A stretch of DNA of 64,000 nucleotides from Chloroflexota bacterium (GCA_022561215.1 JADFRQ010000006.1:14626-78625); one strand, 5' to 3'; shown: positions 1 to 64,000, counted from the first letter of the stretch. Translations and numbers: made by a program. Notes: generated by a model not told the origin, from the letters alone.

Positions 1-588
1 TCGATCGAGGAGCATTTTCGACCAGTGATCCGGGTCGACAGGCCCGTTGGCCCGCAGCATTTCAATGGTCGCAACCACGTCTATTTTATCGCCCGTTTTT
101 TCACCTGCATGCTGCAGTCCATCTGTGAATGCTACAACGACAAGGCCCACTTCCAGGGGTATTTCTCTTATTTCGGGAATTATTCCCAATTTGGTCCCAA
201 CAGGGCGCGAGGGATTATCCAATGAAATCAACTGATTGTCCCGAATTAGGATCAGCGGTGAAGGATTGTTGCGCGTGATAACCAGGGACTTGGTCTGCAG
301 GTCAATCGAAATTATATTCAGCGTCGCTTGAACTTTCCCAGAACGATAGGTATACAGGAAGTCAGAAGCTGCACGCGCGGCGGCACCATCTGGTACCCCA
401 TCCGCAAGCAAACTTATGGCTTTTCGGGTGACTACATCGGAAATAGCCTTGGCGCTGTTGCCAGACCACTGACCATCGGCGAGCACAAAACTCAATCCGC
501 CGTTTGGACGCTCAATAAACTCCAGCGTGTCACCGCTCTCAGAGGCAGTATATTTGCCTATTCGTGCGGCTGAAATTCGAGCTTCCAT
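1..588 (-). CDS. PP2C-type (SpoIIE/RsbX-like) serine phosphatase; 3' end lies outside the window
   Basis: I translated the minus strand from the ATG at 586-588: MEARISAARIGKYTASESGDTLEFIERPNGGLSFVLADGQWSGNSAKAISDVV...LVVVAFTDGLQHAG. It stays open to position 1, and it is missing from the ORF track because no stop falls in the window. The D-G..G..A and TDG motifs are typical of SpoIIE-domain phosphatases. Confidence 0.6.
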   Translation of the reverse strand, partial: MEARISAARIGKYTASESGDTLEFIERPNGGLSFVLADGQWSGNSAKAISDVVTRKAISLLADGVPDGAAARAASDFLYTYRSGKVQATLNIISIDLQTKSLVITRNNPSPLILIRDNQLISLDNPSRPVGTKLGIIPEIREIPLEVGLVVVAFTDGLQHAGEKTGDKIDVVATIEMLRANGPVDPDHWSKMLLDR

Positions 589-729
589 GGGATTGATTGT
601 ACAATGATGATGGGGCATTTGTAAGGTAATAGAAAGGTCTCAAATCTAACAAGTACGCTAGAGTATTTAATGTTCTCTATCCGTGAGCAGATTTTACGAA
701 GATATTCACCTGAATGAGGAGGGTCATTC

Positions 730-2061
730 TTGGTTGAAACCTTCTCCGCTGTTGATTTGCCTCGAGCGATTGAAGCAGCAATCGACCGCACAATTGGCCT
801 TACTGGAACGAAACCTATCGCTGTTGTTGCCGAATATCCCGCCCACTTGCCCGCAGTTCAGGGGCAGAAGAATGAGCTTTCTCAAATCATTTCGAGTTTG
901 ATATCGGAAGCCATTTCCGTCACAAATCAGGGTGAAATTCATGTGGTGGCAGAGCTATTGCCCGCCGGCGAACTGCCTTCCATGCAGGATTTACTTGAAG
1001 GAGAACCCCAGGTGCTCGCCGATGGAGGGCCCTGGGCAATTGTGCGTGTGTCTACCAGTGGTTCAGGCATTCTTGAAAATGCTTCGAAGGAAATTATTGC
1101 AGAACTCAACCACTCCAATTCCCAACCTCGCGTTTCTCGAGATGGTATGTCGATCAGAGATAGCCGATTGAAGATTGAAGCCTATGGTGGCAACTTCTGG
1201 ATGGATGGGATTGAGGGAGAGGGAATACGGCTCAACTTTGCCCTGCCACTTCGAGCAGCCTACCTCGCCTCAGCGGATTTAACATCCCTGCACAAGGCGG
1301 TCGAAACCCGTTTGCCAGAAGACGAACAACACGCAAGGAAGATCCTATTAAGTGCAGAGGAGGAAGGCATAAGAGATCTTCTCTCAAAGGATCTTACCTC
1401 CGCCGGATATCGCGTGATTACGGTTTCAAGTGGTGCAAATGTTCTCGCAATTGCGCGCAGCGAACAACCAAGCTTGATCCTCCTTGATCTGGTCTCGCGC
1501 GAACCACCCGGGTTTGAAGTTGCTATGGTTCTCAAGCAGGATCATCATGTAAGGAATATCCCAGTGTTGTTTATTACTTCCGCTATTGATCACCATGATG
1601 GTATGCGTATGGGTGCGGTCAATTTTGTACTTCGACGGGAGGGAACTGGCAAGCTGTTAGCTGCAATCGATGCCATCCTAGTTTCAGGCATTAAGCCAAC
1701 TGCTCGTGTGCTTGTGATTGAAACCAACGACGCTCTTCGCGAATCGATGATTCTCCTTATTCAAAATCATGGTTATCGAGTCACGGAGGCACGCGGCGCA
1801 GAAGAGGCATTGGCGCTTGCAGAGAGGATTTTACCAGGCCTCATCCTCGTAAATTCTGAACTTGCACAAGAGCGAGATTATTGGCTATTACGCGCTCTCC
1901 GCCAGGTCGCGGATGATATTGATATCTTCGTGCTTGCCGAAGTCATCAGCAAAGAGGAAGGAATAACTGTTTTAAGCCGCGGCGCCTCGGGTTATCGTCA
2001 GACCGGAAAGTTGCGCGAGATTTTGGAAGATTTACAGGATCGCACCCAGCGACGCGCTTAA
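730..2061 (+). CDS. Degenerate HATPase_c domain fused to two receiver-like (REC) domains; no DHp/HisKA domain
   Basis: 443-aa ORF with a TTG start 8 nt after GAGGAGG and an in-frame stop at 715-717, so there is no room for a DHp domain. The N-box-like segment is LSQIISSLISEAISVT. TSGSG stands in place of DxGxG. REC1 is KILLSAEEE...LILLDL...LFITS. REC2 is RVLVIETND...LILVNSEL, with Asn at the phospho-acceptor position. Confidence 0.6.
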   Translation: MVETFSAVDLPRAIEAAIDRTIGLTGTKPIAVVAEYPAHLPAVQGQKNELSQIISSLISEAISVTNQGEIHVVAELLPAGELPSMQDLLEGEPQVLADGGPWAIVRVSTSGSGILENASKEIIAELNHSNSQPRVSRDGMSIRDSRLKIEAYGGNFWMDGIEGEGIRLNFALPLRAAYLASADLTSLHKAVETRLPEDEQHARKILLSAEEEGIRDLLSKDLTSAGYRVITVSSGANVLAIARSEQPSLILLDLVSREPPGFEVAMVLKQDHHVRNIPVLFITSAIDHHDGMRMGAVNFVLRREGTGKLLAAIDAILVSGIKPTARVLVIETNDALRESMILLIQNHGYRVTEARGAEEALALAERILPGLILVNSELAQERDYWLLRALRQVADDIDIFVLAEVISKEEGITVLSRGASGYRQTGKLREILEDLQDRTQRRA

Positions 2062-2332
2062 GCGAAAGTAATAATCCCCCAGATTAGCGCAGTGCGAAGC
2101 TTTTTCTTGCTGCTATCCCCAGGGAAATTACAGTTGCAATTGTCGCGTGCGAACCCAAGGGCATCCCTAAAAGCGTGCGTTACGGCCGCGAAGTCGCCGC
2201 GGAATGTTGCGGGTTATCGTTTGTTATTCAAACCCACAGCCGAGGAAAATGCGCGCCGGATTCCCGCAGGCCCAATTCCTGATCAGATTACGCCGGCCAT
2301 TGCATGGCGTGTGATATCTGAATTGGTCGACG

Positions 2333-2341
2333 TGATATAAT
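2333..2341 (+). promoter_or_regulatory. Extended -10 promoter element (TGATATAAT) upstream of the thpR operon
   Basis: Exact TGnTATAAT at 2333-2341, about 105 nt upstream of the thpR ORF. There is no good -35, which an extended -10 can tolerate. Confidence 0.35.
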
Positions 2342-2444
2342 CGAAAATCCTGGATCAAACACCTCGAAAATGCTATTGGAAATGGTAGGAAAGCAGCCCA
2401 GGTACAACCTCTCAACAAGCGCAGGAACCTTTTTTTAGCCTTGG

Positions 2445-3041
2445 ATGAGCATACATATGCGCATCTTCATCGCAATAAATTTATCCCATATTCTGCGGGA
2501 AAAACTTGGCTTATTGACCGAGAAACTCAAGGTTGAGCTTGGCCAAAAACACATCCGTTGGGTTAAGCCTGGCGGGATGCATCTGACGCTTAAATTTATT
2601 GGAGAGACACCATCCGAGCAGGTCGATGGGATAATGAACACGATTGCAGAAATCGCAAAAAAAACCAATCGATTTGAAATGCATGTATCCGGTTTAGGCT
2701 GTTTGCCCGATTGTGATCGGCCGAGGGTGATTAGCATCGATTTAGTAGAGCCCTCCGGCGAACTGCGAATCTTGCATAAACGATTGGAAGCGGAACTTAT
2801 TAAGGTCGGAATAAAAAGTGACCGACGCGAATTTCATCCACACCTCACCTTAGGACGAATTCGTAGAGGAACATCGTTGATTGCTTTGAAATCACTCGGT
2901 CAAGAAATTAGGTCGAGAGATGCGATTGACTTAGGAGTGGAGGCAGTCAAGAAATTTTCTCTGATCAAAAGTGAACTGCGGCCGAGTGGGCCTGTCTACA
3001 GCGTGTTATCATCCCATGCCTTGGAAAATGTTAAAATATGA
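2445..3041 (+). CDS. thpR: RNA 2',3'-cyclic phosphodiesterase (2H phosphoesterase, ThpR/LigT family)
   Basis: Two H-x-T-x motifs at the expected spacing (GMHLTLKF and HPHLTLGR). The N-terminus MRIFIAINL is typical of the family, so the real start is probably the ATG at 2457. Confidence 0.8.
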   Translation: MSIHMRIFIAINLSHILREKLGLLTEKLKVELGQKHIRWVKPGGMHLTLKFIGETPSEQVDGIMNTIAEIAKKTNRFEMHVSGLGCLPDCDRPRVISIDLVEPSGELRILHKRLEAELIKVGIKSDRREFHPHLTLGRIRRGTSLIALKSLGQEIRSRDAIDLGVEAVKKFSLIKSELRPSGPVYSVLSSHALENVKI

Positions 3042-3541
3042 CGATGTTTACCGCGATTTCGGTTATCGGATCAGGAACTTGCAGTGCCAAACACGCCAAA
3101 TTGGCGGAAGAAGTAGGGTTTCTATTGGGGAGCAGGAAAGTGATAGTTATTTGCGGCGGGCGAGGGGGTGTGATGGAAGCTGTAAGCAAGGGGGTTCAGA
3201 AAGCTGGAGGGTTGACGATAGGTATTTTGCCTGGAATGGACGCTAATGCGGGAAATAAATACCTAAGCCTTGCGATTCCCACGGGCCTCGGCCAGGCGCG
3301 CAATGCGATAATTGCCTATGCCGGTCAAGCTGTAATTGCGATCGGAGGCAGTTACGGTACACTATCAGAAATAAGCCTCGCGCGAAAAGCGGGCCGCCGA
3401 GTGATTGGTCTGGAAACCTGGCATGCGGAAGAAGCCGATGGAAGTTTGTTGGACATTGAATACGCAAAAGACCCCGAGGAAGCGGTTCGCAAGTCACTCG
3501 GTGCTCCAAGTTCTTCGGGTAAGGAATCGAGAACACAATGA
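3038..3541 (+). CDS. TIGR00725/LOG-like (SLOG superfamily) Rossmann-fold protein
   Basis: ISVIGSG...VICGGRGGVMEAVSKG...GGLTIGILPG...RNAIIAYAGQAVIAIGGSYGTLSEISLA matches the LOG/TIGR00725 pattern (GGxxGxMEA, PGGxGTxxE-like). Its ATG overlaps the thpR stop as ATGA. Confidence 0.7.
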   Translation: MTMFTAISVIGSGTCSAKHAKLAEEVGFLLGSRKVIVICGGRGGVMEAVSKGVQKAGGLTIGILPGMDANAGNKYLSLAIPTGLGQARNAIIAYAGQAVIAIGGSYGTLSEISLARKAGRRVIGLETWHAEEADGSLLDIEYAKDPEEAVRKSLGAPSSSGKESRTQ

Positions 3542-3891
3542 CGGATCGTGCCCTTGCAATTGCCCGCACAATCGTTGATAGCTTGGAAAAGAAGAAGGCG
3601 GAGGACATTTTACTCATCGATCTAATTGGTGTGTGCTCATTTACGGACTATTTCGTTATCTGTACCGGATCAAGCGAACGCGCCTTGAAGTCGTTAGCTG
3701 ATGAAGTGAAGGGGAGGGTAAAGGAAGTTCATGTCATTAATGAGAGAAGTACAGAAGGCGATTCGACGAGCGGGTGGGTGCTTATCGATTACGGTGATGT
3801 GATCCTGCATTTATTTTCAAAATTGTTGCGAAAATATTATCAACTTGAAGAGTTGTGGAGTGAAGGAAAGTTCCTTCTTAGGTTCCAATAA
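3538..3891 (+). CDS. rsfS: Ribosome silencing factor RsfS (iojap-like)
   Basis: KKAEDILLIDLIGVCSFTDYFVICTGSSERALKSLADEV...GWVLIDYGDVILHLF is the canonical RsfS core. Its ATG overlaps the upstream stop as ATGA. Confidence 0.85.
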   Translation: MTDRALAIARTIVDSLEKKKAEDILLIDLIGVCSFTDYFVICTGSSERALKSLADEVKGRVKEVHVINERSTEGDSTSGWVLIDYGDVILHLFSKLLRKYYQLEELWSEGKFLLRFQ

Positions 3892-4119
3892 GATGGTAAG
3901 ATCCTGCTTGGTTAACCAGGCTGTGGTCGCGATTGATCAAACCAATGGGGATGGCCTAAACGGGCGATTTGGCATGGCTTGGCACATCTGTTATCAGATT
4001 CTGTTGTGGCTGCTTAGGAATGGTTTCAGGGGTACGCACGGATTGCGCATGCCCCGGCTTCGAGCAATGACGACAGAATTTTCTATTGCAATAGAAGATC
4101 CCCCATTTTTTCTTCCTAG

Positions 4120-4587
4120 TTATTCGCCCTCATAAATCCACGCGTCGTTTGCCCGATCCCAATCGACCAACTCGTCTTCAGAAAACCATAATTTTATTTC
4201 TACTGCCGCCGTCTGTGTTTCGTCCGACGCGTGGGTAAGGTTTCTTCCCACCTGTAAGGCGTAATCGTGCCTCACAGATCCAGGTGATGCATCTCTTGGA
4301 TGAGTGGCCCCCATGGTTGCACGGACCAAAGCAACCACGTCCGGTCCTTCCCATACCATGGCAACAACCGGAGAAGATGTGATATATGCAATAAGCCCGT
4401 CATAAAAGGCTTTGCCCTGATGCACGGCGTAATGCTGTTCGGCGAGCGATCGATCGAGCGAGGTAAATTTTATGGCGATAAGCTTTAATCCGCGATTTTC
4501 AAGACGCGTAATAATCGCACCGATTAATCCTCGTTGAACGGCATCTGGTTTCAGAAGTACAAGAGTGCGTTCCACATCTCCCTCCAC
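4120..4587 (-). CDS. ndk: Nucleoside-diphosphate kinase
   Basis: ERTLVLLKPDAVQRGLIG...YITSSPVVAMVWEG...GSVRHDY...NLTHASD includes the active-site His context NxxHxSD. The start is probably the second GTG at 4575 (MERTLVLLKPD), preceded by GGAGGGAG. Confidence 0.9.
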   Translation of the reverse strand: MEGDVERTLVLLKPDAVQRGLIGAIITRLENRGLKLIAIKFTSLDRSLAEQHYAVHQGKAFYDGLIAYITSSPVVAMVWEGPDVVALVRATMGATHPRDASPGSVRHDYALQVGRNLTHASDETQTAAVEIKLWFSEDELVDWDRANDAWIYEGE

Positions 4588-4592
4588 AAAAC

Positions 4593-4620
4593 TTGAACTC
4601 GGGGATTAAGCCGAGTTCAA
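4593..4620 (-). terminator. Perfect 10-bp stem-loop between the TPR gene and ndk (possible terminator or attenuator)
   Basis: The arms are ttgaactcgg (4593-4602) and ccgagttcaa (4611-4620), with an 8-nt loop. On the minus strand it is followed by GUUUUGUGGAGG, which is partly U-rich and contains the ndk RBS. Confidence 0.35.
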
Positions 4621-4647
4621 TTAATTAAACTTCCTATCATGCTTAGA

Positions 4648-7600
4648 TTAGACGGCTTCCATCCCCCTTCGATAAGCCGTGATGGCCTCCGTTATTTGAC
4701 CGTCTTGCATGTAAGCATCTCCCAATGCCTGCCATAACGTGGGAGCCTTCGGTGTATTATTTACAGCTGTTTTCAAATCAGCTATCACATCCTCAATTTC
4801 CTTCTTTTGATCGATCAGTCGTGTGTAAAAATCAAGGGCTCGATCCAAATCTCCACCTTGCAAAGAAGAGCGTGCAATTTTTAACTGGTTTTGTGTTGAT
4901 GTTTCATCGATTTCATCTTCTTTCGGTTCGATTTTTTCGGCCTCCACATCATCCAGAACCCCGGCCTCTATTTCGTCTGACGGATCTTCGGGCACACTTC
5001 CTGAGCCTTCCACGGATTGTGAATCGACTTTTTCTAGTGCGCTTGCCGGAGCTCCCACCTCAATCTCGATCAAATTCATTTCGTCTACCTTAGGAGGAAT
5101 TCGCTCCTCGAGTTGATCCTCTAGGGACATTGCCAGATCGGATTTCTTGGCGATGATGGTGTCCAATATCGAAGGATCTTCAGCGGTAGCAACACTACCA
5201 GGCTGCACAGCCTCCCCATCATCTTCTTCCGACCGTTCCGCCACTTCTTCCAGCCAATCAGGCACTTCCGAACTTTCTGATTCTGCCGATTCAGATTGGA
5301 AATCAGGAGCAATAACATCTTCATATTCTTCATCTGTCGCGAGCTTCTCAAGCCACTCTAACCCTGCTTCATATTCCTCGGGAAGCTCATCTTGAGTAGC
5401 GGTTGGGGATTCGCTTGGCTTAATTTCAGCGTCCTTTTTGACATCCCCTGCCGCTGCTTCTGGTTCTTGATCAAAAATGGGGATTTCCTCAATTTTTACC
5501 TCATGTTTGGAGGCCAAGCCTTCAAGAAAGCCATAAACCTCTTCCTCATCCATCGGCTTATCCAGGTGTTCGGCTACTGCCCCATCGATCCCATCCGCCG
5601 CCGTCGCAAGCTCTTCTGCGGCGCCCATTTCCGGCTCGGGAGTTACTTCCTGAGCCGACTCCTTAAGCCACTCAAGGCGATTCTCGATTTCTCTATCGGC
5701 GCCGGTTTGTGAGGGCGGTACATCACCCTCAGCATCTACGCTGACGATCTCAGGGTCCCGAGAGACTTCTTCATTCAGATCGGGCGCTATTTCTTGAAAA
5801 GTTCCTGGCTCACTGATCTGTATTTCGGGTACTTCGGGTGAAGTTTCTATTTCATCGGACTCAATTTGCTGCAGCCAATCCCCAGCCTCTGCGCCGTTTA
5901 TTGTTTCTCGATCCGCATCCCCATTTGTCGGTTCGCTCGCGGAAAGGTCTTGCAGCCAATCGGGGGCTATTTCCTCTGTGCTCGGGCCTTCGATTGTGCG
6001 CTGCACGCTCTGCTCAGACGGCTCACTTTTCGATCCACCAGCCGCAGCCTCCCCGATTGGGTCTTCGGGGATTGCTTTGATCGCCTCACGCAGAGGCATC
6101 TCGTCAGGAACATTTTCCATTGGATCTGCTTGACTTCCTTCTTCCCCATCAACTTCCTGTTCAGGTGCCTGCATTTCAGTCAGCCATTCTGGACCGGTAT
6201 CCTCAACTGAAGCCGCTTGTTGACTTTCTGACTCAGATGATTCGGAAAGAGATTGTAGCCATTCCGGTTCAACCTCATCCACTGGGGATTCAGCTGCTTG
6301 ATCTTCGATCGAATCCGTCAGCCGTTCAGGAGATTCAGGAAGTGCATCAAGCGCAGCAATTTCCTGCTCATCCGCCTCATCTGTAACCCCCTGGAGCCAT
6401 CCGGACTGGAGATCTCCGGCAGCGCTTTCATCTTCATCATCTTTCCCGATCACCCCTTTTAACCAATCCGGGGGTTCTTCTTGGCTATTCCCGACTTGCA
6501 ATTCTGGTTGCGACAATTCGGCGGCGCTCGCATATTCGGACTTTTCCTCGGTAGCCTCCGGACTCGCAGGCAATGGATCATCGTCGACCGGAAGAGCCCC
6601 AACCCAATCAGGAGCAGATTCAACATTTTGAAGGCCGGCATCTGATTCCTGTGGTTCACTTATTTCTTCGAGCCACGCTGGTGGGGAAGATTCAGACTCC
6701 GCGGTCACTTCCTGCTCCTTGGCTTTATTGGAAGCCACATCTGTCTCTGGCTGTGGGCCATCCTGCGCACTGAGCCCCAAGGTAGATTCCCTGTTTTCGA
6801 GCGGCGGTTCCGTTCTTGCTGGTTGCTCAATCTGCTGGGGGGATTCTGACGGAGTAGATGCGATTAGTGGGCCAGTGCCGCGCATCCATGTAGGGACATC
6901 ATCTGCAGGCGCGCGTGAACCCTCGCCCGATTTATCCCCTAACCAGGTAACAATCGTGTCCGTGGCGCCCGGAGCCGCAGGTTCCAACCACGGAGGAAGT
7001 TCTTGGGTTTCACCATGATTCGGTTCATCAGATGTTGTACTTTGCTCTGGAGAGTCGGAGCTCATCTGATCTTTGCCTTCTTCATCAGCAGATTCACTCA
7101 TATAATTTTCAAGCCTGCTCATATTCGGTTCTGAACTACTTTCATGCTCAGGAATCTCACTTTCACCAGCACTATCCTCGGATAGGGTATTTTCGAAACT
7201 TAAATTTTCCTGTGGACTTCCCTCAACTTCAATGTCGGCCCTTTCTGCAATCTGCCTATCTGGGGATCCAGCTGCAGTTTCATTTGGCTCAACGGAGGGA
7301 ACTTGAGGTAACTCTTGATCGCTGGACGTTATTTCGGAAAGCCAATCCGGAAATTCGGCAGCCGCAATATCCCCCGGGTTATCGTCGGCATCTTCTAAAG
7401 CCTGGCCTGAGCTTTGATCTTGAGCACCGCCATCATCGGCTTCCGAACTGCCTTCAGAGCCCGAGCCTGCCTGCTGCATCCATTCCGGCAATTTGTCTCC
7501 GTTGGGTGGGGTCGCCCCCTCAAATGGGTGGATGGTAGGCGATTCTCCAAAATCAGCATCATCTGCATCATTCTTCGGCTGGGCTTCGGCTCGCAGCCAT

Positions 7601-8487
7601 TCGGGCATATTTTCATCAAATTCGGAAGATGAATCATCGTCTTTAAGGTTAACGCTAAGGGATGCCACCCAATCTGGTTGCTCTGCGACCTGGGTCATCG
7701 ATTCGAGACCACCTGACCACATCAGTCGTTCGATTAGAATGGAGCTTGTTTCGACAGATAACGGATCATCCATCGGGTTTTTTAGATAGGCGAAGTAAGG
7801 ATCCAGAGAAATAAGGCGCCGTACATTAGACTTGGCTTCTTCTGTCTTTCCACTCTCTTGGAGGAGTGCAGCAGTTATTCGGTTCGCATCACGACAATGG
7901 GGTAATTTTTCAAGGATCAGGCTGCAAATTTTGGCTGCTTCCAAGCGCTGGTCGGTCCGCCAATAAGTATTGGCAAGTAGCACCTGTAAATCGGGGCGGT
8001 CGGGATCTTCTGAGAGCGCTTTGCGCAGCTCTGTCGTTGCATACGCATACAATTCACCATGCGAATACATTCGCGCAAGTGCACCACGCGTTGGACGAAC
8101 TCTTTGTGGTTCGAGCCCATCGCGCTTGCCAATTAGGCGCTTTAATTCCTGTTCGATGGCAGCATTGCCTGGTTTTGACTCCGAGGAGCGCTCCATGTGC
8201 CAAATTGCTGCATCTAAATTTCCCTCATCTTCCCGAATAATCGCCATTCCAACATGCGATACAAAATCATCGGGAATGGCCGAGAGAACACGCTGAAAAA
8301 TATCTGCGGCGTCCCCATAGCGTTTTGATTCAAGATAAGCTTTTCCTAGAAGACGATAGGTGTCGATGTGCTTGGGAAAGGACTTCAGGATGTGGCGGCA
8401 ATGCGCGATGGCTTCCTCGAGCTGATCGCTGTCTTCGATAATATCGTCGATTTGCTGCACGTATTGGCGCAGGCTTATTTCGGCCAT
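4648..8487 (-). CDS. Giant TPR-repeat protein with a hyper-acidic disordered central linker
   Basis: 1279-aa ORF. The N-terminal ~250 aa and the C-terminal ~80 aa have TPR-like helical repeat patterns (YRLLGKAYLESKRYGDAADIFQRVL...; LWQALGDAYMQDGQITEAITAYRRGME). The middle ~900 aa is dominated by E/D/S/P/A. An AGGA RBS precedes the ATG. Confidence 0.8.
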   Translation of the reverse strand: MAEISLRQYVQQIDDIIEDSDQLEEAIAHCRHILKSFPKHIDTYRLLGKAYLESKRYGDAADIFQRVLSAIPDDFVSHVGMAIIREDEGNLDAAIWHMERSSESKPGNAAIEQELKRLIGKRDGLEPQRVRPTRGALARMYSHGELYAYATTELRKALSEDPDRPDLQVLLANTYWRTDQRLEAAKICSLILEKLPHCRDANRITAALLQESGKTEEAKSNVRRLISLDPYFAYLKNPMDDPLSVETSSILIERLMWSGGLESMTQVAEQPDWVASLSVNLKDDDSSSEFDENMPEWLRAEAQPKNDADDADFGESPTIHPFEGATPPNGDKLPEWMQQAGSGSEGSSEADDGGAQDQSSGQALEDADDNPGDIAAAEFPDWLSEITSSDQELPQVPSVEPNETAAGSPDRQIAERADIEVEGSPQENLSFENTLSEDSAGESEIPEHESSSEPNMSRLENYMSESADEEGKDQMSSDSPEQSTTSDEPNHGETQELPPWLEPAAPGATDTIVTWLGDKSGEGSRAPADDVPTWMRGTGPLIASTPSESPQQIEQPARTEPPLENRESTLGLSAQDGPQPETDVASNKAKEQEVTAESESSPPAWLEEISEPQESDAGLQNVESAPDWVGALPVDDDPLPASPEATEEKSEYASAAELSQPELQVGNSQEEPPDWLKGVIGKDDEDESAAGDLQSGWLQGVTDEADEQEIAALDALPESPERLTDSIEDQAAESPVDEVEPEWLQSLSESSESESQQAASVEDTGPEWLTEMQAPEQEVDGEEGSQADPMENVPDEMPLREAIKAIPEDPIGEAAAGGSKSEPSEQSVQRTIEGPSTEEIAPDWLQDLSASEPTNGDADRETINGAEAGDWLQQIESDEIETSPEVPEIQISEPGTFQEIAPDLNEEVSRDPEIVSVDAEGDVPPSQTGADREIENRLEWLKESAQEVTPEPEMGAAEELATAADGIDGAVAEHLDKPMDEEEVYGFLEGLASKHEVKIEEIPIFDQEPEAAAGDVKKDAEIKPSESPTATQDELPEEYEAGLEWLEKLATDEEYEDVIAPDFQSESAESESSEVPDWLEEVAERSEEDDGEAVQPGSVATAEDPSILDTIIAKKSDLAMSLEDQLEERIPPKVDEMNLIEIEVGAPASALEKVDSQSVEGSGSVPEDPSDEIEAGVLDDVEAEKIEPKEDEIDETSTQNQLKIARSSLQGGDLDRALDFYTRLIDQKKEIEDVIADLKTAVNNTPKAPTLWQALGDAYMQDGQITEAITAYRRGMEAV
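5242..7677 (-). repeat. Array of 18 x-x-W-[LMV] peptide motifs (10 are strict P-[DE]-W-[LMV]) inside the acidic linker
   Basis: Read directly from the translation, in order: PDWV, PEWL, PEWM, PDWL, PPWL, VTWL, PTWM, PAWL, PDWV, PDWL, SGWL, PEWL, PEWL, PDWL, GDWL, LEWL, LEWL, PDWL. Every Trp between about aa 270 and 1085 sits in this context. Confidence 0.85.
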
Positions 8488-8985
8488 GGGCGTATCCTAG
8501 CTTAAAGTATGCATCAGTTGGAATGTTTGTGCAAGCAAACGGCCTTTTGGGCGCATCCACAGCACATTTGCACTCGATATGATTGCATTTTGATTTGATC
8601 TGGATTCAATGTCCCGAAAATTTGGATTTAAAAGGAGAAAAGATATCATTTTCATACAAATGCATCGGATGGTAACTATTTGGCCAATCTGCGCTTACCA
8701 AATGGAAGGCTTCCAATAGTTAATAGGAATGGGACTGTTATAAACATAAGCCACTGCGTGTGTTTGTAGAGAACGGCGCCTGTTTCTGGGCCCATTCCAC
8801 TTGCAGCGCAAACAAGATGATTGATGTCGGGGCGAGTTGGAAATATATTTGGAAGCCAGACGCATGCCCCCAGCTGCCGTACACCTGGGGTACACGGCCA
8901 GCATCTTTATGAAGTTAACATACGCGTAGAACGGATTCTGTACCAAACAGACCCGTCCCGAATCCTCGTGTTGCCTGCATGGATC

Positions 8986-11316
8986 CTAATCGGCTGCACT
9001 TTCGATAAGTTCTTCTGCGACGGGCCTCTTACTCTGTATGATCGACCAGGTTAATAAGGCGGCCAGCACAAGAACAATAATCCATCCTCCCACGCCCAAG
9101 TTCTCATAGCGGACAACAATCGGGGCGATAATGACGGACACAAGATTCACAACCTTGATCAAAGGATTTAATGAGGGTCCTGCCGTATCCTTCATTGGAT
9201 CGCCGACCGTGTCGCCAACGATCCCGGCTTTATGCCGCTCGGAACCCTTGCCACGGTTTAACTCAGGTTGCGATGGTTCGTCTTCAATAATTTTCTTGGC
9301 GTTATCCCATGCTCCGCCAGCATTGTTCATGAAAACCGCCAGAAGTTGACCAGAGAGGATGATTCCGGCCAGGAAACCACCCAAAGCTTCAACTTTTAAA
9401 AGCATGCCGACCAAGATTGGCGTGACAACGCCCAAAAGAGCAAGAGGAATGAGCTCCTTTTGTGCAGCTGTGGTGGAAATGCTAATGGGTTTCGAGTAAT
9501 CTGGCTCCACTATGCCCTCGAGAACACCTAGTTTGAATTGTCTGCGAACTTCTTCTACAATCAACGCCGCTGCCCTGCTAACGGCGTTAATGGCAAAAGA
9601 AGAAAAGAGCCAGGGTAAGGCCCCGCCAATAAGCATGCCTACGAACACTTGAGGAAGATCGACGCGAATGCCTACAGACTGAATTTGTTCTGCGAGCGGA
9701 ACCCCCAGACTTTCCTGCGCGAGACTTACATCAACCAGAAATGACCCAAATAATGAGACAGCCGCGATCACCGCTGAGCCAATCGCAATCCCCTTGGTAA
9801 TTGCCTTCGTCGTATTTCCGACGGCATCAAGATCTGCCATGATGCGCTTTGCTTCAACTGTCTCGCTGTCAGTGTCATCATGCCATGCCATTTCACCAAT
9901 CCCATTGGCATTGTCTGCTATTGGTCCAAACGAATCCATCGCCACGTTATTTCCAGTTAATGTGAGCATCCCAATTCCAGTCATCGCGATGCCATAGAGC
10001 ACAAACGTGACTTGCTGAGCGCCATCAACACTCGGCATATCGCCAAAGATGATAATGGAAGAAAAGATTGCCGCGGCAATAACGATAATCGACCAGACAC
10101 TTGATTCAAACCCCGCCGCGATGCCTGAGAGAATGGTTGTCGCAGGACCTGTTTCGGTGGATTTCACAATTTCCTGGACAGGTTTGCTGTGGCTGCCGGT
10201 GAATAACTCTGTCAATCGATCGATAATGATCGCCAAAGCCACGCCTGAAGCTGTTGCTAAAAATGGTCTCCACCAGCCGCCTGGGAGATCTTGCATGTAG
10301 AAGAAGGCCAGGATGCCAAACAGAACCACTGAGATCGCCGCGGAAGACAGGAAACCACGAAAGATTGCCTTCATCGCATCCTGGCTCTTGCCTGGTTCGG
10401 TGCGCACGGCGTAAGTGCCAATGATCGAGGAAAGGACACCAATTCCGCGCACCATAAGTGGAAAAATGATCCATTCAAGGTCGCCAGTAATTCGCGATAA
10501 GGCCAATCCTAAGATCAATGCTGAGACGATCGTTACTTCGTATGATTCAAAAATATCGGCTGCCATTCCAGCACAATCGCCGACATTATCACCCACCAGG
10601 TCTGCGACTACCGCCGGATTGCGCGGATCGTCCTCAGGAATCCCGGCTTCAATCTTCCCAACAAGGTCTGCTCCCACATCCGCGGCCTTGGTGAAAATTC
10701 CCCCTCCGACTCTCATGAATAGAGCCAGCAGCGTTCCACCAAATCCAAATCCAAGCAGTGCATCGGGAGCGGCAATGCCGAAAATAATGAAGATTATGGT
10801 GCCTCCGAAAAGGCCCAGGCCGTCGGTTAACATTCCAGTGACCGTGCCGGCGCGATAAGCAATCCGCAGCGCATCGCCAAATGATCTGCGCGCCGCGGAA
10901 GCAACACGAACATTCGCCTGTACAGCCATGCGCATCCCGATCTGACCGACTGCAAGGCTGAATACTGCACCCATCACGAAGGCGATTGCACGCCCGAGGC
11001 CAATAATGAGGCGAACTTCAGATTCGCTTCGATTGCTGAATCTTGTGATTGCTGCCTCTGAGGGAGAAACGATAAAAACGGAAAGAAAAAGTGCGACGGT
11101 AAGAATTCCAATCAGGGGAATGATCGAGCGTAGCTGTTGACGAAGATATGCATCCGCGCCTTCGCGGATTGCCCCCCAGACTTCCTGCATTTTCGCGGTT
11201 CCCTTATCTTCTCGTAGTATTTGAGAGCGCAGGAAGATGGCATAGAAAAGGCCCAAAATTGCAATGCCAAGAATACTCCAAATGGCTGTCTGTTCAAATG
11301 GGTCAAGACCTTCCAT
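8986..11316 (-). CDS. hppA: Membrane-integral proton-translocating pyrophosphatase, K+-independent subtype signature
   Basis: 776 aa and polytopic. It carries the conserved motifs GGGIFTKAADVGADLVGK, DNVGDCAGMAADIFESY, DAVGNTTKAITKG and GDTVGDPMKDTAGPSLN. GGAGGTG lies upstream of the ATG. Confidence 0.95.
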   Translation of the reverse strand: MEGLDPFEQTAIWSILGIAILGLFYAIFLRSQILREDKGTAKMQEVWGAIREGADAYLRQQLRSIIPLIGILTVALFLSVFIVSPSEAAITRFSNRSESEVRLIIGLGRAIAFVMGAVFSLAVGQIGMRMAVQANVRVASAARRSFGDALRIAYRAGTVTGMLTDGLGLFGGTIIFIIFGIAAPDALLGFGFGGTLLALFMRVGGGIFTKAADVGADLVGKIEAGIPEDDPRNPAVVADLVGDNVGDCAGMAADIFESYEVTIVSALILGLALSRITGDLEWIIFPLMVRGIGVLSSIIGTYAVRTEPGKSQDAMKAIFRGFLSSAAISVVLFGILAFFYMQDLPGGWWRPFLATASGVALAIIIDRLTELFTGSHSKPVQEIVKSTETGPATTILSGIAAGFESSVWSIIVIAAAIFSSIIIFGDMPSVDGAQQVTFVLYGIAMTGIGMLTLTGNNVAMDSFGPIADNANGIGEMAWHDDTDSETVEAKRIMADLDAVGNTTKAITKGIAIGSAVIAAVSLFGSFLVDVSLAQESLGVPLAEQIQSVGIRVDLPQVFVGMLIGGALPWLFSSFAINAVSRAAALIVEEVRRQFKLGVLEGIVEPDYSKPISISTTAAQKELIPLALLGVVTPILVGMLLKVEALGGFLAGIILSGQLLAVFMNNAGGAWDNAKKIIEDEPSQPELNRGKGSERHKAGIVGDTVGDPMKDTAGPSLNPLIKVVNLVSVIIAPIVVRYENLGVGGWIIVLVLAALLTWSIIQSKRPVAEELIESAAD

Positions 11317-11369
11317 TGAAAGTTGTCACCTCCGAATTAAGATTTATGTACTCAGATTGGAATTCAGCG

Positions 11370-11398
11370 ATTGTACAAGTTTGCACATATGCTGTCAA
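11370..11398 (-). promoter_or_regulatory. Sigma-70-type promoter for hppA (TTGACA-N17-TACAAT)
   Basis: On the minus strand, TTGACA is the complement of 11393-11398, followed by a 17-nt spacer and TACAAT (complement of 11370-11375). It lies about 55 nt upstream of the hppA ATG. Confidence 0.5.
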
Positions 11399-11582
11399 GG
11401 AATGAAGTCTTGATTGATATTTTTAGTCAAATACATATGGAAAAAAGACCAAAAACGCCGATGAACACAATTGTCAATTATCAAAATCCAATGCGATGAG
11501 CAGGTAGATGATCGGCTCTAATAATCCCATAGCCTGCTAAAGTTCTGGTTTATGAACGTAGCATGAGAATAAAGATAGGGAC

Positions 11583-11612
11583 TTGACTTGCAAGCCCATT
11601 TTTCTGTATATT
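11583..11612 (+). promoter_or_regulatory. Sigma-70-type promoter (TTGACT-N18-TATATT) about 260 nt upstream of the ABC operon
   Basis: TTGACT at 11583-11588 and TATATT at 11607-11612. No convincing ORF lies between it and the ATG at 11875. Confidence 0.4.
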
Positions 11613-11874
11613 GTTCAGCGGCAATCAACATAATATAAAATTGGTTCGCAGGCGAATTCCGCCTCTCGCAGCCGATTTCGGCGCTATATCTGGGGAATAA
11701 TCAGAATAGCCCGAAGCTTGATTTACCTGCAGGGAGGCAAGGCAAGTGGAGTTAGGGAGCGGCAGCCCAAGTATAGTTAGGGTAAGGATTTTTCCTTGAA
11801 TGATCGCCTTGCTGCGGAGCATATTCACTTGTGTTAATTCCTAATTCGGGAAACCTATATATTCGAGATGGCGC

Positions 11875-12813
11875 ATGATTAAAGTTGAAGGGTTGACCAA
11901 GTTCTACGGAGATTTCCCCGCCATTCAGGATCTCACATTTAATGCGAAGCGCGGAGAAATCCTGGGTTTCTTGGGTCCTAATGCAGCGGGCAAAACTACA
12001 ACCATGCGAATATTGGCCGGGTATATGCCTCCCAGCTCTGGCTCCGTTCGTATTGCAGGCTTCGATGTTCTTGAAGAATCGCTGGAAGTCCGTCGACGAA
12101 TTGGCTACCTTCCGGAGACGGTCCCTCTTTATCCTGAGATGAGTATATGGGAGTACCTGGAGTACATGGGGTCGCTGCGTAAGGTCGATAATCTCGATAA
12201 GCGCATTGATGCCGTGATTGATGAAGTCAACCTAGGGGATAGAGAGAGAAGTTACATTGGAAATCTCTCGAAAGGATTGAGGCAACGTGTCGGACTGGCG
12301 CAAGCTCTCATCCATCAGCCAGAGGTCCTCATCCTTGATGAACCAACAATAGGCCTTGATCCCGCCCAAATCATTGAAGTTCGTGAGTTGATTCAAGGCC
12401 TTGGTCAGGAAAGGACAATTCTGCTCTCGACTCACATACTGACGGAAGCACAACAAATTTGCGACCGAGTGATTATCATCAACAAGGGTCGCATGGTAGC
12501 AGAGGATACTCCGGAAAATTTACAATCCCAGATCGCGGGAGCTACTAAAATTATTGTTCGCGCTTCATCCGAAACTCGAGAACTGGTCGAACTTATTGAA
12601 ACCATGCCGCAGAAAATGGATGTTATCGCTGGTGATAGTGAGGGTGAGGTGATGATTAGCGCAGCACCTGGCTTGGATATTCGCCCTCTTCTGGCAAGGA
12701 AAATTTTAGATGCCGGGCTCGATCTTCTGGAGCTTCGAACGACTGGGATAAGCCTGGAAGAAATATTCCTGCAGTTAACGCAATCGGAAGATAAGGATGA
12801 AGGTGAAGAATAG
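11875..12813 (+). CDS. ABC transporter ATP-binding protein (ABC-2/GldA-like)
   Basis: Walker A GPNAAGKTT, signature LSKGLRQRV, Walker B VLILDEPTIGLD and H-loop STHIL. Confidence 0.9.
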   Translation: MIKVEGLTKFYGDFPAIQDLTFNAKRGEILGFLGPNAAGKTTTMRILAGYMPPSSGSVRIAGFDVLEESLEVRRRIGYLPETVPLYPEMSIWEYLEYMGSLRKVDNLDKRIDAVIDEVNLGDRERSYIGNLSKGLRQRVGLAQALIHQPEVLILDEPTIGLDPAQIIEVRELIQGLGQERTILLSTHILTEAQQICDRVIIINKGRMVAEDTPENLQSQIAGATKIIVRASSETRELVELIETMPQKMDVIAGDSEGEVMISAAPGLDIRPLLARKILDAGLDLLELRTTGISLEEIFLQLTQSEDKDEGEE

Positions 12814-12816
12814 TCC

Positions 12817-13548
12817 ATGAGGACAGTTTTCATCATTGCCAAAAGAGAATTTCGTCTTTTTTTTGTTTCTCCTGCCGCCTATTCGGTTTCCGTGATGATC
12901 TTCCTTATCCTCGGAGGAATATTTTTCATTAATATCTACTTTGGCCTGAGAGGTGGTCAAATTGCACCAGATGGGAGAATGGTTATCAGCCCACTGGTCA
13001 CGATTCTGCTCTTCGCCACGCCAGCGATTACGATGCGGCTTCTGGCGGATGAACAGCGCATGGGTACGATCGAATTGTTATTAACCTCCCCGGTAAGAAT
13101 TTGGGAACTTGTGGTAGGCAAGTGGTTGGGGGCCACAGGCTTTATGATGCTTATCCTCGGGGTGACCTGGATTTATCCGATCATCATTCACCGCATGACC
13201 AATCCCGGAATCGATCAGGGCGTGCTCATTGCAGCTTATCTGGGCCTTGTTTTTATGATCAGCGCCATGCTCGCCATTGGGACGTTTATCTCATCACTTT
13301 TTAATAACCCTATCCCGGCATTTTTCATCACGCTTACTTTGATGTTATTCCTGTGGATCATAGGCGGCCTGGGATCGGGGTCAGGCACTGCAAGTGAAAT
13401 AGCGAGCAATTTGAGTTTTGTCGCGCACTATTACGATAATCTTTATCGTGGAGTCATTGACCTCGGCGATTTGGTTTACTACATGAGCCTCACAATCATC
13501 TCCTTATTTCTCGGAACACAGGTTCTCGAATCGAGGAGATGGAGGTGA
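12817..13548 (+). CDS. ABC-2 type transporter permease (GldF-like)
   Basis: 243 aa with about 6 predicted TM helices. The N-terminus IAKREFRLFFVSPAAY is typical of ABC-2 permeases. It lies 4 nt after the ATPase gene. Confidence 0.75.
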   Translation: MRTVFIIAKREFRLFFVSPAAYSVSVMIFLILGGIFFINIYFGLRGGQIAPDGRMVISPLVTILLFATPAITMRLLADEQRMGTIELLLTSPVRIWELVVGKWLGATGFMMLILGVTWIYPIIIHRMTNPGIDQGVLIAAYLGLVFMISAMLAIGTFISSLFNNPIPAFFITLTLMLFLWIIGGLGSGSGTASEIASNLSFVAHYYDNLYRGVIDLGDLVYYMSLTIISLFLGTQVLESRRWR

Positions 13549-15095
13549 AAAAACGGCTGCTTTCCAACTCTGTGCCCTTCTATATCCTGGGAATAACGTC
13601 CTTACTGGTTTCGGCCTCCTGGTATGCCATCAACCAATTGGTCGATGTTGGCGTAACCGTGGGAATTGCGCTAACAGTGATTTTATTAGTGATTGGTTAC
13701 GCAATTGATCCGCAACGCGTGAAAGGCTGGCTTCGAGGTCGGCAGGCGAAATATGGAAGCAATGCCCTGGTGCTCTCGTTAGCAGTTATCGGCATATTCG
13801 CAGTCATCAATTACATCGTGTATGACAATCCCAAGCAATGGGACTTGACCGAGGATCAGGAATACACATTATCTCCAGAGACGCGAGTAATTCTTGAAGA
13901 ATTGCCTGAGCAAGTTAATATCATCGGATTCTATACTCCGAGTGTCTCTGCCGCGCGCGATAATATCCGCCCCTTGTTGGACCAATTTCAAATTCTCGGC
14001 GCAGGGAAATTAAATTATAATTTCATCGATCCCTTAGAGAATCCATTCATGGCAGAGCAATATGGGGTCTCACGCGATGCCTCACTCGTCGTCGCTTTTG
14101 GAGATAGTTCCGAGGTTGTGGAGTTTGCTTCCGAGCAACGCATCGCGGAGGCTATGATCCGATTAATGAACCCGGGCGAAAGTCAAATTTATTATCTTGC
14201 CGGCCATTCAGAAAGAGATTTCGAGAGCAATGAAGCTAGTGGCTACGGCCGAGTCCGTTCCGCTCTGGAGGCCAGGAACTACGCAATTTCTGAATTGAAT
14301 CTGATCGTTAATGCACAAATTCCGGCGGATACTGATCTGCTCTTGATCGCGGCACCGCAGGTCCAGTTGACGGAAGGGGAAGTTGAACTGGTGAAAGAAT
14401 ATTTGGCCGCAGGTGGTTCGTTAATCGTGCTCTCGGAACCTGGACTGAATATAGAAGGAGAAGAGGATCTCCTTGAAGATTACCTTACTACGGATTGGGG
14501 AATTGAATTACGTAATGATTTTGTTGTGGATCTCACGTCAAGTTTACGGCTTTCTGGAATATCTGCGCAGTACGCTATGCATCCCATTACGGAAGACATC
14601 CAGAATTTAGTGACATTTTTTCCCTCCATTCGCAGCATCAGATTCTCGGAAATGGGGGAAGGCACGATAAATCGTGTGGAGTTGGTTCTCACAAGTGAAC
14701 AATCATGGGGAGAAAGCGATCTGCAATCATTTAATGAACAAGGAGTGTTGGAATATGACGAAGAGAGTGACGCCCTTGGACCATTGGTGTTGGTTGCAAC
14801 GGCTGAAAACAACGTCCAGGGATCGCGCATAGTTGTATTTGGCGACTCCGATTTTGCATCAAACGGTTTCTTCTTTGAACTTGGCAATGGTGATTTATTG
14901 ATCAATAGTGTGGATTGGGCTATAGGAAACGACCAACTTATTAGTTTGACCAGCAAACCGTCGACCCAGCGGTTCGTTGTTCCGCCCTCCAATCAGACCA
15001 TTTGGATAATCCTAATTCTTACTTTGTTCGTTATTCCGGGATCAGTAATCTTTTTCGGTGTAATGGTTTGGTGGCAACGAAGGAATACGCGCTAG
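13539..15095 (+). CDS. GldG-like auxiliary component of the ABC-2 system
   Basis: It has N- and C-terminal TM anchors around a large extracytoplasmic domain. WDLTEDQEYTLSPETRVILEELPEQVNIIGFYT is the characteristic GldG-family start. It overlaps the permease gene by 10 nt. Confidence 0.7.
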   Translation: MEVKKRLLSNSVPFYILGITSLLVSASWYAINQLVDVGVTVGIALTVILLVIGYAIDPQRVKGWLRGRQAKYGSNALVLSLAVIGIFAVINYIVYDNPKQWDLTEDQEYTLSPETRVILEELPEQVNIIGFYTPSVSAARDNIRPLLDQFQILGAGKLNYNFIDPLENPFMAEQYGVSRDASLVVAFGDSSEVVEFASEQRIAEAMIRLMNPGESQIYYLAGHSERDFESNEASGYGRVRSALEARNYAISELNLIVNAQIPADTDLLLIAAPQVQLTEGEVELVKEYLAAGGSLIVLSEPGLNIEGEEDLLEDYLTTDWGIELRNDFVVDLTSSLRLSGISAQYAMHPITEDIQNLVTFFPSIRSIRFSEMGEGTINRVELVLTSEQSWGESDLQSFNEQGVLEYDEESDALGPLVLVATAENNVQGSRIVVFGDSDFASNGFFFELGNGDLLINSVDWAIGNDQLISLTSKPSTQRFVVPPSNQTIWIILILTLFVIPGSVIFFGVMVWWQRRNTR

Positions 15096-15105
15096 CGAGC
15101 GGCTC

Positions 15106-15684
15106 ATGATTCGGCGATCAACCTGGATGGTCCTGGGAAGCTTTTTTGCCTTGTTGGTCGTGGCAATTGTCATTAGCCGATCAGACCCGGAACTTGATGC
15201 CTCGACGCCAGTGCCGCGCCCTGAACCGCTGTGGGAATTAACAGCATCATCGATCGAGGGTCTGCTTGTCGAAAATTTAGAATCCGGTGTGCTGGTTGAC
15301 TTACGGAGAGATGTTGAGTTTGGTTGGCTGCTGCTTCAACCTCAACAGGGTCCAGCGGATGCTGCCAAAATAGAAGAAGCAGTTAGTTGGCTGGCGCGAC
15401 CTCAGCCGTTGCGAGTGTTAGCTTCAGAAGAAAACCTTCTTCAATTTGGCCTGCTTGATCCGAGAGGGCGAGTGACAATAATTCTAAATGAGGAGGAGAG
15501 CGAAATTTTGATAATTGGCAATGATGTGCCTACCGGCAATTCAACATACATCGCAATCGAAGGAAAACCAGAAGTTTATGTAGTGAGCAAATTCAGTATC
15601 GATAGCGTAACAAATCTTACAGTCGAGGATTTGCTTGTAGCGCAAGATGTTGAATTGGATGAGACGGAAACGCCGTTGCCATGA
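15106..15684 (+). CDS. DUF4340-like membrane-anchored protein (usual partner of GldG-like genes)
   Basis: N-terminal TM helix, then W.L..P...ADAAKIEEAVSWL...FGLLDPRGRVTI...GN..YIAIEG...VYVV, which fits the DUF4340 pattern as I remember it. Confidence 0.5.
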   Translation: MIRRSTWMVLGSFFALLVVAIVISRSDPELDASTPVPRPEPLWELTASSIEGLLVENLESGVLVDLRRDVEFGWLLLQPQQGPADAAKIEEAVSWLARPQPLRVLASEENLLQFGLLDPRGRVTIILNEEESEILIIGNDVPTGNSTYIAIEGKPEVYVVSKFSIDSVTNLTVEDLLVAQDVELDETETPLP

Positions 15685-15852
15685 GAGAGTTCAAACCCAG
15701 AAAAGAGGATTCTGAGGCATGTTTAATGGATTCTCATCTGTTAGTGCTTTGTTAACACTTTTCGGGTATTCTAATTGAGGCTGATTATATTCCTCGCAGG
15801 AGAAAATAAGCATTTGAATTCCTCTAATTTTCGCTGTATGCTGTGACTAGTC

Positions 15853-17136
15853 ATGAGAAAACATAACAACAAACGAAAATCGAAATCTGGTCGGCGAAAT
15901 TCAGTTAATCGTCATGAAGTAGACACCTCTCTCAATGAAGAGATTATGGATGATGGCATAAATCCACAGGAACCAAATCCCATCATCGAGCAAATCATTG
16001 AATTGGGCCGCGAGAAGGGCTTCATCACGATCAATGACATCCTGGCGATTTTTCCTCAAGCCGAGAGAGATCTCGATCAACTAGAAGAAACCTATGCTGC
16101 TCTACTTGCTGCTAAGATTCCCTATCTCGACGAAGCCCCAGACTCAGATGAACATGCCGCGCATAAAAAGGTCGCGGATGATATTGTTGCCGAGGAGGAT
16201 GTCGAAGAAAATCACCTCTCCAATGTTGACGCCGATGATTCCGTAGGTCTTTACCTGAAGGAAGTGGGGCGCGTTCCACTTCTCACTGCGGAGCAAGAGG
16301 TATCTTTATCGAAGCGCATAGAACATGGGCGATTTTCGCGTGAGGAATTGGCCCGAGGCTCGGTAGCAACAAAACGAAGATTTGAACTACGTCTGGGGAT
16401 CGAAGATGGATGGGCGGCGCGTGAACATCTCATAACGGCAAACTCGCGTTTGGTGATTAGTGTTGCAAAAAAGTATATGGGTCGCGGTGTGCCGTTCTTG
16501 GATCTTATTCAGGAAGGCAATATTGGCCTGATAAGAGCTGCGAAGAAATTTGATTATCGCAGAGGACATAAGTTCTCGACTTACGCAACGTGGTGGATAC
16601 GACAAGCAGTCACGCGCGCCATTGCCGACCAGGGGAGAACGATCCGAGTCCCAGTACATATGGGAGACCAGATCAATAAATTGTTGCGCGTATCCCATCA
16701 ACTCACTCAAAAATTGGGTCGCGATCCTACTACAGAGGAAATGGCCGAGGCGCTCGAGGTAACGACAAAGAAGGTTGAAAATATGATTCAGGTTGCGCGC
16801 AGACCGTTATCTCTCGAAACTCCGACGGATAAGGAAGAAGATTCCATCCTTTCCGATTTTATCCCGGATGTCGACGCGCCTGCGCCAACTGAAACAGTCA
16901 CACAAAATTTGCTTCAAGAACATTTGCGTGAAGTGTTAAATACCTTACCTCCGCGTGAGGTGCGTATACTTCAGCTGCGCTACGGTCTGCTTGATGGGAA
17001 AAGCTACACACTGGAGGAAGTCGGGCGCAAAATGGGAGTAACCAGGGAACGTGTGCGCCAGATCGAGGCCCAGGCTCTCAATCGATTGCGCCATCCAGGC
17101 CATCGAAGGAAACTGGTAGATTACTTGCTCGAATAA
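15853..17136 (+). CDS. rpoD: Primary RNA polymerase sigma factor (group 1, RpoD/SigA)
   Basis: Region 1.2 [20 protein letters not shown], region 2 [61 protein letters not shown], and region 4 [12 protein letters not shown]...[20 protein letters not shown]. Confidence 0.9.
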
Positions 17137-17152
17137 GCGCTCTCTCCAGCCC

Positions 17153-18463
17153 TTAAGTTGAGCGAATTGCAGGCCGCCGGAACTCTTGGGCGGCCTGTTT
17201 TACGTTTCGAAGCAGATCTTGCAATCCGATCGCAATCCATAAAATAATAAAGGGCACAATCGGCAGGTAATAACGCTGGAATGGAAAGGGATTCGCCCCT
17301 AGCAGGGCGAGTGCTTGAAGAAGTGTTGCAAAAAGCAGGAGCACAATCCTCCTGCGATAAGCTCCTTTGGATCGCAGCAGCGAGAAAACTACGCCGGCCA
17401 TACAAAGGAAAAAATAGATCGTCCCAGCAAGCCAATTTCTGGCGAACGTGTGTATCGGGTTTGCCAGATAAGCCCCTACGGCTGGTCGCGTAGCCTCGAT
17501 GTAATTGGCTACCTCGGCAGTTTGAGGTGGAATTATAAAGAGATGGTAGAACATTGCCGCTGCGCGCTGCAAAGGACTGTCCAAAATTTGATCCGGCGAA
17601 ACCAATCCAATCGTCTCGATTTGAGTATCCAGAAATTCAATGCGCGCATTCAAGATTTCAGTGGCGACTCGAACGGGATTCGTCCAAAGGATTGGATTCA
17701 ATAGAAGAAGGACAAAAACAACGGCAGCAGAGTAGATAACTATATTTCGGAAGAGCATATTCCGATTTCGGGTTGCCGCGGATCCTCTCCAAATACATGC
17801 CACGAAACCGACTAGAAGCAGCGGTGCTACGGAAAGTTTCGAACTAACAGCCAGCGCTGCGCCTATGCCTGCCAACGCAGGGCGCTCGTCAGCCACAATA
17901 ATTCCGTAGATTGCGAGGCTTACGCCAAAGATAAGCACCCCCTCGGACATCGCTCGCCGGCCGTGGAGCAGAAGTAGAGCGTGGGTAGCGAACAATACAA
18001 TCACCAACGCGACGAGGCTCTTGCCGCCCAGACGTCTTGCGGTAAGCGATAGCGGAATGAGGGCTAACAGGAGAAAACTCGCGCTTATAACGCGGCCGGC
18101 ATTTAATAGATCGCGATCGGGGAGTGCGCCGCTCTCCCGATTTTCATTCCATGTCTGCTGCCAATTCCAATCAACTTCGACCGCTTCCGGCCCGAATCCG
18201 GCGATCCTTCGACTTAGGCCAAGGATGTATTTTGGCAGAGGAGGGTTCAACAATCGATAGGTTTGATCTTTTTCTGATGTACTGCTCGCATTCCAGAACA
18301 GCAGGGCAGGATTGGTCAGATAGAGTTCCAAATCTCTGCTTTGATAGAGCACAGAAGTTTCATCTGGATGGAATGGGATTGCCGAGAGGCCGGAAAGCAG
18401 GAATACGGGCACGAAAAGGAAGAGGATCATAATCGCCAGGTTCTTTCGATTTCCTATCCTCAT
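17153..18463 (-). CDS. Polytopic membrane protein, GT-C-fold (ArnT/PMT-like) glycosyltransferase candidate
   Basis: 436 aa with about 11 hydrophobic segments. The acidic first-loop motif FHPDETSVLY follows TM1. The start overlaps the upstream gene's stop by 4 nt. Confidence 0.45.
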   Translation of the reverse strand: MRIGNRKNLAIMILFLFVPVFLLSGLSAIPFHPDETSVLYQSRDLELYLTNPALLFWNASSTSEKDQTYRLLNPPLPKYILGLSRRIAGFGPEAVEVDWNWQQTWNENRESGALPDRDLLNAGRVISASFLLLALIPLSLTARRLGGKSLVALVIVLFATHALLLLHGRRAMSEGVLIFGVSLAIYGIIVADERPALAGIGAALAVSSKLSVAPLLLVGFVACIWRGSAATRNRNMLFRNIVIYSAAVVFVLLLLNPILWTNPVRVATEILNARIEFLDTQIETIGLVSPDQILDSPLQRAAAMFYHLFIIPPQTAEVANYIEATRPAVGAYLANPIHTFARNWLAGTIYFFLCMAGVVFSLLRSKGAYRRRIVLLLFATLLQALALLGANPFPFQRYYLPIVPFIILWIAIGLQDLLRNVKQAAQEFRRPAIRST

Positions 18464-19980
18464 CCCCGTTCATCTCGAATGTAGATATACATACCCTTGC
18501 TGCCATACAACTCTGTAGGAATAATTTCAATCAGCTTGTACGATTCCTGAAAATTTCCTTCAGCCAGCAGTCCCTTCCTCCCGTAAATTTCTAAAATCAC
18601 GAGGTAATCAGGCTTTTTATCCAGAATTAGATCCGGAGCAATTGCATAATTAATTTCGTAAAAGGATTCCGGCAAAGGGTAATAAATCGCAACTTCGGGC
18701 GAGATCAGACCGACAGTATCCAGAATTTTCGCTTCGGAGAAGTAACCCAGGGCACCGATGTCACCTGCCGCAAGGGTTTCCGATGAACTTATTTTGCCCT
18801 GCAAGTTTCTTCCAATATCTTCGTAGATTAACTCTAATTCGATAAAGGCCATTTTGGGCGCTGGACGATTCGGGCCATGATCAGGTTTCAGCGTCCAGCC
18901 ATTCAGCGTGAGTAGGAAGGCCGCCGCTGCAAATACCCGGGAAATCGAAGAGCGCTTCACATCACGCGCAATACGTTCTACCCCAAGAAATATTCCCAGA
19001 AAATAGAAAGGGAGCGGGGGGGCAAGGTACCAGCGGAAGATTAATGGGTTGGCGATCGCAAATGCAATTAGGTAAATCCATGGATAAACTAGCATCGGCC
19101 AGGATCCTGGAAACTTACGGATTGTATGCAGAGCTCCCAGGCCAAAAAGAATAGGAAAGAGGAGGATGCCAACCCAAATCCAAACTGTACCGAAGGTCAG
19201 TTGACCGAGGAAGGGTGTTGAATAATGCTGCAAGAGCCGGATAAATGCTGCCTCCGCAGGTAGCTGATAAACAGCGACCTTGGCCGTGATGGACTGCGGA
19301 AGAGGGCTGCCAAAATAAATGGTTGAAAAAGCCGTCCAAATCAGTGTCGGGATAAAGAAGGCCAGCAGCTCAGAAGAGGATATCGGTTGCGGATGGGGAT
19401 TAAGACGCCTCGAAGGCACTATTCGTCTAATCCTTTCAATTGCAAGAGGAAGAAGGAAAAGGAGTGCGTCTGGACGCGTAAGCAAGCTCAAACTCGCTGC
19501 CAGCGCAGCGGGCACTGGTCTGCCTGCTGAATACAAGTAAAATGTGGCAACCATCAGCAGAATAAAAACACTGGTTTCCATCCCGCCGATTGCAAAGGTG
19601 ACCGACATTGGCGCGATTGCCCAGATCAGCGCGCTGGCAAGACCAGCATTTCTTCTGTTGAAAATCTGCCCAAGGTGTATGAGCACTATGCCGGTGAAGG
19701 CATCCGCAAACGCGTTGACCAACAGTGCAATCCATGGAAAGGGAGCATCGACACCACCGGCAAAACTGCCCAGAACGGTCATCAGGCCGGTGTAAAGTGG
19801 GGTCGTCGTCCCCAGCACTCTCTCGCCGAGGTTGTAGACCATTCCTTGTCCGTCCAGGATGTTACGGGCATATCGAAAGGTGATGTATGCGTCGTCGATG
19901 GTGCGTGGCCCGGGAAGTAGGCGAAACAGCAACGTCAGTAGAAATAGCATCCAGCCGAAATGTTTCCAGCGCAATATCAT
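18460..19980 (-). CDS. Polytopic membrane protein, GT-C-like; paralog of 28693-30156
   Basis: The first-loop motif is RTIDDAYITFRYARNILDGQG. The C-terminal soluble part, AAGDIGALGYFSEAKILDTVGLISPEV, matches AAHDIGALGYFGGREILDLAGLISPEV in the 28693-30156 gene. Confidence 0.5.
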   Translation of the reverse strand: MILRWKHFGWMLFLLTLLFRLLPGPRTIDDAYITFRYARNILDGQGMVYNLGERVLGTTTPLYTGLMTVLGSFAGGVDAPFPWIALLVNAFADAFTGIVLIHLGQIFNRRNAGLASALIWAIAPMSVTFAIGGMETSVFILLMVATFYLYSAGRPVPAALAASLSLLTRPDALLFLLPLAIERIRRIVPSRRLNPHPQPISSSELLAFFIPTLIWTAFSTIYFGSPLPQSITAKVAVYQLPAEAAFIRLLQHYSTPFLGQLTFGTVWIWVGILLFPILFGLGALHTIRKFPGSWPMLVYPWIYLIAFAIANPLIFRWYLAPPLPFYFLGIFLGVERIARDVKRSSISRVFAAAAFLLTLNGWTLKPDHGPNRPAPKMAFIELELIYEDIGRNLQGKISSSETLAAGDIGALGYFSEAKILDTVGLISPEVAIYYPLPESFYEINYAIAPDLILDKKPDYLVILEIYGRKGLLAEGNFQESYKLIEIIPTELYGSKGMYIYIRDERG

Positions 19981-19997
19981 AACCGGGGATTATACTG

Positions 19998-21638
19998 ATG
20001 CGCGATTTACTTCGAAAGTTTAGGCCTAATCCGGCCAACCGCTTTGCAGCCTCTGTTCTCTTGGTTGTGGTGGTTGCAACTGGTTACAAGATAATGCTCC
20101 TTGCGGCTGATGTTTTCCCATTTAACTCCGATGAAGCCGTGGTGGGATTGATGGCAAGACATATCCTCGCTGGAAAATGGCAAGTTTTCTTTTATGGTCA
20201 GGCATACATGGGAAGCCTTGATGCCACATTTGTCGCGCTTGGATTTTCCCTTTTCGGGTCTCAAACCGTCATTATTCGTGTCGTTCAGATCATTCTCTGG
20301 AGCGCTACCATCATCACGACGGCATTGCTGGGAAGGATGATATTCAATTCCGAACGCATCGGGCTTATCGCAGCCATTTTTCTCGCCATTCCTACCGTAA
20401 ACACCACCCTCTATACCTCAATCTCGCTCGGTGGATATGGTGAGGCATTGCTGATTGGAAATTTGCTCTTGATATCAGCTATCAAGGCCAGAAAGAGCGG
20501 CGAATTGAAATGGTATGGTCTGTGGGGATTTCTCGCAGGGCTTGGTTTGTGGGCGTTTGGTATCACCTTGGTATTTATTGTTCCAACTGCCATTTTGCTG
20601 GTGATCACACTATCTAAGATTCAGTCGGGACCTCAACGATGGCGACCTGTCGTCGCCAGTATGCTGGCAGCCGGAGTGGGTGGAAGCCCTTTGCTTGTGT
20701 GGGCATTTCAGAATAATGTCTCGCCACTTTTCGAAGAGCTTTTTGGATCAGCGATCACAGGAGCATCTTCAACCAATCTGATAATTTTCCTATTTGAACA
20801 CATTCGCAATATTGTCCTTCTTGGATCGACGGTAATTTTTGGGCTTCGCCCACCATGGGCAGTGGTTTGGTTAGCGCAGCCTTTGCTTTCATTTGCTTTC
20901 GCCTTTTGGGTATTTGTCATTGGTTATGCCTTTCTCCAGTTAAAGCGAAAAGACGAGGCTATGGAGGGACGCTGGTTATTGATGGGAGCTTCGGGATCTC
21001 TTTTTCTCGGGTTTATCTTCACACCATTCGGCGCAGATCCCTCTGGGCGCTATTTTCTCCCTTTTGTAGTTCCCATGGCATTATTCGCCGCAGAAACCAT
21101 AGAGTTAATTCGCCAAAAAGCATCCTCGGTCGTGTGGTCTCGAGTGATTCTGGGCCTCATTCTGGTATTTAATTTTTGGGGCACTGTGGAAGCAGCTTCG
21201 ACGAGGCCGCCAGGCATTACCACGCAGTTTGATTCAATAACCTGGCTTGATCATTCCTATGATAGCGAGCTCGTAAAATTTCTCACGGAGAAGGGCGAAT
21301 TTCGGGGGTACAGCAATTATTGGGTCGCTTATCCGCTGGCCTTTCAATCAAACGAGTCGCTCTTGTTTGTTCCAACGCTGCCCTACCATCAGGATTTTCG
21401 CTATACGCCAAGAGATAATCGTTATCTTCCCTACTACGAGCAGGTCGAATCCAGTGATCGCATTGCCTATATTTCGACAAATCATGCCGCCTTGAATGAG
21501 CTGTTGCGAGAAAAATTTTCGGAGGCAGAGGTAAGCTGGGAAGAAACTCAGATCGGCAATTACGTGATCTTTTACAATTTATCTGAACCCTTTCGGCCGG
21601 TTGGAATGGGTGAACTGAATTGGGCGGCCGAAGATTAA
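19998..21638 (+). CDS. Polytopic membrane protein, GT39/ArnT-like glycosyltransferase candidate
   Basis: 546 aa. The first loop is FPFNSDEAVVGLMARHILAGKW. About 12 TM segments are followed by a C-terminal soluble domain of about 150 aa. Confidence 0.5.
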   Translation: MRDLLRKFRPNPANRFAASVLLVVVVATGYKIMLLAADVFPFNSDEAVVGLMARHILAGKWQVFFYGQAYMGSLDATFVALGFSLFGSQTVIIRVVQIILWSATIITTALLGRMIFNSERIGLIAAIFLAIPTVNTTLYTSISLGGYGEALLIGNLLLISAIKARKSGELKWYGLWGFLAGLGLWAFGITLVFIVPTAILLVITLSKIQSGPQRWRPVVASMLAAGVGGSPLLVWAFQNNVSPLFEELFGSAITGASSTNLIIFLFEHIRNIVLLGSTVIFGLRPPWAVVWLAQPLLSFAFAFWVFVIGYAFLQLKRKDEAMEGRWLLMGASGSLFLGFIFTPFGADPSGRYFLPFVVPMALFAAETIELIRQKASSVVWSRVILGLILVFNFWGTVEAASTRPPGITTQFDSITWLDHSYDSELVKFLTEKGEFRGYSNYWVAYPLAFQSNESLLFVPTLPYHQDFRYTPRDNRYLPYYEQVESSDRIAYISTNHAALNELLREKFSEAEVSWEETQIGNYVIFYNLSEPFRPVGMGELNWAAED

Positions 21639-21719
21639 ATGATTGTGTTATCTGAATTATTAGTAGACCTATACACTCTGTAAGTTTAGGAAGGCTCTGT
21701 AGGAGTGCAGGAGTAGGAC

Positions 21720-23186
21720 TTGCGTTTTTCTCATTTAGTGCGCGCGCTGGCGATTTTGAGTATTCTCAGCATGTCGGTCAGTCCTTCCGCCGATACGGAT
21801 ACATGGTGGCACTTGCGCGCAGGAGAATTAATTATCGAGAGGGGGGAGATAATTCAGATCGATCCTTTTTCCTCAACCCAGCAAGGTGAGCAATGGATCT
21901 ATCCCGGCTGGCTATCCCAGGTTTTTCTCTCGCAACTGTTTGAGCAGTTCAGCTTTGCAGGATTGAACCTCGTTACCGGACTGAGCGTACTGGCTGCGTT
22001 TTTGTTTTTATGGTCCATCCTCGAGGGAAATGACATGCTGAAGGCATTTGTCCTGGTCCTTGCCGCGGCAGCATCCGGCGTCTATTGGTCAGCGCGGCCC
22101 CAGATTTTTACATTTTTATTTACGGGAATTGTTATTTTCTTGCTGGAGCGCGCCCGTAAAGGCAAGATTAAGTCGATTTGGGTGCTCCCAGTATTAAGTG
22201 CACTATGGGCCAATATCCACGGCGGCTTTGCCATAGGTTTCATTGCGCTATCTGCGTACATTCTGGCCGATCTGTTCGATATGGTCCTGTCGGCATTAAA
22301 TGATAGGCAACCGCTCATCAGGCATTGGAAAGATCATCAAGATTTCATCCGCACCTTGCTTCTGGTCGGGTTGGTTTCGGCCGCCGCGGTGAGCCTTAAC
22401 CCGCATGGACCCAAGATGCTGCTCTATCCATTCACTACGTTATCGATCGGCGCGCTTCGCGATTATATTGCCGAATGGCAATCCCCAAATTTTCATTCCC
22501 TGCAAACGCTTCCCTTCTTAATCATGTTCCTCTTAACGATGATTTCGATTGCCCTCTCGCGAAAAACGATCAAGTCCATCGATATCGTCATCCCCGTATT
22601 ATTTGGAATTATGAGTTTTACAGCCGCGCGCAATATTGGATTGTTTGCACTCAGTGCAGCTCCGGTATTGGCCAGACACGGGGATGATATCTTCGAGCGT
22701 CTGCTGGCATTGAGAAAACCCAGCAAACCCTTTCCCGAGAGAGTCGTGAAAATCCTAAACAATGGGTTGTTTGCGCTATTTTTCATCGCCACCCTGCTAA
22801 AAATCGTCACGGTGATGCCGGACGAAATGAATGTTGATCGACTAGCAACGCAAATTCCACTTGAGGCATTTGATTACATTGAAGAAAACGAACTGCCAGG
22901 ACCAATTTTTAATTCCTATAACTGGGGCGGCTATTTGATCTGGCGCCTTTTTCCCGATTATCTGAGTTATGTTGACGGCAGAACGGATTTATTTGGGGAC
23001 AGGATCTTGGATGTGTACCTTAACACCTGGCTTGCGAGACCCGGCTGGGAGGAGGAGTTGCGCGAGAGGGGCATTCTGCTGGTCCTGATTGAACCCGATG
23101 CTCCCCTGGCGCATGCCTTGGCGGGGAAGGGTTGGGAGCTCCAATTTCAAGATCCTCAATCTGTTGTATATTCACTGCCGCGATGA
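21720..23186 (+). CDS. Polytopic membrane protein, GT-C-like candidate
   Basis: 488 aa with a TTG start. The first loop is SADTDTWWHLRAGELIIERGE. Multiple TM segments are followed by a soluble C-terminal domain. Confidence 0.4.
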   Translation: MRFSHLVRALAILSILSMSVSPSADTDTWWHLRAGELIIERGEIIQIDPFSSTQQGEQWIYPGWLSQVFLSQLFEQFSFAGLNLVTGLSVLAAFLFLWSILEGNDMLKAFVLVLAAAASGVYWSARPQIFTFLFTGIVIFLLERARKGKIKSIWVLPVLSALWANIHGGFAIGFIALSAYILADLFDMVLSALNDRQPLIRHWKDHQDFIRTLLLVGLVSAAAVSLNPHGPKMLLYPFTTLSIGALRDYIAEWQSPNFHSLQTLPFLIMFLLTMISIALSRKTIKSIDIVIPVLFGIMSFTAARNIGLFALSAAPVLARHGDDIFERLLALRKPSKPFPERVVKILNNGLFALFFIATLLKIVTVMPDEMNVDRLATQIPLEAFDYIEENELPGPIFNSYNWGGYLIWRLFPDYLSYVDGRTDLFGDRILDVYLNTWLARPGWEEELRERGILLVLIEPDAPLAHALAGKGWELQFQDPQSVVYSLPR

Positions 23187-23528
23187 TGAAAATGAGGATG
23201 AAGACCATGCCATGCGAAAGTGGGGAGCGCAGGGGGTTTCGATGGTGGGAAAATGTTTGTTTGGTCCCCACCTGTCAATAAAGATCGGTTTTGACCTGCA
23301 GGGTTGCCGCGCGGCCATCGCGTCAGGGATGGTTCCCAAAAATACGCGCGGTGCAAAAAACCCTTCCGGAGTGTAAGTTCGACGAAAGGGAGAACCGGGG
23401 TGGTGAGTGATACCCTGATATTTGGAAAAGTTTTTATTTTTTCGCGATCCATTGAATTGAAGATAGCATGGGTAAGGGGGATCGAATGAATTATGTTATG
23501 GCTTGCCGGGAAGTTTTTGAGGTGCTGA

Positions 23529-24764
23529 TTGAATAGAACATTGCCGGGATGGTTGCGGGGATTATTTGTCGCGCTCGTTCCAGTTGTGCTTATATTGCTC
23601 ACCTATGCCAATTACGATTTTGTCGTTAAGTCGCCCGGAGGGAATGATTTTCTGGCACGTTGGATGGGAGCGAAAGCCTGGGTCCAAGATGGGATCAGCC
23701 CGTATGATCCATCGGTCAGCTTAGAAACTCAGGAAGTAATCTATGGAAGACCGGCACGCCCAGAAAGCGGCGAGGATATTGGGCATTTTGTTTACCCTCT
23801 TCCCTCCATGATCTTCTTTGCGCCATTCGGGTTATTGCCATTTCAACCTGCGCGCGCAATTTGGATGACTATTTTAGAAGTGGGCCTAATCCTGTTGAGC
23901 ATCCTTGGTTTCAGAATTGCAAAGTGGAATCCAGGACGCGGGCTGCTCATCCTGATCCTGCTATTTTCGTTGACGTGGTATCACGGGATTCGAGCCGTCA
24001 TCCTTGGGCAGTTCGCTATCATCGAAGCAATTCTAATGGTGGGAGCCCTGATCGCTATCCAGCGCAAAAATGACCTATTTGGCGGGCTTTTGCTGGCTCT
24101 ATCCATGGCAAAACCTCAAATGGCATTCTTGCTGATTCCTTTCGTGATTTTCTGGGCGATCTCGAGAAAGCGCTGGGGATTGGTCGCATCCATCATAGGA
24201 TTCAATATTCTTTTATTTGGCGGTTTCATGTTATTGATGCCCGATTGGCCTCTGCAATGGATTACACAAGTGATTGAATATCCTGCCTATTCACCGGCGA
24301 AACCGTTTGTTGCGATTATTGCAGATTTCTTTCCCGGAATTTCATCGGGTCTCAATCTTGGTTTGAGCATTCTTTTTATCGGCTATATGCTTTGGGAATG
24401 GGTGCTGGCCATGGCAAAAGATGATCGTTGGTTTCAATGGACGGCTGCCATAACGATTGTAATTACTAGCGCGGTCGTTCTGCGCACGGCAACAACAAAC
24501 TACCTGGCGATGGTTCCGGCGATGATGATAATCTTTTCGATTTGGGCGCAGCGATGGAAATTAAGAGGCGAGATAGGGGTAGCCGCAGCATTGATCCTGC
24601 TCTTCTTTGGCCTTTGGATTCTATTTATTCGAACGGTTAACGGAAATCTGGAAGATCCGGTCATGTATTTGCCGTTGCCGACAATGATGCTCCTCGGCCT
24701 TTGGTGGGTGCGCTGGTGGTTCATACGACCCGTAAGCTTGCCCTATGAAGATCGGTTCCAATAA
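23529..24764 (+). CDS. GT87/DUF2029-like membrane glycosyltransferase candidate
   Basis: 411 aa with a TTG start. GGNDFLARWMGAKAWVQDGISPYD resembles the D-F..Y/W....G..PY first-loop signature of the DUF2029 (PimE-like) family. It is highly hydrophobic throughout. Confidence 0.5.
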   Translation: MNRTLPGWLRGLFVALVPVVLILLTYANYDFVVKSPGGNDFLARWMGAKAWVQDGISPYDPSVSLETQEVIYGRPARPESGEDIGHFVYPLPSMIFFAPFGLLPFQPARAIWMTILEVGLILLSILGFRIAKWNPGRGLLILILLFSLTWYHGIRAVILGQFAIIEAILMVGALIAIQRKNDLFGGLLLALSMAKPQMAFLLIPFVIFWAISRKRWGLVASIIGFNILLFGGFMLLMPDWPLQWITQVIEYPAYSPAKPFVAIIADFFPGISSGLNLGLSILFIGYMLWEWVLAMAKDDRWFQWTAAITIVITSAVVLRTATTNYLAMVPAMMIIFSIWAQRWKLRGEIGVAAALILLFFGLWILFIRTVNGNLEDPVMYLPLPTMMLLGLWWVRWWFIRPVSLPYEDRFQ

Positions 24765-24772
24765 ATTCTATC

Positions 24773-26959
24773 ATGCCGGTCGTCCATGAAGTGGCGCCGG
24801 TTGGAATCAAAAACAAAACGTACAAAGGATCCAAAAACAAATCAATGGACGGAAACTTGGGTTCCCAGCCGAAGCAGACTCTTGAAAATTTCAGCGCGCA
24901 TAGAAAGGAAGCAATCGCGGCCATCAAAGCGTTTGCTTTTTTGGGTTGGGTTGCGGTGATCATGGCTGCCTACTATGTGGTGCATAAACCGAACATCGAA
25001 CTTGCCGCTCTCCAGGGGATGATTGACCTCTTGTTAGCCTCCAGCATCGCGGGGATTACGGGAGCCCTGGGTTACCGCATTCTTGGAACGCTAACCCGTC
25101 TCGGAGACTTGGAGCGGGCGGCGCTCCAGCTGGCAGTGGGTGCCGGAATCATGGGCCTTGTGATCCTTGCAATTGGGTTGTTGGGAATCCTGACGCCATG
25201 GATTGCCTGGCTGGGCTTAATCATCGGGTTGATTGCATTGCGGAAGGAAATTGCGGCATGGCTGGGCCAATTCAAAATATTGCAGTCACTCTATCAGCAA
25301 TCGGATATATTGGGGCGTTTTGCGGGGTGGATTTCAGCACTTGCGCTCGCAGCGAGCTTGACGTATGCTCTCGCGCCGGCCTTGAAGTGGGATAGTCTGG
25401 TTTATCACCTGGAACTCCCCAAACAATACCTCGATGCCGGGAGAATTTTATTCCTTGACGACAATTTTTTTTCCGGCTTCCCGCAATTGGCAGAAATGTT
25501 CTTCACGTGGAGCATGGCGCTTCGGTCGGGGACAACAGCCGCGGTAACAGGATGGATCTTTGGTATCGTGGCCATCCTTGGTGTTGGCGGATTTGCCGCC
25601 AGGATTGTTGGTAATCAATACGCACTTCTATCCCTGGCGATATTGCTGTCTGGGGAGAGCATTGCTCAGTCTCTCGGATGGGCCTATGTTGATGTCTGGG
25701 CAATGTTATTTGGCCTTTGCGTGATCATAACTCTGGATAGGTATACTTCTACCCGCAAAAGATTTTGGCTGGTGTGGGCGGGAATATTGACCGGCTTTGC
25801 GATGGGAACCAAATACCCAGCCTACATCCTGCTCGTTCTCGGCGCGGCGCTGCTCCTATTTGACCATTTCCTATCCCCATGGTTTTTATCATTTCTTGGT
25901 AAAGCATCTTCCAGTGAGAGCGCGCTCGAATCAGAAAAGGATCTTGGAAGAGGTCACTTTCTCTCGGATCTTTTGCCTTATGTCGGCCTGGCGTTGCTTT
26001 TTGCATTACCGTGGTTGGCGAGAAATTTTATAACAAGCGGCAATCCAGTTTCCCCGTTTTTCTTTCCTGATCGAGCAGTGGATGGCTTGCGCCAGAGTTT
26101 TTATAGTGGTCTGACCCCTGTCAGATCCCTGCTGGATGATTTGCTGCTGCCCTGGAATGCTACGGTATTGGGGATTGAGGGAGGGGTTGGCTTTAATACA
26201 AGCATTGGACCACTACTGCTGGCCCTCATTCCCGGCTTACTGCTTTACAAAGTCGGCACAAACCGAGCGCAGCTACGCAGCCTACTAGCACTTTGCATAT
26301 TCGCAGGTGGCGTTTGGATAATCTGGGCTGCGGGTACACATATTTCCGAGCCGTTAGCCAGCTCACGGCTGTATTTCTTTTCGTTTCCAGCGCTTGCAGT
26401 TTTGGCGGTGGCAGGATTCAGTTCGGCCATGAAGGTCAAAATTCTGAAAATACGAATCGGACGGGTAGCGGGTATTTTGATCGGATTGTCGTTGGGCCTG
26501 GGGTTGATCAACCAAGCAAGCGATTTTCGGGATAAGAATCCTCTGTCCGTGATCCTAGGATCAATTTCCCAGGAGACTTACTTGAACCAAAATCTGGGTT
26601 GGTATTTTCCTGTGATGCAGGCAGTCAATAATCTTCCGCAAACCTCTCGAACTCTATTCTTGTGGGAAGCGCGGGCATATTACTGCACACGGGATTGCAG
26701 CCCTGATGTTGTCCTGGATCGCTGGTGGCATTTGCGTAGAACGATTCCTGATCTGAGTGGTATCTCAAGCTGGATGAAGGACCAGGGCTACAGCCATGTG
26801 TTGGTCTACGATATTGGCGCTGAATTTGAGCGCCTAGAATCAGGTCTCTACGAAGAAGCCGATTGGCTCGATTTGCAGGAGTTTAGACAGGAGCATTTAA
26901 CCCTCTTGCAATCATTTGATGGAATTTACACGCTCTATCGTTTGACGGCATCGGAGTGA
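24773..26959 (+). CDS. Large polytopic membrane protein, GT-C-like candidate with C-terminal soluble domain
   Basis: 728 aa. About 4 extra N-terminal TM segments precede the loop motif LKWDSLVYHLELPKQYLDAGR. The C-terminal ~170 aa are soluble. Confidence 0.4.
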   Translation: MPVVHEVAPVGIKNKTYKGSKNKSMDGNLGSQPKQTLENFSAHRKEAIAAIKAFAFLGWVAVIMAAYYVVHKPNIELAALQGMIDLLLASSIAGITGALGYRILGTLTRLGDLERAALQLAVGAGIMGLVILAIGLLGILTPWIAWLGLIIGLIALRKEIAAWLGQFKILQSLYQQSDILGRFAGWISALALAASLTYALAPALKWDSLVYHLELPKQYLDAGRILFLDDNFFSGFPQLAEMFFTWSMALRSGTTAAVTGWIFGIVAILGVGGFAARIVGNQYALLSLAILLSGESIAQSLGWAYVDVWAMLFGLCVIITLDRYTSTRKRFWLVWAGILTGFAMGTKYPAYILLVLGAALLLFDHFLSPWFLSFLGKASSSESALESEKDLGRGHFLSDLLPYVGLALLFALPWLARNFITSGNPVSPFFFPDRAVDGLRQSFYSGLTPVRSLLDDLLLPWNATVLGIEGGVGFNTSIGPLLLALIPGLLLYKVGTNRAQLRSLLALCIFAGGVWIIWAAGTHISEPLASSRLYFFSFPALAVLAVAGFSSAMKVKILKIRIGRVAGILIGLSLGLGLINQASDFRDKNPLSVILGSISQETYLNQNLGWYFPVMQAVNNLPQTSRTLFLWEARAYYCTRDCSPDVVLDRWWHLRRTIPDLSGISSWMKDQGYSHVLVYDIGAEFERLESGLYEEADWLDLQEFRQEHLTLLQSFDGIYTLYRLTASE

Positions 26960-27124
26960 ATTCGATCCTAAACAATCCTTGTTTTGTTATGAAGATTGTT
27001 ATTGGATACTGCGCTATGCCTTCGACGGAATGGTTGGCTTAGCTACTGCTGATTGCGCCAAGATAAGAAGGCAATGCGGAGGGGTGATTTTTCCGAATGA
27101 AATATTTCCAGCGGGCTCTGAGGA

Positions 27125-28696
27125 ATGAGTAGAAAAAATCTACTTCTGCTTTTCATCTTAAGTCTATTTGTGGCCGCGAGCGCATCCATTTGGATTCGTG
27201 TGCCCGGCTACATGGATGCAGAATATTATTTCGCGACCGCGGATCAATTGGTGGAAGGCAACGGATTTTCCGAGCCATTCCTTTGGAATTATCTTAATCC
27301 TCCGGATAGCTTGCCGCATGCTTCGCACCAATATTGGATGCCCTTAACGAGCATAATCGCCGCTTTCTCCATGGCGATATTTGGCGAAACTTTTCGTGAT
27401 GCACAGCGTGTGTTTATCCTCATTACGGCAGCCATTCCGCTCCTGACGGCGATGGCCGCGTATCATATTCACGAGGATTCAAGATTCGCGCTGCATGCTG
27501 GCCTGTTGGCGATTGGTTCAGGATTTTTCCTCCCTTTCTTGCTGACCACAGACAGCTTTGCTCCCTACATGGTAATTGGATCCCTCATCTTGCTATGTAC
27601 TGCAAGAGCTGTACAAACACCTAAACTCCCTCTTTGGCTTTTGGTAGGTGGCTTAATAGGATTGGCGCATCTAACTCGCGCCGATGGCATCTTGCTGCTT
27701 GGGGTTGCTCTTCTTGCCATTTGGTCGTCGCAAGTTTCTCGCTTGCAATCAACCCTGATTCTTCTGCTAGGCTATGGCGTCTTAATGCTTCCCTGGTGGG
27801 TGCAAAGTTTTGCGGCGACAGGTTCTTTCTTATCGCCCAATGCGAGCCGTGTTTTGTGGCTGCTATCTTACGATGAGCTTTTCGCACATCCGGCGGCGCA
27901 ATTAACCCCACAACGTTGGTTGGGCGCCGGATGGGTGACGTTATTGACGACTCGAATTGATTCGCTGCTAAAAGATTTGCAAAATTTAATCGGCGTCAAT
28001 GGACTGATTTTCCTGGGTCCGATGATGGCAGTTGGGGGATACGTGCATCGCCATAAGCCCATAGTACGGATTGCCTTCTCCTACTTGCTTATTCTCCTGC
28101 TCGTGATGAGTTTCATATTTCCGTATGCGGGGTCGCGCGGAGGGTTTTTTCATTCTGCAAGCGCACTGATGCCCATTTTATGGGCACTTGCTCCGCTGGG
28201 TCTTCACGAAATGATTAAATTTGGAGTGAGGAAGAGAAATTGGGATCGAGAAAGTGCGCAAAGGGTTTTTGGCACGGCGATGATCATTCTGGCCGGATTG
28301 ATCACCCTGGGTCTGTATACTGTGCGAGTCACAGGGTCCAATCCTCAAACACCAAAATGGAGTGCAACCCATCGGGTGCATGTGCAGGTTGGCGAGTGGA
28401 TGGCCGCGCACGCTGGGCCGGGCGAATTGGTGGCGATTAATAATCCCCCTGGTTTCTACACAGCTGCTCGTCTACCCTCGATCGTGATCCCTGATGGAGG
28501 AGAACAGCAATTGAAGTCCGTTGTAGAAAAATACGATGTTGCATGGGTAGTTCTCGATCAAAACAATCCGGGATTGCGCACGCTTTATGAAAATCCAGAT
28601 GCCGCTGACTGGCTGATTCTAGAAGCTCAGCTTGAGCCGCTACAGGGATCAAAGGTGTTAATTTTTCGTGTTGATCCTCGGGTGGGCGATTCATGA
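27125..28696 (+). CDS. Polytopic membrane protein, GT39/ArnT-like candidate
   Basis: 523 aa. The first loop is GYMDAEYYFATADQLVEGNGFSEPFLWNY. Many TM segments are followed by a soluble C-terminus. Confidence 0.45.
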   Translation: MSRKNLLLLFILSLFVAASASIWIRVPGYMDAEYYFATADQLVEGNGFSEPFLWNYLNPPDSLPHASHQYWMPLTSIIAAFSMAIFGETFRDAQRVFILITAAIPLLTAMAAYHIHEDSRFALHAGLLAIGSGFFLPFLLTTDSFAPYMVIGSLILLCTARAVQTPKLPLWLLVGGLIGLAHLTRADGILLLGVALLAIWSSQVSRLQSTLILLLGYGVLMLPWWVQSFAATGSFLSPNASRVLWLLSYDELFAHPAAQLTPQRWLGAGWVTLLTTRIDSLLKDLQNLIGVNGLIFLGPMMAVGGYVHRHKPIVRIAFSYLLILLLVMSFIFPYAGSRGGFFHSASALMPILWALAPLGLHEMIKFGVRKRNWDRESAQRVFGTAMIILAGLITLGLYTVRVTGSNPQTPKWSATHRVHVQVGEWMAAHAGPGELVAINNPPGFYTAARLPSIVIPDGGEQQLKSVVEKYDVAWVVLDQNNPGLRTLYENPDAADWLILEAQLEPLQGSKVLIFRVDPRVGDS

Positions 28697-30156
28697 TTTC
28701 CCTCAAAGACAACACGAAATTCCTCGCCCTTTTCGCATCTGCCCTTTCAGGTACTGTGTATTTAATCGCCAGTTCCGCGCGATCGCGGTTGGGTTTTCCA
28801 TTGGACGATGCCTGGATCCATCAGACCTACGCACGCAATCTCGCTCGTGAAGGCACATGGTCGTTTCTAGCGGGCCAACCTAGCGGAGGGTCTACATCGC
28901 CGCTCTGGACCTTGGCCTTGGCTTTGGGAGATTTCCTTGGCGTCGGACCAAAGATTTGGAGCTATGCGCTCGGCATCCTACTTTTAAGTTTGATCGGGTT
29001 CGTAGGAACTTTATGGTTTCGTCGTAGAAATCCGAAATTAAAACAATGGTTTTGGATGGTGCCTTTGCTGCTGGGGATTGAGTGGCATCTTGCGTGGGCG
29101 TCTGTCTCGGGAATGGAAACTCTTGCCATTACCTTTATTGTGCTCGTTGTCTTTTGGCAGTTGGAAGTCGGTGTCTCCACCTTCCTTATTGGGCTTGTGG
29201 TTGGGATGGGCGTTTGGGTTCGCCCCGGCGCGGTAACACTTTTGCTTCCTGTGGCCCTGATGGTGCTAAAACGTTCATCAGGGATCTGGGCTCCATGGCT
29301 GAAAGATATGCTCCGCGTGGCGATGGGCTCTTCACTCATAATTTTGCCATACCTGGTATTTAATCAAGTTATCACTGGATCTATCTGGCCCAATACCTTT
29401 TACGCAAAACAAGCCGAATACGCCATTTTACAACAAGCTCCCCTATACATTCGTTGGTTGCAGCAATTTTCACAACCCATGATTGGTCTCGGTATCGTTC
29501 TGCTGCCGGGGGTCTTGCTTCTGGTTTGGCGAAGAATTCGCGAGGGCGCATTGCTTGATCTGACACCTCTAATTTGGATCTCCGCTTACCTCGCACTCTA
29601 CGCGTATCGTTTGCCCGTCACCTATCAACATGGTCGCTATGCTATCCCCACGATCCCTATCCTTCTATTATTTGGCCTCGAGGGGTTACTTTATTGGATC
29701 GATCCGAATTCCAGGCGCACGCTTATTCGATTGTTTTCACGGGCTTGGATTGTGCTTCTAATACCGAGCACGTTGGCATTTTGGATTCTTGGCGCAAATG
29801 CATACGCGGTTGACGTCTCAATAATCGAGAGCGAGATGGTTGAATTATCACGCTGGATCGAGAAGAATACGGATCCCGGCGCACTTATTGCGGCACATGA
29901 TATTGGCGCCTTGGGTTATTTTGGCGGTCGAGAAATTCTCGATCTCGCGGGACTTATTTCGCCGGAAGTGATTCCATTTATTCGAGATGAAAAGCGGCTC
30001 CGCGAATATTTGGATTTTCGAGAAGCAGATTATTTAATGACTTTTCCAAATTGGTATGAGATGCTGAATGCTGATCTCGTTCCAATTTATCAGTCCACGG
30101 CGCCATTCAGCCCGGCCGCCGGCGGTGAGAATATGGCAATTTATAGATGGCCGTAG
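28693..30156 (+). CDS. Polytopic membrane protein, GT-C-like; paralog of 18460-19980
   Basis: 487 aa. The first loop is FPLDDAWIHQTYARNLAREGTWSF. It shares the C-terminal DIGALGYF...LISPEV block with 18460-19980. Its ATG overlaps the upstream stop by 4 nt. Confidence 0.5.
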   Translation: MISLKDNTKFLALFASALSGTVYLIASSARSRLGFPLDDAWIHQTYARNLAREGTWSFLAGQPSGGSTSPLWTLALALGDFLGVGPKIWSYALGILLLSLIGFVGTLWFRRRNPKLKQWFWMVPLLLGIEWHLAWASVSGMETLAITFIVLVVFWQLEVGVSTFLIGLVVGMGVWVRPGAVTLLLPVALMVLKRSSGIWAPWLKDMLRVAMGSSLIILPYLVFNQVITGSIWPNTFYAKQAEYAILQQAPLYIRWLQQFSQPMIGLGIVLLPGVLLLVWRRIREGALLDLTPLIWISAYLALYAYRLPVTYQHGRYAIPTIPILLLFGLEGLLYWIDPNSRRTLIRLFSRAWIVLLIPSTLAFWILGANAYAVDVSIIESEMVELSRWIEKNTDPGALIAAHDIGALGYFGGREILDLAGLISPEVIPFIRDEKRLREYLDFREADYLMTFPNWYEMLNADLVPIYQSTAPFSPAAGGENMAIYRWP

Positions 30157-30209
30157 GGGCGCTTGCCCCGATTTTTTAGTGTGATATACTCGCCGCATTC
30201 AGTCAAAGA

Positions 30210-30917
30210 ATGGTGGGTAAGTGCATGGAACAGATTCCAATAGTTATCATTGACGATCATCCTCTTTTTCGCGAAGGTGTTCGAAATATAATGGATGCAG
30301 AGGAAGATTTTAAGGTGCTTGCCGAGGGGATAAGTGGGGATCAGGCGCTGCAACTCATTCGAGATTTGCGACCCCGGGTCGCATTAGTCGATGTTAATTT
30401 ACCCAATATGAATGGGATTCAGGTAACCCGACAGGTTACTTCGGAGCGTCTGGGAACATCTGTTGTACTGCTCACCGCGTACGATGATGTTGAACAAGTC
30501 CTGCATGCCTTCAGAGCGGGTGCTTCAGCGTATTGCTCCAAAGATGTTGAAGCAGGAAAACTTGTGGATATTGTTCGCCATGTCGCGCGCGGGTTTTACG
30601 TTGTGGGCGATCAAGTATTTGATGAAACAGGTCTCGAGCAATGGTTATCTTCGGGAGTAGAAGCAGTGAGAAGGCCTCACCTTGAAGGCGATGTTGATGC
30701 TTTCACACCCCTTTCACCGAGAGAGATGGAGATCTTGCAGTATGTTACCCGCGGGCTTAGCAATAAGGAGATTGCGGCTCGACTTGGCATCAGTCACCAG
30801 ACGGTGAAAAATCATATGACAGCCATTCTTCATAAGCTCGATGTTGAAGATCGAACGCAAGCTGCAGTGTATGCCCTTCGCCATGGCTGGGTCCGATTGC
30901 AAGATACTCGTAAATAA
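30210..30917 (+). CDS. NarL/LuxR-family DNA-binding response regulator
   Basis: The REC domain reads IVIIDDHPLFREG...VALVDVNLPNMNG...VVLLTAYDD...AYCSKD. The C-terminal LuxR HTH reads LSPREMEILQYVTRGLSNKEIAARLGISHQTVKNHMTAILHKL. The probable start is MEQIPIV, at about 30225. Confidence 0.85.
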   Translation: MVGKCMEQIPIVIIDDHPLFREGVRNIMDAEEDFKVLAEGISGDQALQLIRDLRPRVALVDVNLPNMNGIQVTRQVTSERLGTSVVLLTAYDDVEQVLHAFRAGASAYCSKDVEAGKLVDIVRHVARGFYVVGDQVFDETGLEQWLSSGVEAVRRPHLEGDVDAFTPLSPREMEILQYVTRGLSNKEIAARLGISHQTVKNHMTAILHKLDVEDRTQAAVYALRHGWVRLQDTRK

Positions 30918-30929
30918 TAAGAGGACAGT

Positions 30930-31976
30930 ATGACGGAGGAGGCAGCTGGCGAAGCGCTTAGCCCCTTAGAAGAATTTCTTAAACACACGCATGATGAATT
31001 TGATCATGTAAGCAATGGGCTCAAAGAGATTGCGATGTTGGTCTCTCAGAGCCAGGGGGAAGTTGACAAACTCGCTCAGCGTAATGCCCAGATAACTACG
31101 CAATTGCACCAGCTGCAAAATCAATTCGAGACGGTCCCTCGCGAAGACATTCGAACGGCATACGAAGATGCTTTGGATACCCAGCAGCGTCTGTTTACCA
31201 TGAGCGGCCAGCTTGAAAAATTAGAGAGCGATGAAAGCAATTTGAGCCGCTATAGGGATTATCTCAGCCGTGCGCTGAGCATCCTGGACACTGGATCCAC
31301 CGACTTGAATATACAGGTCCAGGATGGGAGCGGTGAAACAATTATCGAGCAGATCATCGGTGCCCAGGAGGATGAGCGCAGGAAGATCTCTCGCCAGATT
31401 CATGATGGCCCTGCCCAGGCTTTGTCAAATTTCATCTTGCAAACAGAAATTGCGCTGCGGCTTTTTGATGTGGATACTGAGAAAGCAAAAGAAGAGCTGC
31501 AAGACTTGAAAGCGACTGCCACGACGACTTTTGCCAGCGTCAGAGATTTTATTTTCGATTTACGGCCAATGATGTTGGATGATCTGGGTCTAATTCCGAC
31601 GATCCGCCGCTATACGGAAGCCTTTCAGGAGAAAACAGGCCTTGAAATTACGTTGGTCGTGACGGGAAGTGAGCGTCGCTTCGAGGTTCACAGAGAAGTG
31701 CTTTGCTTTCGCACCATCCAGGAGCTCCTCGGGAATGTGAGAGATCATGCCAAGGCAACTCAGGTAAAGCTAAGCCTAACCATAGGAGATGCGGAAATTC
31801 GAGTCTCTATCGAGGATAACGGGATTGGTTTTGCCCCACACGTGCCCACCGACGATAATCGTAAACCGGATGGATTGGCCGCTCTTGAAGAACGCGTCAA
31901 TCAAATTGGTGGGGAATTTAACGTGGCCAGTGAGCTCAATGAAGGCACCACGATAACGCTTTCCATTCCTGTTTGA
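30930..31976 (+). CDS. Cytoplasmic HisKA_3-type sensor histidine kinase (DegS-like)
   Basis: It has no TM segment. The N-terminal ~140 aa look like coiled coil. The H-box is EDERRKISRQIHDGPAQAL, and the HATPase reads ELLGNVRDHA...IEDNGIGF...GGEFNV. Confidence 0.85.
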   Translation: MTEEAAGEALSPLEEFLKHTHDEFDHVSNGLKEIAMLVSQSQGEVDKLAQRNAQITTQLHQLQNQFETVPREDIRTAYEDALDTQQRLFTMSGQLEKLESDESNLSRYRDYLSRALSILDTGSTDLNIQVQDGSGETIIEQIIGAQEDERRKISRQIHDGPAQALSNFILQTEIALRLFDVDTEKAKEELQDLKATATTTFASVRDFIFDLRPMMLDDLGLIPTIRRYTEAFQEKTGLEITLVVTGSERRFEVHREVLCFRTIQELLGNVRDHAKATQVKLSLTIGDAEIRVSIEDNGIGFAPHVPTDDNRKPDGLAALEERVNQIGGEFNVASELNEGTTITLSIPV

Positions 31977-32406
31977 ACTGCAGTTTTCCCCGTACCTAAT
32001 GGTTAAATTTCTCTCGCGTTGACAAATAGACACGATTGACAATCGGAAAGAAGTCCTATTGCCCCAAATCTTTAGATTCCCTATACTTGGGGAAAGCAAC
32101 CCCAGAATATGGACTACCGGGAGGAATACCCGGAGAAGAGGCAGCCGATTCTGTGCGCCCCGACTTGGAAGGGGCAAATCCCGGCCGAGTACGCTTTCTT
32201 AACCCTTAAGCAGGGGCAGATACCGTACGCTTGGCGTCACTCAGACCGGCAATTGGGAATGATTTTGGCGCCATAATAACTAGTATTTAGCAATTAATTT
32301 GATCGACAAGGGGAGGTCACGCGGTTCGAATTCGTGGAGCCCTATCGCTGATAGGGCTCCATTCGTGACTTGAAAAGCGTTTGTAAGGTCTGCTGCTGTG
32401 CCTTAC

Positions 32407-32434
32407 TTGACATTGGTTTGGGAAACTGTATGAT
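32407..32434 (+). promoter_or_regulatory. Sigma-70-type promoter for the tad operon (TTGACA-N16-TATGAT)
   Basis: TTGACA at 32407-32412 and TATGAT at 32429-32434. AAGGAGGG precedes the ATG at 32486. Confidence 0.4.
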
Positions 32435-32485
32435 TGCCACAGCGGCAGGAAAGTACAAAAAATTTGGTCCGACTAAGGAGGGATT

Positions 32486-33598
32486 ATGCGTCGTGGCCGT
32501 ACTCTAATACTGCTTGCCTTAATCCTGCTGGGAATTGCATTAGCAGCGTTATTTTTTTTGAGAGCACCAACACCACCAGAGCCATTGCCTGGGGGCGAAG
32601 TTACACCCGCGCCCCGAGAGGCAACGATTATTATTGCAGCTCAAAACATCCCGCGCGGCGCGATCATTCCCGCCGATGGGGTTATCTCCGCGCCCTTTCC
32701 ATTGGATATGGTTGTAGAAACCATGGCGACCGATGTAGGGCAGGTGGTTGGGCGTCGCGCGCGCATTGAGATTGCTCGCGGGATGCCGATAACTACTGAA
32801 ATGGTGACGGACCAGGCTGGTGATCTGTTAGCAACCGGATCAAATGCATCCATTGCAATCGAGCCTGGAAAAACTGCGCTTTCCATTCCAATGGATCGCC
32901 TTTCCGGAGTGGCCTTTGCCCTGCGAGATGGCGATGTTGTCGATGTGATCGTGAGCATGTTAATCGGCGATTTGGACCTGGAATTTCAAACCATATTGCC
33001 CAATATCTCGTCCCTGTTGGTTAATCCGGATGATGGTGTGTTAACAAGTTTTGTCGCCGATTTCTTTGATATCGCGTTAGGAACGCTTGTTTTAGAAGAG
33101 CCAAGGCGAATTGGTAGGGCAGAAACCGATCTTTCAACTGGTGAGCTGCTTTACGTGAGACCTTCTGAAACTCAAAGGCCGCGCTTGATAACGCAACGCT
33201 TGGTAGAAAAAGCAATGGTCTTGCATGTAGGCACGTTTCCTCGGGATGAAGTTCCCCTAGTAACGGATTTGATAAGCCCAGATGCAGGCGGAGCGCCTCC
33301 ACCACAAGAGGTGACCGTCGAAATTTCACTGCCGCCAGATATCGTTACGCTTGTTGTGACCCCGCAGGAAGCTCTGGCCCTCAACTTTGCCGTCAAAGCG
33401 GGGATCGATATTACGCTCACATTAAGAGGTCCGGGAGATTTTACAGAAACGCTAACAACCATGGTTTCTCTGGAGTTCCTCTTGAACACATACAATATGT
33501 CCATTCCGACCAAACTTCCGTATGGGATACAACCTCGCTTGGACGCCCTTCTTCGATCAACGGTTCTTCCAAGCGAATTTTTTGAGCCTGCTCCGTAG
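32486..33598 (+). CDS. cpaB: Flp/Tad pilus assembly protein CpaB-like (SAF domain), unusually long
   Basis: The N-terminal TM is RTLILLALILLGIALAALFFL. The SAF-like segment is IIIAAQNIPRGAIIPADGV...VVGRRARIEIARGMPITTEMV. At 370 aa it is well above the roughly 250-300 aa I expect for CpaB. Confidence 0.65.
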   Translation: MRRGRTLILLALILLGIALAALFFLRAPTPPEPLPGGEVTPAPREATIIIAAQNIPRGAIIPADGVISAPFPLDMVVETMATDVGQVVGRRARIEIARGMPITTEMVTDQAGDLLATGSNASIAIEPGKTALSIPMDRLSGVAFALRDGDVVDVIVSMLIGDLDLEFQTILPNISSLLVNPDDGVLTSFVADFFDIALGTLVLEEPRRIGRAETDLSTGELLYVRPSETQRPRLITQRLVEKAMVLHVGTFPRDEVPLVTDLISPDAGGAPPPQEVTVEISLPPDIVTLVVTPQEALALNFAVKAGIDITLTLRGPGDFTETLTTMVSLEFLLNTYNMSIPTKLPYGIQPRLDALLRSTVLPSEFFEPAP

Positions 33599-33630
33599 AG
33601 TGGCTAAAAGGAAGGGTGAAAAGGCCATAA

Positions 33631-34899
33631 ATGGCTGAACAACAGGATGATAAGATTCGGCTCCTCATCGTCGATGATATAGCTGAAACCCGCGAGAATA
33701 TTCGCAAGCTGCTTCAATTCGAGCCTGATATTGTTGTGGTTGGATCCGCCTCCTCTGGTGAGGAGGCGATAAAGCAATCGATTGAGCTGCAGCCCGATGT
33801 CGTCCTGATGGATATCAGCATGCCGGATATGGATGGCATCACGGCGACAGAATTAATCATCAAGGAAGTTCCTTTCGCCCAAATTGTGATCTTGTCAATA
33901 CAGAATGACGCAGATTATATGCGCCGCGCGATGCGTGCAGGGGCAAGAGAATTTCTCGCAAAACCTCCCTCGGGCGACGATTTAATCTCAACAATTCGAT
34001 TAGTTGCACAGAGAGCCAAGGAACAGCGCGAGAAGCTTGTCATACAACCACTGGCGATTGCTGTGCCTCAGCCAGGAGAACCAGGATATAAGGGACCTTC
34101 CAAACCGCTAGGGAAATTGCTGGCTGTCTACAGTCCCAAGGGTGGGGTTGGCTGTACGATGCTGGCGACCAACATTGCCATTGGATTGAGTTCTGAGGAA
34201 ACACCGACCGTGCTTGTTGACGGCAACCTGCAGTTCGGCGATGTTGCTGTTTTTATGAATTTGCAGGTGAAAAATAGCATCGTCGATCTTGCCTCGCGCG
34301 TGGATGAACTCGATGAAGATATCGTCGGTGAAGTGCTCATGAAGCATGACAGCGGGCTGTATGTTCTTGCAGCGCCGCCAAGACCCGAGATGGCAGATGA
34401 GATTCAAGCCAGCCAAGTGCGAACCGTGCTACGATTTTTGAGGATGCACTTCGCTTATATTGTTGTCGATAACAGCTCGACGATGGACGACATCACACTG
34501 GCCGTTCTCGACATGGCAGATCTGCTCATGGCCGTCGCAACTACGGACATCCCTTCGATCAAGGATGCTAGATTGTTGTTTGACTTGCTTAACGTCCTCG
34601 AATTTCCAAAAGAAAATATTATGTTTGTGCTAAATAAAACCGACCGGCGATCCGGTATAACTTCAGAAGCCGTGGCCGAGAATTTAAGACAGGTTGTCGA
34701 AGGCGAAATTCCGCTTGATGATCGCACCGTCGCGACCACAGTTAATAGAGGCGAACCACTGCTTCTCGGAGACAAGAGCCGCCCAATTGCTCGTAATATG
34801 CTTGATCTTTTGGCGACGGTAAAGCAGCGCCTGATTGCTGAAGAGCTGTCTAGCGAAAAGATAGTCGAAAAGGAACGTTCACGTGTGTTTGGTCGATAG
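33631..34899 (+). CDS. Receiver domain fused to a CpaE/TadZ-type ParA/MinD-like ATPase
   Basis: The REC is canonical: LLIVDDIAETREN...VVLMDISMPDMDG...VILSIQ...FLAKP. It is followed by the deviant Walker A VYSPKGGVGCTMLATN. Confidence 0.8.
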   Translation: MAEQQDDKIRLLIVDDIAETRENIRKLLQFEPDIVVVGSASSGEEAIKQSIELQPDVVLMDISMPDMDGITATELIIKEVPFAQIVILSIQNDADYMRRAMRAGAREFLAKPPSGDDLISTIRLVAQRAKEQREKLVIQPLAIAVPQPGEPGYKGPSKPLGKLLAVYSPKGGVGCTMLATNIAIGLSSEETPTVLVDGNLQFGDVAVFMNLQVKNSIVDLASRVDELDEDIVGEVLMKHDSGLYVLAAPPRPEMADEIQASQVRTVLRFLRMHFAYIVVDNSSTMDDITLAVLDMADLLMAVATTDIPSIKDARLLFDLLNVLEFPKENIMFVLNKTDRRSGITSEAVAENLRQVVEGEIPLDDRTVATTVNRGEPLLLGDKSRPIARNMLDLLATVKQRLIAEELSSEKIVEKERSRVFGR

Positions 34900-34942
34900 G
34901 TACATCGTGATGGTAGATGAGAAAAGGCTAGGAGGACTGTAA

Positions 34943-36346
34943 ATGTCTTTGTTGAAACGAATTGAAAAGGGCCAGGCAGACCAAGCGCCATTTACGCAAG
35001 ACGAACAAGAACAAGGGAATGGCGCCGTGAGCGGAATGAACCCTCGCAAAGTAGCCCCTCCTGGCCCAGCCCAACGAGGTACCTATTTGGATTTGAAAAT
35101 CCGAGTGCAGAACAAGCTTCTGGCCGAACTTGATCCGTCAATGGATGTAAGCCAGACCGTCGAGGTGAGGCACACCATTGAGGAACTTTATGAAAATATC
35201 CTTGCCGAGGAACGGATCGTGCTTTCGCGACCGGAGCGTCGCAGATTATTCGAGCAGATTGTTGCGGAAATTCTCGGCCTGGGGCCGATCGAGCCTCTGC
35301 TGGCGGATGATACAATCACCGAGATAATGGTGAATGGGGCCAAGAATATATACATTGAGCGTGGCGGTAAAATTTTTCGCCACTCTGCCACGTTTGAGAG
35401 CAATGAGCACCTCATGCGCATCATTGATCGAATTGTTGCGCCCCTCGGCCGTCGAATCGATGAATCGAGCCCCTATGTCGATGCCCGACTCCCTGATGGG
35501 TCCCGAGTCAACGCTGTCATTCCTCCTATATCGCTTGTCGGACCTATCCTTACCATTCGTAAATTCTCAAAGAACCCGATCACTATCGAACAGTTGATTG
35601 ATTTTGGGACAATCACTGCCGAGGTGGTTGAATTTTGTAAAGCCGCCGTTATCGCCCGGATAAACATCATAATTTCCGGTGGCACCGGCTCAGGAAAAAC
35701 GACCTTGTTGAATGTTATTTCACAATACATTCCACCTGACGAGCGTATTGTAACCATCGAAAATGCGGCTGAGCTCCAGCTCAGGCAGGAACATGTCGTG
35801 ACGCTCGAATCGCGGCCCCCGAATATTGAAGGGCGAGGTGAAGTTAGCATCCAAAATCTGGTGGTAAACTCACTACGTATGCGCCCCGATCGGATTATTG
35901 TTGGAGAAATTCGAGCAGAGGAAGCTCTGGACATGTTGCAGGCAATGAATACGGGTCATGAAGGATCGATGACAACGGCGCACTCGAATAGTCCGCGAGA
36001 CTCGCTCTCCCGTATTGAGACGATGACTCTTATGGCGGGAATGGATTTGCCGATACGCGCTATTCGAGAGCAAATCGCCTCCGCCCTGGAGCTCGTAATT
36101 CATCTTGGGCGTATGCGTGATGGGACACGAAAAGTAACCCATATCACCGAAATCCAAGGGATGGAAGGCGACATCATCACGATGACGGATATTTTTGTTT
36201 TCGAACAAACAGGCCTCGAAGATGGAAGGGTTATCGGCCGATTGCGGCCAACAGGCTTGCGTCCAAAATTCATGGATAAGATTGAGGCGGCCGGCATTCA
36301 CCTCCCGGCGTCTATTTTCGGCGTGGGTGAAAGGTCAAGGTATTAA
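34943..36346 (+). CDS. cpaF: Tad/Flp pilus secretion ATPase CpaF/TadA
   Basis: Walker A ISGGTGSGKTTLLN, Asp box TIENAAELQL, Walker B RMRPDRIIVGEIR and His box GHEGSMTTAHSNS. Confidence 0.9.
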   Translation: MSLLKRIEKGQADQAPFTQDEQEQGNGAVSGMNPRKVAPPGPAQRGTYLDLKIRVQNKLLAELDPSMDVSQTVEVRHTIEELYENILAEERIVLSRPERRRLFEQIVAEILGLGPIEPLLADDTITEIMVNGAKNIYIERGGKIFRHSATFESNEHLMRIIDRIVAPLGRRIDESSPYVDARLPDGSRVNAVIPPISLVGPILTIRKFSKNPITIEQLIDFGTITAEVVEFCKAAVIARINIIISGGTGSGKTTLLNVISQYIPPDERIVTIENAAELQLRQEHVVTLESRPPNIEGRGEVSIQNLVVNSLRMRPDRIIVGEIRAEEALDMLQAMNTGHEGSMTTAHSNSPRDSLSRIETMTLMAGMDLPIRAIREQIASALELVIHLGRMRDGTRKVTHITEIQGMEGDIITMTDIFVFEQTGLEDGRVIGRLRPTGLRPKFMDKIEAAGIHLPASIFGVGERSRY

Positions 36347-36352
36347 ACAATA

Positions 36353-37330
36353 ATGGATGCAAATGGAATTGTAATTGTCGCTGCCGGACTCGGCGTTCTG
36401 CTACTGGTTGCGGGCCTAATTCTCGGTCGCACGAGTCCCTCTGTCGTCGAGGAACGGCTGGGGCGCTATTCAGAAACCGGGACAATGATGGGGGGGACAT
36501 TTGTAAGTGGAGATGTCGCTAGTTCCGGTCCTTCCGCGCTATCCGACTTCTTTAATCAGCTCGGTGAAGGGACGGACCTCTTCGGAAAGATATCCCGCTC
36601 TCTTGCCCGGGCGGATATAAAACTGCGCGCGGCTGAGTATTTATTTCTAATAGCGAACTCTGCAATCGGCATGGGAATTGTAGGATTTATCCTCACGCGC
36701 ACGTTTGCATTTGCCATTCTCGCTGCCATTTTTGGATTATTCATCCCACCGATTTATGTCGCACGCGCGCAGAAAAAGCGTCTTACAATGTTCGATAATC
36801 AGCTTGGCGATATGCTCAACCTGACGGTAAACGGTCTCAGAGCAGGTTACTCCACAATGCAAGCTATGGAAGCCGTAAGCCGTGAACTTCCCTCGCCAAT
36901 TTCGGATGAGTTTCGCCGCGTGGTTCAAGAGATGCAGCTTGGTCTTACAATGGAAGATGCGCTCGAGCATCTTCTGCGCAGGATCACCAGTGATGATCTC
37001 GATCTTGTTGTCACGGCGATTACGGTTCAACGTGAAGTAGGTGGTAACCTCGCCGAAATCCTCGATATAATCTCCTTTACAATCCGTGAAAGAGTCCGTA
37101 TCAAAGGCGAAATCGCCTCGCTTACCGCGCAGGGCCGTGCGACGGCTTGGGTTATATCTGGCCTGCCAATTGCACTGATGTTGCTGCTTTTTATAATTAA
37201 TCGCGAGTATATGATGCAGTTCTTTAATCCGGAGACTAGAAATTGCGGCATTCCGCTATTGATGGTCGCCGGCATCATGGTGATCACTGGATTTGGGATC
37301 ACACAGAAAATAGTCGCCATCGATATCTAG
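36353..37330 (+). CDS. tadB: Tad pilus platform protein TadB (T2SS-F family)
   Basis: 325 aa with an N-terminal TM, the cytoplasmic T2SSF block LPDMLNL-like (FDNQLGDMLNLTVNGLRAGYSTMQAMEAV) and C-terminal TMs. Confidence 0.8.
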   Translation: MDANGIVIVAAGLGVLLLVAGLILGRTSPSVVEERLGRYSETGTMMGGTFVSGDVASSGPSALSDFFNQLGEGTDLFGKISRSLARADIKLRAAEYLFLIANSAIGMGIVGFILTRTFAFAILAAIFGLFIPPIYVARAQKKRLTMFDNQLGDMLNLTVNGLRAGYSTMQAMEAVSRELPSPISDEFRRVVQEMQLGLTMEDALEHLLRRITSDDLDLVVTAITVQREVGGNLAEILDIISFTIRERVRIKGEIASLTAQGRATAWVISGLPIALMLLLFIINREYMMQFFNPETRNCGIPLLMVAGIMVITGFGITQKIVAIDI

Positions 37331-37419
37331 AGAACTGCATCTTGCTGACAACGCATGTTTCCGGTTGCAGGATGTAAAAAATAGGATACTTATTGTCAGA
37401 TTAGAGTAGGAGCGTAAGC

Positions 37420-38364
37420 ATGACGCCTTTATTATGGTTTCTGATAGCCGCATTCATGTTTTTCTTATTTCTCGCCATGTTGGTGATTGCGGGATTGAAA
37501 GCACCTGAAGCAAACGATCCTATCGCCGAGCGCCTGGCAGAATTAGGAATGCGCGAAGAGGTCATGACCTTAGAGGAGATTGAGTTATCTCAGCGCTTCT
37601 TTGATCGTATTGTGCTGCCAGCCTTTAATCGCGTAGGTAGTTTTGCGTCTAAATTCACACCGAAAGCAACCCTGCAGAGCGCACGCCATCGATTGGATAT
37701 GGCCGGCAATCCAATGCAAATGGATCCTGCCTTTTTCTTGGGGTTGCGCTTTATTTTAGCCGTTGTATTTGGTGTACTTATCATCACCATGTATTTGCTC
37801 GGCGGTCGTAATATGGCGCAAGGTTTGGGCTTTGCGGCATTGTTCACGATTATTGGCTTCTTTTTCCCAGATCTTTGGTTATCGGGTCGCATAAAGTCCA
37901 GGCAAAAAACGGTGTTTCGGTCTATGCCCGACGCCTTGGATTTACTGACCATATGTGTTGAAGCTGGTCTTGGATTTGACGCTGCATTGTCCAGGGTTCA
38001 TAAAAAATGGGAGAATGACCTCTCCCTCGAATTCGGTCGGGTGATTCAGGAAATTAGACTGGGAAAGCTCCGCAGGGATGCGCTGCGAGCCATGTCGGAG
38101 CGGTTGGGTGTTCCCGAAATGACTAGTTTTGTTGCCGCGGTCATTCAATCGGATCAATTGGGTGTTAGTATGGCGAAGGTTCTGCGCATTCAGTCTAATC
38201 AGATGCGCGTGCGTCGACGCCAAATGGCGGAAGAAGAAGCACACCGCGCGCCCATTAAAATGGTTTTCCCCATTGCGCTTCTAATATTCCCGTCCATCAT
38301 GATTATTCTCCTGGGACCTGCGGCGATGTTGCTGATTAACTCACCTATGGCCGCACTTTTTTAG
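37420..38364 (+). CDS. tadC: Tad pilus platform protein TadC (T2SS-F family)
   Basis: 314 aa. The T2SSF block is FRSMPDALDLLTICVEAGLGFDAALSRV, and the TM segments sit at both ends. Confidence 0.8.
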   Translation: MTPLLWFLIAAFMFFLFLAMLVIAGLKAPEANDPIAERLAELGMREEVMTLEEIELSQRFFDRIVLPAFNRVGSFASKFTPKATLQSARHRLDMAGNPMQMDPAFFLGLRFILAVVFGVLIITMYLLGGRNMAQGLGFAALFTIIGFFFPDLWLSGRIKSRQKTVFRSMPDALDLLTICVEAGLGFDAALSRVHKKWENDLSLEFGRVIQEIRLGKLRRDALRAMSERLGVPEMTSFVAAVIQSDQLGVSMAKVLRIQSNQMRVRRRQMAEEEAHRAPIKMVFPIALLIFPSIMIILLGPAAMLLINSPMAALF

Positions 38365-38448
38365 GCAGCTCCCCAGGTTTGCGACCAGTTTCTACAAGCT
38401 AGGGGGTATATTCCTTGGCGTGGATTTACGACCAAAACCCTCAAAAAT

Positions 38449-39135
38449 ATGCTCCGTGATTGGTGGATCTCGAGTGTCAATCTGCTGTTTCCGCCACATT
38501 GTGCGGGATGCGGAAATTCGGGCACCGATTGGTGTGTACATTGCGATAATGAAACTGTAAGAATAGAAAAACCCTTCTGCCTGCGATGTGGGCGACCTCA
38601 TTCTCAAGTTGTTCGAAAATGTAGCTCCTGCTTTGAATATCCAGATAAACTGAGGGTTCGTTCCTACGCCCGCTATCAAGGATCTTTGATCAAGGCGCTC
38701 TTGCAGCTTAAGTATCGTCCGAATCGGAGACTAAGCGCTCTCATGGCCCGCTGGTTGGCAGAAGTGCTAGAAGCTGCAAATTGGCAAGCAACCTTGGTAG
38801 CTGCGGTGCCACTTAGCAGTAAGCGGCGTAGGTCTCGCGGATACAATCAATCCGCGCTTATTGCAAGGGAACTTTCAGCAATTATGGGCTTGGCGTATGC
38901 TTCGCGGGCAATATCCCGGAGGCGCCAAACGAAATCTCAAGTGGGGCTGGACCCCAGCGCGCGTTGGCAAAACGTTCACCAGGCATTTCGAGCACAGCCT
39001 ACTCAGGTGGATGGCCATGCGATTATTCTGGTTGATGATTTGATCACTACTGGAGCAACCTTATCCGCGTGCGCTGAAGCGTTAGTGCATGCCGGCGCGC
39101 GCATGATCTATGGCCTTACGGTAGCACGCGCATAG
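38449..39135 (+). CDS. comFC: ComF-family protein (ComFC-like phosphoribosyltransferase with N-terminal zinc finger)
   Basis: The Cys4 region is CAGCGN...CVHCDN...CLRCGRP. The PRTase motif is IILVDDLITTGATLSACAEAL. Confidence 0.8.
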   Translation: MLRDWWISSVNLLFPPHCAGCGNSGTDWCVHCDNETVRIEKPFCLRCGRPHSQVVRKCSSCFEYPDKLRVRSYARYQGSLIKALLQLKYRPNRRLSALMARWLAEVLEAANWQATLVAAVPLSSKRRRSRGYNQSALIARELSAIMGLAYASRAISRRRQTKSQVGLDPSARWQNVHQAFRAQPTQVDGHAIILVDDLITTGATLSACAEALVHAGARMIYGLTVARA

Positions 39136-39180
39136 TCTGTGCCCAAGAGATCCCGTCGTCACCGATAAGGAGTTAACTTA

Positions 39181-39744
39181 ATGGTCGAAGTACAAATCAA
39201 TGTTAATAACCTGAAATTGGACGAGCGCTTGAATGACTACATCACGAAGAAAGTTGCCAAACTCGATCGTTACCTGGATATACTCGTGGAAGCACAGGTG
39301 GATCTTAATTACGCAGAAACTGCACGTAATGCAAATGACAGGTATGTGGCTCAGATCACGATAAGGGGAAAAGGAGTCCATCTCCGCGCAGAAGAACGAA
39401 CGGATGATATGTTTGCCTCCGTGGATGCGGTATTGAATAAATTGTCTCGTCAGATCGAACGTTACAAGGGTAAACATTGGCGCAAGCGCGGTGATGGGAA
39501 ATCGATGAAAGATATTCCTGGAACCCTGGCGCTGGAGGAAGAAGATTCGCAGGAGCAGGGGGATATCATCGCGCGACGAAAACGGATGTTTTTAACCCCG
39601 ATGGACGAACTGGAGGCCATCGAGCAAATGGCTCTTTTGGATCATCTGAACTTCTTCGTATTTTTGGATGCCGACACAAACCATGTCAATATTCTTTACC
39701 GCCGCGTGGATGGAAAACTTGGATTAATCGAATCTGAAACCTAG
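39181..39744 (+). CDS. hpf: Ribosome hibernation-promoting factor, long form
   Basis: The N-terminal S30AE domain reads YITKKVAKLDRYL...ASVDAVLNKLSRQIERYK. The C-terminal dimerisation domain reads RRKRMFLTPMDELEAIEQMALLDHLNFFVFLD. Confidence 0.9.
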   Translation: MVEVQINVNNLKLDERLNDYITKKVAKLDRYLDILVEAQVDLNYAETARNANDRYVAQITIRGKGVHLRAEERTDDMFASVDAVLNKLSRQIERYKGKHWRKRGDGKSMKDIPGTLALEEEDSQEQGDIIARRKRMFLTPMDELEAIEQMALLDHLNFFVFLDADTNHVNILYRRVDGKLGLIESET

Positions 39745-39791
39745 CAATTCATGCGCAGCACACCAATTCGAATGCAACCATCGCGAAAACT

Positions 39792-40904
39792 TTGTTACCA
39801 TTTATGCACGCACTGCTAATGATTCCCCCGTCGGGCGCTTCTCGCCTGGAATATTGGCTGGCCGAGGGACGCCGAGAAGCAGCGCGCCATATTGTGAAAA
39901 TTCTACAGGCTTTTGTTCCAAGTATTCCCGTCCACATCCTTACTGCTGAGGCGGATGATCGCAAGGTTTTTGGAGAGGCTTCGGTCGCCTCGATTGAAAT
40001 ATCCCAAACCCCATTTCATTTTGGAGAAGCGCTTTCTGCTTTTATCCGGGATAAACAGCCGGAAACAGTGCTCTATTTTGGAGCAGGCAGCGCGCCTCTG
40101 GTTTCCTTTGAGTTGATTGAGCAAGCCCTCTCGATTGTAGCTGCGTCGAAACGTCCAAAAGCCTATGTCAATAATTTCCACTCGACAGATTGGGCAATTT
40201 TTAATCACCCCCAAGAAATCATGGGCATGCAGGAGCGATTGCCGCAGGATAACCAAATGGGGTGGGTGATGAAACACGAAGCTGGTTTCGATATCTCCGT
40301 CGCGCCATTTACCTCGGGGACCAGCATAAATATTGACACTCCTATGGATCTATTGATGATCGCAATGCATCCGCGCATGGGATTGCCCTACAAGGCTATG
40401 GTCCCCGATTACGCGCAGGGAGCAGTTAAGCGAATGGAGGCATTCGTGCAGGTTATGCAAAAACCGGGAAATACGATTTCCATTATCGGAAGATCATCAT
40501 CCCGTGTTTGGGCGATACTCGAACAAAAGACAAAGTTGTGGTTTCGTGTATTTGTCGAAGAGCGTGGGATGATCGCCAGCGGGCGGAGGGAAAGAGGGAA
40601 AGTACGTTCCCTGGTTGGGCAAATGGTGAAACAAATGGGACATGTGGAGTTTGTACGGCAGCTCGCTTCCATTTGTGATGGTGTACTTTGGGATACCCGA
40701 GTTTGGATGGGGCATCAGGGAATTTGGCCACCACAAAAGGATCGCTTTGCATCCGATCTCGGATTGACGGAAGAAATTCAAGATCCGACTTTGAAATCAC
40801 TGACCCAGGCTGTGATTGGGGCAGATATCCCCATCATTACAGGGGGACATGGCGTGGTTTCAGGAAATATTCTTGCACTCCTCGAATATCTTGAGGGTGC
40901 ATGA
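39792..40904 (+). CDS. Hypothetical protein; the N-terminus resembles a MobA/CofC-like nucleotidyltransferase fold, the C-terminal half is unassigned
   Basis: 370-aa ORF, with a probable ATG start at MHALLMIPPSGASRLE. The ..IP..G.S.RL N-terminal pattern is typical of small NTP-transferases. I do not recognise the rest. Confidence 0.45.
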   Translation: MLPFMHALLMIPPSGASRLEYWLAEGRREAARHIVKILQAFVPSIPVHILTAEADDRKVFGEASVASIEISQTPFHFGEALSAFIRDKQPETVLYFGAGSAPLVSFELIEQALSIVAASKRPKAYVNNFHSTDWAIFNHPQEIMGMQERLPQDNQMGWVMKHEAGFDISVAPFTSGTSINIDTPMDLLMIAMHPRMGLPYKAMVPDYAQGAVKRMEAFVQVMQKPGNTISIIGRSSSRVWAILEQKTKLWFRVFVEERGMIASGRRERGKVRSLVGQMVKQMGHVEFVRQLASICDGVLWDTRVWMGHQGIWPPQKDRFASDLGLTEEIQDPTLKSLTQAVIGADIPIITGGHGVVSGNILALLEYLEGA

Positions 40905-40906
40905 AA

Positions 40907-41410
40907 TTACCATCCCACGAGAAATGGTTGCCACTCTTCATTTTTAGGTAGATGGGAACCGTAGAGGTAACTGGCCGATGCTCGAGGCTCGCGTGGCTGC
41001 TTGCGCAAGGCCATCCTCGCTTCGCGCAGAGTTCTGCCCCCCTTCCTGCGATTGCAATCAGGGCAGGAGGTTACAAGGTTGGACCAAGTGTATTCCCCGC
41101 CTCGATAGCGCGGCATAATGTGGTCGATGGTTAAGCCCTTGGAGTGGGTTCCACAATATTGGCAGATATGGTCATCACGCCGAAATATCTCATGTTTGGT
41201 GAGTTTCACACGCGGCCGAGGTCGTTTGATCATATACCCCAGGCGGATCACGGATGGACGGGGGTAACTTAATCGCACCGTATGAACTACCCCGCGACCG
41301 TTGACGAGCATCTTCGCTTTTCCTGAAATTAGAAAGCGAAGCGCTCGCCGAGTCGTACATACATTGAGGGGTTCATAATTGGCATTTAATAACAATACCG
41401 GCATGTTCAT
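40907..41410 (-). CDS. HNH endonuclease family protein
   Basis: HICQYCG...LTIDHIMPRYRGGEYTWSNLVTSCPDCNRRKG is a complete HNH/CxxC motif set in a 167-aa protein. Confidence 0.8.
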   Translation of the reverse strand: MNMPVLLLNANYEPLNVCTTRRALRFLISGKAKMLVNGRGVVHTVRLSYPRPSVIRLGYMIKRPRPRVKLTKHEIFRRDDHICQYCGTHSKGLTIDHIMPRYRGGEYTWSNLVTSCPDCNRRKGGRTLREARMALRKQPREPRASASYLYGSHLPKNEEWQPFLVGW

Positions 41411-41532
41411 TGATCTAAGAACCTCAATATCGGCGGATTATATCATCAAGATTAGGCGAAGCCATTGAGGAAATGAAGCATGCGCGGCCTCGTAAAGATG
41501 CAGATCCGTTCGTAGAATGTGGAGGGTTCAGC

Positions 41533-43047
41533 CTATACGAATCGGTGTCTGATCTCGGAGCTGACAAAATCCAATATGGTCACTGTGATAATAATAAACC
41601 AAACCGCAATCCCCGCGGCTTTGAAATCAGAAATTCGCATCCATTGGATAAGCAAAAATCCAATGCCCCCGCCGCCCACCAACCCAATGATGGTTGACAA
41701 GCGCACATTAATATCCCAACGGTAGATAGTGAAGGAGACAAACGGGGGGATGATTTGCGGGATTACGGCAAATATTACAATTTGAATCCAATTTGCCCCT
41801 GTCGCTTGAATGGCTTCGATCGGTCCTGTATCGATGGACTCGATCGCTTCGGAATACAGCTTACCAAGCGCGGCGATGCTGTGCAATGTGAGGGCAACTA
41901 TTCCGGCAAACGGCCCAAGACCAACCACTGCCACAGCTATGACTGCCCAAATGAGCGGTTCCACGGAGCGGACGATGTTTAACAGGGATCGAACCACAAA
42001 GTAGATCGCTAAAGTGGCCGAGCTGCCGTCCATTAGATTTCTTGCGGCGATGAAACTAAGGGGCAATGCGAGCACAATTCCAAATAGTGTAGCCATCATT
42101 CCCAAGAAAATAGTCTCGATCATCTTACTCATCGCTAACAGCAGCTCAGTCGAAGGTCCTATTGCACCAGTCGCTGAAAGTTGACGTGCCCTTACCTTCC
42201 AAATCAACGATTTATCGGCGGCGCTGTTGGGGATGAGGCGGTAGGGCATGACGATGTCAAGTTCAAAGCCTCCATTTTCATCGGTTGTGATGGTGATATA
42301 CTCTCCGCCTTGTCGCTGCCGAAAGATATTGTTTACCGGATCTTGCCAGAGGATATCCACTTCTGTGTTAGGTGTAAGATTGCCAGCGACAAGCGTAAGT
42401 ATTGATCCTTGCGTTCCATCTTCCAGACTTAAATTTCCGCATGTTGGACTGGCGGTCAACCATGCCGAATCTGGTGTCTGTTCACTTTGTGGTGGAGGGT
42501 TATCATCACAGGGGATTTTGATTTCCTGGATACCCAGTGTCTCGCTGGCATCCCGGGAAATGGCTCGAGCCCAGGGCCACATGATCTGCCCCAATCGAAA
42601 TTTCGCATCCCCAATCTCGCGGATAAATAGGCCCACATCGATATCGCCTATTTGCCAGCCGAGAACAAAGAAGCAAATCAAAACCACGGAGAACGGGGCC
42701 AAAGAGTTTCGGGCAGTTCTATCCCTGGCGAGGCGATAGGCATCGCCGACGATAACTATATAGAGCAGAACAACCGCAACGGTCGCCAGGATTAAGATCG
42801 GCTCGAGCTGAAACGAGCGCGTTATTTTATCGAGGAGCTCTTCCTGTCTCCGTCCAACCTGGCTGATCCTCGAATAGAGCAGGGGGACGATCGATCCCAT
42901 GCTGAGCATTAAGAGCAGGCCGCGTTGATAAGATCGGGCAAGGATATGGCCTAGGCCAGGGATTATCAGCGAAATAATGGCGGCGGCAGGAGCAGGGACG
43001 AGGCTAGTTTTGCGTTCTGCAAGGGCGTTTTTTATGGGCAGATTCAT
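41533..43047 (-). CDS. phnE: Phosphonate/phosphite ABC transporter permease PhnE with a long N-terminal extension
   Basis: The C-terminal ~270 aa is a PhnE-like permease core (ETIFLGMMATLFGIVLALPLSFIAARN...EAIESIDTGPIEAIQATGA...FISSVIP-like). The N-terminal ~230 aa adds TM segments and a soluble insert of about 130 aa. Confidence 0.7.
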   Translation of the reverse strand: MNLPIKNALAERKTSLVPAPAAAIISLIIPGLGHILARSYQRGLLLMLSMGSIVPLLYSRISQVGRRQEELLDKITRSFQLEPILILATVAVVLLYIVIVGDAYRLARDRTARNSLAPFSVVLICFFVLGWQIGDIDVGLFIREIGDAKFRLGQIMWPWARAISRDASETLGIQEIKIPCDDNPPPQSEQTPDSAWLTASPTCGNLSLEDGTQGSILTLVAGNLTPNTEVDILWQDPVNNIFRQRQGGEYITITTDENGGFELDIVMPYRLIPNSAADKSLIWKVRARQLSATGAIGPSTELLLAMSKMIETIFLGMMATLFGIVLALPLSFIAARNLMDGSSATLAIYFVVRSLLNIVRSVEPLIWAVIAVAVVGLGPFAGIVALTLHSIAALGKLYSEAIESIDTGPIEAIQATGANWIQIVIFAVIPQIIPPFVSFTIYRWDINVRLSTIIGLVGGGGIGFLLIQWMRISDFKAAGIAVWFIIITVTILDFVSSEIRHRFV

Positions 43048-43838
43048 TGATCATCACTATTCAGATCGCCCGTCAAATCTCCGACGCGCTCGGCATCCGC
43101 GCCGTAGATTTCTCTAAATTGCTTGTCTGTCATCCCGCGGATCTCGGCTTTTGCACCGCGATACACAATCTCTCCCTCACGCAGCCCAATCACACTTGAG
43201 GCATAACGTTGCACAAGATCCAGATAGTGCAAACTACAAATAATAGTTATGCCGTCTTCCTGATTCAGCCGTTCAAGATGCTCCATAATGGAGTGCGCCA
43301 AAACCGGATCGAGACTGGCGACAGGTTCATCCGCCAAGATCATGCGCGGTTCTTGCATCAGCGCGCGGGCAACGCCAACGCGTTGCTGCTGCCCGCCGCT
43401 CAATTCATCGGCACGCTTGTCGGCTTGATCCAATATGCCCAAGCGGTCCAATGCGGCGAACGCCAGCTGGCGATCATCTTCCGAAAAGCGACCAAAGAGA
43501 CTCTGCCAGGACGAGGTGTAGCCGAGTCTTCCAGCGAGAACATTGGTGAGCACAGACGAGCGTTTCACCAAATTAAAGTGCTGAAAAACCATCCCAATCT
43601 TACGTCGCACGACACGCAGATCTTCTCCCTCAATTTGAGCAAGATCCACTCCATCCCAAAGAATTTCACCTTCGGTGGGATCAATCAAGCGATTGATGCA
43701 GCGCAGCAAGGTTGATTTGCCGGAGCCACTGAGCCCGATCACGACCAGAAATTCACCATCGGGGATAGAAAAACTAACATTTTTTACGGCGACCGTGCCA
43801 TCATCATAAATCTTGGTTAAATTACGAACCTCAAACAT
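43044..43838 (-). CDS. phnC: Phosphonate ABC transporter ATP-binding protein
   Basis: VIGLSGSGKSTLLRCINRL, LSGGQQQRVGVARAL, ILADEPVASLDP and the typical PhnC N-terminus (EVRNLTKIY). Confidence 0.9.
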   Translation of the reverse strand: MFEVRNLTKIYDDGTVAVKNVSFSIPDGEFLVVIGLSGSGKSTLLRCINRLIDPTEGEILWDGVDLAQIEGEDLRVVRRKIGMVFQHFNLVKRSSVLTNVLAGRLGYTSSWQSLFGRFSEDDRQLAFAALDRLGILDQADKRADELSGGQQQRVGVARALMQEPRMILADEPVASLDPVLAHSIMEHLERLNQEDGITIICSLHYLDLVQRYASSVIGLREGEIVYRGAKAEIRGMTDKQFREIYGADAERVGDLTGDLNSDDQ

Positions 43839-43934
43839 GCATTACTCCGCTGTATAGAAAAAGGGGGGACAAGCGATCTTGTCCCCCCTTAGTACTTCAA
43901 CCTAATTTCTGAACGAACAACGTGTGATCAATTC

Positions 43935-44822
43935 CTAGAGATCCCCGGGTGAAACTCCTGCCGCATCCAGAATTTGACGGAACGGATCATAGAAGGAATC
44001 CCCGTGTTCCTCAAGTGAGGACCATGCATAGGCCTCATCCAGTGCTGCCAATCCTTCGTCGCTGTCCAGGAGTGTCAATATACCAGCGGTTATCTGGGAT
44101 TTGAGCTCCTCGGAAAGGCTGGGAACGAACTGAACGCCGTCATTGGGAATATTTTCGGTCTGGAAAATTACTTTGATAACTTCCATCACGTCGGGAAATT
44201 CTTCCTCAATCGAACCTCTGGCGTCAACAAAGGAAGCTCCGGCCTCACAATCGCCCTCATAGACACCAGCCACGGAGGCATCATGCGAGCCCGCATCTCG
44301 CGGATTTACGGAGACCCCAACACCTTGAAGCTCCAAATTGGGGATTATCCAACTGCTTGTGCTAAATTGGTCAGCGCGGCAGAAGGTAACTCCGTCGAGT
44401 TCGGAAATCTCGTTGATACCGCTGTCCTCACGGACGAAGATCTGGCCGTTGTAGGTTGAGCTGCCAAACCTTACCGAGACCAGAGCCGCTTCAGCGCAGC
44501 CTCTATCGGCAGCAAGAATGTAGGAAAACGTGTTCAATGCACCAATGTGCGCCCTTGGAGGGTCAGCACACATCGCCTCGATTGCGGCAGTGTTATCGGT
44601 CGCTACAATTACGTCGATGAACAGGCCGGTGTCGTCAGCGATGAGATCTGCCATGGCTTCTCCACCGGCGGTCACTCGGGCAACTTCTCCTGAGGGTACA
44701 AGCACCCATACGAGCGGGTTTTCCTCAGATCCAAGTTCTGCTTCTCCAGCGCACGCACCGAGCACAAGTGCGCCTACGATAAGCAATCCTAGGGCAAATA
44801 TGGTTTTGCGGTTCTTTGGCAT
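43935..44822 (-). CDS. phnD: Phosphate/phosphite/phosphonate ABC transporter substrate-binding lipoprotein
   Basis: It has a lipobox (LVLGAC) and PhnD-like segments (LVWVLVPS..., TFCRADQFSTSSW, PNDGVQFVPSL), and it sits in the phnD-phnC-phnE order. Confidence 0.8.
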   Translation of the reverse strand: MPKNRKTIFALGLLIVGALVLGACAGEAELGSEENPLVWVLVPSGEVARVTAGGEAMADLIADDTGLFIDVIVATDNTAAIEAMCADPPRAHIGALNTFSYILAADRGCAEAALVSVRFGSSTYNGQIFVREDSGINEISELDGVTFCRADQFSTSSWIIPNLELQGVGVSVNPRDAGSHDASVAGVYEGDCEAGASFVDARGSIEEEFPDVMEVIKVIFQTENIPNDGVQFVPSLSEELKSQITAGILTLLDSDEGLAALDEAYAWSSLEEHGDSFYDPFRQILDAAGVSPGDL

Positions 44823-45025
44823 GGTCCTTCCTTCCTCCTCAAATAGATTACTAAATTTGTGAAACGGGGGGTGTCCAGAATATGTCTAATTCACGAGATA
44901 AGGATGATGTGGATATCCCACCTCCTCTCTGACAAGATCAAGCGATTAATCCATGGCGAATTATAAAATGAATCAATCAGAATCTCAATCTTGTATGTTT
45001 CCTTTAGGAATATTAAAATGAGCCT

Positions 45026-46426
45026 ATGGATTCAGTTCGCTATCAAGAGGCGTTGGATTACCTCTACAGTTTCATTGATTATAGCATCGAACGGAGCTTC
45101 AGATACTCACCGGAGTTGTTTGAGTTATCCAGAGTATCCGACTTGCTCAGCAGGTTGGGTAACCCGCATACTCAATATCCCAGCGTTCATATTGCAGGCA
45201 CAAAAGGCAAAGGATCCGTGGGTGCGTTTATCGAGTCGTGTCTGCGCTCCGCGGGTCTGCGAACCGGCTTGTATACCTCGCCTCACCTTCAGCACTTCAC
45301 AGAGCGCATTCGGGTGAACGGTAGTGAGATCGAGAAGCCAGAGCTCGTCGAGCTGGTCGACGAAATAAAAGACATCGTTCCTCAGGTTCCGGATCTCACC
45401 ACCTATGAGTTGATTACGGCGATGGGCTTCCTGTACTTTGCCCATCAAGAAATTGATATTGCCGTTTTGGAAGTTGGCCTGGGTGGCCGGCTGGATGGAA
45501 CGAATGTCATTACGCCGCTGACCTCGGTCATTACGTCGATATCTTATGATCATATGCACCTTCTTGGAAACAGGCTCTCCGATATCGCCAGCGAGAAGGC
45601 AGGAATTATCAAGGAGGGAATACCTGTCGTGAGTTCTCCGCAGCAGTATGAAGTTGAAGTCCTGCTCAAGGAACAGGCGCGCCAGAAAAGCGCTCCCCTG
45701 GTTTTGGTGGGTCGGGACTTGTTATTCGCATCATTGGAGCATTCGCTGGCAGGCCAAAGTTTTTATCTTTGGTCAGCGGAGGAGCAGGCCTCAATGAATG
45801 CTTACATCGAGTCTGGAAATACGGGCGGCTGGTCGCCAGCTCGATTTGAGACATCTCTGCTGGGATATCATCAAATTAGCAATGCTGCAACCGCATATGC
45901 CGCCATCAAAGAAATCGAAAAAGCGGGATTTGAAATCGATGAACGTGCGATCCGCGAGGGATTTCGGAATACTACCTGGCCAGGTCGCTTCCAAGTTCTT
46001 TCACGAACGCCGACAGTGGTCGTCGATTGTGCGCATAACCGAGATTCAGCACTCAAGTTGCGAATTGCACTTGATGACTATTTTCCAGGACAAAATGTAA
46101 CCCTCATCTTCGGTGCCTCCGAAGACAAGGATATCGCCGGAATCCTTACGGAATTAATGCCGCGTGCTTCACGCGTCGTATTGACGCAAGCCGTCCACCC
46201 ACGCGCGGCGAGCCCAGAATTTCTGAAGGAGTTTACGCGTACTTATGGCCGAGCGGTAGAGTTGATATCTCCAGTATCCGCGGCATTCGATGCCGTGATG
46301 AAGTCAGTTGCCGAGGATGAGGTCGTCCTGGCCACAGGCAGCTTGTTTGTTGTTGGCGAAATCCTGGAGCATTGGGATGAATTAAAACAATCGAAGGATT
46401 CAATCTTATCTTCCGAAGAATCCTGA
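45026..46426 (+). CDS. folC: Bifunctional folylpolyglutamate synthase / dihydrofolate synthase
   Basis: The P-loop is HIAGTKGKGSV, with LYTSPHL, EVGLGGRLDGTNV and the Mur-ligase C-terminal DCAHN. Confidence 0.9.
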   Translation: MDSVRYQEALDYLYSFIDYSIERSFRYSPELFELSRVSDLLSRLGNPHTQYPSVHIAGTKGKGSVGAFIESCLRSAGLRTGLYTSPHLQHFTERIRVNGSEIEKPELVELVDEIKDIVPQVPDLTTYELITAMGFLYFAHQEIDIAVLEVGLGGRLDGTNVITPLTSVITSISYDHMHLLGNRLSDIASEKAGIIKEGIPVVSSPQQYEVEVLLKEQARQKSAPLVLVGRDLLFASLEHSLAGQSFYLWSAEEQASMNAYIESGNTGGWSPARFETSLLGYHQISNAATAYAAIKEIEKAGFEIDERAIREGFRNTTWPGRFQVLSRTPTVVVDCAHNRDSALKLRIALDDYFPGQNVTLIFGASEDKDIAGILTELMPRASRVVLTQAVHPRAASPEFLKEFTRTYGRAVELISPVSAAFDAVMKSVAEDEVVLATGSLFVVGEILEHWDELKQSKDSILSSEES

Positions 46427-46638
46427 AATCAAATTGGAGGGTCCCCAAAGGGCTTCGGAGAGCATAGGTGTCTTTGGGGTGACTCATGGCGGGGAGTAGA
46501 ATGGGCTTCCATTTGATATTTTCCCTCGCCAAGAGGATCATTATCTTCGGGCAACACCCCGCTTAAAATTCCTCGGGAACGCGGATCTGTAAATCGGCAA
46601 TATTTTAGGATATAGTAACAAGGCAAAGGGAGTTCTGT

Positions 46639-47532
46639 TTGGAACCTCGAATTTGGATCTTAAAGACGATTTTATTGCTCCTTTCCCTTAGCGCGTGCGC
46701 GCGCGCTCGGCTTCCCGAACCAGAAATTACGGATCTTGTCGCTAATGCTGATCGCCCGCCGAAAGCGACGCAGCCCACATTTGATTCACAGGACCAAGTC
46801 GTAGATCAAGAGTATGCCGTTATTTGGGTTCAGGCCGGGGAAAAGTTGGCGCTTCGCCAACCTGCGGGAATTTCGGGAATTGTGGTTGAGAATTTAGATT
46901 GGAAGATGAGGGAGATTGAGCTGACGGGGAATACAACCCTCTTGGGAAGCTCCTTGTGGGTCGAAGTTGTCTCCACTGACGAGGACGGAGGCTGGGTCAA
47001 CTCCTGGAATCTCACGGAGGCCGTTTCACAAAGTGATTTTTGTGCTGATTCGAGAGTGATCGAATTGCTTACTACATTTCGAAGACTCATCGAAGCAAAA
47101 GAATATGTTAATCTGTACAAGCTGATTAATCCGGATAGAGGCTTGAGCTTCCGACTTAACTGGTATTCTCCCGACATTAATGTGTCTCGGGAGATGGTTA
47201 TCGATTTATTTAACAACTTGGAGCCGATAGAGTGGGGAACGATGGCGGATAGTGGGCTTTCTGTCGTTGGGCCGTTCCAAGAAGTCATTTACCCGAAATT
47301 GATCGACGTCATCCTGCAATCCCCTGAGTATACGTGCAATCAACTCCAATCCGGTAATACTGCCAATGAACCCATTTGGCCAGATGAATTTGTAAACTTA
47401 AATTTCTACGGCGCCTATCGACCGGCAATTAATGGAAATGACTTCGACTGGAGAACATGGGCAATCGGAATCGAATACGTCCAAGGCGTGCCCTTTATTT
47501 CCGTAATGATCCATTACAGCAGCGAGCTGTAA
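46639..47532 (+). CDS. Hypothetical secreted lipoprotein (possible SH3b-like N-terminal domain)
   Basis: TTG start. The signal peptide with lipobox reads LLLLSLSAC. I did not recognise a family. Confidence 0.45.
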   Translation: MEPRIWILKTILLLLSLSACARARLPEPEITDLVANADRPPKATQPTFDSQDQVVDQEYAVIWVQAGEKLALRQPAGISGIVVENLDWKMREIELTGNTTLLGSSLWVEVVSTDEDGGWVNSWNLTEAVSQSDFCADSRVIELLTTFRRLIEAKEYVNLYKLINPDRGLSFRLNWYSPDINVSREMVIDLFNNLEPIEWGTMADSGLSVVGPFQEVIYPKLIDVILQSPEYTCNQLQSGNTANEPIWPDEFVNLNFYGAYRPAINGNDFDWRTWAIGIEYVQGVPFISVMIHYSSEL

Positions 47533-47545
47533 ATCGGCAAGGTCA

Positions 47546-50500
47546 TCAAGCGGCCACCGGCTCCTTAAGCGCTATGGCCTCCAGGAGATTGATCAGTTCA
47601 TTCTTCCAGTGGGGGTTTTCGCGCGTCGCTAACCACAGTCCTCGTCTGCTGATACGAATATTGGGGCTGTAGCCCGTAAGTAAATCCCTGGATAATTCCT
47701 GGGGAAGTTGAATAAGGATTTGTTTATTATCCATCGATATCCCCAGGACCTTGCCCCGCGAAGCAATGATACGAATTTTCAATTGAAACAGAAGATTATC
47801 TACCTCTTCCGGTGGCTCGCCAAAGCGATCATCAAGCTCATTTCTGATTGCTTTTATTTCATCTTCCGATCGAAATTCGGCTAAGCGCCGGTACAATTGG
47901 AGCCGCAATTCTCGCTCGGAAACATAATCCGAGGGGATTGCACTGGCTATCGGAAGCTCCACCGTAACCGCAAGCGGCATCAAACTTTGCGGCAGTATAT
48001 TCGTTGCCGGAATGGGGTGATCACTCTTTGCGCGCACGGCGGCGGCGAGCAGCTTGGTATAGAGGTGAAATCCAACGGCTGAAATATGCCCGTGCTGGCG
48101 GGTTCCCAAAATGTCGCCTGCGCCGCGCAGCTCCAAATCACGCATGGCGATTGAGTATCCTGCGCCAAGCTGGGAATGTTGGCTAAAAATTTCCAATCGT
48201 TGGTAGGCATCGTCATTCATTCGTAACGTGGGATGGCGGAGAAAATAGGCATAGGCGCGCGCCGCCCCTCTGCCAACTCGGCCTCGAAGTTGATAAAGCT
48301 GCGTCATCCCGAATCGATCCGCGCGATCAACGATCAATGTGTTGGCGTTTGGAATGTCGAGACCCGACTCAATAATCGACGTACTGACAAGAACCTCGAT
48401 CTCGCCGCGCGTAAAACTTTCCATCACGTCGGCCAATTGATCTTCGGGCATTTGACCATGCGCAATGGCGAAATTTGCCTCCGGAACGAGAAGCTCCAAA
48501 CGCTTCTTCATCGCACCGATGGTAAGCACACGATTGTGGACAAAAAAAGTTTGTCCGCCGCGATCCAATTCTCGGAGAATTGCCTGACGAATAACCCCAG
48601 GATCATAAGGCCCAACTTTGGTGATTACCGGAAGACGTTCTTCGGGAGGTGTATTAATTGTTGAAATGTCGCGTACTCCGGTAAGAGCCATATACAAGGT
48701 TCGTGGAATAGGAGTAGCCGTCATTGTCAGTACGTCAACTTCAGTCCGTTTCTGTTTCAGGTATTCCTTGTGTGTCACGCCAAAACGTTGTTCTTCATCG
48801 ATTATTAACAATCCTAAATCATGGAAAGTTACATCGTCTTGAAGCAGTCGATGGGTGCCAATCACGATGTCAACCTCATTCTTTGCAATAAGTTCCAGGA
48901 TTGCTCGAATTTCGGCACGGCTGCGGAAACGCGAAAGCATTTCGATTTCGACCGGAAACGCCGAGAGTCTTTGCCGGAAAGTGTTGTAGTGTTGTTGGGC
49001 GAGAACAGTCGTTGGAACGAGCATCGCAACTTGTTTGCCGTCCATGACGGCCTTGAATGCCGCTCGGAGTGCAACCTCTGTCTTTCCGTAGCCTGCATCG
49101 CCGCAAACAAGGAGGTCCATCGGTTGCTGGCGTTCCATGGCAGATTTCACAGCTTCGATCGCGCGCAGTTGCTCCTCTGTTTCGATATGCGGGAAGGAGG
49201 CTTCAAGTTCCTGCTGCCATGCAGTGTCTTTCGAAAAAGCATGTCCGACAATTTTTGAGCGACTGGCATAGAGCTCCAGAAGATCTTCCGCAATCTCTTC
49301 CACGGCTTCCTTGGCTTTGGTTTTTTGCCGCTGCCATTCGCGCGATCCCAATCGAGAAAGTTTTGGCTGCGAACTATCTGCGCTCACGTAGCGCGTAATC
49401 CGATCGGCCTGATGGATGGGCACGTAAACCTGATCACCTTCAGCATGCTCGACCAGCAAATACTCACGCGTCAAATCATCCAGAGTCCGTTGGACAAGAC
49501 CCAAAAAGCGGCCTATGCCGAAGTCGACATGCACCACGATATCGCCCTTCTTCAGGTCTGCGTATTGACTTTCCGGGATCCTGGCGCTTGCAGACGATCT
49601 TCGGCGAGTTCGCGGACGAGTCCAGCCGAATATTTCTGCGTCGCTGAGCAAATGAATCATGCTGCCTTCTGATTGGCGCAGAGACCAACCCTCCGAAAGC
49701 GCCCCCTGAATAAACGCGACGCTGCCGGGGGTGATTTCGGATGGCACTTGCCGGTGAACAAAGGCCTCGGGAACCTCCTCTGAGTACAACTCGACCAGAC
49801 GCGGGGCCTGGCGGCTCACAACAATGACACTTTCATGCATAACCGTCCTGCTACCAATGTGGTCCATCAATGGGCGCAGCTGGCCGCCAAAGCGTGGTCC
49901 AGGCGAAAACGAATCGGAAATATTTTTAGCGCCAGGATCGGCGAACGCTATTTGGCCCAGATCAACGAGAATATTTTCGTCAAATGATTCAAGAACTTCG
50001 GTTTGGGTGACATAGGGAAGGGGAGTATTTTGGGGTAGGAACTGTTTAACTTCGGGCTGATTTCGTAGCTCGATAGCCTGTTCTTCGAATTCCTCAATCG
50101 CATCAACCAGATTCGCCCGATCATCCACGAGGATTATTCCACCTGAGGGAATGAAGTCCAGAAGGCTCGCAGCTTGTGGGTTCATCCAGGGTAAAAAATA
50201 TTCTTGTAGGGCATGCGCTTCTTGTTGCAGTTTTGGCGCAAGGAATTTTTTCCAATCGTCTTGGAAAAGTCCTGGAAGGCCCTCGCGCGCGGGCGTTATG
50301 AAAGCAGAATGTGTTTTACGAATTGAGAGCTGTGAAGCAGGATCGAAGGAACGGATCGAATCAATTTCATCTCCGAAAAGTTCAATACGGATGGGATTCA
50401 TCCTGGTGGGTGGCCAAATATCGATAATGCCACCGTGACGATTAAACTGGCCTGCTTCAGCGACGATCGAAGCCGGTTCATAGCCTGCCCTTATCAGAAA

Positions 50501-51007
50501 ATTAAGGAAATGTTCCAAGTTGATCTCGGCGCCAACATTTATCAGTTTTGTATTTTTGATAAATATTTCCGGTGAAATTGTTCGCTGCATCATCGCCCGT
50601 ATAGGTGCAAGGATAATTTGAGGCCTGAGGATTGTCTTGGAGGGCGAAGATCCCTCTCGCCTACTATTGATCAAGACGGCTAATGCCGAAATACGTTCCC
50701 GTCTCGTTCTTGATCCCCAGGCCGTTTGTTCATAAAACAGAGGGCCGGGGGTAGGGAAGGGATATATTTCGAGTTTGGGGTCCCACACAATCAGCTCTTC
50801 GGAAAGAGAAAGAAATCGCTCTGCCCTAGATACCAGGTAAAGAATCGGCTGAGGATGGTCATTTGCCAAAGAGGCTGCCAGGATTGGGCGGATGGATTCT
50901 TGCAGGCCTAGGGAAATGGATTGAGGCTCACCATCTTGGATCGACTTAAGCAACACCTTGTACTCGGGGATTGCTTGAAATTGCGGACGCAAGTTCGAAA
51001 GATCCAT
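47546..51007 (-). CDS. mfd: Transcription-repair coupling factor
   Basis: 1153 aa. It carries an RNAP-interacting CarD-like region ([14 protein letters not shown]), SF2 helicase motifs ([31 protein letters not shown]) and a TRG-motif region. Confidence 0.95.
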
Positions 51008-51639
51008 TAATGGTCGGTCTTACTATTGTAACGCGTCATCGCGGCATCAATTCCGTCGCCAATCATAGAAATTACGCAGGATTGGGCGGTATCCAAAATG
51101 CTTTCTACACTTAGTCTTTCATCATCACCGAATGCCTCGAGCACATAGGCCGCAGCGTCCTTGCGCCCCGTAGGGCGACCAATGCCCAAGCGCATGCGCG
51201 GAATATCGGGTGTGCCCAATGCGCTGAGTATGGATTGCATGCCTTTGTGTCCCCCAGAGCCCCCTTTAGGCCGCAGACGGATGTACCCGAGTGGCAGGTC
51301 GAGATCATCGAAAATGATAAGCAAGTTGCTCATCGGTACCCGAAAATAACGCGCGATCGGAGCGACAGATCGACCAGAGATATTCATGAAGGTTTGCGGT
51401 TTTGCAAGGTATATGCGCCGGCCCTCGATCTTGGCATTGGCAATTAATGCATCTGCTCGCACCTTGTTAAATCGAGTGTCCAAATTGTTTGCCAATTTAT
51501 CCAACAGCATGAATCCGATATTGTGACGATCAAACCGATAACGTCGGCCTGGATTTCCTAATCCAACCAAGAGGTAGGGCGCTGAATTGCTGGTCATTTT
51601 TCCCTGCGCACTCTTCTGCGAAGTCGACGGTTTTTCCAA
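51007..51639 (-). CDS. pth: Peptidyl-tRNA hydrolase
   Basis: LLVGLGNPGRRYRFDRHNIGF...FMNISGRSV...IIFDDLDLPLG..RLR..G..GGHKG. The real start is probably the ATG at 51595-51597 (MTSNSAPYLLVG). The pth stop and mfd start overlap as TAATG. Confidence 0.9.
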   Translation of the reverse strand: MEKPSTSQKSAQGKMTSNSAPYLLVGLGNPGRRYRFDRHNIGFMLLDKLANNLDTRFNKVRADALIANAKIEGRRIYLAKPQTFMNISGRSVAPIARYFRVPMSNLLIIFDDLDLPLGYIRLRPKGGSGGHKGMQSILSALGTPDIPRMRLGIGRPTGRKDAAAYVLEAFGDDERLSVESILDTAQSCVISMIGDGIDAAMTRYNSKTDH

Positions 51640-51764
51640 AATAACGATTTCATTTTAATGGAGGCGATCCAATATTGTTGAACGGGTCTGATTCGAATAA
51701 ATAGCGCGAGAAGCGCCAACAATGATCCGCTGATTGCGCCGCCAAGGAGAAAGGCTTGCAACAT
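51594..51764 (-). CDS. Candidate 56-aa membrane micro-protein translationally coupled to pth
   Basis: My translation is MLQAFLLGGAISGSLLALLALFIRIRPVQQYWIASIKMKSLFWKNRRLRRRVRREK, which gives one TM helix and a basic tail. Its TGA overlaps the likely pth ATG as ATGA. It falls below the 60-aa cutoff of the ORF track, and its RBS is weak. Confidence 0.25.
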   Translation of the reverse strand: MLQAFLLGGAISGSLLALLALFIRIRPVQQYWIASIKMKSLFWKNRRLRRRVRREK

Positions 51765-52171
51765 GTCACTATTCCAACTTTCTCATAAATTATGCGTAAT
51801 TTCACCAAGACAATAAGCTCAAGCTTGATCATACACTTGTTACTGTCGCAGACGACTCCATCTTTATTTGCGGGCCAAAAGAAGGCAATCTCATAGTTTA
51901 ACATGTGCGATACACACGGTCAACGCGCATCGAATTTGCAGATGCTTGAAAAGCAGTACTTTATTATTCCAAGCCATATTTGGACCGAATTTGGGTTGAC
52001 TACGGCATAAACAACCATTAGAATTCGGCTCAAAAGCGTGGGCTATCCCCATTCTCAGGAGGTGGTCCTTTTGTTCTGAATGGGTGTACATGCAGTGAGC
52101 GGGCGAGGGATATTAACGCTACGTTTCCCAATCTTTTAACCGGTAGCTGATTCGGACAAGGCGGGCACAGA

Positions 52172-52657
52172 ATGGCAGAAAAAGACGAAACATCCAGAAA
52201 CGACTCTGTCTTGGAGGAGATGATATCGCTGGAAGGCGGAACAATTGAATCCGTGGAAGCGGATAGCGTTCAAATCAACCAGGGTGGAGTGAGATCGATT
52301 GTCGCCACGGACGTTGAGCTCAATCGCGGGAGTGCTCTTACCATTCAAGCCGAAAATGTTTCCATGCAAGGCTCAGCTGCGTTTGTAACCCAAGCGGAAA
52401 CGATTGCATCGACGGAAAGCAGCACATTTTCTTCCATAAGTGAAGTTGCCAATATTCGTGAGTCGAGGATTGGGGTTGTCATCGCAAAAGAAGCGAGAAT
52501 GGAAAACAGCACAGCCGTCGTGCTTCTTGCACGTCAGGTGCATGGCTCAGTCGAAACTGTATTGGATACGCGTGGTGCTGCACTGGCTGGAATCGTAGCT
52601 GGAATTTCAGTTGGTCTGGTCCTCTTTGTCGGAAATTTGCTCTCCCGTCGTAGATAG
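52172..52657 (+). CDS. Hypothetical tail-anchored protein with ~15-aa beta-strand-like internal repeats
   Basis: 161 aa. Successive segments run VEADSVQINQGGVRS / IVATDVELNRGSALT / IQAENVSMQGSAAF / VTQAETIASTESS / ISEVANIRESRIGV / VIAKEARMENSTAVV / LLARQVHGSVETV. A C-terminal TM (ALAGIVAGISVGLVLFVGNLL) and RRR follow. Confidence 0.5.
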   Translation: MAEKDETSRNDSVLEEMISLEGGTIESVEADSVQINQGGVRSIVATDVELNRGSALTIQAENVSMQGSAAFVTQAETIASTESSTFSSISEVANIRESRIGVVIAKEARMENSTAVVLLARQVHGSVETVLDTRGAALAGIVAGISVGLVLFVGNLLSRRR

Positions 52658-52677
52658 ACCTGTTACAATCCGATGTT

Positions 52678-53391
52678 ATGCGTGAAACCCACGCCCGAGG
52701 AAGTAAGGTACATATAATGGACGATGTCATACTGAAGGCAGAAAAACGAACGACAATAAGGAAACATGTGGGTGCGTTGCGGCGCGCGGGCCTGCTCCCG
52801 GCCATTATTTACGGCAGTGGAATGGAGCCGATCGCTCTCGAACTAAACGCGCACGAAACAATGAAAATATTAAAAGAGGTGAGCGGTTCTACCCTGCTCA
52901 CCGTTCAAATAGGAAGTCAAAAACATGCAGCGATTGTGCGTGATATACAAATCGATGTAATTCGCCGAAATGTGGTGCATATTGATTTTCTTAAAGTCGA
53001 GCTTGATAAGGTTATTCGTACAACTGTTCCGGTTTCTATAATAGGAGAAGCCCCCGCAGTGATTGATCTGGGTGGGGTACTCGTCCTCGGTCTAAGCCAA
53101 TTGGACATTGAGGCTCTACCTGGAGATTTGCCAGAAACAATTTCTGTGGATGTGAGTTCACTCACAGAGATCAATTCCGCCATCGTTGTGAAGGATGTTT
53201 TTGCAGGTAAAAATGTAACATTCCTATCCGATGAAAATGAGATACTGGCGCGTGTTATTGCGCAAGCAGTGGAAGAAGAAATTGAAGAGGAGCTGGTGGA
53301 GGAAGATTTGGTCGAAGCGCTTGATGAGCCTGAAGTGCTCGATAAGGGTTTGCGCGAGGAAGGGGATAAGCCAGAAGCAGACAGCGATTAA
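52678..53391 (+). CDS. rplY: 50S ribosomal protein L25 / general stress protein Ctc (long form with acidic tail)
   Basis: LKAEKRTTIRKHVGALRRAGLLPAIIYG...HIDFLKV is the canonical L25/Ctc N-terminus. The probable start is the ATG giving MDDVILKAEKR. Confidence 0.85.
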   Translation: MRETHARGSKVHIMDDVILKAEKRTTIRKHVGALRRAGLLPAIIYGSGMEPIALELNAHETMKILKEVSGSTLLTVQIGSQKHAAIVRDIQIDVIRRNVVHIDFLKVELDKVIRTTVPVSIIGEAPAVIDLGGVLVLGLSQLDIEALPGDLPETISVDVSSLTEINSAIVVKDVFAGKNVTFLSDENEILARVIAQAVEEEIEEELVEEDLVEALDEPEVLDKGLREEGDKPEADSD

Positions 53392-53542
53392 TTCCGGCGG
53401 GCATGTGAAATATAATTTCGGAAGCCGAAGCAGCAGATCGGTGCTAGCCGATCTGAAACATAGCCCGATAAGATTCCCGTAATGTGGTTAATGTGTATGG
53501 CTGCATTGCCCAACCTCGCCATTTGGAAAGGCCCTCTTCGAC

Positions 53543-54199
53543 TCAGCTGACTTTCAGACCCACCAGTTCCAGGAAATCGACCGTTAGCTGCGCGGTGACT
53601 CCCCATATTACTTCGACTTCATGGGCGCGAAAGAAGTGAACCGGAATTTTTTTATCCAGGCCGGAAATTTCTCGCTGTTCCGTTGTTAGGTTTTCAGGCG
53701 TAGCTAGCCAATCTAGTGAAGCTCCAAAGGTTTTGGCGACCTCCTTCGGATTGAGTTCCAGGGGATACGGCCACGGAATGCGGCCCACAAATGGAGTGAT
53801 ATTGAAGTGAGTGATCGTGATGATATCTTTCATCGACCCTAGTATTTCTATATCCTGGGCTTCAATGCCAATTTCTTCGAATACTTCGCGCAGTGCCGCG
53901 CTTTGCGCCGAATCATCCCCGGCATCGATGGCTCCTCCTGGGAATGAGACTTGTCCGCTATGTGTTGCCACAGAATTTGTTCGTTTCGTATAAAGCAAAT
54001 TCCAGCGCCGATTGTGCCAATACAATGGAAGCAGCACAGCGGCTGGCCTTATTCCAGGCTCCCGTTGATGGGGTTCTGGTGTCCGCATCAACGCCGAGCG
54101 AACCTGTCTTATGAATTGCTCTTTTCCAAGCTTGTTCACAATTGTGGCTCTAAAATGCTGCCACAGTAAACACAAACTGCTGTTTGATCGCTGTGCCAT
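53543..54199 (-). CDS. NUDIX hydrolase, CoA pyrophosphatase-like
   Basis: LLYTKRTNSVATHSGQVSFPGGAIDAGDDSAQSAALREVFEEIGI combines the Nudix box (GGx5Ex7REVxEEIG) with the upstream LLTxR...GQxxFPGG motif of CoA diphosphatases. An alternative start is the GTG at 54137-54139, which overlaps the upstream stop as GTGA. Confidence 0.8.
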   Translation of the reverse strand: MAQRSNSSLCLLWQHFRATIVNKLGKEQFIRQVRSALMRTPEPHQREPGIRPAAVLLPLYWHNRRWNLLYTKRTNSVATHSGQVSFPGGAIDAGDDSAQSAALREVFEEIGIEAQDIEILGSMKDIITITHFNITPFVGRIPWPYPLELNPKEVAKTFGASLDWLATPENLTTEQREISGLDKKIPVHFFRAHEVEVIWGVTAQLTVDFLELVGLKVS

Positions 54200-54673
54200 T
54201 TGACTTCATCCGGATGGACACTTCCTCCGCACTGCGGGCATTTAGGTGGTAGTTTTGGTCGTGCCGGAGAAGGTGAGGTAGGGGGAATTTCCAAACCGTA
54301 TTCATCCATAAGTTGATCGATCGCTCGTTTTAGTTTCGTTGCCTGCTTGTGGTCACCCTGGCCTTCCATAGCTCGCAAGATGCGCGCGCTGGTCGCAATC
54401 AGTCGTCGCTGCTGACCGCGTTCCGCCATCAAGCGCAGACCGCGGAAGGAGCAAGTCATAACCTGTTTTATGCTCGCCTGCCTTTGCATAGGCTCTTCCA
54501 GCTTGCAGGAGCAGCTGTGGTGCACGCGGTCGACTTCGACTTTCTGCCAGAGAAGCAAGCTCTTCGAATACAACTGCGGCATCGAAAAAATTTCCCATGT
54601 CGTACAGTTGATGCGCAGATCGCAGTCTATTGATATGGCGAAAAGCGCGCCTTCTACGTCGAAATCTTCGCAT
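54136..54673 (-). pseudogene. Helical-repeat plus C-terminal zinc-ribbon protein split over two frames (frameshift near 54444-54455)
   Basis: The ORF at 54353-54673 reads protein-like only up to ...LLLQAGRAYAKAGEHKTGYDLL. The ORF at 54136-54582 reads protein-like only from ...FRGLRLMAERGQQRRL to CPQCGGSVHPDEVKW...CVYCGSIL. The two frames differ by 1 nt, and a 1-nt indel in ttgctccttcc would fuse them into one product of about 179 aa. Confidence 0.45.
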
Positions 54674-54771
54674 TACGACCTTTCAAGCCAACGATCGAAT
54701 TCAGATCAATCGCTGCATCGATCATTTGGCATCCCGGTAAAAAATGGGCAGATCCGTGGGTATTTGGAAGT

Positions 54772-55548
54772 TCAATCATCGATCAAGGGCCGTGCGAATA
54801 CCAGATAACCCGTATGCCCAACCATTCTATCCACGGGACGCAATCGATCGGGAATCACTTTGTAATAACGGATAAAAGTTTCACAGACATCTATGTTGGT
54901 AAATCCATTCGCCTCCAACCCCCTTAGCAGTGACGATACCTGGTTCGTGGTAGGCAAAATTGAGCCAAAGGTACCTGCGTTGGAAAGGGATTTGCGAACA
55001 TGAGGAAGATACCTTTCTGGAGAAGCTAAATCGAGAAAAATGGCATCAATGTCGATTTCCTCCATTCCCAAACTAATATCCTGCAGACGAAAGCTAATAC
55101 GATTTTCTAACCCGACTCGTGTAAGGTTGTTACTTGCCAGCGCTTGCATATCCGCGCGTTTGTCATAGGAGTAAACGTGTCCATTCTCGCCAACTGACCA
55201 TGCCAGCGCGGTGGTTAATGCGCCAGAGCCGGTGCCTGCTTCGATGACCTGCGATCCAGGTTTGATAGAGAGGCGCAGCAATATGGTGCCGATATCCTTG
55301 GGAAATATAATCTGAGATTCACGCGGAGTGTGCAGAAGAATGTCATGCAGGGTCGGCTGCATGAGCGTAAAGATTTTTCCGAGATGGCTCGCTACCTGCG
55401 AGCCCCACGGTTGGTTAATAAGGTCATCATGCAGCAAAATTCCCAGGTGCGTCTGAAATTTTGTGCCCGCCTTGAGCCGAATAATAAAATTCTTTCTGCC
55501 GAGACCAAGCATCGCCAGTTCGGTGTCTTTTGCCCTTTTCAATACCAT
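54772..55548 (-). CDS. trmI: tRNA (adenine-N1)-methyltransferase (TrmI/GCD14 family)
   Basis: The N-terminal beta domain reads FIIRLKAGTKFQTHLGILLHDDLI. It also carries PRESQIIFPKD and the SAM motif VIEAGTGSGALTTALA. Confidence 0.85.
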   Translation of the reverse strand: MVLKRAKDTELAMLGLGRKNFIIRLKAGTKFQTHLGILLHDDLINQPWGSQVASHLGKIFTLMQPTLHDILLHTPRESQIIFPKDIGTILLRLSIKPGSQVIEAGTGSGALTTALAWSVGENGHVYSYDKRADMQALASNNLTRVGLENRISFRLQDISLGMEEIDIDAIFLDLASPERYLPHVRKSLSNAGTFGSILPTTNQVSSLLRGLEANGFTNIDVCETFIRYYKVIPDRLRPVDRMVGHTGYLVFARPLIDD

Positions 55549-55569
55549 CTCCTGAATCCATGATTCGCT

Positions 55570-56265
55570 CTATTGCTTCGAAGGGACAGCCTGGCCCCGC
55601 GTCGTACGTTTTGTTGCCGTAATCCTCATGACATCTGCTCTGGGCAGCTTAATCCCTTCAAGAACCACATCGAATCCAGCATCCGTGAATAAGGTGGTAA
55701 TGTTGCGCTGCCAGGCATGGTCTGATTTATTTTTCTCACCCGTGATCCTGTACAACCATGATGATAACGTATCCGCAAACCAAATCAGGCTTATTCGTTT
55801 ATCTATAGGTCCCGTGATTCTTTCCACCCCGGGAACAATAACCAGCACGCCCCTTGGCCGTAATACCCTATAAATTTCCGCGAGTGTTGAGCTTTCGAAA
55901 ATGAAATTGCTAGGGAAAGATGAGAAAACACTCGCGAATGTGTTCTCGGGCAATGGCAGGTACTGCGCCGCTGCCTGGACTATTCGCATGGATAGTTCTT
56001 CCTTGCGTAACCTGCGGCGGGCGATCTTTCCCATTTGTTTTGAGCTGTCAATTCCAACGATAACATGCCCTCGCTTTGATATCTCCAGCAGCAAATGCCC
56101 GGTTCCGAAGCCCAATTCGAGAATTCTCCCATCTGGCAGGCCATCGATGGCGACTCCTTGCCATGCTGACCATTGCCCCATGGAGCTGGCGAATGCAACA
56201 AAGTCGTAGGCCCATGCGATTGTTGTGTAAAGCTGTTCAAAAAAGAATTTTAAAAAGTGGCGCAA
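55570..56265 (-). CDS. Class I SAM-dependent methyltransferase
   Basis: Motif I is ILELGFGTGHLLLE and motif II is VGIDSS, with a Methyltransf_11-like layout. The substrate is unknown. Confidence 0.75.
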   Translation of the reverse strand: MRHFLKFFFEQLYTTIAWAYDFVAFASSMGQWSAWQGVAIDGLPDGRILELGFGTGHLLLEISKRGHVIVGIDSSKQMGKIARRRLRKEELSMRIVQAAAQYLPLPENTFASVFSSFPSNFIFESSTLAEIYRVLRPRGVLVIVPGVERITGPIDKRISLIWFADTLSSWLYRITGEKNKSDHAWQRNITTLFTDAGFDVVLEGIKLPRADVMRITATKRTTRGQAVPSKQ

Positions 56266-56481
56266 AATTTATCCCCAGGGAGCGGCTGTGAATATAGTTT
56301 ATAAACGTTGGATGGCAGACATTATTGCCCCCATCCGCCGATCAAACGAATAGGTCGGAAAACTGCGCATAGCCACCAGTAATTCAATAAAATTGCAGGC
56401 TCCCATGCGTTTTTCACGGCAGCGAACCGCAAACTATCCTTAATATGGTGCTCGATGGCCATTGAATAAACATGCTGCGAT

Positions 56482-57834
56482 CTACGTTAGCCTGGAGAGG
56501 AATAGGGTGGCCAATCCAAGGAAAATCGCGAAGCCGACACTATCTGTGATTGCAGTTACAAGAACGGAGGAAGCGAGAGCCGGATCTTGATTAAGTGCCC
56601 GCAGGCCAAGCGGTATTAACGTGCCCACCACTGCTGCGATGAGAATATTTGCAGCCAGAGCCAGAGATATGATTAATCCGAGATAAACGTTGCCCTTCCA
56701 GAGGTAAACACCGAAACCTACGACCAAACCTACAGCGAGCCCCTGAATGATGCCGATTGCAACTTGACGGTAGAGGGGCTTCAGAGTAACGCGTCCTGGA
56801 ATCTCGCCCAGCGCGTAGGCGCGCACAATCATCGCCAGACTCTGTGTAGCGGCATTGCCCCCTATACCCGCCACCACAGATTGAAAGACGGCCAGGAGCG
56901 CCACCTGCTGGAAGAGATTTTCAAAATTAGAAATTACCCACGCTGCAAAGAGTGCCGTGATCGAATTAAGAAAGAGCCATGGAAGTCTTCTGCGCACGGA
57001 AATGCCAACCGGGCTATGGATGCTCAAATCCGAATCAGAAATATTTGCCAGGCGGTAAATATCTTCCGTTGCTTCTTCCTCGATCACATCGACCAGATCG
57101 TCATGTGTAATTACGCCCTGCAAGTATCCGTTGTCATCAATGACAGGCATAACCGTAAGATCATAGCGCGACATGAGACGCGCCACCATTTCCTGATCTT
57201 CGATAGCATTGGCAGCGATAACATCTGTATCCATAAAGGATTGCACCAAATCTTCGGGCTGCGCAATAATGAGTTTTCTCATGCCGACAATCCCGATAAG
57301 ATAATTTACGTCATCAACTACGTACAAGTAATATGGGGTTTCAACGGCTGTTCCTATTTGCCGGAGAATACCAATCGCTTGCGCGGCACTAAACGAAGGC
57401 TGGATCGCTACATAGGAGGTCGTCATGAGCCCGCCAGCAGTTTCGTCGGGGTAGCTTAGAAGAGGGATAACTTCTTTGGCATCTTCCATTTCCGCCAGTG
57501 CTTCGGCGGCTCTGGCAGGAGGGATATCTCCCAATACATCGGCTGCCTCATCAGGTTCCATTTCATCAAGAACATCTGCCAGCAGCTCGGTAGGCAAACT
57601 TATGGCTACATCAGCGGCTTGCTCATCTTCAAGCTCCTCAAGGAGATCGGCGGCAACTGGAATATCCATTCCGGGAAGAAGAGCCGCTTGATCCTTGTTG
57701 TCCAGGTCCGAAAATGCCTCCGCTCGATCTGCGGGATGCAGGCGCACGAGAGCATTAATTGCCTCTTTAAGATTTCCAGATTGCAGTGCAATTCGAATTT
57801 CTTCGATTATGTGATCGATCTTTTTTTCATCCAT
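56482..57834 (-). CDS. mgtE: Magnesium transporter MgtE
   Basis: An N-terminal MgtE_N acidic domain is followed by tandem CBS (YLIGIVGMRKLI...; LQGVITHDDLVDVI) and a C-terminal 5-TM channel domain containing GNAATQS. Confidence 0.95.
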   Translation of the reverse strand: MDEKKIDHIIEEIRIALQSGNLKEAINALVRLHPADRAEAFSDLDNKDQAALLPGMDIPVAADLLEELEDEQAADVAISLPTELLADVLDEMEPDEAADVLGDIPPARAAEALAEMEDAKEVIPLLSYPDETAGGLMTTSYVAIQPSFSAAQAIGILRQIGTAVETPYYLYVVDDVNYLIGIVGMRKLIIAQPEDLVQSFMDTDVIAANAIEDQEMVARLMSRYDLTVMPVIDDNGYLQGVITHDDLVDVIEEEATEDIYRLANISDSDLSIHSPVGISVRRRLPWLFLNSITALFAAWVISNFENLFQQVALLAVFQSVVAGIGGNAATQSLAMIVRAYALGEIPGRVTLKPLYRQVAIGIIQGLAVGLVVGFGVYLWKGNVYLGLIISLALAANILIAAVVGTLIPLGLRALNQDPALASSVLVTAITDSVGFAIFLGLATLFLSRLT

Positions 57835-58277
57835 AGAGAGATTTTAACCTGCGTCGTTTATTGTATTAAGGGGCTCATTGCCGAAGGCCGAGGCCGTCCC
57901 AATACGGCTGATGGATCCTCGACCTTCTCCTAGAAGGAAGATCTACCCATTGCGCGTCACTAGCTTTGTGGGTTGGTGCAACGCGCGCTGAACCTCGTTC
58001 GCGGTTACCATAAACTGATTTTATTGGAGAAATTGGTTTCAGCAAGGGAAGCATTGACGTATCGTGTTATTGTCCGCGTCAGCTGCTGCGTAAGTCTCAA
58101 ATTTGAAGAACAATGTTCCTCTCGAGAGTGGATCAACATTCGAATGGATGTCGAACGTTAGATTTGCAAGCCCGGGAGTTTATGGAAAAATGCCTTCAAC
58201 CTAAGGCGCTCCGTGAACGAGATAGCATCATGCAGGATCATGATATTAATACTCGCCAGGTGAAAGCAAATTCGAAT
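57790..58277. promoter_or_regulatory. Three copies of the palindrome ATTCGAAT clustered at the mgtE 5' end and upstream region
   Basis: The exact octamer occurs at 57791-57798 (inside mgtE codons 13-15, extended AATTCGAATT), at 58138-58145 (extended CATTCGAATG) and at 58270-58277. Two further copies lie at 39766-39773 and 51691-51698. Confidence 0.3.
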
Positions 58278-58495
58278 GATTGCAAGTTGGAGACAAATCG
58301 AACGAACTCTGGATGGGTTTGATCGATCATCAAAAAGCATCTGCGCACATAATCGCGCAAGTTTTGTCGGCCCTGCAAGGAATCGTTTCATATAAAAATT
58401 GAATGAGCGCCGCACGAATCACGGCCGGAATCACAAACCCTGAGTAATTAAGAATAACAAACAATCGATAAAACCATTTAACCCCATCCTATATT

Positions 58496-59752
58496 TCATT
58501 TTTCGAGCAAGATCTCAATGGCTTTCTCCAATTGTATATCGCCTTCGTCCAATTCATCCGCAAGTAGAATCTCTATATCAGGCGCCAAACCAGATTGATG
58601 GATTTGTCTGTCGTTCGGCGTAAACCAGCGCGCAATGGTTACACGAACGGCGCCTGATTCACCCTCCAATTGAATCCAATTCTGGACGGTTCCCTTGCCA
58701 AATGATGTTTCTCCAACCAAAATTCCGCGCGCATGATCTTGAATTGCTCCGGCAACAATCTCGGAGGCCGATGCTGAGCCGCCATTAATCAAGATCACGA
58801 GTGGAATCTCGGTTGCCAATCCACCCTCCGTCGCGCGATGAATTTCGACACGGCCACCACCGAATTTTTCTCGAAGGACGATTTCACCATCGAGAAACTC
58901 AGACGCTACATCAACCGAAACGTTCAGCAATCCTCCCGGATTGCCGCGAAGATCGAGGATGACACCAACCGTATCATCCGAAATTAAGGTTTGAAGAGCA
59001 TCATGAAATTCCCCGCCGGCCTTCCCCCCGAATCCGAATATTTTCACATAGACAATATCGCCCTCTAAGATTCTGCTCTCTACAGAAGGCACGGATATTT
59101 TCTGGCGCAGAATTTCAACTTCAAAAGGTTGCGAAAGATCTTTACGCCGTACGAGCAGGCGAACTGTGGTCCCGGCGGGACCAAGAACGCGGCGAATGAC
59201 AAGATTGCCGTCTATTCCCGTCATATCCTCGCCGTCGACTTCGATAATTTCATCACCCGGCAAAAGTCCCGCTTCTTCAGCAGGCGAGTCAGGTATCGTT
59301 GAAATTACGGTCAAATATTCGATATCGGGATCGACGTAAACACCAATCCCCTCGTATTCTCCTTCTAACTGAGAGTTGGCTTGAAAGTATTGATTGGGAT
59401 CCATGTAGCTGGTGGCAGAATCGCCAAGGGAGTCCAGCATCCCCTGGATGGCTCCACGCATGAGTTCAAGATCATCCACGGGTTGATCGACAAATTGTTC
59501 CTGCACTATCTCCCAGGTTTCCCAAAATGGGCGAAAAAGTTCTTGGATTTCATCGTGAGATAACGATTCCCTGTTAAGAGATGGAGCCGTAGAAGAAATG
59601 GGTGCGGAAAAGATTTCCGGGAGCAATAGGTTTGTCTCTTCTCGAATCCCCTCATATGCGGCACCGATAATCAATCCTGCGGTAAAGATTCCACCCGCAA
59701 GAAAAATTACCAAACCCATTCCAATCAAGAATTTCAATACTCTGGATGACAT
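58496..59752 (-). CDS. ctpA: Carboxyl-terminal processing protease (S41A family) with PDZ domain
   Basis: An N-terminal TM anchor is followed by PDZ (AGLLPGDEIIEVDGEDM) and the catalytic region LDLRGNPGG...INGGSASASEIVAGAIQD...VGETSFGKGTVQ. Confidence 0.9.
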   Translation of the reverse strand: MSSRVLKFLIGMGLVIFLAGGIFTAGLIIGAAYEGIREETNLLLPEIFSAPISSTAPSLNRESLSHDEIQELFRPFWETWEIVQEQFVDQPVDDLELMRGAIQGMLDSLGDSATSYMDPNQYFQANSQLEGEYEGIGVYVDPDIEYLTVISTIPDSPAEEAGLLPGDEIIEVDGEDMTGIDGNLVIRRVLGPAGTTVRLLVRRKDLSQPFEVEILRQKISVPSVESRILEGDIVYVKIFGFGGKAGGEFHDALQTLISDDTVGVILDLRGNPGGLLNVSVDVASEFLDGEIVLREKFGGGRVEIHRATEGGLATEIPLVILINGGSASASEIVAGAIQDHARGILVGETSFGKGTVQNWIQLEGESGAVRVTIARWFTPNDRQIHQSGLAPDIEILLADELDEGDIQLEKAIEILLEK

Positions 59753-59826
59753 GATTTACAGTCCTTGACTTCATTCATTTGTTCAAAGGCTATCACACCT
59801 AGATAAGCACAGAGTGAACATGCGGG

Positions 59827-60687
59827 TTAGGCAAGCTGATTAAGATTGTGGTAGTTAATCCACTCTGCCACGAGCAATTTGTGTTCTTCTTTTCCTGCCG
59901 TTTCAATGTACTTCAGGGTTGCTTTTCCATCGAGGGGATAAAGGGGATGACAGGAGGATGGCCAGGCTCCCTTGGGCGCTTCCACAACAGCATCAACGGT
60001 AAGGCCAAAGATATCCGCTTTTTCTAAACGAGGTGAAATTTTTTCGGTTGTGATAATAACACTCTTGGCCGCCATGGCCAGCTCTTGATCGACCCCAAGG
60101 TTTCCACCGATAATGGCATTCCCTTGGGGGTCGGCTTCCAGGGCATGTATCACGGCCACATCACAAGTTATTGGAGGAAATGCGGTCAGTTCCTCTCCGC
60201 TGTAGGGGTCGATTACTTTCTTCACATCCGGCCGCAGAGTGAATAAATCTGTCCCGGTCCATGCGTGGGATGGCATAAATCCTACACCTGAAATCGAGGC
60301 TTTCAAACCAAAAGCAAGGCTTGCTTCGGTTTCTTCGATAATGTTGATCTCGCCCGCGGCTGCTGATGATGTAAAATGAGGGGCCAGCCCAAATGCTTCC
60401 AAACCAATGTAGCAACTGCGAATGTTTTTCACCATTCCAGCGCCGATGAGCAGATCGGTCTCAAGTCCTGCCGTGAACGCTATGATGGTAAGATCTCTGG
60501 GAAAACCACTTTTTGAATGTTCGGCCAACAAGGCAAGTGCGAATGCCATGGGTCGGCGGTAGAGCGTTATGCCACCAAACGCGAGCCGGCCTCCGATTTT
60601 GGGAATAAGTTCCACGGCATCCTTCATGTCCATTTTCAAGTCATTCACTATTGTGACCCTTCTCCGCTTCCTTCTGTAGGCCTGCAA
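59827..60687 (-). CDS. CoA-transferase subunit A-like protein (glutaconate CoA-transferase GctA-like)
   Basis: MKDAVELIPKIGGRLAFGG...DVAVIHALEADPQGN...VDAVVEAPKGAWPSSC parallels GctA from my memory of that family. The probable start is the ATG at 60633 (MDMKDAV), which removes the overlap with the upstream small ORF. Confidence 0.65.
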   Translation of the reverse strand: MQAYRRKRRRVTIVNDLKMDMKDAVELIPKIGGRLAFGGITLYRRPMAFALALLAEHSKSGFPRDLTIIAFTAGLETDLLIGAGMVKNIRSCYIGLEAFGLAPHFTSSAAAGEINIIEETEASLAFGLKASISGVGFMPSHAWTGTDLFTLRPDVKKVIDPYSGEELTAFPPITCDVAVIHALEADPQGNAIIGGNLGVDQELAMAAKSVIITTEKISPRLEKADIFGLTVDAVVEAPKGAWPSSCHPLYPLDGKATLKYIETAGKEEHKLLVAEWINYHNLNQLA

Positions 60688-60880
60688 CCCTCGATCTTAG
60701 CTCTTCCAATTCTCGGTCCTCCTCTTTCCATGGATTCCGTGCAATCTTGAATAGCTTTAAAGCGCCGCGATAGGGATGCGAGCCTCGGCTTCGCAAATGG
60801 GATAAAAGCAAAGCTCCGTTTATCAATACAATAAGCCCAATAGCGGCGCCCAAGATAATTGGAATTGTCTTCGAGTCCAT
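60641..60880 (-). CDS. Small membrane protein (one TM helix plus charged coiled-coil tail)
   Basis: MDSKTIPIILGAAIGLIVLINGALLLSHL then ...KEEDRELEELRSRVAGLQKEAEK. I prefer it over the overlapping 60648-60896 frame because it has a clean TM helix and fits the gap between the flanking genes. Confidence 0.4.
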   Translation of the reverse strand: MDSKTIPIILGAAIGLIVLINGALLLSHLRSRGSHPYRGALKLFKIARNPWKEEDRELEELRSRVAGLQKEAEKGHNSE

Positions 60881-60902
60881 TTAGGCCTCCATCCATTCCG
60901 TG

Positions 60903-61553
60903 TTAAGCGGGAGAAAAGATGCGTTCACTCAATTCCTCGATAGTGGTGATGTTGTGATCCACGAATTTTGAACGGCTATCGCCGATAAGAATTGTCCTCA
61001 TACCGAGCGCCTTCGCAGGGATTAAATTTCGAATCTGATCGTCAACGATCATACATCTGGATGGATCTGGAGATCCACTTCGTTCGAGTGCGCACTGATA
61101 GGCCTCCGGAAGGGGTTTGTTGACATAATTCAGGGATTGAATGTCGATGATCCGGTCAAATAGGTCGCTGACATCGAGGCACATTAAAACCCGTTCGGCA
61201 TGTGCTCGACTGGCATTGGTGAAAATTATTTTCTTGAACTTGATCGCCTGCAGGATCAAGCGCAGTTCCGGGGAAGGAGAAATCAATTCTTCGATACGAA
61301 TGTCATGCACGTAGTCTAAATATTCTTCGGCGTCGATTGTATAAAATGTACGCAATCCCTGCAAGGTGGTTCCAAAGGTCCGGGAATATTGCTGCCGAAG
61401 CGACTGCGCTTCATCTTCCGAGATTTGCAAACGATCAACCATGAATAAATCTATTTTCTTGCTAATTGCCCTCCAGACGCCATTGTTTTTAGGATAAAGA
61501 GTTTCATCAATATCGAAGAACAATGTCTGATAAAAATTTACTGCTCTGGCCAT
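60903..61553 (-). CDS. HAD-superfamily hydrolase, pyrimidine 5'-nucleotidase (SDT1-like)
   Basis: HAD motif I is FFDIDETLY, motif II is IFTNAS and motif IV is MIVDDQIRNL. Confidence 0.8.
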   Translation of the reverse strand: MARAVNFYQTLFFDIDETLYPKNNGVWRAISKKIDLFMVDRLQISEDEAQSLRQQYSRTFGTTLQGLRTFYTIDAEEYLDYVHDIRIEELISPSPELRLILQAIKFKKIIFTNASRAHAERVLMCLDVSDLFDRIIDIQSLNYVNKPLPEAYQCALERSGSPDPSRCMIVDDQIRNLIPAKALGMRTILIGDSRSKFVDHNITTIEELSERIFSPA

Positions 61554-61837
61554 TCTTCATCATCCTCGGTTATGACGATTATTGTGCTCCCGGTTGGGGG
61601 AGGTAGATTTCGTCCATAACCAAACCACCAAATGAGAAATAGCGCAACAGCAATAAGAATTGCCATCAAGAGCATATTCCATGCATCTCGGAATTTTGAC
61701 CAGCGGAGAATAAAAACGATCGTGGGTAGGTAGAGGATTAGCGCAAACCGCGGACGAAGGTGTTTTTCAATGCGAGGCCATAGGATGCCCAAACTGGCGA
61801 GAACGAGCGCGAGAAGAATTATTGTAGACCAGTCCAC
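61538..61837 (-). CDS. Small hypothetical membrane protein (3 TM) with acidic C-terminus
   Basis: 99 aa with three clear hydrophobic helices and the tail ITEDDEEWPEQ. It overlaps the HAD gene by 16 nt. Confidence 0.4.
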   Translation of the reverse strand: MDWSTIILLALVLASLGILWPRIEKHLRPRFALILYLPTIVFILRWSKFRDAWNMLLMAILIAVALFLIWWFGYGRNLPPPTGSTIIVITEDDEEWPEQ

Positions 61838-61917
61838 TTGAAACAGTATAAGTTGCCGCGCAGAGAAGTGTCAACTCTTGGGGCCAAGGTTATAATCCAC
61901 CAAGTCAGGAGGGTGTT

Positions 61918-63615
61918 TTGGCCATTCGTATTTTGCCGGATGAGGTCGCATCGGCCATTGCAGCTGGAGAAGTGGTTGAACGGCCAGATTCGGTTGTAAA
62001 AGAGTTAATTGAGAATGCAATTGATGCAGCGGCGAAACGGATTCAAATTACCATTGAACAAGGCGGCAAGAAACTAATTGAAGTGATCGATGATGGCGTG
62101 GGCATTCCCGCGCAGGATGTTCCCTTGGCGATTGCCCGCCATGCCACATCCAAACTTAGCTCTACCGAAGATCTTTACAAAATTCAAACCTTGGGATTTC
62201 GAGGCGAGGCACTATCCTCTATGGGCGCTGTTTCCCACTTGGAAATTCTGACTCACTTTTCAGGGGAGAACCTTGGCACACGATTAAGTGTATCGGGCGG
62301 AAAAATTTCGCCGCCGACCGCAATCGGCGCGCCAATCGGAACCACGGTTCGTGTGCGCGATCTTTTCTTTAACATCCCTGTGCGCCTAAAATTCTTAAAA
62401 TCAGAAGCTACAGAACGCAGAAGGATACGGGCACTCGTTTCGCGATATGCATTAGCTTATTCAAAAGTGTCATTCACGCTGATGCAGGGTTCACGGAAGA
62501 GTTTGCAAACCACGGGGAATGGAGATCGAAGGGAAATTCTCGCCTCCATGTTTGGCGTTGAAGTCGCCAAGAGTATGATCACGCTTCCCGATCCTATCAA
62601 AAGCCCAATTAGGGTGACCGGTTTTATTAGTCCACCCGCTGTCCACCGCGGCTCCAGGCGTGGAATTACGTTATTTGTACAGGGCCGATGGATCCAGGAT
62701 CCAAGCCTATCCGCCGCGGTTTTGCAGGCCTATCATGGATTGCTCATGGTCGGGCGATTTCCGTTGGCGACAGTGCTCATTGATTTGCCTCCAGAAGATG
62801 TTGATGTGAATGTCCATCCGGCCAAAGGGGAGGTGCGCTTCAAAGAGCCAAACAAGATTTTTACCGTCGTGCAGCGGACAATACGCGCCACATTGCTCCA
62901 TCAAGTACAGCCGCCGGAATTGGAAATTAATCGCGCCTGGAATTTGAAGGATACGCCCCAACCGCAGACCGTCTGGCACGCAGAAGATTCCAAAGTAGAA
63001 CCGATAAATCGCCAGCGCATAATTCCTAATTTCGAGGTGCCAATCTTGCGCTCGGTTGGCCAAGTGGGTGCCGCCTATCTGGTCGCCGAAGGTCCTGACG
63101 GAATCTATTTGATTGACCAACATGCTGCTCACGAGAGAGTTCTATTTGAGGCACTCATGCAGCTCTGGAAGGCAGGAGAGATCGAATCGCAACACTTGTT
63201 AGCTCCACTAAATATCGACTTGAACCACGATGAGGCTGCCCTATTGAACGAGCAATTGGCAGCTGTCCAATCTCTGGGTTTTGATATCGAACATTTTGGA
63301 GGAGACTCTTTTCGCCTGCGCGCGGTGCCGGCAATTTTATCAAATTCTGATCCGCAGGAGACTCTGCGCACGGTGGTCGAGGATTTTGAAGAGGATGAAG
63401 GAGAATTTGCTGCAGAGGTGGAAGCGCGCCTCGCGGCAAGAGTTTGCAAAAGAGCTGCGATTAAGTCGGGTCAGATTCTTTCTTTGCAGGAACAACGTCA
63501 ATTATTAAGCGATCTTGAACATTGTGAATCTCCGCGCACATGTCCGCATGGAAGACCCACGATGATTTATTTGTCCGTGGATGTTCTCGAACGCCAATTT
63601 GGAAGGCGTGGATAA
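61918..63615 (+). CDS. mutL: DNA mismatch repair protein MutL (endonuclease-proficient type)
   Basis: TTG start. The GHKL ATPase motifs are VVKELIENAIDA, DDGVGI and FRGEALSS. The C-terminal endonuclease motifs are DQHAAHERVLFE and CPHGRP. Confidence 0.95.
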   Translation: MAIRILPDEVASAIAAGEVVERPDSVVKELIENAIDAAAKRIQITIEQGGKKLIEVIDDGVGIPAQDVPLAIARHATSKLSSTEDLYKIQTLGFRGEALSSMGAVSHLEILTHFSGENLGTRLSVSGGKISPPTAIGAPIGTTVRVRDLFFNIPVRLKFLKSEATERRRIRALVSRYALAYSKVSFTLMQGSRKSLQTTGNGDRREILASMFGVEVAKSMITLPDPIKSPIRVTGFISPPAVHRGSRRGITLFVQGRWIQDPSLSAAVLQAYHGLLMVGRFPLATVLIDLPPEDVDVNVHPAKGEVRFKEPNKIFTVVQRTIRATLLHQVQPPELEINRAWNLKDTPQPQTVWHAEDSKVEPINRQRIIPNFEVPILRSVGQVGAAYLVAEGPDGIYLIDQHAAHERVLFEALMQLWKAGEIESQHLLAPLNIDLNHDEAALLNEQLAAVQSLGFDIEHFGGDSFRLRAVPAILSNSDPQETLRTVVEDFEEDEGEFAAEVEARLAARVCKRAAIKSGQILSLQEQRQLLSDLEHCESPRTCPHGRPTMIYLSVDVLERQFGRRG

Positions 63616-64000
63616 TTGAATGCCGGTTGCGTATCCTGCCGCGCTGCAGTTTCCGACGGGAGCTGAATTGAGAATGTGCTGCCTTCACCAACCCGACTTT
63701 CGACCATTATTTTTCCCCCATGACTTTCAATAATTCTTTTCGCGATCGCCAGGCCCAAGCCTGTTCCCGATGCCTCTCCAGATTGCGTGGGAACTCTATA
63801 AAAGCGATCAAATATATAGGGAAGCGAATCTTCGGGAATGCCTCGTCCAGTATCTTGGATTGAAAGAAAGAGGGACTTGCTTTTGCGTTTCAGGCGAACA
63901 CTTATTCTGCCGCCTTTCACATTGTACTTAATGGCATTGGTTAAGAGATTAAGGAGAACCTGTTTCAGTCCTTTTCGATCTCCATGAACAGGCGTGATCG
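63567..64000 (-). CDS. Sensor histidine kinase, C-terminal HATPase_c part only (5' end outside the window)
   Basis: Reading continues open to position 64000 (..GDRKGLKQVLLNLLTNAIKYNVKGG). It is followed by IQDTGRGIPED...FDRFYRV...GTGLGLAIAKRIIESHGG. The 3' tail overlaps the convergent mutL gene by 49 nt. Confidence 0.8.
   Translation of the reverse strand, partial: ITPVHGDRKGLKQVLLNLLTNAIKYNVKGGRISVRLKRKSKSLFLSIQDTGRGIPEDSLPYIFDRFYRVPTQSGEASGTGLGLAIAKRIIESHGGKIMVESRVGEGSTFSIQLPSETAARQDTQPAFNYPRLPNWRSRTSTDK

Follow-up and report, generated by a model that had tools for sequence, protein, structure and literature searches.

What does a gene encode whose product carries TPR repeats at both ends and, between them, a long acidic chain studded with tryptophan motifs? 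This question is raised by a locus in the 64,000-nucleotide stretch of Chloroflexota DNA analysed here (the window). The 1279-residue protein on the minus strand that an earlier note had described was recovered as a single ORF, with AGGA 7 nt upstream of its ATG, and is the same protein as the database cluster P0001, its representative at 90% identity, from which it differs by 3 substitutions. It contains 22 Trp residues, 18 of them between residues 273 and 1078. No signal peptide, lipidation signal or membrane segment was detected in the 1279 residues (maximum 19-residue hydropathy 1.05), and the ortholog alignments begin at residue 1, directly with the TPR. Since it has no hydrophobic segment and its orthologs align from residue 1, the protein is, to judge from its sequence, cytoplasmic, and nothing points to the organisation of the cell envelope that had been proposed for it. 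Its sole expression evidence is an ambiguous metatranscriptome match, and we found no literature on the TPR / acidic-linker / TPR protein of Anaerolineales.

The repeats noticed earlier at the two ends proved to be TPRs, as 34-residue helix-turn-helix repeats forming a solenoid are found at both. The N-terminal domain (N-TPR) consists of six repeats in two TPR triplets (aa 7-108 and 131-232), with an extra helix inserted at aa 109-123 and W257 within a cap at the C-terminal side; prolines recur in it with a period of 34 residues (38/72/106 and 162/196/230), and AF2 models it as 14 helices with pLDDT 88-98. The smaller C-terminal module (C-TPR) is modelled with pLDDT 96-98. Pfam matches TPR_19 (E = 4e-20), TPR_16 and TPR_1 over the N-terminal region (aa 19-231) and TPR_2 (E = 1e-15), TPR_14 and TPR_8 over the C-terminal region (aa 1179-1278), the TPR_19 and TPR_2 matches exceeding their cut-offs; no Pfam model other than TPR matches the protein. 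With Foldseek, the N-TPR resembles generic TPR solenoids (CTPR, OGT, PEX5, APC) and the C-TPR three-repeat TPR modules, e.g. CTPR3, HOP TPR1, Hip and YscY. None of the named bacterial TPR families in NCBIfam (PrsT, MamA, PilW, LapB, BcsC, PgaA, Tgl and others) reaches its cut-off: all 22 matches lie far below and cover TPR stretches only, the best being PrsT with 65 bits against a cut-off of 312. Both modules are strongly conserved, the N-TPR with 56-85% identity over 15 orthologs and with TPR2-3 almost invariant on both faces among 233 sequences, the C-TPR with residues W1252, Q, L, G, D, Y and G invariant over 60 sequences.

The region between them is rich in the residues previously pointed out (17% E, 11% S, 10% A, 10% D, 9% P) and strongly anionic, with a net charge of -207 (aa 261-1185), a charged fraction of 0.32 and a net charge per residue of -0.23 (both aa 261-1197). 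The question of disorder versus folded repeats is answered by the AF2 model, in which pLDDT is mostly below 50 and the motifs form no more than short helices; the modelling thus shows a disordered linker of about 940 residues between two folded TPR modules.

In all 18 copies of the array the residue after Trp is L (14 copies), M (2) or V (2), and ten of them read strictly P[DE]W[LMV], exactly as first reported. In order, the contexts are PDWV, PEWL, PEWM, PDWL, PPWL, VTWL, PTWM, PAWL, PDWV, PDWL, SGWL, PEWL, PEWL, PDWL, GDWL, LEWL, LEWL and PDWL. This pattern is not reproduced by 20,000 composition-preserving shuffles of the linker, which contained about 2 W-[LMV] on average, at most 9 of 18, and never more than 2 strict motifs; the analytic p for 18 of 18 Trp being followed by L/M/V is about 4e-17. 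The spacing of the copies is irregular (15-118 aa), as had been stated, whereas the accompanying claim of unconserved flanks did not hold: positions -5 to +5 carry information, with Pro at -2 and D/E at -1 in 13 copies each, an aliphatic residue (L/I/V/M) at +4 in 12, and the consensus E-x-[IAV]-P-[DE]-W-L-x-[EGD]-[LI]-[AG]. As the array contains no DNA repeat longer than 24 nt, the copies are not recent duplications.

Table 1. Features of the locus, in window coordinates.
Feature	Position	Strand	Basis or remark
TPR / acidic-linker / TPR protein gene	4648..8487	minus	single ORF, 1279 aa; stop codon 4648-4650
N-terminal TPR domain, aa 1-260	7708..8487	minus	AF2, Pfam, Foldseek
Polyanionic linker, predicted disordered, aa 261-1197	4897..7707	minus	AF2, charge, composition
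C-terminal TPR module, aa 1198-1279	4651..4896	minus	five helices, 2.5 repeats
Array of 18 W-[LMV] motifs	5242..7677	minus	P(-2) of first motif to +4 of last
Array W codons, first six	7669-71, 7597-99, 7480-82, 7342-44, 6988-90, 6943-45	minus	
Array W codons, middle six	6886-88, 6673-75, 6604-06, 6463-65, 6397-99, 6259-61	minus	
Array W codons, last six	6184-86, 5956-58, 5875-77, 5668-70, 5353-55, 5254-56	minus	
Best-conserved linker island, aa 497-517, ELPPWLEPAAPGATDTIVTWLGD	6937..6999	minus	two motifs inside
Class-B long helix, aa 981-996, EEVYGFLEGLASKHEV	5500..5547	minus	AF2 block pLDDT about 89
Class-B long helix, aa 1039-1052, YEAGLEWLEKLATD	5332..5373	minus	AF2 block pLDDT about 84
Longer helix around W940, aa 930-945, ADREIENRLEWLKESA	5653..5700	minus	AF2 block pLDDT 60-64
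Motif copy without Trp, codon CGG (R722) in SPERLTDS	6322..6324	minus	ortholog column
ndk (nucleoside diphosphate kinase)	4120..4587	minus	Pfam NDK, E = 5e-53; adjoins TPR gene downstream
Terminator-like hairpin, TPR gene / ndk gap	4593..4620	minus	10-bp stem, then GTTTTGTGG

The array is a property of the whole family, which comprises 1,692 clusters at 50% identity and occurs in 476 species genomes; among the 80 of these that were listed, nearly all are Anaerolineales/Chloroflexota MAGs. Every member examined keeps 12-39 motifs, and conservation of the motif is seen in more than 200 homologs. Across 3,029 linker Trp residues from 120 homologs, L follows in 68%, P stands at -2 in 66%, D/E at -1 in 53% and L/I/V at +4 in 50%. 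A further 103 representatives, with N-TPRs 48-69% identical, carry 12-35 linker Trp (82% followed by L/M/V/I), and 53 orthologs from species genomes carry 17-35 (87%) in linkers with a charge of -96 to -303. Trp density is 2-3.5% in all orthologs, and copy number rises with length (r = 0.70). The motif also keeps its position while the linker drifts, as an ortholog comparison proposed earlier was meant to reveal: in 12 of the 18 motif columns, at least 37 of 40 orthologs have W, although linker blocks outside the motifs are only 8-25% identical, and W273, W336, W382, W500, W515 and W605 are invariant over 60 sequences. The block aa 481-520 stands out against these values with 51% identity over the same number of sequences (40); within the island that it contains, P498, W500, G507, T511, I512, W515 and L516 are invariant over 60. 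Single copies do turn over, as would be expected if valency outweighs any single copy. At six sites where 20-39 of 40 orthologs have W, the window protein has none; the column of R722, a copy that has lost its Trp, is W in 27 of 40, P0001 reading SPEWLTDS.

Together with ndk, rsfS and ligT, the gene forms part of a housekeeping block that is conserved, and in 63 of 67 complete orthologous loci ndk is the next gene downstream. The hairpin in the gap is a consensus match only, and such matches are no commoner in the region than in shuffles. Two or more motif copies were found in none of 4,922 other ORFs from the window and 83 related loci. A response-regulator gene is located 2.6 kb from the TPR / acidic-linker gene.

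In the AF2 models, helices of 5-7 residues form at six of the nine N-half motifs (W273, W336, W382, W515, W605, W628), five of them beginning at W-1, and a short helix is also predicted at W1078 in the C half. The helical hydrophobic moment is higher in motif windows than in other linker (0.42 vs 0.29, p = 1.7e-4), and position -1 is enriched in the classical N-cap residues D, S, G and T. A second class of motif, helices of greater length with the pattern [DE]n-x-[FLY]-x-[WF]-L-E-x-L-A, is represented near the C end by three predicted examples. In the one at aa 981-996, F replaces the W found in the family consensus DDDEVFxWLEgLAArQ, a column that is W in 20 of 40 orthologs; that at aa 1039-1052 has the family consensus PEEpeEGLEWLEqLAxeRG, with the W1045 column being W in 39 of 40; and the W940 column is W in 30 of 40. 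The pLDDT of 84-89 of the class-B helices is not assignable to docking on the C-TPR.

Shuffles, orthologs and AF2, the three grounds on which the earlier idea could have failed, all agree with the view of a selected short linear motif rather than a folded repeat, and we consider it very probable that the W array is a selected multivalent docking array. For the gene as a whole we lean, with modest confidence, towards a cytoplasmic multivalent short-linear-motif scaffold. Each element would be an amphipathic helix of some 1.5 turns, already formed and N-capped by Pro-Asp; W(i), L(i+1) and L/I(i+4) would share one face, and this face would fit into a hydrophobic groove on a folded receptor. The acidic spacers would keep the chain expanded and the hydrophobic faces exposed and would prevent motif-motif collapse, while many weak sites would provide high avidity or recruit many receptor copies together. 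The likeliest receptor in such a mechanism would be the near-invariant TPR module of the family itself; if bound in trans, it could give rise to a self-assembling network or condensate, and if bound in cis, to a closed, autoinhibited state. Condensate or polymer formation is itself a hypothesis.

That the motifs dock on the protein's own TPR ends, as first proposed, is nevertheless doubtful, and a separate abundant partner is about as likely to be the receptor. Single-chain AF2 prediction of the N-TPR with nine motifs gave motif blocks with pLDDT of only 50-65 and no confident docking. The N-TPR carries a net charge of -7 and therefore offers no obvious attraction for motifs in acidic flanks, and its putative concave-face positions show no greater conservation than those of the convex face (entropy 1.34 vs 1.35, p = 0.91). 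About 20 motifs facing one or two TPR modules are also a poor stoichiometric fit for pure self-binding. It is conceivable, if still somewhat unlikely, that the W-helices gather numerous molecules of some other abundant folded protein. The TPR modules would then fix the scaffold to a conserved partner or site distinct from it, which would make the protein a tether or concentrator and not a self-assembling network. The surplus of motifs per chain and the lack of AF2 docking of class-A motifs on the N-TPR both speak for this reading, as do the near-invariance of TPR2-3 on both faces, suggesting one or more partners of its own, the housekeeping neighbourhood, and the precedent of PEX5, whose W motifs bind PEX14 and PEX13 and not the PEX5 TPR (PMC8086558, PMC11024197). 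However, the neighbourhood yields no candidate partner, the other neighbouring ORFs carry neither the motif nor an obvious W-binding domain, and the synteny with ndk may be mere inherited gene order.

Without a folded receptor, the Trp/Leu patches could be generic hydrophobic stickers in a polyanion that undergoes complex coacervation with Mg2+, polyamines or basic (ribosomal, nucleoid) proteins or that buffers the cytoplasm as a polyelectrolyte, and the extreme charge, the Trp density of all orthologs, the scaling of copy number with length and the gain and loss of single copies would all suit this. Yet generic stickers would need neither fixed residues at -2 (P), -1 (D/E), +1 (L) and +4 (L/I), nor positions invariant in 60 orthologs, nor near-invariant TPR modules, and we regard this reading as improbable. 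We give still less credence to short Trp amphipathic helices that insert into the lipid headgroup region and tie the protein or a membrane surface into a cortical layer: Trp does lie on the hydrophobic face, and the W-helices of PEX5 bind membrane mimics weakly as well (PMC8086558), but the helices here are only 6-7 residues long, their strongly acidic flanks with almost no basic residues should repel anionic bacterial membranes, and the membrane segment and lipidation signal are absent. That the W context lacks function and merely reflects composition, a concealed folded repeat or a wrongly called frame, a view for which no evidence emerged, is refuted almost beyond doubt by the failure of the shuffles to reproduce the array, its conservation in more than 200 homologs, the one long ORF with conserved ends and synteny, the disordered linker predicted by AF2 and the absence of DNA repeats.

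The scaffold that we favour has a layout, a Trp motif array on an acidic chain between TPRs, that is known from eukaryotic hub proteins and undescribed in bacteria. More speculatively, and with rather low confidence, it may be the bacterial equivalent, throughout the lineage, of eukaryotic hubs with multivalent Trp motifs, for instance PEX5 and GW182, and may organise a housekeeping process of Anaerolineales. About 20 PDWLxxL helices on a polyanionic tether would then dock either on the TPR modules of this protein or on a dedicated receptor and give rise to a cytoplasmic network, condensate or shuttle; if true, this would be the first bacterial system organised by a high-valency short-linear-motif array.

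Among known Trp-motif systems, TPR grooves bind Trp-centred peptides in kinesin light chain, whose W-acidic ligands, with Trp amid acidic residues and D/E at +1 as in EWD (PMC6214655), include SKIP (TNLEWDDSAI) and calsyntenin, bind with micromolar affinity and may come in two copies per cargo adaptor (PMC6214655, PMC5739299). A Trp-centred short motif in acidic disordered surroundings is common ground, with a TPR groove as its reader there and its putative reader here, but the analogy drawn earlier fails on sequence: of the two residues that mark W-acidic motifs, D/E at +1 is absent from all 18 copies, each of which has L/M/V there, and L/M at -2 is confined to 2 of them, Pro being the usual residue. 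Moreover, W-acidic peptides bind extended, whereas the motifs here are predicted to be helical, and the kinesin groove attracts electrostatically, whereas the N-TPR is net acidic. The LIR/AIM motif [WFY]-x-x-[LIV] does not fit either (L/I/V/M/F at +3 in 0 of 18). GW182/TNRC6, whose W-motifs bind pockets of Argonaute and CCR4-NOT (PMC5314787, PMC4615383), likewise bears many irregularly spaced Trp residues as the main conserved feature of a poorly conserved disordered scaffold in which copy number and redundancy count; its Trp, however, is flanked by G/S/T and inserts as a single side chain, while the motif here is a helical W-L-x-x-L unit in which G precedes the Trp in one of 18 copies and follows it in none, and GW182 is less acidic and has no TPR. 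Acidic activation domains also embed W, L and F in acidic disordered sequence, where acidity keeps bulky hydrophobics available ('acidic exposure'; 10.1101/230987, PMC10550315), but they serve eukaryotic transcription, with neither a fixed motif grammar nor positional conservation. A bacterial parallel is the histidine kinase WalK of Streptococcus mutans, where a conserved Trp amid acidic residues in a disordered tail binds a response regulator (PMC9087282), albeit as a single Trp in another protein family. PEX5, finally, is a peroxisomal import receptor with a disordered N half bearing 7-8 WxxxF/Y motifs and a C-terminal TPR (PMC8086558, PMC9795577). Homology to it is limited to the generic TPR fold, as which its TPR appears among the Foldseek matches; the +4 residue here is aliphatic and never F/Y (0 of 18), further determinants are L at +1 and P-[DE] at -2/-1, the copies number 18-39 instead of about 8, TPRs stand at both ends, the linker is far more acidic, and the host is a bacterium without peroxisomes or a known PEX14/PEX13 counterpart. 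What the two proteins have in common is the combination, in one polypeptide, of a TPR and a long disordered region with irregularly spaced, short amphipathic Trp helices (here according to AF2 and hydrophobic moment), in which a hydrophobic residue at i+4 partners the Trp.

Among the 22 Trp of the 1279-residue protein, three lie in the N-terminal folded domain, 18 at aa 273-1078 and one in the C-terminal domain. The earlier note had described 18 W-[LMV] motifs in an acidic linker of about 900 residues between two TPR modules, and its list of the 18 contexts matches our recount exactly: counting from the motif Trp, residue +1 is L (14), M (2) or V (2) in all 18, Pro occupies -2 in 13/18 and D/E -1 in 13/18, and the strict form P[DE]W[LMV] is present in 10 of the 18. 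While the array itself was confirmed, the accompanying statement that the flanks are not conserved had to be corrected, as +4 is L/I/V/M in 12/18 and positions -5/-4 are mostly acidic. An example of these short motifs, referred to as class A, is EEPPDWLKGVIG. The W context was not reproduced when the linker was shuffled 20,000 times with its composition preserved, a control proposed along with the original observation: the mean count of W-[LMV] was about two and the maximum nine vs 18 observed, the strict motif occurred at most twice, and the analytic probability of 18/18 W-[LMV] is 4e-17. In the DNA of the array, tandem repeats are absent and direct repeats do not exceed 24 nt, which rules out recent duplication as the source of the motif copies.

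Pfam returned TPR models only, at the N-terminus (aa 19-231) and the C-terminus (aa 1179-1278). Every match to the named TPR proteins in NCBIfam fell far under its cut-off, leaving generic TPR only; the PDB sequence search gave generic TPR matches, and those of Foldseek were generic TPRs with high rmsd (CTPR, OGT, PEX5, APC, HOP, YscY). Judged from sequence and predicted structure, a generic TPR fold is the only family membership that holds. AlphaFold2 models were built for the N half (aa 1-640, with 60 homologs) and the C-terminal part (aa 900-1279). The N-terminal TPR domain (N-TPR, aa 1-260) is a confident solenoid of 14 helices (pLDDT 88-98), in which prolines recur at a spacing of 34 residues (38/72/106 and 162/196/230). 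With the register read from the canonical TPR Pro-32, this periodicity points to an inserted helix (109-123) flanked on either side by a triplet of TPRs (aa 7-108 and 131-232). The C-terminal module comprises 2.5 repeats (aa 1198-1278, pLDDT 96-98). From aa 261 on, pLDDT in the N-half model is mostly <50, and helices of 5-7 residues form at W273, W336, W382, W515, W605 and W628 (block pLDDT 50-65), with one extra short helix (aa 457-464) at no Trp. Five of the six motif helices start at W-1 and end near +5; the sixth (510-515) ends at W515. In the C-terminal part, three longer helices are predicted at 930-945, 981-996 (block pLDDT ~89) and 1039-1052 (~84), as well as a short one at W1078. The low confidence, together with short helices that lie almost only at motifs, bears out the initial proposal of a disordered linker rather than folded repeats; in combination with the shuffles it excludes chance, composition or a folded-repeat artefact as the origin of the array.

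The linker contains 249 D/E vs 42 K/R (net charge -207), with a charged fraction of 0.32 and 9% Pro. Neither a hydrophobic segment (maximum 19-residue hydropathy 1.05) nor a signal-peptide-like N-terminus is present in the window protein, and the TPR begins at residue 1 in nearly all of the 150 best representatives, which makes the protein most likely cytoplasmic. The suggestion of a role in cell-envelope organisation is rejected for want of a signal peptide or membrane segment, and so, on the same grounds, is a secreted role.

Motif statistics were pooled from 3,029 linker Trp of 120 homologs. The preferences are E/D at -4 (52%), I/A/V at -3 (46%), P at -2 (66%), D (34%), E (19%), S (11%), G (10%) or T (7%) at -1, L (68%), M (9%), V (5%) or I (4%) at +1, E/G/D at +3 (60%), L/I/V at +4 (50%) and A/G at +5 (56%), from which the class-A motif around the W at position 0 can be written as E-x-[IAV]-P-[DE]-W-L-x-[EGD]-[LI]-[AG]. 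The residues favoured at -1 (D, S, T and G) are those that classically cap the N-terminus of a helix. W shares one helical face with L(+1) and L/I(+4), and the helical hydrophobic moment is 0.42 in motif windows vs 0.29 in the rest of the linker (p = 1.7e-4). The helices at 981-996 and 1039-1052 near the C end, referred to as class B, have the family consensus sequences DDDEVFxWLEgLAArQ and PEEpeEGLEWLEqLAxeRG and the general form [DE]n-x-[FLY]-x-[WF]-LExLAxxxG; the corresponding peptides are EAGLEWLEKLATD. A protein search with the class-B region (aa 922-1095) gave no match at E <= 0.01 and missed the family itself, and is thus uninformative on other architectures.

With the whole protein as query, more than 2,000 relatives were retrieved, the best 120 of which are 'TPR repeat proteins' of 1,036-1,652 aa from Anaerolineales or Chloroflexi MAGs wherever named. 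An exhaustive HMMER search with the N-TPR gave, at 50% identity, no fewer than 1,692 clusters (E <= 1e-30). When one genome per species was scanned, 476 carried the gene; those listed, 80 in number, are almost all Anaerolineales, Anaerolineae, Chloroflexia or Chloroflexota MAGs, two having other Chloroflexota-compatible or unassigned labels. One contig of 7.2 kb (L045, JAIWHF010000127.1) is assigned to a Methanosarcinales archaeon; it has the TPR gene with ndk behind it, arranged as in Anaerolineales, and is most likely mis-binned.

The array was present in all family members examined. The first 120 homologs have 18-39 linker Trp per protein. In 53 species orthologs there are 17-35, 87% of them followed by L/M/V/I, at linker charges of -96 to -303; in another 103 representatives, with just 48-69% identity in the N-TPR, the range is 12-35 Trp and L/M/V/I comes next in 82%. 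When 40 sequences were aligned, 12 of the 18 Trp columns had W in 37 or more of them, counts that are somewhat optimistic as MAFFT tends to align rare Trp, and 40-residue linker blocks are 8-25% identical; W273, W336, W382, W500, W515 and W605 are invariant in 60 sequences. The conserved order of the motifs and their instance-specific flanks (IPxWMREAGW, PGATxTIVTWLGDR) argue that the positional signal is real despite this bias. The comparison of orthologs envisaged in the earlier note thus comes out in its favour: the motif is retained and held in position as the linker drifts. N-TPR identity is 56-85% across 15 orthologs, with TPR2-3 near-invariant on both faces; R45, K49, L52, E53, I83, E86 and D87 are among the invariant residues. 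Concave and convex positions, assigned from the Pro-32 periodicity and general TPR knowledge, do not differ in conservation (p = 0.91, 233 sequences), a result that speaks neither for nor against a conserved peptide groove. The window protein has lost the Trp at six positions (R722, G343, T434, Y652, E796, F986) where 20-39 of 40 orthologs have W. The R722 codon differs from TGG by a single base, and W stands at this site in the representative of the 90%-identity cluster (SPEWLTDS); motif copies are thus polymorphic between close strains. In some MAG contigs (loci L068, L037 and L024, + strand) several overlapping ORFs take the place of one intact gene, which suggests assembly frameshift errors or pseudogenes.

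The TPR gene of Anaerolineales appears to be a single syntenic gene. Its immediate downstream neighbour, on the same strand, is ndk in 63 of 67 complete loci; rsfS, the SLOG gene and ligT converge on the TPR gene/ndk, and an H+-pyrophosphatase gene is often found upstream. No other ORF among the 4,922 of the window and 83 related loci contains two or more motif copies, the extra motif-bearing matches all being fragments of the TPR gene in frameshifted or truncated contigs. The hairpin within the 60 nt that separate the TPR gene from ndk may act as terminator or attenuator in the conserved gene pair. Promoter and terminator matches around the TPR gene occur at background frequency, and scanning the window for Rfam families and tRNAs gave no match. 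The organism stems from marine sediment. A run labelled as metatranscriptomic contains 71% of the TPR gene's words; as its depth is DNA-like and intergenic sequence is covered, it was not counted as proof of expression. Elsewhere in the window, a response regulator lacks any Pfam match over about 200 residues at its N-terminus and 130 at its C-terminus; its synteny is kept in several orthologous loci, in some of which it stands beside a SpoIIE-type phosphatase. The ABC_transp_aux protein of a four-gene cluster is, we assume, GldG-like, and the cluster presumably akin to GldA/F/G-type transporter sets.

Features of the window discussed in the text
Feature	Position	Strand	Remarks
Response regulator	730-2061	+	443 aa; receiver domain in the middle (aa 210-313)
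ligT	2445-3041	+	block beside TPR gene, conserved in dozens of Anaerolineales species
SLOG/LOG-like gene	3038-3541	+	same block
rsfS	3538-3891	+	same block
ndk	4120-4587	-	same block
Terminator-like hairpin	4593-4620	-	10-bp stem, weak T tract
TPR gene	4648-8487	-	1279 aa
Class-B helices, 14-16 residues	5332-5373 and 5500-5547	-	AlphaFold2 pLDDT 84-89, far above class A
Codon of R722	6322-6324		CGG
Non-coding gap between H+-pyrophosphatase gene and TPR gene	8488-8985		498 bp; no Rfam match; no convincing sigma-70-type promoter on minus strand
Four-gene cluster	11875-15684	+	ABC ATPase, ABC-2 permease, ABC_transp_aux with DUF7088, DUF4340 protein

The evidence on the array is entirely computational; alignments and models describe a conserved, high-valency array of short, predicted helical Trp-Leu motifs in a polyanionic disordered tether between conserved TPR modules. 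Each motif would serve as a recognition helix, already formed before binding, with W/L/L buried in a hydrophobic groove on a folded receptor. Thanks to the acidic spacers the chain would stay extended and the motifs accessible, and the valency would confer avidity or recruit many copies. As receptor, we consider the protein's own TPR modules and a separate partner, by analogy to PEX14/PEX13 for PEX5, about equally likely. The own modules are present in every ortholog and extremely conserved, and TPR grooves bind Trp peptides (PMC6214655); however, the single-chain AlphaFold2 model places no class-A motif confidently on the N-TPR, this domain is net acidic, its putative concave positions are conserved no more than the convex ones, and about 20 motifs would face one or two modules. 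Motifs acting as receptor-free stickers do not fit the strict grammar, nor does a membrane anchor fit the acidic flanks.

No description of the TPR/linker family or of a PDWL-type motif was found in the literature. Long disordered regions with conserved arrays of short linear motifs are a hallmark of eukaryotic hubs and, to our knowledge, considered uncommon in bacteria. Eukaryotes are known to possess multivalent Trp-motif hubs; new is a lineage-wide bacterial version with its own, exceptionally clean grammar and about 20 copies per protein. Should a receptor be found, the family would offer a tractable bacterial model of multivalent motif-driven assembly, define P-[DE]-W-L-x-x-[LI] as a new specificity in peptide recognition and open a first route to the function of a conserved, abundant gene of the Chloroflexota, a poorly studied phylum widespread in sediment and wastewater. 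Should there be none, it would still be a striking natural polyanion with hydrophobic stickers.

By analogy, the closest system in working mode is PEX5, which combines a disordered region bearing several amphipathic W-x-x-x-[F/Y] helices with a TPR domain (PMC8086558, PMC9795577), followed by the GW182 W-motif scaffolds (PMC5314787) and the kinesin W-acidic motifs bound by TPR (PMC6214655). In sequence, however, the window motifs differ from each of these: F/Y at +4, as in PEX5 WxxxF/Y, occurs in 0/18, and a G adjoining W, as in the GW/WG of GW182, in 1/18. The kinesin W-acidic analogy, raised in the earlier note, does not hold at the level of the motif, with D/E at +1 in 0/18 and L/M at -2 in 2/18, and the aliphatic residue at +3 of LIR/AIM motifs is found in 0/18. 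Failing the sequence features of all four compared classes, the window motif is a distinct class, which would have a similar working mode.
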